Source of the DNA: Patescibacteria group bacterium
GTDB lineage: Bacteria; Patescibacteriota; Microgenomatia; Levybacterales; UBA12049
Direction of reading: 5' to 3'
Assembly (NCBI GenBank): GCA_035510695.1
Contig: DATKGO010000070.1
Span: 1 to 43,057 of the forward strand
Length of the DNA: 43,057 nucleotides
Shown here: piece by piece, positions 1 through 43,057 of the stretch
How the letters are laid out: every line of letters starts with the position of its first letter
Numbering within the stretch: position 1 is the first letter of the stretch
The notes under the pieces: generated by a model
Seen by the model: only the letters and a program-made list of their open reading frames with translations
The model's database searches: none
What the model was told of the DNA's origin: nothing
Translations under genes and position numbers: made by a program

Positions 1-367
1 TGCTGTAGTCGTACCAAATCTTTCTTGCGTTTTGTTCGGCAGTAAGTTTATCTATCTTTATTCCATTGAGTAGGTACTTGTCATTCGTTCTGTAAGCAGT
101 TAGAGCTTCAACACAAGAGACATAGGTATTCCATTTTTCAACAAAGCCAATTTGATCGGCGATAGATTTTTGTCTCATACCATTTTTTAATGTTTCGTAC
201 ATCTGGTGCATTGCATCAAGTGCGCTAATAGCTTCGTAGAGCACTTTCTTTCCATCATGTGAAGAAGTTGTTAATTTGTCGAGATAGATTGAGCGTAAAC
301 AACTATACGAAGCCTTTGCGTGTCTTTTTATAGATTTTAGTGTTTCAAGATTGTCGTTGTAATTCAT
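1..367 (-). CDS. Hypothetical protein, N-terminal part only (gene runs off the left edge)
   Basis: ATG at 367-365 with an open frame down to position 1 (my translation: MNYNDNLETLKSIKRHAKASYSCLRSIYLDKLTTSSHDGKKVLYEAISALDAMHQMYETLKNG...). It is absent from the ORF track because no stop falls inside the window. Same strand as the macro-like ORF and 47 nt downstream of it. Confidence 0.5.
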   Translation of the reverse strand, partial: MNYNDNLETLKSIKRHAKASYSCLRSIYLDKLTTSSHDGKKVLYEAISALDAMHQMYETLKNGMRQKSIADQIGFVEKWNTYVSCVEALTAYRTNDKYLLNGIKIDKLTAEQNARKIWYDYS

Positions 368-414
368 TTATTTATTAATCTTAAATATTGCCTTGCATCT
401 TCCATAAGCAATTT

Positions 415-996
415 TTATCTATAGAGCGTTATTTCTTCCAGTGATGTATTATTATACTCCCTTGATACCCCAATCATGATATTCATGATTTCATCCTCAC
501 TAAGTATTTTCAAAGCCTCTTTGTTAAAGATGCGTGTAATAAAATCATTTATCATATCCTTTTTGCGAAAGTGCTTCTTTATAATAGGAATTGCTATAGT
601 TTTGACATTGTAGAGCGTAGCAAGCGTAAAAGCTGCACGTGTTGCTTGATGAAGAGTAACCGAATCAAGTATCTCGTCAGGGCTATCGTGATCCTCGTAA
701 GGTAGGAAGATAAGATTAGTTACTGGAAGTCCATAAGATTTCGTAATCACCGCATGACCTAGCTCAATATGTCCTATTCCAGATAATTCTTTTAAAAGAT
801 GCACCTCGCATTCTTTTCGTTTTTCCCGTTCTTCCTTACTTATTTTTTTATAGCTATAATCCGTATCGGAACCATAGGCCAGATATTGAAGTATCCGATT
901 GCTTTTTTTGTACGTCAAGTCAGTGTCGCTTGGGACTACGACAGCATCTCCGGTGAATCGTGAAATACTACCTGAGCCTAGAATTATTTTAGGCAT
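415..996 (-). CDS. Degenerate macro-domain-like protein (function uncertain)
   Basis: Segment order resembles macro domains: GSISRFTGDAVVVPSDTDL (cf. GDIT..DAIVNAAN), ELGHAVITKSYGLPVTNLIFLPY (cf. G.a.iT.g..L....ViH.vgP), VKTIAIPII (cf. siAFPaIstG). The Gly-rich phosphate loops are missing. Recognition is by eye only. Confidence 0.35.
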   Translation of the reverse strand: MPKIILGSGSISRFTGDAVVVPSDTDLTYKKSNRILQYLAYGSDTDYSYKKISKEEREKRKECEVHLLKELSGIGHIELGHAVITKSYGLPVTNLIFLPYEDHDSPDEILDSVTLHQATRAAFTLATLYNVKTIAIPIIKKHFRKKDMINDFITRIFNKEALKILSEDEIMNIMIGVSREYNNTSLEEITLYR

Positions 997-1025
997 AAAA
1001 ATATAATAGCAGAAGATTTACTCAC

Positions 1026-1499
1026 TTACTTTGGTATAGGTACCACATACCAAGTGCTTCCCACTTTTTCAGATAAATCATTTGCCTGTTTTACAAGCTG
1101 GTTATAGCTGGCAATATCAGTCTTGTACTCATTTACCATTGTATTGTAATCATCAACATGAGTATTATATTTATCCGTATTATTAGTTGCCAGTTCTTGA
1201 TTCATTGCTGATTTTTCCCTCGTTATATTAGATTCCAAAGCATCGATGGCGGTATTTTTCGTTTGAAGCTCTTGCTTTATAATATCAAGTTTACTTTGAT
1301 CTCCTGAATGCCACAGATTCTGAAGTCCGATAAAAACTACATTGGCTACTACAAAGAAAACTATAACTAGAATAAAACCTACTATCTTCGCTAGGTAATT
1401 GTTGGACGAAGATCGTGAGGTACTAAAATTACTAGTGTCATACATCGGTGAACCATCAGGAAGACGTACTCCTGGATTATCTTTATTTTGAGATGTCAT
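1026..1499 (-). CDS. Single-pass membrane protein with an N/Q/K-rich coiled-coil ectodomain
   Basis: Hydrophobic segment IVGFILVIVFFVVANVVFIGL, followed by heptad-like polar sequence. Lies in an operon between the DUF805 and macro-like ORFs. Confidence 0.6.
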   Translation of the reverse strand: MTSQNKDNPGVRLPDGSPMYDTSNFSTSRSSSNNYLAKIVGFILVIVFFVVANVVFIGLQNLWHSGDQSKLDIIKQELQTKNTAIDALESNITREKSAMNQELATNNTDKYNTHVDDYNTMVNEYKTDIASYNQLVKQANDLSEKVGSTWYVVPIPK

Positions 1500-1518
1500 A
1501 TTTTAGTTTATTGTTAAA

Positions 1519-2373
1519 CTATTGAACGTTTGCGCAGTTAGAAATGCAACAAGCACCATTTCCTAGATATTTTCCTCCATTATCTTCACACCTATTTCTT
1601 GAATCCGTTTCTTGCTGTTGTTGCTGTAAAGTATTATTTATATTATCTAACTGATCTTGCATGTCTGAGTTATCAGGCGTAGATTGTGTGTCTTGAATAT
1701 TTTGGGTATTTTCTTCGGTATTTTGGGTTGATTGCTCAATTTTCTTAAGCGTTGCAGCATTATCGCGTTGCTGTTGAGGAAGGAAAAGCACAAAATAATA
1801 TGCGATAGAAAGAGCAATTGTAATAAGGCATAAGCAGATAATAATTAGAAAAAGTATTTTAACTTTAGATACAGGTTTTTTATCCTTTATAACATTCTTG
1901 TTTAAGTTATCTATGACTGGCAGTATGCATGAATTGGATTTTTTCTCACCAGAAATTGATAAATTTAAAATATCAGCTGGGAATCTAATCTTTTGACTAG
2001 GCTTACTACCATACTTATTGTCACTTTGATGCCCATGCCCAAAATATAGACAAAAATATAAATATATATTTACGAATGGAACAAGTAATAAAAGGGAAGA
2101 CCATGCTGACCAGCCTAAGTCATGTAGTCTACGCACAATAAGAGAATATGAAAAAATAATTGGTAATAGAAAAGCCACTAAATAAAGTACTACAGACATT
2201 CCGCAAATAGGATAATTATAATTATTAGGATAATTGCAGGAGCCAGAAGTTATAGAGCTTATTATTTCCACAATAACAATGCTGCACATGGAGAGAGAAA
2301 GATAAAACAATAATCCAAGTAGATAATTTCTTCTGTTAATTCTACCTTTAAATAAATTTACTATATATTTCAT
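1519..2373 (-). CDS. DUF805-family membrane protein with an extra TM helix, a Q/N-rich coil and a Cys-rich C-terminus
   Basis: DUF805 hallmarks: GRINRRNYLLG near the N-terminus and RRLHDLGWSAW...VPFVN...NKYGSKP. I trimmed the start to the ATG at 2373 (MKYIVNLFKGRINRR). The 2508 start in the ORF track is a TTG inside a GC-rich structured region. Confidence 0.8.
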   Translation of the reverse strand: MKYIVNLFKGRINRRNYLLGLLFYLSLSMCSIVIVEIISSITSGSCNYPNNYNYPICGMSVVLYLVAFLLPIIFSYSLIVRRLHDLGWSAWSSLLLLVPFVNIYLYFCLYFGHGHQSDNKYGSKPSQKIRFPADILNLSISGEKKSNSCILPVIDNLNKNVIKDKKPVSKVKILFLIIICLCLITIALSIAYYFVLFLPQQQRDNAATLKKIEQSTQNTEENTQNIQDTQSTPDNSDMQDQLDNINNTLQQQQQETDSRNRCEDNGGKYLGNGACCISNCANVQ

Positions 2374-2375
2374 AC

Positions 2376-2499
2376 AAAAAGCTCTCACCAGCGACGAATC
2401 ACTCCGCCTACCACACTTTCGCGTGATAGCCTCGACGGCGCTCTGGTAAGAGCTTACTTCCGTCGAGGTCTTTCTGCCATGCCCGCAATTACTTGCGGG
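2376..2499 (-). promoter_or_regulatory. Candidate cis-regulatory structured RNA (riboswitch- or attenuator-like leader) of the DUF805 gene
   Basis: A GC-rich island in AT-rich DNA. On the minus strand it forms CCCGCAA-GUAA-UUGCGGG (2499-2482), CCUCGACGG/CCGUCGAGG (2468-2460 with 2438-2430) enclosing GCUCU-UACC-AGAGC (2453-2440), and UAUCACGC-GAAA-GUGUGGUA (2428-2409). An alternative 11-bp helix, GCUCUUACCAG (2453-2443) with CUGGUGAGAGC (2391-2381), is followed by U5 and then GU-AUG. The G-U pairs and GNRA loops exist only on the minus-strand transcript. Confidence 0.55.
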
Positions 2500-2579
2500 T
2501 TTAGGCAATTAAATTGTTGAGTATAGAATACCAGAAATTAAGTGGTATTGGAAGCATTTTCACAGGTACCCTGTGTTTT

Positions 2580-2906
2580 TTAACTGTTGCCTTCGATCAT
2601 CCCCTTATATCGGTGCTTTCTATATTCAAGCCTGAGGCAAATTCTGCATCCGATTTGGCTACTAATAGGATTTCTATAAATTATTCCGACTCTATGATTA
2701 CATGTGGGACAAGAAAACCAATACCGCAAGCCGTTGAATCGTGTCTTTGTGGTTAATAAATTAAATTTAAGACCCATAGCCTCAATTTGAGTCTGTAATG
2801 TTTGTTGTTTTACTTCCTTATTAACCCGGCGAACAATATCATCAATATTTATTTTTTGACATTGCTCCACTAAATTATTATTTCCGAAATCGTATGGCTT
2901 TATCAT
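2580..2906 (-). CDS. Small Zn-ribbon protein (CPTC...CRIC)
   Basis: Two CxxC pairs (CPTCNHRV...GCRIC). Its start overlaps the upstream ORF stop by 4 nt. Confidence 0.6.
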   Translation of the reverse strand: MIKPYDFGNNNLVEQCQKINIDDIVRRVNKEVKQQTLQTQIEAMGLKFNLLTTKTRFNGLRYWFSCPTCNHRVGIIYRNPISSQIGCRICLRLEYRKHRYKGMIEGNS

Positions 2907-3493
2907 TTATTATTTGTTTGCACTAATTGGTTTTGCCCAACAATTGCAGTTTGCGTTTTTATATTTACCTCAAGCATAGGTTGCTTAATCATTTTTAATG
3001 TCTGCAAGGAATTTAAATAGTGACGGTTTGCTCTATCGAGTTCTTTACTCAAGACTTCTAAGCGCCTAATGTTTATATCGCTATAACTCTCGCGATCTAA
3101 ATTCGCAGTTATATTCCTTTGGATTGCCAGTGTACGAATAAAGTTTATTGCTACTAACTCCGCAGTAGCCTTCTCACTAGGAGTTCTACAGTCATATTCT
3201 TTTTGCAAATTACGACTAAAATCAATTGAAAAGGTTCTATATATTTCGGATACAGAGTTAAGCATCAAACTTCCATTATCAAATTCAAATAAACTCATCG
3301 CCTTGTAAATGTTAGTTTCAGAAGAAAATGCTTTTTCTTTACCCCTATTTTTTTCAGCTTCTACCTTTGCTTTTTTTAACACTTCGTCAGTATCATAGCC
3401 TGTATGAAAGTTTTCAAAGGCCTTCTTGTAGTCATCCAGAGTTAATGGGATTGTAGATAGACTCTTCTGGTCAGCCTTAGTCGCAGACTCCAT
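2903..3493 (-). CDS. Hypothetical protein (element-encoded)
   Basis: 196-aa ORF translationally coupled to the downstream ORF. I recognised no motif. Confidence 0.55.
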   Translation of the reverse strand: MESATKADQKSLSTIPLTLDDYKKAFENFHTGYDTDEVLKKAKVEAEKNRGKEKAFSSETNIYKAMSLFEFDNGSLMLNSVSEIYRTFSIDFSRNLQKEYDCRTPSEKATAELVAINFIRTLAIQRNITANLDRESYSDINIRRLEVLSKELDRANRHYLNSLQTLKMIKQPMLEVNIKTQTAIVGQNQLVQTNNK

Positions 3494-3537
3494 AGGCTTA
3501 TTTTGTATTTTCTTCTTTTTGCTGTTAATTTTATTAA

Positions 3538-4953
3538 TTATAGTCGCACCTCCTGTTCTGATATAAGAGATGGCTGTGAAGGTGTTTTCTCTATACCATC
3601 CCTAGTTTGTGTCCCACTGCTATAGGAGGACATAAAATCCGCAGTGTCTAATAAAAGAATGCTTCTAAACTTCTCATTTATTTTGTAATCAGTAGCGATT
3701 GCACCACTTCCCTTTACCTTTTCAAGGACTTTTAATGCCGTAAGTTCATCAAGTAGACGTCTTGAGGTTTTAATTGACCGATCGTCTGAGTCAGATAATT
3801 GTTTTGCTGTTACTGTCCCGCCCTGTTCTTTAATGGTTCTAAGGGCTTGTGAACGGTCAGCAGGCATAGAGGAAATAACAACCTCCTTGATAATAGAAAG
3901 CTCTTCGACGGTAACTTCATTCTTTCCAGCCACAAAAGCAAGATACTGAGCGAGTAGCATTATTTGCTGTACCGCTCTCCATGGCTCTTCAATCTGTACA
4001 TCGGACACCTCGTAATATTTGATTTCTTCTCCGGCTTCATTTTTAAATGTTGCTGACTGTAGAATAACAATTCCACGGCAGTTAGACATCAATTCTGCTG
4101 TAGTTCGCAGATATGCCTGTGCAGGCTTACTTAAAGGTTGTATGTTAAAGGATTTTTGAGTAAGTTGATGGAGATAGGACGAAACGTACAATCTTGCTTC
4201 CTTTTCAATTAACGAACGATTTGTGCTTGTAAATATGCTTTCATAACTCTTTTCAGCATCCCCATTACTTGTTGACGGCATACTGTAACAAAGAAAGCGT
4301 GCGCCAACCATGTTCATATACTGTGTATGCCTATTAAGCGTAGCTGGCGTAATACATCCCAATTGAGAAAATGCAGAGTTGTAGCTGATATTGCCACGTC
4401 TAGAGCTAAATTTGGTAAATTCTTTATCATAAATACCAACAAGATCACCTAAAAGTTTTTTAGTCATCTTCTCATCAAGGGAAAAAATAGAAGTCCAGTC
4501 TTTGATGATAAGACATTTTTTATTAATAAGTGGCAAAAGGTCGTATACTTTCTGTGATTTTGTTACTCGTTCACCGGATATAAAAGCGTTCTGCGTAAGG
4601 TTATCTAAATAATAGGTATTTTCAGCATTTTTTATAAGCCGTACCAAGTCTGTTTTCCCTGACGAAGGCACTCCCACGAGAAGCATCCACAACATAAGAG
4701 GATTGGGGAAATAACATGATACTCCAACTGCTAAGATAATTTTAAGCCCCATCTGCGCACTTGGTAATAATTCTATTACTTTATTTTCTACTTCTTGATA
4801 ATCAAGTGGCTGTGTCAACAATTGCTGTGATTTGGTTTTTTCCTCTTGACCTGCATCATTTGTGGTAATTTCTTGCAAATTTTTATCCTTTAGATTAAAA
4901 CCAAATTCCTCTTTCATCAATTCATCTACTGGTCGCGGGTTGTTATTATTCAT
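3538..4953 (-). CDS. P-loop NTPase, putative replicative helicase (SF3/D5-like) with a C-terminal winged-helix domain
   Basis: Walker A GVPSSGKTD and Walker B-like CLIIKDW. The C-terminal region (LRTIKEQGGTVTAKQLSDS...RRLLDELTALKVLEK) looks like a wHTH. Sits among phage/plasmid-type small genes. Confidence 0.5.
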   Translation of the reverse strand: MNNNNPRPVDELMKEEFGFNLKDKNLQEITTNDAGQEEKTKSQQLLTQPLDYQEVENKVIELLPSAQMGLKIILAVGVSCYFPNPLMLWMLLVGVPSSGKTDLVRLIKNAENTYYLDNLTQNAFISGERVTKSQKVYDLLPLINKKCLIIKDWTSIFSLDEKMTKKLLGDLVGIYDKEFTKFSSRRGNISYNSAFSQLGCITPATLNRHTQYMNMVGARFLCYSMPSTSNGDAEKSYESIFTSTNRSLIEKEARLYVSSYLHQLTQKSFNIQPLSKPAQAYLRTTAELMSNCRGIVILQSATFKNEAGEEIKYYEVSDVQIEEPWRAVQQIMLLAQYLAFVAGKNEVTVEELSIIKEVVISSMPADRSQALRTIKEQGGTVTAKQLSDSDDRSIKTSRRLLDELTALKVLEKVKGSGAIATDYKINEKFRSILLLDTADFMSSYSSGTQTRDGIEKTPSQPSLISEQEVRL

Positions 4954-5164
4954 ATTGTTCCCAAACTTTCTTTTTTAATTCCTCATATGCTACTCGTTTG
5001 CTTTCAGAAATTGTATAATACAATTCTCGCTTCTTAGCGTCCTGTTCTTGGAAGAAGACTATATGCCAATCAACAGCGTCATTAAATGCCTTTTCTAGTT
5101 TCCCAAGTATTTCAATAACTTCATCTACTCCTAGTTGTCTCAACTTAACTTTATTTTCATCCAT
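4946..5164 (-). CDS. Small hypothetical protein (element-encoded)
   Basis: 72-aa helical ORF that overlaps the helicase start by 8 nt. Confidence 0.5.
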   Translation of the reverse strand: MDENKVKLRQLGVDEVIEILGKLEKAFNDAVDWHIVFFQEQDAKKRELYYTISESKRVAYEELKKKVWEQYE

Positions 5165-5165
5165 A

Positions 5166-5402
5166 TTAAATTGTTGAATATATTCTTGTTTTTAATTCAT
5201 TTATATTTTCTATTAATGCTCGCGCCTCAACTGATATTTTCCTGTTCCAATAATGGCTGATGGTCTCTTGAGCTTTATCTTCTGGATCTGCAAAAACAAA
5301 TATTGCGAACTTAGGATTTTCCCGTTCCAATCTCAAAAGTGAGAAGCCTGCGGTTTTGAGGACTACTGCTTGATAAAAATCGTTGAGTTTAAATTCTTTC
5401 AT
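5166..5402 (-). CDS. DUF5659-like small protein
   Basis: The pattern FYQAVVLKTAGFSLLRLERENPKFAIFVFADPEDKAQETISHYWNRK...LKTRI matches my memory of the DUF5659 family, which is common in phage and CPR mobile DNA. Confidence 0.5.
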   Translation of the reverse strand: MKEFKLNDFYQAVVLKTAGFSLLRLERENPKFAIFVFADPEDKAQETISHYWNRKISVEARALIENINELKTRIYSTI

Positions 5403-5538
5403 TTTTATTATATTTCTCTTTCTTAAATTGCTCGATTAATTCCCTTACCTTTCGATCTTTGACCCTCTCATATAGCCGATTCAATGCTTCGGGTAAAATT
5501 TCACCCACACTCTTAAATTTTGAATTTTCATTTTCCAT
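5389..5538 (-). CDS. Small hypothetical protein
   Basis: I trimmed the start to the ATG at 5538 (MENENSKFKSVGEIL...). The start in the ORF track (5577) is a TTG. Confidence 0.4.
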   Translation of the reverse strand: MENENSKFKSVGEILPEALNRLYERVKDRKVRELIEQFKKEKYNKNERI

Positions 5539-5682
5539 ATTGAAGCCATTATCAAATACTGCGCGGCGGGATGGCAAAAATTAGGTCTGGGTTTTTGAGG
5601 CTAAAAAATAACAGTTTTATTTTGAAAAAAGACTATTTTAATCTGGCGATGGATTTTCGAGGCTGGTTTTAGTTAGCGTTTT

Positions 5683-6867
5683 TTAAGTGGTCTGTTTAAT
5701 GTCCAGTCTATAAAAATATTTGAATCCATCCTTGTAGGACTCTATCTTCAGGACTGCACTTAATCCGTGCTTTTTGATTGTATCAAGGGTGTTGCGCTTC
5801 AAAGTAGAGAGATCTCCCGTATCAACATCTTTTTTTAAAGTTTTGGTGTCTTTTGGTTTTCCATCCCCCAGACACAACAAAAGTTTTCTTTGCTTCTTTG
5901 GAAATTTAAGATAATCAAGTATTCCTCTTACGGTTTGCTTAGGAGTTAGAGAACTAGAAAGCGGAGTTTGAATGCCAACTACTCTTGACGACTCAACCTG
6001 CGGTGTCATCTCCGGTGTCTTTTCATATGTCTTTTCTAATACCCCGTATAAGTATTTGAACTCGTGAGTAAGAGTGATAGTAGTTTTGGGGTCATAAAAA
6101 AATTCCTCTTTATCCTTAACACTTTCCCCAATAGAACCCGTGGGCTTATTCGGATCATCTGTGGGAGGTGTTCTACCTAATTCCTTAAAAGTTGAAACTA
6201 TTTTTCTATTTTCAAGATTGATAATAAGTTTTTTTGCTTCTTCATGATTAACCTTCTTCCTTTTAAATAACTCTAGGGGTATTACAAATGTATCTCTTCC
6301 CTCCAACTCCTGCGTAGCGTGAAGCCATTTCACAACATTCCATAGTCTATCCGTGAAATACTTTGTCTGTCCTTTTAGCCAGTTCTCGTAGAAATTTCTC
6401 TTTTCATCTGCAATATCCGATTGTGTTTTGTTTGCATTTATAAACCCCTGCGCTTTATCCCGAAAAACCAGAATTATTTCAGCGTTCTTATAAGGCGAGG
6501 TGTTCTTAGTCCAAGCATAAGTTGCTTGCGCAACCTCATTTAATTTATCTGGCAGTGATTTGCCCTTATAGCCATTGATAATCTTATCCCAATAAACCAA
6601 ATAATGAGCCGTCATGATTCTTACTTCTTCTCCTTCTCTAGGCACATTTGAAATTGTTTTAAGGTCGGACATTAAATACATTTTTGTCCTATCCATTACA
6701 TAGCCATAAAAATTAGGAAATAAAGAAGTTGATTCGGGGTGGATAATACCGGCCTTATCTGCTTTTGCAATTATGGCAAGTATTAAATTATTATCTTTCG
6801 GAGCCTCAGAAAGTATATTTTCTAATAACTGCTTGCAATCTTTGACTAATAAATTTTCATCTTGCAT
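5683..6867 (-). CDS. Hypothetical 394-aa protein with a possible C-terminal wHTH (candidate replication-initiation or regulatory protein)
   Basis: Long ORF, first in the minus-strand block and divergent from the HTH/recombinase genes. The C-terminal segment KQRKLLLCLGDGKPKDTKTLKKDV..LSTLKRNTLDTIKKHGL is HTH-like. No family recognised. Confidence 0.5.
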   Translation of the reverse strand: MQDENLLVKDCKQLLENILSEAPKDNNLILAIIAKADKAGIIHPESTSLFPNFYGYVMDRTKMYLMSDLKTISNVPREGEEVRIMTAHYLVYWDKIINGYKGKSLPDKLNEVAQATYAWTKNTSPYKNAEIILVFRDKAQGFINANKTQSDIADEKRNFYENWLKGQTKYFTDRLWNVVKWLHATQELEGRDTFVIPLELFKRKKVNHEEAKKLIINLENRKIVSTFKELGRTPPTDDPNKPTGSIGESVKDKEEFFYDPKTTITLTHEFKYLYGVLEKTYEKTPEMTPQVESSRVVGIQTPLSSSLTPKQTVRGILDYLKFPKKQRKLLLCLGDGKPKDTKTLKKDVDTGDLSTLKRNTLDTIKKHGLSAVLKIESYKDGFKYFYRLDIKQTT

Positions 6868-6900
6868 ATTACATTTTCTTATGTTAACTTAGTATAAAGT

Positions 6901-7122
6901 ATGGTAAATAGTAAATCAACCACATTCTCTCCTTCTGATCCTACATCTTGGTCGTCTCTGCTTACTGTCAGTCAAGTTGCGCAAATTTTAAATCTTAGCC
7001 CGTGGACACTGAGACAGTGGGACATAAAAATGAAGTTAGTGGCTTTAAGAGTAGGAAATAGAAAAGATCGTAGGTATAAAAAGGAAGATATTCTGACAAT
7101 AGTTGAAAAAGGATTGAAGTAA
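6901..7122 (+). CDS. Excisionase/MerR-like helix-turn-helix protein (possible recombination directionality factor)
   Basis: LTVSQVAQILNLSPWTLRQWD...RVGNRKDRRYKKEDI resembles the HTH_17/excisionase family. Lies immediately upstream of the recombinase. Confidence 0.6.
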   Translation: MVNSKSTTFSPSDPTSWSSLLTVSQVAQILNLSPWTLRQWDIKMKLVALRVGNRKDRRYKKEDILTIVEKGLK

Positions 7123-7150
7123 AAAATTATTCAATCCTTACAAATGTAAT

Positions 7151-8722
7151 ATGGAAAATAAATTTAAAATAAGAGCCGTAATTTACGCCCGTGTTTCAAC
7201 CAAGGAACAGGCGGAAGATAAAATATCTATTCCTTCTCAAATAAATGACTCTAGAAAAACGATCGCAGAGCGTGGATGGGAATTAGTTCACGAACCATAT
7301 GCTGATGAAGGCATAAGTGGACATTTGCTTGAAGAAAGACGGGGGTTACAAAGCCTTCTTCAAGATGCAAGGCAACACGCATTTGATTTAGTAGTGGTAA
7401 AAGATTTCGATAGGTTTGCGCGCAATCGTGCGGCTGCAACTATTGTGAGAGAGGAATTGAAAGAATTATTTATTCAAACTTATGCGCTCAATACACCGGT
7501 TGAACCAAAAGATCCTAATAAATACGACCCTACCGATGATGATTTAGCAATCATGGTTGAAGGTTTCTCAGATGCAAATTCTGAAATAGAGCGAAATAAA
7601 ATAAGGAGAAGAATGATGATGGGTAAAGTAGCAGTCGCAAAATCAGGTAAAATTCCAAACAACGTACCTTACGGGTACAAAATTATCAGATCTATTGACG
7701 ATCACGGCAAAGTTCACAGAGAAATAATCGTAGATGAGGAGCAGGCAAAAAATGTGCGCTGGATATTTGATCAATATATTAACGGCAAAGGTGCTTTGAA
7801 TATCGCCTTCCAACTAACTGAAAAAGGTATTAAGCCTATTAGAGGTCAATTTTGGAGAGCGCAAGCAATCAAATACATACTTCAAAATAGAACCTATACG
7901 GGAAAAGTGTTATGGGGATGGAGACACGCTGAATACAAGAAAAATCAACAAAGAAAACTAAGAGGACATAAAGGCATTATAGAAAATGGAGAACACAAAG
8001 CAATTATTCCGGAGCCTACTTTTGAACTCGCACAAAAAGAAAAGAAAATTAGAGGAAGCTCACAAAAAGGGAGAGCGCAATTAAGTAGGGGCTTACTTAC
8101 CGGAATTGCAAAATGTATTCGTTGCAAATCAGGAGTTACATATCTTACTCGCCATCATAAAAGAAAGAAGAAAAACCCAAAGTGGAACGATACAACAACC
8201 CACGAATATTTGTGTGGAGGCTACAAATACAGTGGGATTTGTCAAAGAAGAGTTATGAGTGCAACGCGACTTGAAGAATTTGTTCTCAATCAAATCAGAA
8301 ATTTAATCAACAATCCACTGATAAGGGAAAAGTTAATCTTTGATAGAAGTGTCAACATTTCGGAAGGCTTTGAAGACGACTACAAACATGCCGCTAAAAT
8401 GCTCAACGACATACAAAGAAGACGAGGACGGGTAAAAGAGGCTTTCGAAGCAGGAATTGATTCCTTAGAGGTCTACGGGGCTAATATAAGACGACTTGAT
8501 GATGAAGAGTCAAAGTACCATGCGGTAGCCGATGATTATCAAATTCGCATTCAGAAATTTAATGAACGCAGAGAAGAGCTGGAAAAGTTCACTAAATCTT
8601 TGGAAGACTTCAATACTTTATGGGATAATGCAGATTTTCAAGAAAAGAAACATTTCCTGCGTACAATTTTAAAAGAAGTTAGAGCCGGTAATGGAAAAAT
8701 AGAAATTGATTTTCGCCTCTAA
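7151..8722 (+). CDS. Large serine recombinase (integrase)
   Basis: N-terminal resolvase catalytic domain (AVIYARVSTKEQ, DLVVVKDFDRFARN). This is followed by a recombinase domain, a Zn-ribbon (CIRCKSG...CGGYKYSGIC) and a C-terminal coiled coil. Length is 523 aa. Confidence 0.9.
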   Translation: MENKFKIRAVIYARVSTKEQAEDKISIPSQINDSRKTIAERGWELVHEPYADEGISGHLLEERRGLQSLLQDARQHAFDLVVVKDFDRFARNRAAATIVREELKELFIQTYALNTPVEPKDPNKYDPTDDDLAIMVEGFSDANSEIERNKIRRRMMMGKVAVAKSGKIPNNVPYGYKIIRSIDDHGKVHREIIVDEEQAKNVRWIFDQYINGKGALNIAFQLTEKGIKPIRGQFWRAQAIKYILQNRTYTGKVLWGWRHAEYKKNQQRKLRGHKGIIENGEHKAIIPEPTFELAQKEKKIRGSSQKGRAQLSRGLLTGIAKCIRCKSGVTYLTRHHKRKKKNPKWNDTTTHEYLCGGYKYSGICQRRVMSATRLEEFVLNQIRNLINNPLIREKLIFDRSVNISEGFEDDYKHAAKMLNDIQRRRGRVKEAFEAGIDSLEVYGANIRRLDDEESKYHAVADDYQIRIQKFNERREELEKFTKSLEDFNTLWDNADFQEKKHFLRTILKEVRAGNGKIEIDFRL

Positions 8723-8791
8723 ATCAGGCTATTTGCCGCCATACTTTCGTTGCCACTCAGCATAATTGTTATAATATAAACTATAGGCTTC

Positions 8792-11512
8792 TTACTCCTG
8801 CGGCGTATGAGGTTCCCTATTTAAGTGGCACTTCTTCCACTTCTTTCCACTTCCACACCAACAGGGATCGTTGCGACCCAACTGTTTACTACTATTTACA
8901 GTTTGCGGCTTTTCCTTTTTCGCTTTCACTTTCCTAGCATCTTCACTCAATTCGCCTTCAGGAGTATTAGTCACCATCCGTGGTTGTGGAACCGACTCTT
9001 GCTGCGGTGCGGTAGGAGTTGGAGCTTGCTGCACCTGAATTTTATAAATTCTATGCACAATTTCATCATCAATCGAAACTAACAATTGTTCAAATAATCT
9101 AAAACCTTCATTTTTATACTCAACTAATGGATCTCTCTGCGCGTAGCCGCGCAAACCAATACCTTGACGCAAATTATCCATCACATCCAGATGATTCATC
9201 CACAGCGTATCAATCACGTTTAAACTCACACCGCGTTCGATTTGCTGGCTCAACGGCTCACCAAACATTTCCACTCGCTTTAGATAAACATTTCGGCACA
9301 TATTCGACAAAAACTCTATTTTCTGCTCATTCAAAGGATACTGTTCAAGCTGTTTCACCAATTGCTGCTGGGAGGCCTGATCAAAAGGAATAATCGTCTG
9401 CAGATCGGCAATAATCTTCTCGTTTACCGATAAATCCGTCACACTCGCTAAGCTGACAATACTAGACAATGATTGCTGAATTTTCTGCAAAATCTCTTCA
9501 CGGATAGCAGCTCCTTCTTTTGCTTCCAAAACCTCTCGTCTTCGCGAATAAATAATCTCACGCTGTTTATTTAAAACATCATCATATTCGACCAAATGTT
9601 TACGGTTATCAAAATAAAATCCTTCTACTTTCACCTGCGCATTTTCAATTGCTTTGGAGACAAACTGATGCGTCAAAGGTACGTCTTCCGGCATATTAAA
9701 ACGCGTCATAATGCCGGCAATTTTATCGCCGCCGAAGAGCCGCATGATTTCGTCGTCCAACCCAACGAAAAACTGCGACACGCCGGGATCACCCTGACGG
9801 CCTGAACGACCACGCAGCTGATTATCAATCCGGCGCGACTCATGCCGTTCCGTTCCTATAACGTACAAACCGCCTAAACGCACAACCTCGTCGTGTTCTT
9901 TCTTCCATTTCTCCAACTCTTTTTGATAGGCTTTTTCATTCTCTGTGGGATTTGGCTGTTCACCGCCAAGTACAATATCAACGCCTCGGCCTGCCATGTT
10001 CGTAGCAATTGTCACCGCGCCTTTTTTACCGGCTTGCGCGATAATTTCCGCTTCTTTCAAATGATTTTTGGCATTCAAAACCTTATGCGGAATTTTTCTC
10101 CGTTTCAATAATTCCGAAACAATTTCGTTTTTCTCAATAGAAGTGGTGCCGACCAAAACCGGCTGACCTGTTTTATATACTTTTTCAATTTCCGCCACTA
10201 CCGCGGAAAATTTCGCCCGTCCGGTTTTATAAATGATATCGGCCCGATCGTCTCTAACCATGGGATTATTCGTCGGGATTACAACCACATCCAGATTGTA
10301 GATTTTATGAAATTCTTCCGATTCGGTAACGGCTGTCCCGGTCATACCGGCCAATCTTCCATAAAGTCGGAAATAATTCTGTAAAGAAACCGTCGCCATC
10401 GTCTTGGATTCTTTTTGAATCGGAACATTTTCTTTCGCTTCAATCGCCTGATGAATTCCTTCCGACAACCGCCGACCCACCATTAAACGGCCGGTAAATT
10501 CATCTACTAAAATGACCTCATTATCACGGACAATATAATCTTTTTCCCGATGAAAAAGCGTCCTGGCTTTTAACGCCGCTTCCAAATGATAAACCGTGTC
10601 AAAATCCGTCTCATAAATATTTTTTATTCCATACAGTTTTTCAATTTTTCCGATTCCGTGATCGGTCAAATGAACTGTCCGCATTTTTTCATCCACCTTA
10701 TAATCAATTTCCGAAATTAATTTATCTACAATTTGCGCGTATTCATAATAGCGCTGCGACGGAGCTTCATCCGGCGCTGAAATAATGTGCGGTGTTCTCG
10801 CCTCATCAATGAGAACCGAATCAACCTCGTCAACAATGGCATAATAATTACTGCGCTGGACTACCTGCTCGATAGTTTGCGCCATGTTATCACGTAAATA
10901 ATCAAAACCAAATTCCGAATTAATCCCGTAAACCACATCACACTGATAAGCTTCTTTTCTGCTGATTAATTTTAAGTGTGCTAAACGTGGATCCGCGGCA
11001 TTTTCATCGATGAAATCCCGCTCATATTTGAAAGATTGCTCGCTGATAATCGAGGCAATAGTAATACCAAGTAGAGAAAAAATCGGCCCCATCCAGCCGG
11101 CATCACGTCGAGCCAAATAATCGTTGACTGTCACCAAATGCACGCCCTTGCCGGTCAATGCATGCAAATACAACGCGGGAATAGCGGCTAAGGTTTTTCC
11201 TTCTCCGGTTTTCTGTTCGGCGATTTTACCACGCGCCAAAGCAATCGCCGCCATAATCTGCACGTCATAATGATACAAACCAATGGTTCTCCTGGCTGCT
11301 TCACGCACCAGAGCAAAAGCTTCCGGCAAAATACTGTCCAGACTCTCGCCTTTGGCTATCCTGTCTTTAAACTCCTGCGTCTTTTTGGGGAAATCTTTAT
11401 CTTTATATTTTTTAACGACAGCACCCAAATCGTTAATTTGGTTAACAATCGGCTGCATGCGTCCGACTTCGCGTTCATTGGAATCTAATAATTTATTTAA
11501 AAGAGGTAACAT
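8792..11512 (-). CDS. secA: Preprotein translocase ATPase SecA
   Basis: Walker A MKTGEGKT equivalent (QKTGEGKTL), DEVDS motif, TNMAGRGVDI, and a C-terminal Zn finger CWCGSGKKWKKCH. Length is 906 aa. Confidence 0.97.
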   Translation of the reverse strand: MLPLLNKLLDSNEREVGRMQPIVNQINDLGAVVKKYKDKDFPKKTQEFKDRIAKGESLDSILPEAFALVREAARRTIGLYHYDVQIMAAIALARGKIAEQKTGEGKTLAAIPALYLHALTGKGVHLVTVNDYLARRDAGWMGPIFSLLGITIASIISEQSFKYERDFIDENAADPRLAHLKLISRKEAYQCDVVYGINSEFGFDYLRDNMAQTIEQVVQRSNYYAIVDEVDSVLIDEARTPHIISAPDEAPSQRYYEYAQIVDKLISEIDYKVDEKMRTVHLTDHGIGKIEKLYGIKNIYETDFDTVYHLEAALKARTLFHREKDYIVRDNEVILVDEFTGRLMVGRRLSEGIHQAIEAKENVPIQKESKTMATVSLQNYFRLYGRLAGMTGTAVTESEEFHKIYNLDVVVIPTNNPMVRDDRADIIYKTGRAKFSAVVAEIEKVYKTGQPVLVGTTSIEKNEIVSELLKRRKIPHKVLNAKNHLKEAEIIAQAGKKGAVTIATNMAGRGVDIVLGGEQPNPTENEKAYQKELEKWKKEHDEVVRLGGLYVIGTERHESRRIDNQLRGRSGRQGDPGVSQFFVGLDDEIMRLFGGDKIAGIMTRFNMPEDVPLTHQFVSKAIENAQVKVEGFYFDNRKHLVEYDDVLNKQREIIYSRRREVLEAKEGAAIREEILQKIQQSLSSIVSLASVTDLSVNEKIIADLQTIIPFDQASQQQLVKQLEQYPLNEQKIEFLSNMCRNVYLKRVEMFGEPLSQQIERGVSLNVIDTLWMNHLDVMDNLRQGIGLRGYAQRDPLVEYKNEGFRLFEQLLVSIDDEIVHRIYKIQVQQAPTPTAPQQESVPQPRMVTNTPEGELSEDARKVKAKKEKPQTVNSSKQLGRNDPCWCGSGKKWKKCHLNREPHTPQE

Positions 11513-11520
11513 CTGAATTC

Positions 11521-11529
11521 ATTTTACCA
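11521..11529 (-). promoter_or_regulatory. Extended -10 (TGgTAAAAT) for secA, 8 nt upstream of the ATG
   Basis: The minus strand reads ataTGgTAAAATgaattcagATG. Confidence 0.5.
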
Positions 11530-11559
11530 TATTCAAGCTAATGAGACAAAACCAATTGA

Positions 11560-11596
11560 CCCCGAACAAATTTAGAGTGTTCCAAATTATTCGGGG
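11560..11596 (-). terminator. Hairpin between the K-rich small ORF and the secA promoter (putative terminator)
   Basis: CCCCGAA...TTCGGGG stem with additional A-T pairs. On the minus strand it is followed by tcaattggTTTTgt. Confidence 0.4.
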
Positions 11597-11621
11597 CATA
11601 TCAATTGGATAAAAGAGAAAT

Positions 11622-11720
11622 TTACTTTCTCTTTTTCTTGGTTGTTCTCTTTTTTGTAACTTTCTTGGTTGTTTTCTTTACAGCTTTTTTAACTGCTTTC
11701 TTCTTTTTCTTGGCTGGCAT
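11622..11720 (-). CDS. Unannotated 32-aa lysine-rich basic peptide (MPAKKKKKAVKKAVKKTTKKVTKKRTTKKKRK)
   Basis: ATG at 11720 is preceded by GGAGGTG at 7-nt spacing, the strongest SD I saw in the window. Stop is TAA at 11624-11622. It falls below the length cutoff of the ORF track. The 11605-11799 plus-strand poly-Phe ORF is its antisense shadow. Confidence 0.55.
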   Translation of the reverse strand: MPAKKKKKAVKKAVKKTTKKVTKKRTTKKKRK

Positions 11721-11852
11721 GAAACTTCACCTCCTCGACCTGCAAAAATTTTTAAAAATATTTATTGGGCAGGCTTTATTCAGTGTGAGAGATATCTGAA
11801 CGAATGTCAATAGAAGAAGCGAAATAAATTTTCAATTAATTAAGTGAGCAAA

Positions 11853-11878
11853 GGAATGAGTTTTTAAAAATTCGTTCC
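11853..11878 (-). terminator. Putative serS terminator hairpin
   Basis: On the minus strand, GGAACGAAUUUUUAAAAACUCAUUCC forms a roughly 10-bp stem with one G-U pair, followed by UUUG. It lies 36 nt after the serS stop. The U tract is weak. Confidence 0.35.
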
Positions 11879-11913
11879 GAGCGAGCTAGAGAAAATTTGA
11901 TTGGATTATTGGA

Positions 11914-13152
11914 TTATTTGTTTATTCGATTATTAATCTTATCTTTTCCAATGTATTTCCTCAAAACTTCGGGAATAATTACACTTCCATCTGCTTGTTG
12001 ATAATTTTCCAAAATCGCCACTAAGGGTCTGGTCGAAAATGCCGTTCCATTCAAAACCTGTAAATATTTTTTATCTTTTCCGTCTTGATATTTCATATTC
12101 AGTCTTCTTGACTGAAAATCGGTCACTGTCGAAGTTGACGTCATTTCACGATATTTATTTTGTGTCGGAATCCAAGCTTCAATATCATATTTTCTCGCGG
12201 CATTAAAACCCAAATCTCCGCTGCAAACCCTAACCACTTGGTAAGGAATATCAAGCATCTGCATAAACTTTTCCTCAATTGACAACAAATATTCATGTTC
12301 CTTATCATCTTCGCTTTCCGCCACAAAAGAAACCATCTCGACTTTATCAAACTGATGGACACGAAAAATTCCGCGTGTATCTTTTCCATAAGTTCCGGCT
12401 TCTCGTCGAAACGCCGTGGAAAATCCGACATAACGTCTGGGTAAATCTTCTTTTTTCAAAAGATCATTCATATGAATTGGCACAATTGACTGTTCCGCAG
12501 TTCCAACCAAATACAATTCATCATCTTTCAAATAATAAATATTCTCTTCCTCACCCATTTGCGTGTAACCCAAACCTTCCATCACTTCTTTTTTAATCAA
12601 AACCGGAGGAAGAATCGGAACAAAACCTTCTTTAATCAATGTCTCAAAAGCGAATTGTTTCAAAGCAAATTCCAAAAGTACACCTTCATTTTTAAGGTAA
12701 TAAAATCTCGACCCGGAAACTAGCGCTGCTTGTTTAACGTCAATAATATTCAAAGCTTCGCCTAATTCCAAATGATCTTTCGGAGTAAAATTAAATTTCG
12801 TCGGCTCCTTATATTTTTTTATTACTTCATTTTCCGAATCGTCTTTTCCGACCTTTACATCTGATTTCGCAGGATTGGGAATTTTTAACAGTTCCTGATT
12901 TAATTCTTGTTTCAAAGAAGAAAGCGCGTGTTCTTTAATTTCCAGCTGCTGTTTTATCTCTTTCCCTTTGGCAATATTTTTTTCTTTAGCTGCACTATTT
13001 CTCTCTTCCTGCAGTTTCTGCACTTCCAAACTAACTTTGCGATACTTTTCATCAATTTCTAAAATATGAGCTGCATTTACAACTACGCCCTTGTCGGCAG
13101 CGGATTTTTGAATTTTATCTGAGTTTTCGCGGATAAACTTTATATCAAGCAT
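11914..13152 (-). CDS. serS: Seryl-tRNA synthetase
   Basis: Canonical N-terminus MLDIKFIRENSDKIQ, a coiled-coil arm, and class II motifs (FRREAG, GSGLAV-equivalent, TAFSTRPLVAILENYQ). I moved the start to the ATG at 13152; the 13188 start in the ORF track is a TTG. Confidence 0.95.
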   Translation of the reverse strand: MLDIKFIRENSDKIQKSAADKGVVVNAAHILEIDEKYRKVSLEVQKLQEERNSAAKEKNIAKGKEIKQQLEIKEHALSSLKQELNQELLKIPNPAKSDVKVGKDDSENEVIKKYKEPTKFNFTPKDHLELGEALNIIDVKQAALVSGSRFYYLKNEGVLLEFALKQFAFETLIKEGFVPILPPVLIKKEVMEGLGYTQMGEEENIYYLKDDELYLVGTAEQSIVPIHMNDLLKKEDLPRRYVGFSTAFRREAGTYGKDTRGIFRVHQFDKVEMVSFVAESEDDKEHEYLLSIEEKFMQMLDIPYQVVRVCSGDLGFNAARKYDIEAWIPTQNKYREMTSTSTVTDFQSRRLNMKYQDGKDKKYLQVLNGTAFSTRPLVAILENYQQADGSVIIPEVLRKYIGKDKINNRINK

Positions 13153-13158
13153 ACCTGG

Positions 13159-13164
13159 ATTATA
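13159..13164 (-). promoter_or_regulatory. -10 box TATAAT for serS, 6 nt upstream of the ATG
   Basis: The minus strand reads gtggtaTATAATccaggtATG. Confidence 0.5.
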
Positions 13165-13195
13165 TACCACTCTGCTGTAAAAAGGCAAAAAACAA

Positions 13196-13218
13196 ATTTA
13201 CAATTTTCAATTCTCAAT
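13196..13218. repeat. 23-nt AT-rich repeat ATTTACAATTTTCAATTCTCAAT (copy 1)
   Basis: Matches 38234-38256 at 22 of 23 positions. Further AATTTTCA words follow it. Confidence 0.7.
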
Positions 13219-13257
13219 GAATGTTCAATATTTTAATTTTCAATATTAAATTCAAGA

Positions 13258-13417
13258 GAGGAGTTTGGAACACTTTCAGGTGAACTGAACGCAGACTAAA
13301 TAGAAATTGTCAATTTAAATAAACATTGATGGCGGCGTTCACTTAGCGAGCGAGAAATTAGTTTATGATTTGATTTAACTTGAGCGAGCGTCACCTGAAA
13401 TGTGCGACAAACTCCTC
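13258..13417. repeat. 160-nt imperfect inverted-repeat element (candidate ncRNA, MITE-like element or large 3' structure of rpsT)
   Basis: Three complementary arm pairs: GAGGAGTTTG (13258-67) with CAAACTCCTC (13408-17); TTTCAGGTGA (13274-83) with TCACCTGAAA (13391-400); ACTGAACGC (13284-92) with GCGTTCACT (13335-43, one mismatch). Confidence 0.5.
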
Positions 13418-13450
13418 AATCTATTTAAACAAAATTTGTGCGGCGAAAAG

Positions 13451-13756
13451 CTATTTACTAGCGGCTTTCTTAGTGGTTTTTGCAGTTTTCTTTTCTGCTG
13501 TTTTCGTAGCTACAACATTAGTTGAAGGCAATAATTTAGACAGCGATGATTTCAAACGGGCTGCTTTATTTTTATGGATGACATTTTTCTTAGCGGCTTT
13601 ATCCAACGAACTGAAAGCCTGACTTATGGTCTCTTTAGTCGGCTTTTGTTTCGCCTTTTTCAAAAGCGCACGATAAGAAACTCTAATCTGCTTATTTTGT
13701 AAAGTGCGCTTTCTGTCCTGGCGCATTTTCTTTTTAGCATGTTTTAAGACTGGCAT
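13451..13756 (-). CDS. rpsT: 30S ribosomal protein S20 with a Lys-rich C-terminal tail
   Basis: MPVLKHAKKKMRQDRKRTLQNKQIRVSYRALLKKA...KAAKKNVIHKNKAARLKSSLSKLL is typical bS20. Confidence 0.9.
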   Translation of the reverse strand: MPVLKHAKKKMRQDRKRTLQNKQIRVSYRALLKKAKQKPTKETISQAFSSLDKAAKKNVIHKNKAARLKSSLSKLLPSTNVVATKTAEKKTAKTTKKAASK

Positions 13757-13762
13757 AGCTGT

Positions 13763-13780
13763 ATTTTAGCATGCTATACT
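13763..13780. promoter_or_regulatory. Back-to-back extended -10 boxes sharing a GCATGC palindrome (rpsT leftward, murJ rightward)
   Basis: Minus strand: TGcTAAAAT (13771-13763), 6 nt before the rpsT ATG. Plus strand: TGcTATACT (13772-13780), 18 nt before the murJ ATG, with AAGGA at 13790-13794. Confidence 0.5.
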
Positions 13781-13798
13781 TGAATTTACAAGGATACT

Positions 13799-15451
13799 AT
13801 GACTGACATCTTCCGAAAGGGACTGGAATTTTTGCTCAAGCGCCAAACCAACATTCTTTCTGCGGCTTTCATAATCATGTCAACCGTTATTTTGTCGCAG
13901 GTGCTTGGCTTAGTCAAACAAAGATTATTAATCGCCATCTTCGGCTTATCGCCGGTTGGAGTATATTTTGCGGCCTCATTACTACCTGATTTTTTGTTTC
14001 AAGCGGTGATCGGTACGGCAATATCCAGCGCTTTTATTCCTGTTTTTGCCCACTTATTATCAAATGACCAAAAAAAAGAAGCTGAAGACACTGCCTCATC
14101 GCTTCTGACTATTAGTTTATCTATTTTTATAGTTTTGGCAATTATTTTGGCTATTTTTGCACCGTATATTCTACAAATCATGAATCTGGGTAACGGATTT
14201 TCTCCCGACCAAATGGTCTTGATGACTAATCTAATGCGTATACTTTTAGTCGCCGAATTATTCTTCATGCTGGGTATATTTTTTACCGCAGTCCTGCAAA
14301 CACATAATCACTTTTTTATTCCCGGTATGGCCGCGGCTATGTATAATCTGGGGATTATCATCGGCATCCTGGCTCTATCAAATTATGGTATCTATGGACC
14401 GGCTCTTGGCAATATTTTAGGCGCTGTTCTTTTTGTCATTCTGCAAATTCCGATATTAATTAAAGTCGGATTTCCTTTTAAAATAAATTTTGATTATAAA
14501 AATTCCGGATTTGTAAAAATACTGCATCTTATGTGGCCTCGTTCTATCGCCAATATTGTTTTTAATGTCTCCAGTATTTTGACAGTCGCACTAATTTCCT
14601 TTATCCAGGCGGCCGGAAGAAATTACACCATATTTAATTGTGCTCAGACTCTCGCATTTGCTCCGGTGACGCTGTTTGGACAAACAATCGCCCAGGCAGC
14701 CTTCCCGGTTTTAGCCAGAGAAAAAGACAAATTGGAAGAATTTAAAATTACTTTCCTTACCAGCTTTAACCAAATGTTATATCTGGTTTTACCCGCTTCG
14801 GTTCTTTTACTTGTTTTGCGCATTCCGATTGTCCGACTTGTCTATGGAGCAAATCTCAGATTTGACTGGCCTGCGACAGTCCTAACCGGCAGAACACTGG
14901 CCTTATTTAGTCTTTGCATCTTTTCCGAAAGCTTAAAGGCCTTAATTGCCAGAGGATTTTATGCACGGCACAATACAAAAATATTATTGTTCGTCGGCAC
15001 TTTTGCGACTATTCTCATGCTGGCTCTCTCTGCCTTTTTTGTCATTTTCCTCAAACTTGGAGTGATGAGTGTAGCTTTTGCTTATTCTCTTTCCAGCATT
15101 ACCGAATTGATTATTCTCTTTATCCTTTTAGATCGTCATGTTCAAGGTTTTGATAAAAAATTTCTCCTGACTTCCTGGACAAAAATTTTTGGCGCATCCT
15201 TTTTTACCGCTTTTGCCATCTATATCCCTATTAAATTACTTGACCAGCTCGTTTTCGATACCACCAAAACCATTAATCTTTTACTCTTAACCGGTATTTC
15301 AAGCTTAATCGGTTTATCAATCTATTTTTTCCTCACCTGGTTATTTAATGTCAAAGAAGCACAGACATATTTAACCATAATTAGAAGATTAGGTAACTGG
15401 CGAGAAGTCATGAATAAGCAACCCGAAGTCATTGAGAGTACGAAATTCTAA
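13799..15451 (+). CDS. murJ: Lipid II flippase MurJ (MviN family)
   Basis: Polytopic 550-aa protein with a MurJ-type N-terminus (LSAAFIIMSTVILSQVLGLVKQRLLIAIFG) and roughly 14 hydrophobic segments. Confidence 0.85.
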   Translation: MTDIFRKGLEFLLKRQTNILSAAFIIMSTVILSQVLGLVKQRLLIAIFGLSPVGVYFAASLLPDFLFQAVIGTAISSAFIPVFAHLLSNDQKKEAEDTASSLLTISLSIFIVLAIILAIFAPYILQIMNLGNGFSPDQMVLMTNLMRILLVAELFFMLGIFFTAVLQTHNHFFIPGMAAAMYNLGIIIGILALSNYGIYGPALGNILGAVLFVILQIPILIKVGFPFKINFDYKNSGFVKILHLMWPRSIANIVFNVSSILTVALISFIQAAGRNYTIFNCAQTLAFAPVTLFGQTIAQAAFPVLAREKDKLEEFKITFLTSFNQMLYLVLPASVLLLVLRIPIVRLVYGANLRFDWPATVLTGRTLALFSLCIFSESLKALIARGFYARHNTKILLFVGTFATILMLALSAFFVIFLKLGVMSVAFAYSLSSITELIILFILLDRHVQGFDKKFLLTSWTKIFGASFFTAFAIYIPIKLLDQLVFDTTKTINLLLLTGISSLIGLSIYFFLTWLFNVKEAQTYLTIIRRLGNWREVMNKQPEVIESTKF

Positions 15452-15501
15452 CAAGTTAACAATACAACAATTTAGCAATTTAACAATGTAATGATTTATT
15501 T

Positions 15502-19259
<3,758 letters not shown>

Positions 19260-19267
19260 TTATTAAT

Positions 19268-19567
19268 TTATTCAACTATTGCCAATATCTCGTCCTCTTT
19301 TACAATCATCCATTCTTCATTCTCAACTTTAACTTCATTTCCGCCCCATTTTTTATACATCACTTTCTGTCCTTTTTTAACAGTCATTGGACGTACTTCA
19401 CCTTTTGGCCCAACGTGACCGCTACCAACGGCCATCACTTCACCGATTTGTGGTTTTTCCTTGGCACTGTCAGGAAGAATAATACCGCCGGCAGTTTTGG
19501 TCTCTGCCTGCAATGGTCTAATTAAAACATTATCAAAAAGTGGTGTAATCTTACTTTTACTTGCCAT
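19268..19567 (-). CDS. groES: Co-chaperonin GroES
   Basis: ITPLFDNVLIRPLQAETKTAGGIILPDSAKEKPQIGEVMAVG. Lies 14 nt upstream of groEL. Confidence 0.97.
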   Translation of the reverse strand: MASKSKITPLFDNVLIRPLQAETKTAGGIILPDSAKEKPQIGEVMAVGSGHVGPKGEVRPMTVKKGQKVMYKKWGGNEVKVENEEWMIVKEDEILAIVE

Positions 19568-19615
19568 ATTAATCTTTTAACCTAAAAACTCGCAATCGCG
19601 ATGTTTGTCTGCTAA

Positions 19616-19644
19616 TTTATACAATACATGTGTTTTCTTGTCAA
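19616..19644 (-). promoter_or_regulatory. groES-groEL promoter, TTGACA-17 nt-TATAAA
   Basis: On the minus strand, TTGACA is at 19644-19639 and TATAAA at 19621-19616. A leader of about 40-50 nt follows. Confidence 0.65.
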
Positions 19645-19673
19645 TAGCCTATAGTAAAATCGCCCAGATTCAT

Positions 19674-19703
19674 TGAACTTGACACATATGAACTTGACAC
19701 ATC
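19674..19703 (+). repeat. Tandem 15-nt duplication TGAACTTGACACAT(A/C) x2, each copy carrying a TTGACA -35-like box
   Basis: Read directly from the sequence. The second TTGACA (19694-19699) lies 17 nt from TACGAT (19717-19722), upstream of the 19756 gene. Confidence 0.6.
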
Positions 19704-19755
19704 TATTCATCTTCTATACGATGAATATAACTGCTTAAATTGCAGCTAAAATTAT

Positions 19756-20604
19756 ATGGGGACACTAAGTGTTAAACGCCTACTGCTGATCGGCTTTATT
19801 GTTGTTTTACTCCTTGCCATTCCGGCCACCTTATATATTTTGAAACAGCAATCCAATACCCAAAGCCATGCCGTAAAATCAACCAATCTTTCATTTACAC
19901 CTACTTCTTCACCTACTTCACCCATTAATGCTAATGTCGGAGATTCAATTCCACTTACTGTTTATGTTGATCCCGTACAAAATTCCGTCACTTTTTTACA
20001 ACTTGAAATCGATTATGATCCTTCTGTGTTGCAGGTAGATCAATCAAGTTTTAAAGTAAATAATAGTACGTTCCCGACCATAATTAGCGGTCCAACTTTT
20101 TCCAGCGGAAAAATTACGGCTCAAATATCTACCGGAGCTAATCCTACAAGTGCCTTAACTAAAGCTGCGGCAGCGGCAACGATTAACTTTACTGCCCTGG
20201 CTCCTACCAGTTCCGGCCAGCCTACAGAAATAAAATATAATACGGCCTTAGGATCAAATAACGCATCAAATACAGTAGTTCTCTCAGCCGGCAGCTCGGA
20301 TACGGCAAGTGAAAATGTTCTGTCCACTGCAACTTCTGCCTATATAGCTATCGGCGGTGGTACTCCCACCGACACGCCTACACCAACTGTCGCTGTTGCA
20401 GTAGCAACGCCTACACCTGCTTCGTCTAGCGGCGTTCTAGAGGCTCCCACCGATACGCCAACTGAAACGCCAACCGACACGCTTACACCTATTATACCGA
20501 CAAATACCATCGCACCTACCGGATCAACCGAGGTCACATTTGGGGTTGGGGCTGTCTTAACCGTAGTAACCGTAGTCGGAGGCATTCTATTCTTCGTGTT
20601 ATAA
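19756..20604 (+). CDS. Secreted or surface protein: signal/anchor, cohesin-like beta domain, Pro/Thr-rich linker, then IAPTG followed by a C-terminal hydrophobic helix (possible sortase substrate)
   Basis: N-terminal LLLIGFIVVLLLAIPATLYIL. A cohesin-like segment GDSIPLTVYVDPVQNSVTFLQLEIDYDPSVLQVD. TPTDTPTPT repeats. C-terminus IAPTGSTEVTFGVGAVLTVVTVVGGILFFVL. Confidence 0.6.
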   Translation: MGTLSVKRLLLIGFIVVLLLAIPATLYILKQQSNTQSHAVKSTNLSFTPTSSPTSPINANVGDSIPLTVYVDPVQNSVTFLQLEIDYDPSVLQVDQSSFKVNNSTFPTIISGPTFSSGKITAQISTGANPTSALTKAAAAATINFTALAPTSSGQPTEIKYNTALGSNNASNTVVLSAGSSDTASENVLSTATSAYIAIGGGTPTDTPTPTVAVAVATPTPASSSGVLEAPTDTPTETPTDTLTPIIPTNTIAPTGSTEVTFGVGAVLTVVTVVGGILFFVL

Positions 20605-20618
20605 AGTTCATAATGTCC

Positions 20619-20668
20619 ATAAAGTTTATAAAGTAATGCCCTACGACTTTATGAACATTCAACTTTAT
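20619..20668. terminator. AT-rich nested palindrome between convergent genes (possible bidirectional terminator)
   Basis: ATAAAGT (20628-34) pairs with ACTTTAT (20646-52), and ATAAAGTT (20619-26) pairs with AACTTTAT (20661-68). There is no clear U tract on either strand. Confidence 0.3.
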
Positions 20669-20685
20669 AACTTTACAAACTTCGT

Positions 20686-22491
20686 CTACTTGCTTTCCAT
20701 CAACTTAAATAAGGCTTCCTGAGGTAAATATACTTTTCCGCTGGAAAGCATTCGCTTCTTACCTTTTTTCTGCGCTTCCAACAATTTATCTTTTCGCGTT
20801 CTGTCTCCGCCTGACATTTTCGCCAATACATCTTTTCTAAACGGCGGGATTTCTTCCCGGGCTACAATATTTCCACTAACTACTGACTGAATAATTTGTC
20901 GGAATTGCTGGCGGGGCAATGAGTCTTTCAGCTTTTCCGCTTTTTGCCGGGCAACATAAAGAGCATCTTCGCGATAGGCTAACTCGGATAAGACATCAAT
21001 GGTATTATCGTTAATTTTAACGTCAACCTGTACCAAATCCGCAGTTTTATAATCCGAAACTTCATAATCAAGACTGGCGTAACCTGAAGAAATCGATTTT
21101 AATTCCGCTGATAATCCACGGATAAACATACTGTACGGCAACTCATAAGTTAGAGTTGCATAGGTATCGTGATACTGCAAATCAATCATTGTTCCTTTAT
21201 GTTTTTGACAAGCTGTCATCACATTTCCGACATATTCCATGGGTACATAAACGGTCAACAGCATATACGGCTCTTTCATTTGCCCGTCACTCGTCTTTTC
21301 ATATACTACTTGCGGCATAGTTAATAATAATTCCAAACCAAATTCCTGTTGCAAGCGTTCTTTGACGATTTCGGCATGCAACAACCCCAGAAAACCAACC
21401 CGAAAACCGCTGCCTAAATAAGCCGAATATTCTTCAGTGTAGGTTAAAGCTGTATCGTTAAGAGACAGTTTACCCAATGACTCGCGTAGTTTGGCGAACT
21501 CTCCCGCGTCTCTGGGAAACATACCGAAAAACACCATGGGTTTGGGCAAAACATACCCCGCCAAAGGTTCAACTCGATTCCCTTCTTCGTCCTCCGCAAA
21601 CTTTGAACTTTGAACTTTGAACTTTGAACTTATTATGGTGTCTCCGACTCTTCCCTGTCGAATGTCTTTAATGTTGGTAATAACGTAGCCGATTTCTCCG
21701 GCCGATAAACTTGTTTTCGGCTGCAAAAAGGGAGAGAATGTCCCAACTTCCGTAATCAAAGTCTTAATATTATTTTGAAAAAGCTGAATAGAATCACCAA
21801 TCTTCATCCCGCCATCAATTAACCGAATATAAAGAACCACTCCACGGTATTCGTCGTAAACTGCATCAAAAATTAAGGCACGTAAAGGTTTTTTTTCATC
21901 TCCAATGGGGAAAGGAATTTTTTCGATAATTCGTTCTAACAGCTTATCAACGTTTTCCCCGGTTTTAGCGGAAATAAACAGTATTTCCTGTGCGTCAAAT
22001 CCAAATACCGAAACTAATTCTTTCACTACCGCTTCTGTTTGCGCATTTGGTAAATCAATTTTATTGATTACGGGGATCATCGCCAAATTTTGTTCTTTTG
22101 CTTCGTAATAATGAGCCACTGTTTGAGCTTGAATTCCTTGGGTGGCATCAACTAATAAAATTGCTCCATCACAGGCAGCCAAAGTTCTGGATACTTCATA
22201 AGAAAAATCCACATGCCCGGGAGTATCAATCAAATTCAAAATGTATTCTGAATCTTCATTATTCATAATTCTTGATTCATTATTCTGCATGCGGTAACGC
22301 ATGCGTACAGGTGCCAATTTAATTGTGATTCCGCGTTTTTTGCTGATTATGTTTTGATCGAGAAACTGTTCTCCTAATTTATCTTTGGCGATTGTTTGAG
22401 TCTGTTCCAAAAATCTGTCCGATAATGTTGACTTACCGTGATCAACGTGAGCGATGATAGCAAAATTACGGATGTGCTGTTGTAAAGTCAT
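20686..22491 (-). CDS. lepA: Translation elongation factor 4 (LepA)
   Basis: IRNFAIIAHVDHGKSTL, DTPGHVDF and NKIDL, followed by LepA-specific C-terminal domains. I set the start to the ATG at 22491 (MTLQQHIRNF); the 22530 start in the ORF track is a TTG. Confidence 0.95.
   Translation of the reverse strand: MTLQQHIRNFAIIAHVDHGKSTLSDRFLEQTQTIAKDKLGEQFLDQNIISKKRGITIKLAPVRMRYRMQNNESRIMNNEDSEYILNLIDTPGHVDFSYEVSRTLAACDGAILLVDATQGIQAQTVAHYYEAKEQNLAMIPVINKIDLPNAQTEAVVKELVSVFGFDAQEILFISAKTGENVDKLLERIIEKIPFPIGDEKKPLRALIFDAVYDEYRGVVLYIRLIDGGMKIGDSIQLFQNNIKTLITEVGTFSPFLQPKTSLSAGEIGYVITNIKDIRQGRVGDTIISSKFKVQSSKFAEDEEGNRVEPLAGYVLPKPMVFFGMFPRDAGEFAKLRESLGKLSLNDTALTYTEEYSAYLGSGFRVGFLGLLHAEIVKERLQQEFGLELLLTMPQVVYEKTSDGQMKEPYMLLTVYVPMEYVGNVMTACQKHKGTMIDLQYHDTYATLTYELPYSMFIRGLSAELKSISSGYASLDYEVSDYKTADLVQVDVKINDNTIDVLSELAYREDALYVARQKAEKLKDSLPRQQFRQIIQSVVSGNIVAREEIPPFRKDVLAKMSGGDRTRKDKLLEAQKKGKKRMLSSGKVYLPQEALFKLMESK
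21601..21631. repeat. Heptanucleotide tandem repeat (CTTTGAA) x4.4 inside the lepA coding sequence
   Basis: Read directly: ctttgaa ctttgaa ctttgaa ctttgaa ctt. It encodes SSKFKVQSSKF in a variable loop. Confidence 0.9.
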
Positions 22492-22498
22492 GCCTAAC

Positions 22499-22508
22499 AT
22501 TATACAAT
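22499..22508. promoter_or_regulatory. Overlapping divergent -10 boxes for lepA (TATAAT, minus) and the cyclophilin gene (TACAAT, plus)
   Basis: Minus-strand TATAAT at 22504-22499 lies 7 nt before ATG 22491. Plus-strand TACAAT at 22503-22508 lies 7 nt before ATG 22516. Both sit within the palindrome ATACAATacATTGTAT. Confidence 0.5.
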
Positions 22509-22515
22509 ACATTGT

Positions 22516-23223
22516 ATGCAAAAACTGCAAGTGTTTTTTAGCATTACATTATTAATACTTATAATTGGCATAGTTATAGTTTCTCAAACGTCACAAAAAA
22601 TGAGCACAAATGTCTCTATAACTCCTACAATCGATATGAGTCAACCGTTTCAGCTTATCCAGCCTTCTCAACAAGTACAATCGGCTCAAACGCAACAAAC
22701 ACAGCAACCACAGACAAATAATAACTTGCCAACGCCCACGGCCGAAGTAACTCAGCCTCCTCCTCCCGCCAGTGTTTCGGCAATTATTAAAACCAGCAAA
22801 GGCGATATTGATATTACGCTTTACGGCAGTGAGGCGCCGAATACTGTGAATAATTTTATAACGAAAGCAAATAGCAATTTTTACAATAATTTAACTTTTC
22901 ATCGAGTTGAAGATTGGGTGGTACAAGGCGGTGATCCGAATGGTGATGGTACAGGAGGGGGACAAATGCCGGCAGAACAAACCAGCAAACCGTTTGTGAC
23001 AGGTTCCATAGGCATCGCACGTGGTTCCGATCCGAAAATTAATAACGCGTCTCAGTTTTTCATCACCAAATCGGATGCCAGCTGGCTGAATGGTCAATAT
23101 ACTAATTTTGGTATGGTCACAAGCGGCATGGATGTAGTTAATAAATTGCAAATCGGTGATAAAATTTTAGGCATAACGATAAACTTGACTCAAACCGAAG
23201 GCGGCTTGACTGAAAGTCCGTAA
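22516..23223 (+). CDS. Membrane-anchored cyclophilin-type peptidyl-prolyl cis-trans isomerase
   Basis: N-terminal TM helix and a Q/P-rich linker. Cyclophilin core: GDIDITLYGSEAPNTVNNFI...FHRVEDWVVQGGDPNGDGTGG...QFFIT. Confidence 0.88.
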   Translation: MQKLQVFFSITLLILIIGIVIVSQTSQKMSTNVSITPTIDMSQPFQLIQPSQQVQSAQTQQTQQPQTNNNLPTPTAEVTQPPPPASVSAIIKTSKGDIDITLYGSEAPNTVNNFITKANSNFYNNLTFHRVEDWVVQGGDPNGDGTGGGQMPAEQTSKPFVTGSIGIARGSDPKINNASQFFITKSDASWLNGQYTNFGMVTSGMDVVNKLQIGDKILGITINLTQTEGGLTESP

Positions 23224-23243
23224 ACAAAAAAATCAATTCCTAT

Positions 23244-23268
23244 GTCATCCTGAATTCATTTCAGGATC
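23244..23268 (+). repeat. REP-like palindromic element GTCATCCTGAA-N5-TTCAGGATC (copy 1), likely the terminator hairpin for the cyclophilin gene
   Basis: 8-bp stem ATCCTGAA/TTCAGGAT with loop ttcat, followed by TTTA. The second copy lies at 24500-24524 on the opposite strand. Confidence 0.6.
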
Positions 23269-23275
23269 TTTATCT

Positions 23276-23746
23276 CTAATTATTTCCCAACTTTTCCAAG
23301 GCTTTTAAAGCATAGACTTTTATATTATCCATTATTTCTTTATTTGCTTCTATGGCTTCTTTCGTAAACCATCTGCATTCCTCGCTTTTTTCCCGTTCAA
23401 CTAATTCAACAATTTTATCGGTTTTTGATTTGGCAAAATATATCAGCGTCACATGCTCATGCTTAGCATTAATTCTATTTCTATTCATAAAATAAGGAGG
23501 TATTAATTCTTTAATCCCAGCTTCATTTTGATGAAATTCCTGTAAACTGTCATCCAATACAACATCTAACCCAACTTCTTCTTTTACTTCGCGAATTGCT
23601 GCTTGATTTGGATCTTCATCAAGTTCTATATGTCCGCCGGCTCCTAACCAAATTTTATATTTGTCGTGTTTACGCAGTAATACTTTATTTTTATAAACAA
23701 TAAAAACTTCAGAGGTAAAATCTATAGTTTCATGTATATGCGGCAT
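23276..23746 (-). CDS. NUDIX hydrolase
   Basis: Nudix box GGHIELDEDPNQAAIREVKEEVGLDV. Confidence 0.88.
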   Translation of the reverse strand: MPHIHETIDFTSEVFIVYKNKVLLRKHDKYKIWLGAGGHIELDEDPNQAAIREVKEEVGLDVVLDDSLQEFHQNEAGIKELIPPYFMNRNRINAKHEHVTLIYFAKSKTDKIVELVEREKSEECRWFTKEAIEANKEIMDNIKVYALKALEKLGNN

Positions 23747-23752
23747 AAGCAG

Positions 23753-23758
23753 AGTATA
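23753..23758 (-). promoter_or_regulatory. -10 box TATACT for the Nudix gene, 6 nt upstream of the ATG
   Basis: The minus strand reads ggTATACTctgcttATG. Confidence 0.45.
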
Positions 23759-23808
23759 CCCTTGTCTCTACCAAGATACAATATTTACTATCAAGTTTTG
23801 TTTAATTC

Positions 23809-23817
23809 TGTTATAAA
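23809..23817 (+). promoter_or_regulatory. Extended -10 TGtTATAAA, 6 nt upstream of the HAD-like gene ATG
   Basis: ctgTTATAAAttacctATG, read directly. Confidence 0.5.
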
Positions 23818-23823
23818 TTACCT

Positions 23824-24468
23824 ATGAAAAAATATTCAACTATTTTCCTTGACTGGTCAGGTACACTTTCAAATTCATATTTTTGGGGACATTGGCAGAA
23901 TAAGGCACATCCAAATTATGTATCTTTCAATCTTATTCAACAAATTCTTTTTCATGATTTATGGGATGAATTTGGTGATGATTGGATGAGGGGAAAATAT
24001 TCCAGTGAAGAAATTATTACTCGTGTTGCGAAAGAAATTAAACATGATTATAAATTTCTTTTTAATGAATTTGTTAATAGCTGCAAAGAAATGACGTTTA
24101 GTTCAAATGACATTAACGATCTTCTTATTAAATTGAAAAGGCAAAATAAAAAAATAGTTATTGCTACAGATAACATGGATAGTTTTACCCGCTGGACAAT
24201 TCCCAGTATGGAATTAACTGATCTTTTTGATGATATTTTAAATTCTTTCGATTTGAAATTATTAAAAGAAGATACCGACAAAGAAGGCAGAAGTATGTTT
24301 TTTGAAAATTATATAAATAATCACCAAGTAAAAAGAGAAAATTGTGTTTTAATTGATGACAGCAAAGATCTGGAAGAAATAGTCCAAAAATCAGGCATGG
24401 ATTATTTACAAGTAACTAACCAAAAACCTCTTTCTTACCATTTAAAAAATTTATTAAATGAATCATAA
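23824..24468 (+). CDS. HAD-superfamily-like hydrolase (atypical motif I DWSGT)
   Basis: IFLDWSGTLS (motif I with Ser in place of the second Asp), IATDNMDS, and LIDDS near the C-terminus. Confidence 0.5.
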   Translation: MKKYSTIFLDWSGTLSNSYFWGHWQNKAHPNYVSFNLIQQILFHDLWDEFGDDWMRGKYSSEEIITRVAKEIKHDYKFLFNEFVNSCKEMTFSSNDINDLLIKLKRQNKKIVIATDNMDSFTRWTIPSMELTDLFDDILNSFDLKLLKEDTDKEGRSMFFENYINNHQVKRENCVLIDDSKDLEEIVQKSGMDYLQVTNQKPLSYHLKNLLNES

Positions 24469-24488
24469 AAAAAACTCCCTTTCGGAAG
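24467..24488 (-). terminator. Intrinsic terminator of the rpoB-rpoC-rpsL-rpsG operon
   Basis: On the minus strand, CUUCC-GAAA-GGGAG (24488-24475) is followed by U8 (24474-24467). The T-G pair makes the stem valid only on the minus-strand RNA. Confidence 0.7.
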
Positions 24489-24499
24489 TTGATCGAAAA

Positions 24500-24524
24500 G
24501 ATCCTGAATCAAGTTCAGGATGAC
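24500..24524 (-). repeat. REP-like palindromic element GTCATCCTGAA-N5-TTCAGGATC (copy 2), 7 nt after the rpsG stop
   Basis: The minus strand reads GTCATCCTGAActtgaTTCAGGATC, followed by TTTTCG. Arms are identical to copy 1 but the loop differs. Confidence 0.6.
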
Positions 24525-24531
24525 AAACATT

Positions 24532-25005
24532 TTACCATCTGAAGCTGGCGAAGGCTTTGTTTGCGTCTGCTTGTTTCTGCATTACATCACGTTTTCTAAT
24601 GGCTTCTCCCTGATTCTGTGAAGCATCCATCAACTCCTGTGCCAATTTCTGGCCAAAGGTATGATATTCCGTATTCGGTCGCTTTCGCGCCGCATCCAAA
24701 ATCCAGCGAATCGCCAAAGCAACTTTTCTTTCATTTCGGACTTCAACCGGCACCTGATAGGATGCGCCGCCAACTCTGCGGGCTTTCACTTCAATCTTCG
24801 GCCCGATAGTCTGCAAAGCTTTTTCAAAAACTTCCAACGGATCCATACCTTTTTCTTTAATTAAATCAAAGGCTTGATAAATCGCTCTTTGTGCAGCAGT
24901 TTTTTTACCGTTTTTCATCAAACAATTGGTGAACTTAGCCACCAAAATACTGTTGTACATGAAATCCGGTTGAATTTGTCTTTTGTCTACTTTTTTATGT
25001 CTCAT
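24532..25005 (-). CDS. rpsG: 30S ribosomal protein S7
   Basis: MRHKKVDKRQIQPDFMYNS...VEVKARRVGGASYQVPVEV...ANKAFASFRW. Confidence 0.97.
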   Translation of the reverse strand: MRHKKVDKRQIQPDFMYNSILVAKFTNCLMKNGKKTAAQRAIYQAFDLIKEKGMDPLEVFEKALQTIGPKIEVKARRVGGASYQVPVEVRNERKVALAIRWILDAARKRPNTEYHTFGQKLAQELMDASQNQGEAIRKRDVMQKQADANKAFASFRW

Positions 25006-25006
25006 A

Positions 25007-25432
25007 TTATGCCACCTTAACTGAACCTGGTCTCTTCGCCCCGTATTTACTGCGTGATGTCTTTCGATCTACCACGCCTGCCAAATCAAACTTACCTCGC
25101 ACTATGTGATATTTCACTCCCGGCAAATCCTTAACGCGACCGCCTCTTACTAAAACAATGCCGTGTTCTGAAAGAGAATGACCAACGCCTTGAATATAGG
25201 CTGTGACTTCGGTTTTATTAGACAATTTTACACGCGCCACTTTACGCAAAGCCGAATTCGGCTTTTTCGGCGTCATGGTTTTGACCAATGTAACCACACC
25301 ACGTTTTTGCGGAGAATTTAACTCGGTATAAATTCGATCCTTAGCATTAAAAAGCCTGCGCAATCCTGTCGCGCGTACTTTCTTAATTTTATGTTTTCTG
25401 CCATATCTGGCAAGTTGTGATAAAGTTGGCAT
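25007..25432 (-). CDS. rpsL: 30S ribosomal protein S12
   Basis: MPTLSQL...[65 protein letters not shown]. Confidence 0.97.
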
Positions 25433-25447
25433 AAATTTAAAATATTA

Positions 25448-28400
25448 CTAACTACTGGCTACTTCACTTACCGGCTCTTGACTAACTACTGGTGCGGCTT
25501 CAGTGATACGTCCATCTTCGTAGATTCCACCATCAACCGGAATGAGTCTTCCAATAATAACATTTTCCTTCAAACCGATCAGATGGTCTTCACGACCCTC
25601 TAAGGCTGCTTCAGTCAATACTTTTGTTGTTTCCTGGAAGGAAGCAGCTGACAGCCATGACTCAGAGAATAACGCAGCTTTTGTGATCCCCAAAACAATT
25701 TGTCTGCCTGAAACAGGATTACCGCCTTCAGACAAAATTTCTCCGTTAATTTCTTCAAAACGGGCTTTAGAGACAAAATCACCCGGAATAAAGGCCGAAT
25801 CTCCAACCGAATCAATCATCACTTTATCGGACATTTTGCGCAAAATAACTTCAAAATGCTTGTCATTAATCATGATTCCTTGTGATTCATATACTTTCTG
25901 CGCTTCGGTTTCAATATATTTTTGAGCTGACGACAATCCACCGATTTTCAATATTTCTTTCGGATCAAGATATCCTTCTGCTAAAGGCGTACCAGCATTC
26001 ACATCATCACCATCGGCTACACTCAGGGTTGCAGACAATGAAACGAAATATTCCTGAACCTCAATGGGTTTAATCTTGGAATTTTTAATTTGTACTAAAT
26101 ATCCTTCGTCTGTTTTATCAATCTTTACCCGTCCGCTGATTTCGGTTACCGGTGCCAAATTCTTGGGCGTACGCATTTCAAACAACTCTTCAACTCTCGG
26201 AAGTCCCTGCGTCACGTCGGCAACCGCAATTCCTCCGAAATGCTTAACACGCATAGTTAACTGAGTACCCGGTTCGCCAATACTTTGAGCTGCTACGACA
26301 CCAACCGGAACGCCCATTTCCACGTTTCTTTTGGTTGAAAAATCCCAACCATAACACTTTATACAAATTCCATAAGGTAATTTACAAGTTAACGGTGAAC
26401 GCACAACTACTTCCGTAACTCCACTATCCACTAACTCTTTTACTGCTTCTTCATCCAATTCAGTTCCGGCTTTAAAAATAATTTTTCTGGTCTTAGTCAT
26501 TGCATCACTCGCAAGGAATCTACCTAATATTCTATCCGCAAAAACACTAGATCGGTCTTTTTCTCCGGTTACTACAGTAATACCTTCCGTTGTTTCGCAA
26601 TCGTTCTTCATAATGATAACGTCATGTGAAACATCAACCAAACGACGAGTCAAATATCCCGCGTTAGCTGTTTTCAAAGCGCCGTCGGTCAAACCTTTAC
26701 GCGAACCTCTGGTGGAAGCGACATATTCAAAAACTGACAAACCTTCACGGAAATTAGATTTAATCGGCAACTCAACGATTTTACCCATAGGATCAAGAAT
26801 CAGTCCGCGGATAGCCGACAACTGTTTTAACTGTTCAATTCCGGCCCTGGTACCCCCAGAGGCTATCATAGTTCTGATAACGTTATTTGGATGCAAATTT
26901 TTCCAAGTAAGATCGGCTAATTTGTCGGTGATGTCAATCCAAACATTATTTGACAAGCGTTTCTTCTCATCCAAAGTAATTAAACCTTTCTGATATTCAC
27001 TGTCAATCTGACTAATTTTCTTTTCGGTTTCACCCAGCATCTGACCTTTTTCTTTAATCATTTCACTGTCAAAAATAGACAATGAAACGCCTGAAATAGT
27101 GGAACCATAAAAACCAAAACTTTTAATGTGATCAATTAAATTCGCGACTTCATCGGCAGAATGTGTTTTCATGGCAGATGTAATAATCTTCTTAATCGCA
27201 CCCGCATTGACCACCTGGTTCATGTAGCGCATTTCTTCCGGCAAAACTTCGTTCAAAAGTATACGTCCAATGGTAGTTTCAACTAATTTGCCATCCATAC
27301 GTACTTTAATCGGTTGGCGGAGTCTGATTTTATCCAAATCACGGGACATTAAAGCACTATGCGTATTTTCAAATACTTCCATCTCTTCCTCACTTTTTCG
27401 CAGAGATTCATCCATTTCAGTCAAGAAGTAGACGCCAAAAGCCATTTCTTTATTCGGTAATGTAATCGGACTGCCATCCGCCGGCTTCAACAAATTATGG
27501 CTTGGCAACATCAGTCGAATAGCTTCATCCTGCGCTTTTTGTGACAACGGAATATGCACTGCCATCTGGTCACCGTCAAAATCAGCGTTATAGCCTGAAC
27601 AGACGCAAGGATGTAAGCCAATTGCCGATCCTTCAATTAATACCGGGAAGAAGGCCTGCATACCTAATTTATGCAAGGTTGGAGCGCGGTTGAGTATAAC
27701 CGGATGATTCTTGGTAATTTCTTCTAAAATATCGAAAACTTCCGGCGGTCGTTTTTCAATGTAGCGCTTGGCTGATTTAATATTGGTAGCCAATCCCCGC
27801 ATAATAACTTCCCGCAGAACAAAAGGCTTAAACATTTCCAAAGCCATTTCTTTAGGAAGTCCGCATTGAGTCAATTTCAATTCCGGAGAGACCACGATAA
27901 CTGAACGTCCGGAATAATCCACACGTTTCCCCAATAAATTTTGGCGGAAACGACCCTGTTTGCCTCGTAACATATCGGATAAAGAACGAAGCGGCGCTGC
28001 GACAGTTTGACTTGAGCGCTGTGAAGCGTCAATTAACGCATCAACCGATTCCTGCAGCATTCTTTTTTCATTACGTAAAATAATCTCGGGCGCGCCCAAA
28101 GCAATTAAATGCTTCAAACGGTTATTGCGGTTAATTACTCTGCGGTATAAGTCATTCAAATCGCTGGTCGCGAATCTACCACCGGCAAGCTGAACCATAG
28201 GACGAAGATCAGGCGGTATAATCGGCAAAACAGTCAGAATCATACTGGCGGGCTGAACACCGGCTTTACGCATTGCTTCGATTAAACGAAGTCTTTTAAT
28301 CACTTTCAGATATCTCTGGCCTGAAGATTTTTCCGTTTCGGCTCGCAATTGGGCAATTAATAAAGATAAATCAAGCGAATTTACTAATTCCAATAATGCT

Positions 28401-29269
28401 TCCGAGCCGGTCTTTATAGTGAAGAAAATCGGTATTTCATATTCAAGCAATTTAAAGTATTCATCTTCCGATAAAACACTGGCAACTTTGAGATTCTTTA
28501 ATAATTTAAGTAATGTATCGGCGATTTCATCAAGTTTTTTTGATTCAGATTCAAAAGTTTCATTCAATTTCACCACTTTATGACGCTGACTTAGCTCTAA
28601 TTCCTGCGCGATCAGCTTCTTCTGTTCACTCTTAACATGAATTTCTTTGGTATCTTCTTTCTTTTCTTTCAAATCCGATTTCAGCTTTAGCTCTTCTTCT
28701 TCAACATGGGATTTCAAGACTTTTCGTCGTTCCTCAATTGTTGCGGTTAAAGCTTCAATGGCTTGTTTTTTCTTTTCTTCATCAATTCCGGTAACTAAAT
28801 AAGATGCATAATAAATGACGGATTCAAGACTTTTCTGAGGAATATCCAAAATTGTCGCCAAAGGCGAAGATGAACCTTTAAAGAACCAAACATGAGCACA
28901 GGATGTGGAAAGTGTAATATGACCAAGTCTCTCACGTCGTACACGCGACAAGGTAACCTCAACTCCGCATTTATCGCAGATTATGCCTCGATAACGAATC
29001 CTTTTATACTTACCGCAATAACATTCCCAGTCCTTGGTGGGTCCGAAAATTCTTTCATCAAATAAACCGTCTTTTTCCGGTCTAAGTGTTCTGTAATTAA
29101 TAGTTTCCGGCTTGGTTACTTCACCATACGACCAGTTTAAAATATCACTTTTACTGGCAATCATAATTTTAAGTGATTTAAAATCCAAAATTGTCGGGTC
29201 TTTCATGGTTTTTTTTGTTCCATTTCCAAATATATTATTATTGTTGTTATTATTGTTATTGTTATTCAT
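25448..29269 (-). CDS. rpoC: DNA-directed RNA polymerase subunit beta-prime. The start is ambiguous: ATG 29269 gives a poly-Asn N-terminus, and the alternative is ATG 29206.
   Basis: Zn-finger [23 protein letters not shown], catalytic [12 protein letters not shown], and bridge-helix and trigger-loop regions. Length is 1273 aa. Confidence 0.97.
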
Positions 29270-29270
29270 A

Positions 29271-32200
29271 TTAATTATTTACTCCTTCCATTTCCATAGG
29301 ATTTGATTCTTTAGTTTCAGCAACTTCCGTTTCTTGCTTATTTGAATCATCAATTACTTCATTAGCCTCGAGACCTTGTTCCAATTGAGCGACCTCTCCT
29401 TTAATTTTTTCAGATTCAACTTCGTCTTTAACTTCAGCTCGCTCATTATACAAGGTTGCGCCAATCGGAACAACGTTCAATCCGAGTGACTGCAGTTCTT
29501 TTATCAAAACTTTAAATGATTCAGGAACTTTCGGAGTTGGAATATCGACACCTTTAACGATTGCTTCAAAGGCTTTAGCACGGCCAACTACATCATCAGC
29601 TTTAATTGTCAACATTTCCTGTAAAATATGCCGTGCCCTATGTGCTTCAAGTGCCCAAACTTCCATTTCTCCCAATCTCTGTCCTCCCATTTGCGCTTTT
29701 CCGCCCAACGGCTGCTGAGTAACCAAAGAATATGGACCGGTTGAACGCGCATGGGTTTTATCTTCAACCATGTGAATTAATTTCATAACGTATTCAATTC
29801 CAACCACAATCGGATTTTCAAATGACATACCTGTTCGTCCATCATAAAGTTTCATTTTTCCACTGACCGGAAGTCCTGCCTGTTGTAACAATTCAATGAT
29901 ATTATCTTCAGAAATTTTTTCAAAAACCGGCAAACCGACTTTCATGTTTAATTTTCTGGCAGCCAAACCAAGGTGCGCCTCTAAAACCTGTCCCAAATTC
30001 ATACGTGCCAAAATACTCATTGGAGAAATAATAATGTCAATCGGAGTACCATCTTCAAGATGCGGCATATCGGCTACAGGTAAAATTCTGGAAATAATAC
30101 CTTTATTTCCGTGTCGTCCGGCTAATTTGTCACCAACCACCACATGTCTATACTGCGCAACTTCAACGATTATTTTTCTTAATGCTCCCGGTTCCAACTC
30201 GTCTCCACTCTTGCGATCCAAAACTTGCACACTGATAACTGTTCCACGTTCACCATGCGGCATACGCAGTGACGTATCACGGACTTCCCGAGCTTGCTCA
30301 CCAAAAATGGCTCGCAGCAATCTTTCTTCGGCTGTCAATTCCGTTTCGCCTTTAGGAGCAATTTTACCAACCAAAATATCACCCGGCTGAACTTCACTGC
30401 CGACTACAACAATTCCTTCCTCATCCAAATTACGTAAATCTTCTTCGGCTACGTTGGGGATATCAGGCGTAATTTCTTCAGGGCCAAGTTTAGTTTCAAC
30501 CAATGTAGCTTCATATTTCTCAATATGAATTGACGAGAGGACATCGTCTTTTACCAAACGATCCGAAATAACCAAAGCGTCTTCATAACCCAAACCGTCA
30601 AGCGAAGTATAGGCAATTAACAAATTCTGACCCAAAGCCAATTCGCCATTTTCCGAAGCCGGACCGTCAATAATAACATCGCCCTTCTTAATTTTCTGAT
30701 CCATGTTTACCATGGCTCTTTGAGTGTAAGATGTAGCTTGGGACGTTCGCTGGAATGATTCAATAGGGAAACTCTTTTTCTCATTTTTAGAATTTTCCAA
30801 AGTTACTTTATTCGCGTCAACGTATGTTACTGTCCCGTCAAACGGAGAGCGCACTACCCGTCCCATTACTTCTGAAATAACCGCTTCCATGCCTGTACCA
30901 ACTACAGGACTCTCAGGCTTAACTAAAGGAACTGCCTGACATTGCATGTGAGTTCCCATTAAAGCTCTAATACCGTCGTCATGTGCAAGATAAGGAATAA
31001 GTGAGGCGCTGGCTCCGACAACTTGACGCGGGCTTACATCAATATAATTGATCAAAGTATTCTCAACTTCTAAAAATTCACCGTTGTAGCGAGCCGGGAC
31101 ACGTTCCTCAACTATGGTTCCATCCGCTGCAACAGTAATACCAGCATGGGTAACATAATTTTTTTGTTCATCATCAGCCGCCAGATAAACGATTTCGTCA
31201 GTCACACGAGAAACTGTCTTATTTCCTTTTTTCTCTTGTACAACTTTTTTATAGGGAGTTTCTAAAAAGCCAAAATCATTAACACGGGAATACAAAGCCA
31301 TATAAGTAACTAAACCGATATTCGGTCCTTCAGGACTACGGATAGGACAAATCCTGCCGTACTGAGAAGAATTAATATCACGAATTGAGAAAGCTGCGCG
31401 TTCACGAGAGATACCGCCGGTTCCCATGACGGTTAAACGATTTAAATTATCAATTTCTGAAAGCGGATTGGTTTGGTCAAGGATAGTGGAAAGTTGAGAG
31501 GTTCTAAAAAACTCATTAATTGAGGCCATAATCGGACGGGCATTAATCAAATTAACGACTGAAACCTGATCTTCGGTTTGCAAAAGGCTCATTCTTTCTT
31601 TAACGCTTCGCTCAACACGGAGCACGCCGACGCGGAAAGCATTGGCAGCCACTAATTCTCCGACACTTCTAACTCTGCGGTTAGCCAAACTGTCGATATC
31701 GTCTAAAAGTCCTTTGCCTTGAGTTAACAAGATTAAATAGGAAATAGTTCCAATTATATCTTCAGGCGTCAAAACTTGTACCTCTGCTGGTGTAAAACCC
31801 GGTACATCGGCTAACTTTTTATTTACTTTGTAACGTCCGACATTGCCCAAGTCATATCGCCGATTATTAAAGAAAAGGTTGATAAATGATTCACGGACTT
31901 TATCCAAAACTGCAGGCTCACCGGGATGCATTTTACGGAAAATTTCCAAAAGCGCTTCTGTTTCACTGCTTGTTTCGTCCTTGGTCAAGGTATTTTCAAT
32001 GTAGGAATCTTTTCCTTCTGTTTCTAAACCGGCAAATTTCTCTTTAATAGTATCATTCCCTGAGATTCCGATTGCACGTAGGAAGGTTGTAACTAAAAAT
32101 TTACGTCGGCGGTCAATTTTTACGGTAATTGTACCGTAACGTGTAGTTGAAAACTCCAACCATGATCCGTGTACAGGACGAATTTCGGCAGTATATAGTG

Positions 32201-32675
32201 TCTTTCCGGTTGCGGGATCTTGAGAAGCTGTAAAGAAAACGCCGGACGAACGGACTAGCTGATTAACCACTGCACGTTCAATTCCGTTAACTATAAATGT
32301 TCCTCGATCGGTCATTTGCGGAATATCACCTAAGAAAACTTCTGCTTCCTGAATTTTCTCGGTTTTTAAATTCTTCAAAGCCACATGAACATAAAGAGGA
32401 GCGTCATAGGTTAATCCTTTAGACAAGGCAACAGCCGGATCATTGGTGGTAGAACCGATACGATAATTATGGAAAGAAAGAGACCAATTTTTACCGGTGA
32501 AGTCTTCAATCGGGGAAATTTCCTGTAGAGTCTGGCCAATCGAAACATCATGAAACCAACGATATGATTTTCTTTGTGTAGCCAGCAAATCAAGCTGCGG
32601 CAAAACATCATAGGTTTTACCCCAAATCTGGCGAACAATATTATTATGATTAGCGTTTCGTGAATTCTTAGGCAT
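29271..32675 (-). CDS. rpoB: DNA-directed RNA polymerase subunit beta
   Basis: Conserved beta blocks: [78 protein letters not shown]. Confidence 0.97.
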
Positions 32676-32708
32676 TGGCGAACTAGCAGGATTTATCTTG
32701 ATCTACGC

Positions 32709-32737
32709 AAAAAAGACACAGGAAGCTCGCCTGTATC
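32709..32737 (-). terminator. Terminator-like hairpin inside the rpoB 5' leader (candidate attenuator)
   Basis: On the minus strand, GAUACAGG-cgagcuu-CCUGUGUC (8 bp including one G-U pair) is followed by U6. It ends 34 nt upstream of the rpoB ATG and lies downstream of the predicted promoter. Confidence 0.55.
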
Positions 32738-32764
32738 TCACATTTACGATAGTAAAGTAATTAA

Positions 32765-32794
32765 TGTATATCATACTTTCCGAGGCCATGTCAA
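32765..32794 (-). promoter_or_regulatory. rpoB promoter: TTGACA-18 nt-TGaTATACA, with a duplicated -35 (TTGACACTTGACAT)
   Basis: On the minus strand, TTGACA is at 32794-32789, with a second copy at 32801-32796. TATACA is at 32770-32765, preceded by TGa. Confidence 0.55.
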
Positions 32795-32810
32795 GTGTCA
32801 AAATGCTAAA

Positions 32811-33107
32811 TTATGCTTCTCGTCTAAGAGGTTCTGTCTCAGTTAACAAAGACGAATCTCCAATATAGCCACAAGGATCTTGAACAAAAACTTCATGCAA
32901 GATAGATAACGGACTTGGTACATAATTAGGTAATCTCAATTTATCCATAATTGTTCTCTGTTGCATTCTCATTAACAATAAATCTGAATAGGGAAGATGC
33001 TCTGATTTCATTGGAGCGCCTACATCAAATAATGTCCCTGTCTCATGAGATTCCCCGTCCACTTCTACAGAGAAGGATAAAACTTGTACACTTGCTCTTC
33101 TTTCCAT
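32811..33107 (-). CDS. Hypothetical 98-aa protein upstream of rpoB (weak PilZ-like resemblance only)
   Basis: ATG-initiated ORF with coding-like composition. N-terminal ERRASVQV and a later LFDVGAPM loosely recall the PilZ motifs RRxxxR and DxSxxG, but both are degenerate. Confidence 0.45.
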   Translation of the reverse strand: MERRASVQVLSFSVEVDGESHETGTLFDVGAPMKSEHLPYSDLLLMRMQQRTIMDKLRLPNYVPSPLSILHEVFVQDPCGYIGDSSLLTETEPLRREA

Positions 33108-33169
33108 AGTATAGATCTACAATAACAAACCCATTACTAAAAGCAAGAGGCAAAATCACGATTCAGTCG

Positions 33170-33178
33170 TGTTATAAT
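33170..33178 (+). promoter_or_regulatory. Extended -10 TGtTATAAT, 6 nt upstream of the alaS ATG
   Basis: cgTGTTATAATattctcATG, read directly. Confidence 0.6.
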
Positions 33179-33184
33179 ATTCTC

Positions 33185-35035
33185 ATGCTGACAGCTTCTG
33201 AGATTATCGAGAAATATATTTCCTTTTTTGAAAAACGTGGACATAAACGAATTGCCAATTCACCCTTAGTTCCGCAAAACGACCCAACTACTCTTTTTAC
33301 CAGTTCCGGCATGCAGCCGCTTATACCTTATCTCATGGGACAAGAGCATCCGCAAGGAGTAAGGCTCGTTGACGTACAAAATGCCTTTCGAGCCGTAGAT
33401 ATAGAAGAAGTTGGAGACAATCGTCATACCACATTCTTCAGAATGTTGGGCAACTGGAGCTTGGGAGATTACTTCAAAAAGGAAGAGATACCTTGGCTTT
33501 ATGAATTTTTAATTGATAAACAAATAGGCTTAGGAATAGATCAGGAGAAATTACACTTCACAGTATTTAAAGGTTATGAAGACATCCCTAAAGATACTGA
33601 GTCTTATCAAATCTGGGAAGAAATTTTACAAAAAGCTAATATTAAAGATTATCAATCACATTTACATTGGTATGGAGCCGAAAAAAATTGGTGGTCACGT
33701 TCTGGAACTCCAGATAAAATGCCTGTGGGCGAAATTGGAGGACCTGACACTGAAATTTTTTATGACTTTAGCGACGAAAATATTCATAAAGCTAGTCAAT
33801 GGAAAGACCAACCGTGTCACGTAAATTGCGATTGCGGCAGATATTGGGAAATTGCCAATAGTGTTTTCATGCAATACAAAAAAAATGAAAAAGGTGAATT
33901 TGAAAAATTACCAAAACAAAATGTCGATTTCGGCGGCGGACTAGAAAGACTACTGGGAGCTGCACAAAATAAACCGGACATTTTCCAAACTTCACTCTTC
34001 AAACCAACTATAGAATGTATTGAAAAACAAACCGATGCTATATATTCAACTAATAAACCTGCTATGCAGATAATTGCTGATCATCTAGGTGCCGCAATTT
34101 TCATCGCCAATGCCGGAATTCTACCTTCCAAAACCGACCAGGGATATATTTTAAGAAGACTTATCAGACGAGCGTTAGACAACTTCTATCAATTAAAAGG
34201 CAAACGGATTGATCCGATTCTTGAAGCAATTGTAAACCAATACAAAATAACCGATCCGCAGCTTGAAACAAATTTTGAAAGGATTAAATATATAATTTTG
34301 GAAGAAGAACAAAAATATGGCACAACCCGCAGACAAGCGGAATTTTATATTGAAAAGAAATATAAAGCCAGTCCGCACGTTCCGGGTTATTTGAAAGAGA
34401 TTTCTGCCGAAGACGCGTTCATTCTTTACACAACACATGGATTATCGCCTACACAAATTAAAAGCTTAGGCTATATATTTAATGACCAAGAATTCGCCCA
34501 AAAGATGGAAGAACATCAAAATTTATCAAGAAAAGGTGCCGAGCATAAATTTAAAGGCGGGCTGGCAGACCATGCAGAAAGAACTATCATGGGACACACA
34601 GCGACACATCTTATGCATCAAGCCTTGCGAGATGTGCTAGGTGACAAGGTTCATCAGACCGGCTCAAATATCACCACAGAACGTATCAGATTCGACTTCA
34701 ATTATGATAAAAAGCTTACCGATGAAGAAATCGAAAAGGTTGAAAAAATTGTTAATGAAAAAATTAAAGAAAATTTACCTGTACATTTTGAAATTATGAC
34801 CATAGATGAGGCAAAAAAACTTGGGGCAATTGGTTTATTCATGGATACCTATGGAGATAAGGTAAAAATATACTTCATCGGTGATCCTTCGACGAGCTCA
34901 GGACAAGCTTATTCCATTGAATTCTGCGGCGGACCGCACGTCGATTTTACAGGACAGCTAAAATCGTTTAAGATAATAAAGCAAGAGAACCTTGGGTCTA
35001 ACCAAAAACGACTTTATGCAAAAGTTGATTTATGA
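33185..35035 (+). CDS. alaS: Alanyl-tRNA synthetase, compact form (616 aa) with an editing domain but no C-Ala domain
   Basis: N-terminus EIIEKYISFFEKRGHKRIANSPLVPQNDPTTLFTSSGMQP. Editing motifs HTATHLMH and CGGPHV. The protein ends about 30 aa after CGGPHV. Confidence 0.9.
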   Translation: MLTASEIIEKYISFFEKRGHKRIANSPLVPQNDPTTLFTSSGMQPLIPYLMGQEHPQGVRLVDVQNAFRAVDIEEVGDNRHTTFFRMLGNWSLGDYFKKEEIPWLYEFLIDKQIGLGIDQEKLHFTVFKGYEDIPKDTESYQIWEEILQKANIKDYQSHLHWYGAEKNWWSRSGTPDKMPVGEIGGPDTEIFYDFSDENIHKASQWKDQPCHVNCDCGRYWEIANSVFMQYKKNEKGEFEKLPKQNVDFGGGLERLLGAAQNKPDIFQTSLFKPTIECIEKQTDAIYSTNKPAMQIIADHLGAAIFIANAGILPSKTDQGYILRRLIRRALDNFYQLKGKRIDPILEAIVNQYKITDPQLETNFERIKYIILEEEQKYGTTRRQAEFYIEKKYKASPHVPGYLKEISAEDAFILYTTHGLSPTQIKSLGYIFNDQEFAQKMEEHQNLSRKGAEHKFKGGLADHAERTIMGHTATHLMHQALRDVLGDKVHQTGSNITTERIRFDFNYDKKLTDEEIEKVEKIVNEKIKENLPVHFEIMTIDEAKKLGAIGLFMDTYGDKVKIYFIGDPSTSSGQAYSIEFCGGPHVDFTGQLKSFKIIKQENLGSNQKRLYAKVDL

Positions 35036-37350
35036 AACTGCCACAATTATTCGCTAAAAAACAACCACCGGTAGATTATTTTCTCTGCTTACTTTTGCGT
35101 GACGAACATGTTGGCGCGTATATCCTTCAAGAACAATCCGGAGAATTAAAAATAGTCGGGCAGCAGGAAGAAACTTTACCCAACTCAATCGAACAATCTT
35201 CACCCGAACAGTGGATTGAAATTCTCGACCGCGTAATTAGCAAAGCCGAAGAAACTCTTCCTCCCAAAGTAATAACACATAAAACCATGTTTGGTTTGAA
35301 AGAGAGCTGGGTAGAAGAAGATAAAAAAATCAATAAAGATTATCTCGCCAAATTAAAAAAAGTTTGCGAAGCTCTGGACTTACAGCCTGTGGGCTTTCTA
35401 GTAATTACCGAAGCCATTACGCATCAACTGCAGGAACAGGAAGGAGCCCCTTTAACGGCAATTTTGGTTGAAATCGGCAAACAACATTTGGCTGTCTCAC
35501 ATGTCCGAGCCGGTAGAACTATAGAAACCAGAAGCGCCATGATTATTGAATCCCCCGTAGTAACCGTTGACGAATTATTGAAACATTTTATTTCTGCTAC
35601 AGTATTACCCGCCCGCATTATCGTGTTTGACGGCATTAGCAGTGAAAAAATATCTCAGGATTTTATTTCCCATCAATGGAGTAAAAGTCTTCCTTTTTTA
35701 CATATGCCTCAGGTCACAGCGCTGCCGCATGGTTTTGACGCCAAAGCGGTAATTATGGGCGCGGCCGAACAAATGGAACTAAGACTGGCGGGCGATATTG
35801 ATATACAAACTCCTATTGAAACAACTGAAAACAAAGTTTCTCGCTCAGAAAAACCACAGGAACAACCCACAGAAGTAGAACCAGAGAAAAAAACTCTGGC
35901 ACAGCAATTTAATCAGGAAAATACACAAATTGTCAGCGCCGATAACTTCGGTTTTGTGGAAGAACAAGACATTGAACAAATGGTCGGTCAACATCCGGAA
36001 ACAGAACCAAGTAAAAATTTTAATTCCGATTCTTTAAAAAATGTTGAACCTGCTTTTGCTATGGATGAAATACAAAGAGAAGAAATAAAGCAAAATAAAT
36101 TAGATAATAAATTTTCGGTTTTAACAAATCTTCTGCAAATTAGTAAAAACTTTGGAAAACGAGGCCAAAAAATGCTTACGCATATTTCAATGCCGCGTGT
36201 AGCCGGACAAGCAATACCAACCTGGTTATATATTTTACCGGTGGTTCTGCTTATAATCTTCGCCGGAATTGTCTGGTATGTTCTATCGGTTCAAGCAACC
36301 ATAAAAATTACGCTTAATCCGAAAATAGTTGAAGAAAAAGGCAGCATTACTTTCTCTACCAATTCAGGTAACGATTTTTCCAATAATACTTTGGCGGCAA
36401 AAGACGTCTCAGTTTCTCTTGACGGAAGTGCAAATACGAATACCACCGGAAAAAAGAATGTCGGTACTCCGGCAAAAGGCAGTGTAACCATTTATAACGC
36501 ATCCAGTAATTCTGTCCAACTTGATTCCGGCGTGACGATTAGCGCGCCAAATGGTCTTAAGTTTACTTTGAATAGCTCTGTATCCGTTGCTTCTTCATCA
36601 GGAGATGCGTCAAATCCAAACCCCGGTACAGCTTCTGTAAATGTAACCTCGGCTGATCTTGGCCAAAATTATAATCTTCCCTCCGGTACCAAATTTAGTG
36701 TGGATAATTATTCACAAAGTGACGTAATTGCTAAAAATGACAATGCTTTTTCCGGCGGTACTAAACAACAAGTAACCGTCGTCAGCCAAAATGATTTGGC
36801 AACACTAAACCAAAGCCTGCAGAATAATTTGGAAAACAAAGCAAAACAACAACTACAAAGTAAAATCAGCGGCGATGAGGCACTTCTACCGGATATTACC
36901 AACATCGAATTACAAAATAAAGTATATAGTCCCAAACTCAATGCTCAAGCCAGTACGGCTTCCCTGACAGCCACAGCTGTATTCCATACGGCAATTTATA
37001 ATAAAAATGATTTGCTGCAACTAGAGCAATCATTACTCAAGGATAAATTTTCCGACAACCAAGCTTTATCAGATAAAGGTATAACTACTGACGTAAGTAA
37101 TCAAAAAGTTGTTGATGATAATACTATTAAAGCCGATATTGACCTTAAAGCCGGTTTATTGCCCAAACTTGATAACCAAAAATTAATCAATGAAATTACC
37201 GGTAAAAGCGCAGATCAAGCTATAGCCTTATTGGCTCAAGAGCCGCAAGTTGAATCGAGTGATATTCAATTATCTCCCAATATCCCTTTTATCCCCAAAA
37301 TGCTGCCTCGATTCTCCAAAAATATTAAAATTGAAACAGAATCAAATTGA
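35032..37350 (+). CDS. Large bitopic membrane protein: cytoplasmic N-domain (possibly actin/FtsA-PilM-like fold), one TM helix, and a Ser/Thr/Asn-rich beta-rich ectodomain
   Basis: ATGA overlap with the alaS stop. TM helix IPTWLYILPVVLLIIFAGIVWYVL at about residue 395. N-domain strand patterns (FLCLLLRDEHVGAYIL..., AILVEIGKQHLAVSHV) weakly recall ASKHA folds. The family was not identified. Confidence 0.55.
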   Translation: MKLPQLFAKKQPPVDYFLCLLLRDEHVGAYILQEQSGELKIVGQQEETLPNSIEQSSPEQWIEILDRVISKAEETLPPKVITHKTMFGLKESWVEEDKKINKDYLAKLKKVCEALDLQPVGFLVITEAITHQLQEQEGAPLTAILVEIGKQHLAVSHVRAGRTIETRSAMIIESPVVTVDELLKHFISATVLPARIIVFDGISSEKISQDFISHQWSKSLPFLHMPQVTALPHGFDAKAVIMGAAEQMELRLAGDIDIQTPIETTENKVSRSEKPQEQPTEVEPEKKTLAQQFNQENTQIVSADNFGFVEEQDIEQMVGQHPETEPSKNFNSDSLKNVEPAFAMDEIQREEIKQNKLDNKFSVLTNLLQISKNFGKRGQKMLTHISMPRVAGQAIPTWLYILPVVLLIIFAGIVWYVLSVQATIKITLNPKIVEEKGSITFSTNSGNDFSNNTLAAKDVSVSLDGSANTNTTGKKNVGTPAKGSVTIYNASSNSVQLDSGVTISAPNGLKFTLNSSVSVASSSGDASNPNPGTASVNVTSADLGQNYNLPSGTKFSVDNYSQSDVIAKNDNAFSGGTKQQVTVVSQNDLATLNQSLQNNLENKAKQQLQSKISGDEALLPDITNIELQNKVYSPKLNAQASTASLTATAVFHTAIYNKNDLLQLEQSLLKDKFSDNQALSDKGITTDVSNQKVVDDNTIKADIDLKAGLLPKLDNQKLINEITGKSADQAIALLAQEPQVESSDIQLSPNIPFIPKMLPRFSKNIKIETESN

Positions 37351-38082
37351 ATGACTTCAAAAATTTACTATACCAAACGTAATACTTTCGCATTGCGGCA
37401 AAAAATGCGTTTCTTGGGTCTTACATTATTTATTATTGGTATAGGAGGATTAATTTATATCTTTTTTCCTCTTCTTTCCTGGCAGCTTTATTTGGCTCCC
37501 AATTTTGTTTCTTCTAACCTGGCATCACCAATTCCCAAAGCGGCTATTATTACGTCCACTTCACTCCAATCTTTGCTCAAAAATTCAACTGATATTTTTC
37601 ATCCGGTTGATTATTCCAACGCTGCCAACTGGTATCCGAACTTCACGGGAGTTAATCAAACATCTTCGCATCAGACTTTTTATTTATCAATTCCCAAACT
37701 CGGGATTTCCAATGCAACGGTTACCAACGCCGACAATGATTTAGATAAGCATCTGGTTAATTACTCCGGCACGGCCTTCCCACCCGCCAAAGGCAATGCC
37801 GTAATTTTTGGCCATTCAACTCTACCGCAGTGGTTTGATCCGCATAATTACAAAGCGATTTTTGCTACCGTCCATACTTTAGAAATCGGTGATAAACTAA
37901 TTGTCAATGAGAATGGAGCAGCTTATACTTATACCATAGATAATATTTATATTGTTGATGCGGATGATGTTTCACCGCTTGAACAGCAATATGACACAAG
38001 TTATTTAACTCTAATAACTTGTACGCCGCCGGGTACGACTTGGAAACGCTTAATCATTCATTCAAGATTACAAAACTTATGA
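37351..38082 (+). CDS. Sortase (transpeptidase)
   Basis: N-terminal TM anchor, catalytic His (VIFGHST), the TLITC Cys motif (YLTLITCTPPG), and a downstream Arg (WKRLIIHS). The start abuts the stop of the preceding gene. Confidence 0.85.
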   Translation: MTSKIYYTKRNTFALRQKMRFLGLTLFIIGIGGLIYIFFPLLSWQLYLAPNFVSSNLASPIPKAAIITSTSLQSLLKNSTDIFHPVDYSNAANWYPNFTGVNQTSSHQTFYLSIPKLGISNATVTNADNDLDKHLVNYSGTAFPPAKGNAVIFGHSTLPQWFDPHNYKAIFATVHTLEIGDKLIVNENGAAYTYTIDNIYIVDADDVSPLEQQYDTSYLTLITCTPPGTTWKRLIIHSRLQNL

Positions 38083-38234
38083 ACAATACAGAGACAGCAA
38101 TGACAAAAATTAGAGCCGTTTTAATTTCAATCTGGCCGACTATCTATAAAGTAATTAACAATTCCCTATATTTCGTTTATAGTGTAATTCGGGCATCAAT
38201 TAAAATCGCGATAAATAGTATTTTTGATAAATAA
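38079..38234 (+). CDS. 51-aa hydrophobic small protein translationally coupled to the sortase (ATGA overlap)
   Basis: An internal ATG of the 38019 ORF that overlaps the sortase stop: MNNTETAMTKIRAVLISIWPTIYKVINNSLYFVYSVIRASIKIAINSIFDK. Confidence 0.45.
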   Translation: MNNTETAMTKIRAVLISIWPTIYKVINNSLYFVYSVIRASIKIAINSIFDK

Positions 38235-38329
38235 TTTACAATTTTCAGTTCTCAATTTTCATTGAATTTTCAATTAATCATTGATACATTGTAAATTGAC
38301 TGAAAATTAAAAATTAGAAATTGAAAATT
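38234..38329. repeat. AT-rich word-repeat palindrome: copy 2 of the 23-mer, AATTTTCA x3, then TGAAAATT x2
   Basis: AATTTTCA at 38240, 38254 and 38265. TGAAAATT at 38301 and 38322. 38234-38256 matches 13196-13218 at 22 of 23 positions. Confidence 0.7.
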
Positions 38330-38339
38330 TTGTATAAAT

Positions 38340-39611
38340 ATGGAAGAATCACTAGCTGTCTCGGCTATCAGAAAAAAATTGGTCGGCAAAACACTTTCTT
38401 ACAAAGAAATATATGCCATTATGGATGAAATTGCCCATAAACGTCTGGGTGATGTTCTGACCACTTATTTTGCCGCCTCCGGTTATTCCAAAGGCTTTTC
38501 TAATGAAGAACTCTATTATTTAACTAAAGCTATGGTAGAAACAGGCGAACAATTACATTTCAGAGGCATTGTCGCGGACAAACATTCAATCGGCGGCATT
38601 TCCGGAACACGAACTACCATGATTTTGGTACCGATTGTAGCGGCAGCCGGGTTTACCATTCCTAAGAGTTCTTCACGCGCAATTACTACTCCGGGCGGCA
38701 CTGCCGATGATATGGAAGTTTTGGCACCGGTTATTTTTGATAAAGAACATATTTATAAAATTATTGAAAAAACCAATGGCTGCATTGTCTGGGGAGGCAG
38801 TTTTAACATTGCTCCGGCCGATGACATAATTATTAAAGTTGAAGCTCCATTACTCTTTGAAAGTTTTGATAAAGTGTTAGTCTCAATTATGGCGAAGAAA
38901 GTCGCGTTCGGTTCAAATCACGTGGTAATTGACCTTCCTTACGGTAAATTAGTTAAGGTACATAATTTAACGGACGCTGAAATTTTGGCAAAAAAATTTG
39001 AATATTTAGCAGGGAAATTCAATCTTACACTTAAAGTTTTAATGCATGAAACTGATCAGCCTGCCGGACGAGGCATAGGCCCACTACTTGAAGCCAAGGA
39101 AGCTCTACGTGTCCTTGAACGGCATGCTCACCGACCGATTGATTTAGAAAACAGAGCGTTAAATCTTGCCGGAGCATTACTGGATCTTTGTCTTCACGAC
39201 AGCTCTAACCAACTACAAGAAAAAATTAAAAAAGAATTTGGAGACGGTAAGGCTTGGGCTACTTCTATTTTAGCTGCAGGTAAAGCTCATGAAAAAATGT
39301 TGGAAATAATTAAAGCGCAGAATGGTGATCCCAATATAAACAGTGATTCGCTCCATCCCGGGAATTATCGTCATGAAATTCTCTCTGCCCACTCCGGAAC
39401 TGTTCGTGAAATAAACGTCCCCAACACCACCATCATCGCCAAAATACTTGGAGCTCCCGCACAAAAACGCGCCGGAATATATTTGGATAAAAAAATTGGC
39501 GAAAAGGTAGGCCGGCATGATATACTTTGTACATTATACAGCGACAGCAAGGAAAACCTTAAAGAAGCTAGCGATACATTACGGAATTTTTCTTTATTTA
39601 AAATTGAATAA
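38340..39611 (+). CDS. deoA: Archaeal-type AMP phosphorylase / thymidine phosphorylase family protein
   Basis: DKHSIGGISGTRTTMILVPIVAAAGFTIPKSSSRAITTPGGTADDMEVL and IAPADD...MAKKVAFGS match the AMP-phosphorylase-like subfamily pattern (KHSIGG..., SSRAIT...GTAD) rather than the bacterial TP pattern (KHSTGGVGD..., SGRGLGHTGGT). Confidence 0.8.
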   Translation: MEESLAVSAIRKKLVGKTLSYKEIYAIMDEIAHKRLGDVLTTYFAASGYSKGFSNEELYYLTKAMVETGEQLHFRGIVADKHSIGGISGTRTTMILVPIVAAAGFTIPKSSSRAITTPGGTADDMEVLAPVIFDKEHIYKIIEKTNGCIVWGGSFNIAPADDIIIKVEAPLLFESFDKVLVSIMAKKVAFGSNHVVIDLPYGKLVKVHNLTDAEILAKKFEYLAGKFNLTLKVLMHETDQPAGRGIGPLLEAKEALRVLERHAHRPIDLENRALNLAGALLDLCLHDSSNQLQEKIKKEFGDGKAWATSILAAGKAHEKMLEIIKAQNGDPNINSDSLHPGNYRHEILSAHSGTVREINVPNTTIIAKILGAPAQKRAGIYLDKKIGEKVGRHDILCTLYSDSKENLKEASDTLRNFSLFKIE

Positions 39612-39614
39612 ATT

Positions 39615-40565
39615 ATGAAAAGATTGAGTGTCACACTTATACTTTTAGTTATTTGTCTCCTCCTCGCCGGTGCCTGGTGGATCCATGGGAATGCTCCGGT
39701 AAATTTACAAGATAAAACGCAAAAAAGTTTTAACATTCAAAAAGGTGAGCCTCTCCGCGAAATCGCTAACCGTTTACAAACTAATGGTTTAATCCGAGAT
39801 CCGATTGTTTTTTTCTTAGTGGTAAAACAAAACGGACTGGATAATAAAATTGAGGCAGGCGATTTTAATTTATCATCAGACATGTCGGCTAAACAAATAG
39901 CAGAAGCACTTACAAAAGGAACTATGGAAGTTTGGATTACTATTCCGGAAGGTTATAGGGCTACGGAGATTGCTGCACTTTTGAAACAAAAATTTGCCCA
40001 ATACGATCCGCTTTGGCAACCGGAATTGCAGCAATATGAAGGCTATCTTTTCCCCGATACATATCAATTATCAAAAGATACGACAATTGAGGATATAATC
40101 AGCACCATGCATCAAAACTTTGACAAAAAATATGCAAGTATAGCCTCTTCTCAAACCAATCAAAAAAATATCGTCATCGTAGCCTCTCTTATCGAACGGG
40201 AAGCCAAATATCCGGAAGATCGACCATTGGTCGCGTCAGTTATCTATAACCGTTTAAATGCCGGTATGCCTCTTCAAATCGATGCTACCATACAATACGC
40301 TCTTGGCTACCAGCAAGCAGGAAATACATGGTGGAAAAAAGATCTAACCACAAATGATCTTGCTATCAGTTCGCCATTTAATACTTATACTCAAACCGGC
40401 CTTCCTCCGACACCGATTTCCAATCCCGGAATTGAAGCTTTAAAAGCAGCCATTAATCCCGCCAAAACTAATTATCTATATTACGTTTCAGATAGTACCG
40501 GACACAACCATTACGCCACGACCCTGGCCGAACACAATGCAAATATCAAAAAATACGGCCTCTAA
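39615..40565 (+). CDS. mltG: Endolytic murein transglycosylase MltG (YceG family)
   Basis: N-terminal TM helix, ITIPEGYRATEIA, VASLIEREAKYPEDRP, VIYNRLNAGMPLQIDATIQY, NTYTQTGLPPTPISNPG. Confidence 0.9.
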   Translation: MKRLSVTLILLVICLLLAGAWWIHGNAPVNLQDKTQKSFNIQKGEPLREIANRLQTNGLIRDPIVFFLVVKQNGLDNKIEAGDFNLSSDMSAKQIAEALTKGTMEVWITIPEGYRATEIAALLKQKFAQYDPLWQPELQQYEGYLFPDTYQLSKDTTIEDIISTMHQNFDKKYASIASSQTNQKNIVIVASLIEREAKYPEDRPLVASVIYNRLNAGMPLQIDATIQYALGYQQAGNTWWKKDLTTNDLAISSPFNTYTQTGLPPTPISNPGIEALKAAINPAKTNYLYYVSDSTGHNHYATTLAEHNANIKKYGL

Positions 40566-40599
40566 ATTCTAATTTCCATATCTATTTCTAAATTAACTC

Positions 40600-40629
40600 T
40601 TGCATTAATAAAAAAGATACTGATATAAT
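40600..40629 (+). promoter_or_regulatory. Promoter TTGCAT-18 nt-TGaTATAAT, with the -10 ending 7 nt before the ATG at 40637
   Basis: Read directly: cTTGCATtaataaaaaagatacTGaTATAATtttttttATG. Confidence 0.6.
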
Positions 40630-40636
40630 TTTTTTT

Positions 40637-41029
40637 ATGCATAGTGATTCTTCAATTACAGCGAAATATGAAAAAGAAAACCCTTGGGGGATGAGTACCG
40701 CCATTGACCTGTATGATTGCGATCCTGATTTTATCAGAGATGCGGAAAAGATAAAACAATTTGTCCTCGATTTATGCGCTCTCATTGAGATGAAAAGGTT
40801 TGGAGAAACAGTAGTGGTTAATTTTGGTGATAATCCGAGAGTCAGCGGATTTTCCATGACACAACTGATTGAAACGTCTTTAATCTCCGGTCATTTTGCC
40901 AATGAATCAAATGCGGCATATATTGACGTGTTTAGTTGTAAAAAATATCCACCGAAAAAAACAGCAGAATTTTGTAAAAATTATTTCAAGGCAAAAAAAA
41001 TGAATTTCTCTATCACCTTCCGCTATTAA
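40637..41029 (+). CDS. S-adenosylmethionine decarboxylase-like proenzyme (SpeH/class 1 AdoMetDC family), with Thr-Ser at the expected self-cleavage site
   Basis: Aligns by eye to the small bacterial/archaeal AdoMetDC: DLYDCD..., LIETSLISGHFANESNAAYIDVFSC (cf. [25 protein letters not shown]). Confidence 0.6.
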   Translation: MHSDSSITAKYEKENPWGMSTAIDLYDCDPDFIRDAEKIKQFVLDLCALIEMKRFGETVVVNFGDNPRVSGFSMTQLIETSLISGHFANESNAAYIDVFSCKKYPPKKTAEFCKNYFKAKKMNFSITFRY

Positions 41030-41041
41030 ACTTTTTTACTC

Positions 41042-41050
41042 TGCTATACT
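41042..41050 (+). promoter_or_regulatory. Extended -10 TGcTATACT, 6 nt upstream of the MFS gene ATG
   Basis: cTGCTATACTttagtcATG, read directly. Confidence 0.5.
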
Positions 41051-41056
41051 TTAGTC

Positions 41057-42229
41057 ATGTCGCTTCAAAAAAATATCAAATTATTAACCTGGTTTAATTT
41101 TTTTACCGATTTTAAACTTTACGCGCCAATTGCCATAATTTATTTTACTCATGCAACTGGATCATTCGCTCTCGGCATGAGTATCTTTTCCATCGCTACG
41201 ATTTCTTCCGCTCTGTTTGAGATACCTACCGGAGTTTTATCAGACCGCATCGGTAGAAAAAGAACAGTTATGTACGGAGCATTAGCTGCCGTATTATACT
41301 CAGTCTTTTACGCACTTGGTCAATCTTACTGGATACTAGCAGTTGGGGCAATTTTCGATGGTCTTTCTCAATCTTTCTACAGTGGAAATAATGAGGCTTT
41401 ACTTTATGATACCTTGGCGGAAACAAAAAAGGAACATCAATATGATGAATTTCTGGGCAAAACAAGCGCTATGTTTCAAGTAGCACTAGGAATATCGGCA
41501 ATCTTAGGCGGATTTCTTGCCACCTGGTCCTTCCCTTTAATTATGTGGATATCAGTTATCCCCCAAATTCTTTGTTTATGTCTTTCACTTTTGCTTTCCG
41601 AACCACAAATTAATTCAACAAAAAGCGGGAATATGTATCAGCATTTAAAGGCTGCATATAAAAATTTTCTAAGTAACAAAAAACTACGACTGCTAAGTAT
41701 CTCTTCCATCGTGGGCTATGGATTTGGAGAAGCAGGATACCAATTCCAATCAGCCTTTTATAATACGCTTTGGCCATTATGGGCTATAAGTATTGCCAAG
41801 ACTTTCTCCAACATTGGAGCCACACTTAGTTTTCATTTTAGCAGCCGACTCATTAGAAAATTTGGGGGCATAAAAATACTTATTATAGATAATATCTATA
41901 ACAGAATAATCAATATTTTTTCGACTGCGTTGCCGACTATCTTTTCCCCACTGCTTATGTCTTCAACATCTATATTCTTTGGTGTAACAACAGTTACCAA
42001 AAATGCACTAATGCAAAAAGAATTTACCAATGAACAACGTGCGACAATGGGTTCTCTAAACTCTTTTTTAGGAAGCATATTCTTCGGTATAATTGCATTT
42101 ATTCTTGGTTTTGTAGCTGATAAAGTGACACCTGCTCATGCTTTACTAATTCTACAAGTATTCCAAATTGGAAATTTATGGATTTATTGGAAATTATTTA
42201 AACACGATCAAAACAATTCTATTTCTTAG
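41057..42229 (+). CDS. MFS transporter
   Basis: About 12 hydrophobic segments and MFS motif A GVLSDRIGRKR. Confidence 0.85.
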   Translation: MSLQKNIKLLTWFNFFTDFKLYAPIAIIYFTHATGSFALGMSIFSIATISSALFEIPTGVLSDRIGRKRTVMYGALAAVLYSVFYALGQSYWILAVGAIFDGLSQSFYSGNNEALLYDTLAETKKEHQYDEFLGKTSAMFQVALGISAILGGFLATWSFPLIMWISVIPQILCLCLSLLLSEPQINSTKSGNMYQHLKAAYKNFLSNKKLRLLSISSIVGYGFGEAGYQFQSAFYNTLWPLWAISIAKTFSNIGATLSFHFSSRLIRKFGGIKILIIDNIYNRIINIFSTALPTIFSPLLMSSTSIFFGVTTVTKNALMQKEFTNEQRATMGSLNSFLGSIFFGIIAFILGFVADKVTPAHALLILQVFQIGNLWIYWKLFKHDQNNSIS

Positions 42230-42563
42230 TCGATTTTCGGAAGAATCTGTGGCTTCCTGAAGTTAAATTTTTCAAAGGATGACTAGTCTTTCTCACTACT
42301 TGTTCTTCTTCTTCCGGCAAAGGTTTTTCATCTGTATTTTCTCTAATTTCGTCAGCTGTCAACTCATCCACGTCCTCGTATTCTCCTGCTTCTTCCATCG
42401 CATGTAAAATATCTTCAACTTCTGAAAACTTACTCAAGCCTTCATCTGTTAAGCTTCTTAAAATTTGTCGTCCCTTTTTCGTGGTAAATAAAAGAGTTAA
42501 AGCAACTCCGACAATAAGTCCCCAAAGAAAACCATTTAATGAACTTCCGTTTTTTTGTTGCAT
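42219..42563 (-). CDS. YtxH-like membrane-anchored protein
   Basis: NGFLWGLIVGVALTLLFTTKKGRQILRSL matches the YtxH N-terminal pattern, and the tail is acidic. The 3' end overlaps the convergent MFS gene by 11 nt. Confidence 0.6.
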   Translation of the reverse strand: MQQKNGSSLNGFLWGLIVGVALTLLFTTKKGRQILRSLTDEGLSKFSEVEDILHAMEEAGEYEDVDELTADEIRENTDEKPLPEEEEQVVRKTSHPLKNLTSGSHRFFRKSTKK

Positions 42564-42576
42564 AGCAGAAAAATAT

Positions 42577-42870
42577 TTACTCTTCCGAATGTTTATGATG
42601 ATCCGTATCTTTTCTCAAAAAAGCTTTAATAATTTTCGCTACTGTAAGCAGTGATCCCGAACCGATAATCGTTCCGAAACTCCCTAAATTTGAAAGCGGC
42701 CCGGAAACAGCTTCCGTAATCGTCCCTGCCGTATCCAGAACTTTATTGGCCTTAAAAAGAGTGCTTTTGATTTCACGAAGAATGAAAAAAACCTGAACTC
42801 CGAGGACAACTAATAAAATAGTGAGGACTACTATAACGAATAAAAGAACGAATTGGACAGAATCGATCAT
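42577..42870 (-). CDS. DUF948-like small membrane protein
   Basis: An N-terminal TM helix followed by a helical segment. Lies immediately upstream of the YtxH-like gene, a pairing I recall from Firmicutes. Confidence 0.5.
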   Translation of the reverse strand: MIDSVQFVLLFVIVVLTILLVVLGVQVFFILREIKSTLFKANKVLDTAGTITEAVSGPLSNLGSFGTIIGSGSLLTVAKIIKAFLRKDTDHHKHSEE

Positions 42871-43057
42871 ATATTATATGTTACTTTGAAATTAGTTGAG
42901 TGTCAAGGAGTCCAAAAACTGACATTACCCCAGTTTGCTAAATGATCAGCTAATAGTTAAGTTATCTTTTTGTATACGGTTGAGATAATAGTTGTGGTTG
43001 ATGTAGTTTCTACGAAAGAAGCCACAATAAAACTCCCGCATCCAGCGTGGCGTCTGG

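Follow-up and report, generated by a model that had tools for sequence, protein, structure and literature searches.

The window, i.e. the whole stretch of DNA that was analysed (43,057 nucleotides), is an entire contig of its genome (G000), so that the region described here is cut at base 1. It contains a large serine recombinase (LSR) gene preceded by a gene for a helix-turn-helix (HTH) protein, both diverging from a tightly packed block of minus-strand genes (2580-6867). An RNA element and further minus-strand genes lie to the left of this block, and secA lies on the other side of the LSR gene. The gene features listed by an earlier reading made from the sequence alone (the sequence-only reading) were all found in place.

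The LSR gene (7151-8722, forward strand) is intact and encodes 523 residues with three Pfam domains, Resolvase (PF00239, 2.8e-26), Recombinase (PF07508, 7.8e-20) and Zn_ribbon_recom (PF13408, 9.9e-8); its long helical C-terminal region suggests a coiled-coil insert in the zinc-ribbon region. The best PHROG family is an integrase family (phrog_95, 2.2e-89), and the N-terminal part was also matched by phrog_125 (DNA invertase). When the LSRs of 10 elements were aligned, the mean column identity was 86% and the serine S16 of the RVST motif, which from knowledge of the family we take to be the nucleophile, was invariant; the window LSR retains each invariant residue of its family. Homologues (71-81% identical) are present in all nine related loci fetched from other Microgenomates, always tail-to-tail with secA. 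The HTH gene (6901-7122, forward strand) encodes a 73-aa HTH_17/MerR-type protein (HTH_17 5.8e-7, MerR_1) that also has excisionase-type PHROG matches, and is a candidate recombination directionality factor or regulator. It was detected immediately 5' of the LSR gene in 9/9 related loci, and the seven copies that were aligned share 56-71% identity, 24 columns being invariant. Profile searches with Pfam and PHROGs, a check proposed in the sequence-only reading, recovered the families of both genes.

The minus-strand block starts with a gene for a 394-aa protein (5683-6867) that has no Pfam match and appears to consist of three modules, with separate homologues for residues 1-160, 160-290 and 300-390. 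In the AF2 model the N-terminal domain has a pLDDT above 88, and the C-terminal part (residues ~305-392) matches winged helices of the OmpR/PhoB type (best Z 8.5, rmsd 2.6, 76 aligned), in agreement with the winged-helix-like tail of the sequence-only reading; the protein is a candidate DNA-binding regulator or initiator. A 62-aa ORF with a TTG start (5389-5577, minus strand) follows, and in 6/9 related loci its position is held by an ORF of about 60 aa (family F7) without detected similarity to it. The next gene (5166-5402, minus strand) encodes a DUF5659 protein (PF18903, 5e-12), which belongs to the conserved core of the secA-targeting elements: in 9/9 related loci both it (52-67% identity) and the HTH gene are found upstream of the LSR gene. 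A 72-aa ORF (4946-5164, minus strand) overlaps the start of the following gene, a putative helicase gene, and is its conserved partner, as a 50% identical copy is placed immediately 5' of a second helicase copy on contig C2.

The putative helicase (3538-4953, minus strand) is a 471-aa P-loop protein without a Pfam match. Its Walker A motif reads GVPSSGKT, and P96, K100 and T101 are invariant in 24 homologues. The AF2 model (mean pLDDT 80.4) ends in a helix-helix-helix-strand-strand unit that resembles a winged helix. With Foldseek the top matches were MCM subunits (E 4.5e-9 for MCM5), and a wide search with VIA gave MCM at Z 16.3 (rmsd 4.9, 294 aligned), with RavA and BchI tied within 1 Z unit; SCCmec Cch (5dgk; Z 11.9, 11% identity) and SaPIbov1 Rep (Z 10.6) were also matched. 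With a profile of the 24 homologues, no sequence match to a solved structure was obtained up to an E of 1. On the modelled core fold and the Walker A/B motifs, the protein may be classed as an MCM-like (helix-2-insert clade) AAA+ ATPase and is a candidate replicative or initiator helicase. Many of its 215 homologues, 57-78% identical, are fused to Prim-Pol (PF09250) and PriCT_1 (PF08708) or Toprim domains; the window protein, the copy on C2 and many other homologues have no primase domain, and no primase was recognisable elsewhere in the window. In relatives of the element, O-like initiators or a DnaG-type primase occupy the helicase position. Both the fold and the primase fusions support the replication-type module that the sequence-only reading had supposed, and a search for an origin (iterons) gave nothing above chance. 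The block closes with a 196-aa orphan (2903-3493, minus strand), which travels with the helicase gene and has a syntenic 40% identical homologue in L036, and with a 108-aa Zn-ribbon-like protein (2580-2906, minus strand) with two Cys pairs and no Pfam match. The latter has a 44% identical homologue in the genome of L036 (G079), where the order is P-loop gene, 196-aa gene, Zn-ribbon gene and LSR.

Between this replication block and a second group of genes lies a full-length LOOT RNA (Rfam RF03000; 2393-2507, minus strand), which scored 81.7 bits against a gathering threshold of 46.4 (E 5e-14, model positions 1-121). LOOT RNAs were found repeatedly in mobile-element contexts, immediately 5' of membrane-protein genes, and the secA elements carry cassettes in which a LOOT RNA leader is followed by a gene for a membrane or secreted protein. 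At one LOOT locus elsewhere an Sf6-type small-terminase-like ORF was observed. In the window the gene that follows the RNA encodes a DUF805 multi-pass membrane protein (1519-2373, minus strand; PF05656, 1.7e-19, with TM-like windows). Its start is likely the ATG at 2371-2373, 19 nt past the LOOT RNA; a longer, TTG-started version of the ORF overlaps the RNA. Further left, all on the minus strand, are a 157-aa protein with one hydrophobic segment and an otherwise coiled-coil-like sequence (1026-1499; only sub-threshold Pfam matches), a 193-aa protein with a weak Macro match (415-996; PF01661, E 6.5e-5; score 23.3 bits, cut-off 22) and no PADLOC match, and an orphan ORF of at least 122 aa (2-367), 3' open, which runs off the left end of the contig and has neither a Pfam nor a PADLOC match. 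This left part, including the LOOT RNA, would be accessory cargo. In relatives, anti-phage defence systems are found at the cargo position, and in the complete ones the nameable cargo consists mostly of restriction and defence genes.

The nature of the locus became apparent from the end of secA. The whole secA ORF (8792-11512, minus strand) is followed along the window by serS (Pfam) and is single copy, with one match in the genome. The sequence-only reading had housekeeping DNA beginning at 8792, an att site within the 69-nt gap at 8723-8791 and an insertion downstream of secA. The comparison of occupied and empty sites contradicts all three. In fact, 10 of 11 relatives have an empty site and end SecA with KKCH plus 2-6 native residues (YPxxx*, WPQLA* or LSSDLA*), whereas the eleventh, G002 of the same genus, and all occupied sites read KKCH[LI]NREP and continue up to the LSR stop. 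Therefore, the crossover falls inside the codons of the SEC-C zinc finger, at about 8825-8836, which is ~35-45 nt to the right of the gap, and the element is inserted in secA itself. The native part of secA (8825-11512, minus strand) contains all SecA Pfam domains including SEC-C, and the last 10 codons and the stop (8792-8824, minus strand; LNREPHTPQE) are element DNA. The secA-proximal att junction (8811-8836) is made of an element arm (8811-8824), the first 13 nt of which are identical in 11/11 occupied sites, and a 12-nt core (8825-8836) encoding K-K-C-H.

The gap is the vestige of a longer, element-encoded SecA tail. The secA frame reads ...QE*EAYSLYYNNYAEWQRKYGGK*, and codons 8729-8791 (minus strand) are severed from the gene by an in-frame TAA, at the position of which G002 has CAA; the replacement tail is thereby shortened in G000. 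Among 11 other occupied sites, tails are decayed or deleted in four (L054, L055, L059 and L062). The tail of about 30 residues (EAYNLY..NN..EW.RRYGKK) varies mostly at third codon positions between elements of different lineages, which suggests that it is translated and selected.

The other end of the element was found on another contig of the genome. When the left ends of two complete relatives were compared with the whole G000 genome by blastn, the best match was contig C30, positions 1003-1046 (86-88% identity, E 6e-7). At this place a partner arm and the KKCH core precede the displaced native ending, WPLAA plus stop, and genes further along C30 match genes located downstream of secA in two other genomes (G024 and G001). 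The two contigs, which bear the element's two ends, do not overlap; sequence logic and synteny indicate that they probably belong to one element, which would then have a length of 9.9 kb or more, the part between the contigs being unassembled. Of the two left boundaries considered earlier, the one beyond the window is correct in view of this far junction, which places the orphan ORF 2-367 inside the element, and the one near the RNA at 2500 is wrong, since LOOT RNAs are internal to such elements. In six relatives both junctions are on a single contig, 9.6-18.4 kb apart with the cores as direct repeats, and the displaced native tail is visible in five of them (in the sixth, L055, it is degenerate). 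The arm and the 12-nt core are present at both junctions in G000 and in these six, in line with the short att sites of serine integrases, which have imperfect inverted arms around a small common core and form hybrid attL and attR junctions. Outside the left junction of two complete relatives are housekeeping genes, among them those for GlmS, FtsH and TsaD. Moreover, a contig from the probable source run spans positions 6727-10606, showing that the insertion is not an assembly artefact.

The empty secA site that the sequence-only reading had suggested looking for was also found: serS-secA synteny is retained in the 6/6 relatives examined, two of the same genus, and none of them has element ORFs (queried from 80 aa upwards) beside secA. 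In the host's order, a 26-nt junction signature was present in 3/245 genomes (G000, G002 and G127, the genome of locus L054), with 0 matches in a reversed-pattern control. The junctions of the nine related loci fit the signature, and only L054 is from a genome matched among the 245, so that the other eight loci probably lie outside the order. SecA of these eight hosts is only 54-63% identical to that of the window, and SecA of L054 aligns to it in two pieces (73% and 55%). Genomes with a copy at the secA target carry the labels Daviesbacteria, Woesebacteria, Gottesmanbacteria and Roizmanbacteria; this implies a wide natural host range.

Taken together, positions 1 to ~8830 very likely represent the larger part of an integrated, non-viral and non-conjugative mobile element of a Microgenomates (candidate phyla radiation) host. 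The intact LSR, the nine related loci beside secA and the empty sites in relatives bear out the integrated, LSR-borne element of the sequence-only reading. By the same degree of confidence, the element is self-integrating, targets the last few codons of the essential gene secA and brings a substitute gene ending. Within this explanation, the LSR would in all likelihood recombine attP with an attB made of the last secA codons, those that encode K-K-C-H at the end of the SEC-C zinc finger. By this crossover secA would be parted from its original terminal codons, 3-11 of them where a remnant is readable, and this displaced ending would be left at the far junction; the element would contribute replacement codons, [LI]NREP and up to about 30 residues, which would keep secA open and its zinc finger whole. 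The HTH_17 protein may direct or regulate excision; the excised circle would be replicated by means of the MCM-like helicase, with the winged-helix protein as a possible origin binder, and transfer would follow a route not encoded in the element, such as natural transformation or a helper phage.

It is unlikely that the island in G000 is an immobilised relic, once integrated and now unable to excise or replicate. The premature stop in the SecA tail, the four decayed or deleted tails at other sites and a helicase without the primase domain of many homologues would fit a relic, as would the fact that neither an excised circle nor a restored attB was seen in the assembled contigs of public runs, although assemblies drop rare forms. 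However, the reading frames of the recombinase, the HTH protein and all block genes are open, no invariant residue of the family is missing from the LSR, and both att junctions still have the conserved arms. Contigs of three sequencing runs of other studies contain identical sequence at low depth, which is evidence of no more than persistence of the strain. We consider it quite improbable, too, that the element edits the Sec motor, i.e. that it tunes SecA, with LOOT as a cis-regulatory leader and the element's envelope proteins being exported; if so, these proteins might serve, for example, in superinfection exclusion.

The possibility that the locus is part of a prophage or of a helper-dependent phage satellite, whose packaging or virion genes a helper phage would provide or the unassembled gap would contain, is very improbable. 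It draws on the incompleteness of the element, on the phage integrase family that best matches the LSR, on the phage-type O-like initiators of relatives, on the SaPIbov1 Rep fold match (Z 10.6) and on the small-terminase-like ORF at one LOOT locus. Yet the six complete relatives span just 9.6-18.4 kb between att junctions, which leaves little space for virion or conjugation modules, and their nameable cargo is of the restriction and defence type. No virion or conjugation family was matched in the window (Pfam and PHROGs) or in the scanned proteins of relatives (53 by Pfam, 19 by PHROGs), many ORFs of which are without any family match: capsid, portal, terminase and tail families gave no match in either set, nor did relaxase, coupling protein and type IV secretion families with Pfam. 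The absence of virion genes noted earlier is thereby supported, apart from a small doubt due to the unassembled gap and the ORFs without annotation, and an assignment as prophage or as integrative conjugative or mobilisable element is not supported by the scanned proteins. Searches with peptide patterns also found no relative of the helicase in a viral contig collection. Finally, it is hardly credible that the LSR has been domesticated as an invertase or resolvase that works on inverted sites in its vicinity, rather than being an integrase. Invertases exist among serine recombinases and phrog_125 matches its N-terminal part. Against this, all parts of the LSR architecture are present, zinc ribbon included; no inverted partner of the element arm occurs in 1-8791 (6 window matches against 6.4 expected by chance, none in the element interior); the cores are direct repeats around the whole element in six relatives; and no segment flanked by inverted cores was seen in the two orientations in the contigs.

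The closest analogue of this integrative element is the staphylococcal SCC element, including SCCmec. Both are small, are moved by a large serine recombinase (Ccr in SCC), integrate into the 3' end of a conserved housekeeping gene, leaving it open (rlmH/orfX for SCC), and have no virion or conjugation genes. On the other hand, the target is secA instead of rlmH, there is a single recombinase gene where SCC has the ccrAB pair, the hosts belong to the candidate phyla radiation, the recognisable cargo of relatives is phage defence and not antibiotic resistance, and coding sequence of an essential gene is replaced. A replication operon beside the recombinase gene is a further shared trait: for SCC, passages of PMC7581432 describe in it an MCM-/SaPI-Rep-like helicase whose C-terminal domain recognises an origin; the likeness of the window protein to Cch is one of fold only, with no sequence relationship detected. 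Since the 3'-end insertion by an LSR with the gene left open is shared, and homology to Ccr, Cch, Cch2 and CCPol as well as the rlmH site are not, the element works like an SCC element and is not a member of the group. Serine integrases that insert within protein-coding genes are also exemplified by SprA of SPbeta (spsM) and SpoIVCA of the skin element (sigK). These share with our case the site-specific LSR insertion inside an ORF and a small partner protein controlling direction; they differ in that they disrupt the gene, which excision restores during development, whereas the secA element sits at the very 3' end of its target, which stays functional through element codons, and has no virion genes. 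As regards phage and plasmid primase-helicases, of which the Bacillus cereus prophage MCM is an example, their C-terminal parts are 57-78% identical to the 471-aa protein, which differs from them by having no Prim-Pol or Toprim domain.

We know of hardly any catalogue of mobile elements for candidate phyla radiation bacteria, for which, to our knowledge, genetic tools are almost absent, and a literature search found no paper on a link between serine recombinases and secA in this group. Close relatives of the element occupy the same secA spot in distantly related bacteria. The recombinase family has both att junctions defined by sequence and targets a near-invariant stretch of an essential gene, which makes it a concrete and testable candidate for vectors that would integrate at a defined site in Microgenomates. 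The orphan LOOT RNA gains a genomic setting, in mobile elements and immediately 5' of membrane-protein genes. Moreover, these elements may be a route by which phage-defence genes (GmrSD, OLD-type nucleases, restriction-modification, Shedu, SMODS) move between small genomes.

The window (43,057 bp) is the entire contig C70 of a genome, G000, of 1.18 Mb in 91 contigs with 37.7% G+C. ORF calling, Pfam, PHROG and translation recovered all the ORFs and domains described in the sequence-only reading. An intact large serine recombinase gene (LSR; 7151-8722, plus strand), with Resolvase, Recombinase and Zn_ribbon_recom domains, stands next to a 73-aa HTH_17/MerR-type gene (6901-7122, plus strand). The packed block on the minus strand (2580-6867) encodes a 394-aa orphan, a DUF5659 protein, a 471-aa P-loop protein (3538-4953), a Zn-ribbon ORF and small orphans, and on the other side of the recombinase lies secA (8792-11512), with serS next. 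To the left of the block, a full-length LOOT RNA (RF03000; 2393-2507, minus strand; 81.7 bits, as compared to a threshold of 46.4) is found together with an ORF that continues past the contig's edge and with genes for three proteins: a DUF805 membrane protein, one with a weak Macro-domain match and one with a single hydrophobic segment. On either side of the HTH gene stand the arms of a 21-nt inverted repeat (6856-6876 and 7142-7162; 86% complementary), which overlap the start codons of the genes for the 394-aa protein and the recombinase. They could be an operator pair, or may have arisen by chance, as two-copy repeats of this size can. The repeat scan of the element revealed no iterons, and the counts of the promoter and terminator scan were at shuffle level.

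A search for LSR homologues, in which one genome per prokaryote species was scanned, returned nine distinct loci (L054-L062), whose LSRs are 71-81% identical to that of the window. In all nine, the LSR gene is arranged tail-to-tail with secA and has HTH and DUF5659 genes upstream. SecA of eight of the hosts is only 54-63% identical to that of the window, and SecA of L054 aligns with it in two pieces (at 73% and 55%). The records are labelled Daviesbacteria, Woesebacteria, Gottesmanbacteria, Roizmanbacteria and Microgenomates; those of L054 and L058 carry the label 'uncultured Gammaproteobacteria'. The L054 genome, G127, was placed in the family of the window's genome, so that this label looks wrong, and the gene content of L058 is similar to that of the Microgenomates loci.

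The 3' ends of the secA genes were then compared in translation. SecA ends with CGSGKKWKKCH followed by 2-6 residues (YPQMS, YPNLG, YPN, WPQLA and similar, each with its stop codon) in 10 of 11 relatives from the family of the window's genome. By contrast, KKCH is followed by [LI]NREP in the window, in the same-genus relative G002 and in each of the nine fetched loci, which places the insertion inside secA and not just downstream of it, as had been proposed from the sequence alone. In five of the nine loci and in G002, the frame continues through a conserved EAYNL[YF]..NN..EW.RRYGKK up to the stop of the recombinase gene; the tail of the window's SecA is cut by an in-frame TAA at 8792-8794, where G002 has CAA. 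The 69-nt gap between the two genes, which had been expected to hold an att site, is therefore what remains of a SecA tail encoded by the element. The element also contributes the last ten codons of secA (8795-8824), and the crossover falls within the 12 nt coding for K-K-C-H (8825-8836). All 11 occupied sites have the same first 13 nt (8811-8823) of the element arm beside this core. The conserved extension that the element adds to the essential SecA is apparently coding: in its conserved block of 20 codons, third positions vary in 16, as compared to 8 for first and 11 for second positions. An unoccupied secA in another genome (G004, locus L007) has, 68 nt past its stop, a second copy of the core coding for KKCH, with YPNIP and a stop behind it; this copy may be a scar left by an earlier integration or by an element since deleted. 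An inverted partner of the element arm was also sought in the window: six matches were found against 6.4 expected, that is, the chance level, and none of them falls in 1-8791.

The far junction was located with the help of extra upstream DNA fetched for five relatives. L059 and L062, from related hosts, have common flanks on both sides of differing cargo. Where the divergence begins on the left, reading in the sense of secA, the conserved arm is followed by the KKCH core and by a short native-type ending with its stop (WPN and WPD), which is the displaced one, and housekeeping genes including radical SAM, GlmS, FtsH and TsaD lie outside. The same arm, core and tail are present in L057 (YPKIA), L058 (FPKKAP) and L054 (MNSDLDR), each closed by a stop, and the structure is degenerate in L055; in L056, L060 and L061 no far junction was found within 10 kb upstream. 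The distances from junction to junction in six relatives are about 9.6, 12.7, 13.3, 16.8, 17.1 and 18.4 kb. The best blastn match of the L059 and L062 left ends in the whole of G000 is at 1003-1046 of another contig, C30 (86-88% identity, E 6e-7), where arm and core are followed by WPLAA codons and a stop. The genes further along C30 are counterparts of genes found downstream of secA in the genomes G024 and G001. A scan of the genome with a 17-mer of the arm, allowing 4 mismatches, gave about 20 matches, and the weak one at C30:1006-1022 was accepted because the blastn search with the left ends of the relatives had landed there too. The C30 junction and its flanking genes thus indicate that the element runs from about 8830 of the window leftward off the contig and ends at about C30:1035, which agrees with one of the two options of the sequence-only reading, namely a boundary to the left of the window. 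Since the starts of the window and of C30 have no overlap of 10 nt or more, the element measures at least 9.9 kb, to which the unassembled stretch between the contigs is to be added.

The synteny of serS and secA is kept in all six relatives examined, two of which are of the same genus, and none of the element ORFs (queries of at least 80 aa) was found beside secA in these six. Together with the native SecA endings, this bears out the expectation that relatives with an empty secA site would be found. A 26-nt junction signature occurs in 3 of the 245 genomes of the order (G000, G002 and G127), and its reversed-pattern control gave 0 matches in the same 245. Similarity to the window is higher for the LSR than for SecA at each of the nine loci, and the closest LSR (81%) resides in a host whose SecA is 54% identical. 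On the strength of these comparisons, we consider that the element is mobile, or was so recently.

Public runs were examined as assembled contigs. The secA junction is bridged by one such contig (6727-10606), and otherwise the same strain was seen at low depth in the contigs of three runs from other studies; neither an excised circle nor a restored attB was seen in these contigs. A related organism is represented by a 151-nt contig, the match of which (90% identity) is confined to positions from 8824 rightwards, as expected of any relative's secA. Contigs break at position 1 of the window and, in the probable source run, at about 5215 (5211-5221) and at about 6720 (6717-6727). The piece between the last two breaks comprises the DUF5659 gene, an ORF of 62 aa and the larger part of the 394-aa gene. 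Its mean depth is 19.6, as compared to about 33, and this lower depth hints at a co-existing variant of the segment in the population.

The 471-aa protein has 215 detected homologues, many of which, at 57-78% identity, carry N-terminal Prim-Pol and PriCT_1 or Toprim primase domains; one is named 'phage/plasmid primase' by its source. Its AF2 model has a mean pLDDT of 80.4, and MCM subunits are the best Foldseek match (E 4.5e-9). With VIA-align, the best match had a Z of 16.3, RavA and BchI being within one unit of it, and Z was 11.9 for Cch, the SCCmec helicase, and 10.6 for SaPIbov1 Rep. This protein is present in 10 of the 245 genomes of the order, further copies of the helicase adjoin LSRs in three other genomes of the order, and no relatives were confirmed in viral contigs. 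A second, related element was observed in G000, on contig C2 (locus L001, 2004-7374), with an HTH_3 gene, small ORFs and a helicase gene whose product is 77% identical to the MCM-like protein of the window; this gene is preceded by a copy of its small partner, the 72-aa ORF, and adjoined by the gene of a different LSR (5780-7363), the 3' end of which overlaps a tRNA-Gln(ttg) gene (7303-7374, minus strand). This arrangement suggests integration into the tRNA-Gln gene. In other secA-targeting elements, the position of the helicase gene is taken by different replication genes, for O-like initiators or a DnaG-type primase. Evidently, elements exchange modules for integration and replication. According to its homologue matches, the 394-aa protein is a mosaic of three modules, with a confident OmpR-type winged helix at the C-terminus of the AF2 model (Z 8.5). 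It has no similarity to the protein of about 265 aa that occupies its position in relatives. Pfam on 23 of its homologues gave nothing beyond a weak winged helix, an Atlas search with residues 1-160 gave nothing usable, and Foldseek gave no match at E ≤0.001.

The element is SCC-like in function. As in SCC, an LSR is paired with a helicase operon, a housekeeping gene receives the insertion in its 3' end and remains open, and virion and conjugation genes were not detected. However, the target is another one, a single recombinase is present rather than two, and no sequence homology of the helicase to Cch was found; for these reasons, the element is not a member of the SCC family.

Comparison of the sequences establishes the target site, both junctions, the replaced and displaced SecA endings, the patchy distribution and the intact recombinase. 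The steps of a mechanism may be proposed from what is known of LSRs, SCC and SaPI (PMC7581432). Integration would be carried out by the LSR alone, and the co-conserved HTH_17 protein would act as directionality factor or regulator; a complex prediction with LSR residues 300-523 and the HTH protein (score 0.00) speaks neither for nor against this role. The excised circle would be replicated with the MCM-like helicase, and transfer would take place via functions outside the element.

In relatives, the variable segment contains GmrSD, OLD-type AAA_15 and TOPRIM, Shedu SduA, SMODS and PD-(D/E)XK genes, as well as type I and Eco57I/MmeI-like restriction-modification. None of these defence families was found in the cargo of the window, and PADLOC on 13 element proteins revealed no defence system. 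The LOOT RNA is patchy, occurring in 14 of 61 related genomes at 17 loci (L037-L053), two of which are in G000. The second G000 copy (contig C41, 7666-7770, L038; 58.6 bits) is followed on the same strand by genes for a signal-peptide protein and a tRNA_anti-like OB-fold protein, and then, where the contig stops, by the first part of a resolvase-domain gene. Of the 17 copies, four have a serine or tyrosine recombinase within 1.5 kb, and five have DUF5659 within that distance (one by clustering only); four further loci have AbiV, restriction-modification genes, SocA antitoxin or ParB-methylase. One copy lies within the secA element of L059, and another 1.2 kb from an LSR gene in the genome G249. 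The extended L059 locus (G245:C1:284996-285116) differs from the L062 element, a close relative, by 564 nt inserted near the left end, consisting of the LOOT RNA and a 103-aa Zn_ribbon_3 ORF with a hydrophobic stretch in translation, which looks like a self-contained cassette.

We take PMC5737381 to be the source of the LOOT motif; in its main text, "LOOT" occurs only inside the name of a reference author. At all 17 loci, a same-strand ORF starts 16-103 nt after LOOT. A TM- or signal-like segment is encoded by 16 of these 17 ORFs, as compared to 16 of 68 other ORFs of the same loci, which are not independent samples. The proteins come from unrelated families (DUF805, Imm_superinfect, tRNA_anti-like, DUF3761 and orphans). 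This arrangement suggests that LOOT may be a 5' leader rather than a free small RNA. The SecA extension and the cassettes of LOOT with membrane proteins are the two features of these elements that are worth following up.

Follow-up and report, generated by a model that had tools for sequence, protein, structure and literature searches.

The window and its leader region

The window analysed here is a contig of 43,057 nucleotides from a Patescibacteria group bacterium (DATKGO010000070.1). Towards its beginning it carries a run of minus-strand genes, one of which (1519–2373, start codon ATG 2373) encodes a membrane protein of 284 aa that has a DUF805 domain at its N-terminus. None of the other genes of the run had a Pfam match, and ORF 1026–1499 alone among them had a PHROG match, weak and of unknown function. 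At the end of the run, an excisionase-like HTH gene (6901–7122, for a 73-aa protein) and the gene of a serine integrase, together 6901–8722 on the plus strand, directly abut secA. Directly upstream of the DUF805 gene, between 2507 and 2374, the GC content is 0.56, compared with ∼0.35 in the flanking DNA.

A scan of the whole window against Rfam placed a match to the LOOT RNA (RF03000) at 2507–2393, on the minus strand only. The match covers model positions 1–121 of 121, and its score of 81.7 bits (E = 5e-14) is well above the gathering score, 46.4. The fold z-score of the region is −4.86 on the minus strand, and together with the LOOT match it shows that the GC-rich structured island reported upstream of the DUF805 gene in a preliminary description of this DNA is real. 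Thermodynamics does not settle the strand, since the plus-strand z-score is nearly equal (−4.78); the assignment to the minus strand rests on the strand-specific Rfam match and on the G-U pairs. The earlier view of the island as a functional, structured RNA with the same orientation as the gene is supported.

LOOT was the sole match in the whole window at the Rfam gathering thresholds, and a permissive scan of 2250–2650 (E ≤ 10) added three chance-level matches with E values of 0.45–1.3. Our own LOOT covariance model (R1), built from the collected copies, likewise reported a single LOOT in the window. The preliminary description had raised the possibility of a novel motif, or of one of the catalogued DUF805-associated motifs. 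The first idea fails in view of the 81.7-bit match to RF03000. As to the second, neither the DUF805 nor the DUF805b motif gave a match in 2250–2650 at E ≤ 10, or anywhere in the window at the gathering thresholds. The GC-rich hairpin cluster is thus a new copy of a known, uncharacterised RNA, and not a new RNA class. The LOOT motif came from a screen of metagenomic intergenic regions (Weinberg et al. 2017, PMC5737381) and features in Rfam 14 (PMC7779021) as a family based on metagenomes.

The element is slightly bigger than first described, spanning 2507–2374 on the minus strand with a putative promoter region that extends up to 2533. The predicted window transcript is 134 nt long; members of the family are ∼135–160 nt, promoter-proximal, and contain four serial hairpins, P1 to P4. 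All features of the leader given below are on the minus strand.

Collection of LOOT copies and host range

Copies of LOOT were collected from species-representative genomes and IMG/VR with a pattern derived from P1, namely TGCCTAAAC, 14–20 nt, GCATGGCANAAA. The pattern yielded one IMG/VR viral contig and 84 stretches in the species-representative genomes, which were sorted into six chance matches, three loci with truncated copies only, and 78 full copies including that of the window. Because a single exact pattern was used, the invariance of P1 within this set is imposed by the search and the diversity of the family is under-sampled. The covariance model built from the copies recovered one further full LOOT that the pattern had missed (locus L073, 5873–6016).

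Among the 72 genome loci with readable labels, 49 are labelled with lineages of the candidate phyla radiation (CPR)/Patescibacteria, including Saccharibacteria, Doudnabacteria, Roizmanbacteria, Levybacteria, Uhrbacteria, Staskawiczbacteria and Paceibacterota. Ten loci come from third-party MAGs labelled ‘uncultured Gammaproteobacteria’, a label that we regard as doubtful. By eye, the window LOOT is nearest to copies in MAGs of Levybacteria, Roizmanbacteria and Shapirobacteria, which together with the low GC content of the window suggests a CPR host, probably Microgenomates-like. Several copies are found on contigs of 0.4–1.2 Mb, and hence inside chromosomes. The truncated copies break inside P2, and look like deletions that have fused P1 and the 5′ strand of P2 to a start codon.

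Four conserved hairpins and a probable tertiary contact

The minimum free energy fold of the minus-strand RNA recovers the Rfam hairpins P1–P4, and the centroid fold uses an alternative 11-bp pairing that is taken up in the next section. The three hairpins that had been named from the sequence are all present on the minus strand, but the outer stem of P1 with its receptor-like loop, and the whole of P4, had been missed. As a result there are three GNRA loops rather than the two claimed, the overlooked one being the GUGA loop of P4.

According to the Rfam alignment, P1 (2475–2507) consists of an outer stem, UGCC/GGCA, an internal loop, CCUAAAC/GCAUGG, and an inner hairpin, CCCGCAA-GUAA-UUGCGGG (2499–2482). 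Across the 78 copies, six of the seven pairs of the inner stem show changes on both sides. P2 (2430–2468), as defined by the Rfam alignment and the fold, has a lower stem of 9 bp (CCUCGACGG/CCGUCGAGG, 2468–2460 with 2438–2430), an A-rich linker and an apical hairpin, GCUCU-UACC-AGAGC. The lower stem is highly specific to its own locus: cognate strands pair with −17.3 kcal/mol, compared with −4.9 kcal/mol for non-cognate strands, and the cognate strand ranks first of 78 in 74 loci.

P3 (2409–2428 in the Rfam alignment) is a hairpin of 8 bp, UAUCACGC-GAAA-GUGUGGUA, with its GAAA loop at 2420–2417. All eight of its pairs covary and 97% of cells are paired in the covariance-model alignment of the 78 copies. 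The columns of the GAAA loop are invariant or at least 90% conserved. The final element of the Rfam model, P4 (2393–2408, GGCGGA-GUGA-UUCGUC), has both-side changes in all five counted pairs and 90% of its cells are paired. Comparison of the homologous regions in the 78 copies thus reveals compensatory changes in P1–P4 and, as set out below, in a further helix, PT.

The consensus of the GAAA/11-nt receptor is CCUAAG/UAUGG (PMC2615604), and the internal loop of P1, CCUAAAC/GCAUGG in the window, is the core of this consensus with one inserted nucleotide. In the second copy at L073 the loop reads CCUAAC/GUAUGG. The receptor sequence was fixed by the P1 search pattern, and its invariance in the 78-copy set is therefore imposed; the Rfam LOOT consensus carries the same conserved receptor letters. 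The sequences suggest that the P3 GAAA loop probably docks into the receptor-like internal loop of P1, and this putative tetraloop-receptor pair probably accounts for most, or nearly all, of the invariant LOOT nucleotides. As the putative pair explains the invariant positions, no obvious ligand pocket would be left.

The 3′ tail pairs with the apex of P2

Beyond P4, nearly all copies have a GC-rich strand, for example CUGGCGGCGGGC, that leads into UUUGUGU or UUUUUGU. In the 78 copies this GC-rich tail is complementary to the apex of P2, several U-G pairs included. The resulting tail helix, PT, comprises 11 bp with one G-U in the window. Its 5′ strand (2443–2453, GCUCUUACCAG) overlaps the 5′ half and the loop of the P2 apical hairpin, and its 3′ strand (2381–2391, CUGGUGAGAGC) lies beyond the Rfam model and contains the SD-like sequence GGUGAGAG. 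The U tract, UUUUUGU (2374–2380), is next, and the start codon ATG 2373 directly adjoins it. The alternative 11-bp helix proposed in the preliminary description, with 2453–2443 pairing with 2391–2381, is thus confirmed.

Several comparisons bear on PT as a conserved helix. The RNAalifold consensus computed on a structure-blind MAFFT alignment picks PT unaided. In that alignment PT has 18 pairs, 16 of them changed on both sides, with 79.9% of cells paired, and in a control where the 3′ partners were shifted by 1–3 columns the pairing of the whole structure fell from 85% to 40–47%. A covariance-model alignment, whose model contained no PT pairs, gave 17 PT pairs, of which 15 had changed on both sides, with 81.7% of cells paired. 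The composition of a sample PT pair is CG in 33 copies, UA in 29, UG in 15 and another combination in one. An alignment-free test compared the apex of each copy with all tails: cognate apex and tail pair with −25.4 ± 3.1 kcal/mol, compared with −15.7 ± 5.2 kcal/mol when they are taken from different loci, and the cognate tail was the best of 78 in 32 loci and within the top six in 62. As many of the PT pairs are U-G, the helix exists on this RNA strand only.

The end of the tail carries a U tract, taken as any 8 consecutive nt with at least five U, in 74 of the 78 copies. With the compensatory changes across the 78 homologues, this supports the terminator or sequestrator helix that had been proposed for the window. 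The GC-rich 3′ strand of PT directly abuts UUUUUGU, which is the layout of an intrinsic terminator, and we infer that PT and the U tract constitute one. A simple terminator scanner does not report PT, which is atypical in that its ‘loop’ holds P3 and P4. In the window, PT formation would also bury GGUGAGAG, 8 nt before AUG 2373.

The DNA beyond the U tract was searched for further partners of the leader. Between the tail and the 80 nt downstream, cognate combinations pair only marginally better (−10.9 kcal/mol) than others (−9.4 kcal/mol). A second tail-complementary site, located 1–12 nt past the U tract, is strong in about one third of loci, but most loci, the window among them, lack it, and the idea of a third element common to the family was rejected. 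A repeat of the P2 5′ strand on the downstream side, amounting to an anti-SD design, was found in 5 of 75 loci compared with 2.6% in controls, and is anecdotal.

The upstream region and the putative promoter

A conserved motif, ACAATTTAAT, lies immediately 5′ of P1 (2508–2517), close to where transcription probably starts. Upstream of the motif is a putative −10 region (2520–2533), in which TGgTATTCT (2533–2525) overlaps TATACT (2525–2520). The latter hexamer had been proposed as the −10 box; it is indeed present on the minus strand, but 3 nt away from the position first given (2528–2523), and TGgTATTCT matches the promoter spacing of the family better. In 47 of 77 LOOT loci, a −10-like hexamer occurs 4–9 nt (mode 6–7) upstream of the ACAAYT motif (ACAAYTTAAT). 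By eye, the −10 boxes of the family are often TGn-extended.

The motif is strongly associated with the leader: 33 of the 87 matches to a degenerate ACAAYT-type motif in 1.2 Mb fall within an 18-nt window just upstream of LOOT. In the window, an 18-nt string from the 5′ motif region is repeated at 5182–5165 (repeat D7). An RNA helix involving the conserved 5′ ACAAUUUAAU was considered and rejected; the candidate duplexes are weak (mean −4 kcal/mol) and their partner positions are scattered. In 43 of 73 LOOT loci, the neighbouring gene on the upstream side is transcribed divergently.

The downstream genes and the start of the DUF805 gene

Using a crude ORF finder, we found that the first downstream gene is on the same strand as LOOT in 59 of 72 loci. 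The gap between U tract and ORF is short (median 31 nt, interquartile range 22–47 nt), so that most loci lack room for a separate promoter. With the −10 box upstream, the same-strand gene in 59 of 72 loci and the median gap of 31 nt, LOOT is a structured domain within a 5′ leader, as is a riboswitch.

The downstream genes, which we refer to as cargo, are diverse membrane, secreted or defence-type genes. At least one hydrophobic segment is present in 50 of 73 of the downstream proteins. In a Pfam search of 69 of them, 38 families were found, the largest being zinc-ribbon membrane proteins (5) and DUF805 (3); others include bPH_2, DUF6804, GtrA, DNA methylase, SNase, trypsin-like protease and CAP. 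PADLOC reported PDC-S11, a candidate defence protein, in three cases and a type III methyltransferase in two, and PHROGs one Sie-like protein. No coherent function that would point to a ligand, and no metabolic theme, emerged from the Pfam assignments of the 69 proteins. A specific association between LOOT and DUF805 genes, as the setting of the window had suggested, was rejected, with DUF805 in just 3 of the 69.

In the window cargo protein, the Pfam DUF805 domain (E = 1e-19) covers residues 8–122 counted from ATG 2373, and the protein belongs to PHROG 12855, which has the category moron and is described as a membrane protein. An uninterrupted ORF (2508–1519) also exists from TTG 2508, through the leader. 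However, homology to the DUF805 cargo protein of another LOOT locus (L060) starts at residue 49 of this longer ORF, which is the fourth codon from ATG 2373, and in the same comparison the 45 extra residues encoded by LOOT match nothing. On this homology the true start of the DUF805 gene is ATG 2373, not TTG 2508, in agreement with the doubt about the TTG expressed in the preliminary description.

LOOT in mobile elements

A large serine recombinase gene is found within 6 kb of LOOT in 22 loci, usually just upstream and divergent, and terminase genes are found near LOOT in about six loci and on one IMG/VR viral contig. The gene content of the window is similar, with the serine integrase at the end of the minus-strand run. 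This fits LOOT and its cargo being an accessory (‘moron’) cassette of integrative elements and prophages. The distribution of the copies suggests that the LOOT unit is a portable promoter-leader module of integrative elements or prophages with large serine recombinases, mostly in CPR bacteria.

Competition between PT and P2

The preliminary description had called the helices mutually exclusive. This is correct for the small apical hairpin of P2, with which PT competes directly: PT overlaps either its 5′ half and loop, as in the window, or its loop and 3′ half, depending on the subgroup. The PT core and the 9-bp lower P2 stem, in contrast, share no nucleotides, and their conflict is a topological one, of the pseudoknot kind. 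An H-type pseudoknot in which a linker of ∼6 nt joins the lower P2 stem and PT may be sterically feasible.

The apical hairpin is weak (mean −5.8 kcal/mol), but it is clearly selected: its mean z-score against shuffles is −2.2, with z < −1 in 70 of 78 copies. The consensus of the apical loop has a YCGUY-like core. Constrained folds with either the tail kept free (the P2 state) or the P2 3′ strand kept free (the PT state) are nearly iso-energetic, differing by +1.3 ± 5.6 kcal/mol over the family and having −55.1 and −54.6 kcal/mol, respectively, in the window. Considered on its own, PT (∼−19 kcal/mol) is much stronger than the apical hairpin that it has to displace (∼−6 kcal/mol), and a switch between the two would therefore need a stabilising factor or kinetic control. 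We infer that a switch is favoured over a static H-type pseudoknot, because a static pseudoknot has no need of a hairpin that PT must break.

A model for LOOT function, and its rivals

We consider it somewhat better than an even chance that LOOT is a cis-acting leader with a conditional intrinsic terminator, serving the cargo gene of a mobile element. During transcription, P2 would fold first, including its small apical hairpin. The emerging tail would then open the apical hairpin, and PT would form just ahead of the U tract. Once PT has formed, the transcript would end as a short RNA; if PT is blocked or delayed, RNA polymerase would read into the cargo gene. PT might fail to form because of an effector that holds the apical hairpin, a Mg2+-dependent tertiary fold, or the kinetics of folding. 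In a purely kinetic variant of the model, simple partitioning between the two outcomes would set a low level of read-through. In the window, PT would in addition mask the SD-like sequence before AUG 2373.

A more specific version of this model would make LOOT a class of effector-responsive attenuators particular to CPR mobile elements, either a riboswitch or an antiterminator controlled by a protein or an RNA, in which the factor that holds the P2 apical hairpin decides whether PT forms. We put this forward tentatively, as a possibility that is rather unlikely in this strict form. The riboswitch reading in particular is not borne out by gene themes or by signs of a ligand pocket, so that on the sequences ‘riboswitch’ is an unproven term for LOOT.

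The main rival, clearly less probable but to be taken seriously, is that LOOT is a stand-alone small RNA acting in trans. Here the H-type pseudoknot of PT and the lower P2 stem would be static and would double as a constitutive terminator, and the cargo would be either expressed by leak-through or unrelated. The Rfam type of LOOT is indeed ‘Gene; sRNA’, and the RNA has its own putative promoter and a terminator-like 3′ end. The separate nucleotides used by the PT core and the lower P2 stem, both of which covary strongly, are what a static pseudoknot would show, and the cargo has no common function. However, the same-strand ORF begins a median of 31 nt past the U tract, where there is no room for a promoter, and a fully efficient terminator would silence it. 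The selected apical hairpin, which PT breaks, would be superfluous in a static pseudoknot. In addition, the window offers no candidate target in trans: outside the leader, the apex/tail 11-mer has a single near-match, at 20200, which is no better than expected by chance.

The prophage and integrative-element setting recalls phage immunity RNAs of the P4 CI or P1 c4 type. By analogy with these, the tail would pair with the P2 apex and with a downstream site (b″), in cis or in trans, leading to premature termination and determining immunity specificity. In favour of this reading, every copy has a tail that can pair with its apex, the two change in concert from element to element, and the second complementary site 1–12 nt past the U tract occurs in about one third of loci. 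Against it, the downstream site is missing from most loci, the window included; Rfam c4 gave no match in 2250–2650 at E ≤ 10; and the genes that it would control are cargo rather than lytic or replication genes. We therefore judge an immunity function improbable.

A very small probability attaches to the region being an element at the level of DNA, for example an attachment site for a recombinase, an origin or an array of operators. Proximity to serine recombinase genes, the truncated copies that break inside P2 and the equally low fold z-score of the plus strand are all compatible with such an element. They are outweighed by the compensatory changes, by the many U-G pairs, which are A-C mismatches on the other strand, and by the strand specificity of the Rfam match. 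In most loci the GAAA loop and the U tract share the orientation of the gene behind them, and the truncated copies, as noted, resemble deletions in which P1 and the 5′ strand of P2 have become joined to a start codon. Finally, that the region is simply coding sequence for a DUF805 protein begun at TTG 2508, with incidental hairpins, is hardly credible in spite of the open frame, since both the domain (from residue 8) and the homology (from residue 49 of the longer ORF) set in around ATG 2373, LOOT precedes unrelated proteins in 66 other loci, and substitutions keep pairs, not codons.

Significance and comparison with known systems

Until now LOOT has been an orphan RNA, found in metagenomes only and filed as a small RNA. 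The definition of PT, the U tract and the adjacent ORF opens it to termination and reporter assays with compensatory mutants. A conditional terminator leader of this kind would point to RNA-based gene control in CPR bacteria, where regulation, as in their mobile elements, is almost unexplored. For annotation, the gain is a gene start corrected to ATG 2373 and the use of LOOT as a marker for cargo cassettes of CPR prophages. Were the effector-responsive version of the model to be true, prophages and integrative elements would share a switch for exclusion, defence and surface-remodelling genes.

The DUF805 and DUF805b motifs resemble LOOT in that the window LOOT lies upstream of a DUF805 gene. 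They differ in that their models match nothing in 2250–2650, and in that LOOT precedes a DUF805 gene in only 3 of 69 loci.

The immunity RNAs P4 CI and P1/P7 c4 are prophage-encoded and embedded in leaders, and their internal complementarity is linked to premature termination. LOOT shares the prophage setting, the position within a leader and the internal complementarity. It differs in having the second complementary site in about a third of loci, in having cargo genes as its presumed targets, and in bearing no similarity to these RNAs in sequence or model.

Terminator-type riboswitches provide a further comparison. The c-di-GMP-I riboswitch, for example, is an aptamer braced by a tetraloop-receptor contact. 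In common with such platforms, LOOT forms a structured 5′ leader in front of diverse genes, probably braced by a GNRA tetraloop-receptor contact, and its 3′ strand may compete for part of the structured domain, giving a stem that ends in a U tract before the ORF. Unlike them, it matches no riboswitch model (2250–2650, E ≤ 10) and has no conserved junction core of the kind that would hint at a ligand pocket. Furthermore, PT would displace an apical hairpin of 4–6 bp only, and it may coexist with the main stem of P2.

The closest relationship is naturally that with the LOOT family itself (RF03000). The window copy is a full-length match with the same four-hairpin layout, the CCUAA…GCAUGG loop of P1, the A-rich joiner between P1 and P2, and the GAAA loop of P3. 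With P4 (window position 2393) as its last element, the Rfam model contains neither PT and the U tract nor the promoter motif, the downstream ORF and the context of CPR mobile elements. The searchable literature holds no description of LOOT function, host range, gene context or PT; the supplement of the discovery paper lay outside this search and may already note some of these. Judged by the searchable literature, the integration of a terminator helix with P2, the consistent placement of LOOT in leaders and its assignment to the cargo of CPR mobile elements appear to be new.

Organisation of the putative integrated element

The block of minus-strand genes that starts at 6867 and reaches position 415 or beyond has the appearance of an integrated element, the left end of which lies outside the window. 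Among them are genes for a 471-aa P-loop protein, the DUF805 membrane protein that forms the cargo of the LOOT leader, and a Macro-domain protein. On the plus strand, a 73-aa excisionase-like HTH protein and a 523-aa large serine recombinase are encoded at 6901-8722, and this pair abuts its neighbour secA (8792-11512, minus strand).

Immediately 5' of LOOT, at 2508-2525 on the minus strand, lies the 18-nt promoter-like string TATAYTCAACAATTTAAT. A repeat search (repeats D7 and I7) located a second occurrence, identical at 17 of 18 positions, at 5165-5182 on the same strand, directly 5' of the ATG at 5164, which starts a 72-aa ORF, the first in a gene run that extends down to 2580. It seems that a single promoter or operator sequence serves this element at two places. 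The inverted repeat CACAGGTACCCTGTG at 2561-2575, just past the stop of the ORF at 2580-2906, is followed by a T run on the plus strand and preceded by an A run on the minus strand, and may be a bidirectional terminator between the upstream operon and the LOOT promoter.

Truncated and extended LOOT copies

Truncated LOOT copies were found in three of the loci collected by the genome searches (designated by L numbers): L053 (888-1054, 1786-1952 and 2684-2832), L017 (5182-5329) and L074 (5267-5381). In each, P1 and the P2 5' strand are retained and are followed directly by a start codon or by unrelated sequence. A tandem repeat in L053, with a period of 898 nt, has as its unit such a shortened leader plus an ORF that is NYN-like by eye only. 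The truncated copies look like deletion derivatives without the terminator.

Other copies carry extra segments. Shortly 3' of the U tract, a segment complementary to the tail is present in L073 (6005-6050), L007, L047, L050, L071 and L085, and is followed in these loci by a degenerate copy of GGCAUAAAA plus the P2 5' strand, which adjoins the start codon in L007 and in the second copy of L073. This downstream copy of GGCAUAAAA and the P2 5' strand is not general, occurring in 5 of 75 loci as against 2.6% in controls. The downstream segments represent either an anti-SD/anti-anti-SD arrangement or a recombination scar between LOOT units. In two loci, L070 (4280-4330) and L058 (∼600-660), inspection by eye indicates that the tail and the downstream complementary segment can form a conventional hairpin followed by a U run, which would be a second terminator-like site downstream of the first.

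Host assignment and multiple units per genome

Ten LOOT contigs, all from third-party assemblies (L012, L016, L019, L024, L027, L032, L035, L052, L061 and L076), are titled 'uncultured Gammaproteobacteria'; in their LOOT copies and neighbouring genes they are nevertheless similar to CPR genomes. Possible explanations are an unreliable taxonomic label and a wider host range of the element.

More than one LOOT unit occurs in several genomes, and a separate cargo accompanies each unit. L013 and L041 lie on one contig, CAZAOT010000002.1, and L073 has units at 4604-4744 and 5873-6016. In one case both units adjoin a serine recombinase, and the ORFs downstream of them are related, ∼370-390 aa long and without a confirmed family match. 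The presence of multiple units per genome fits a modular leader in repeated use.
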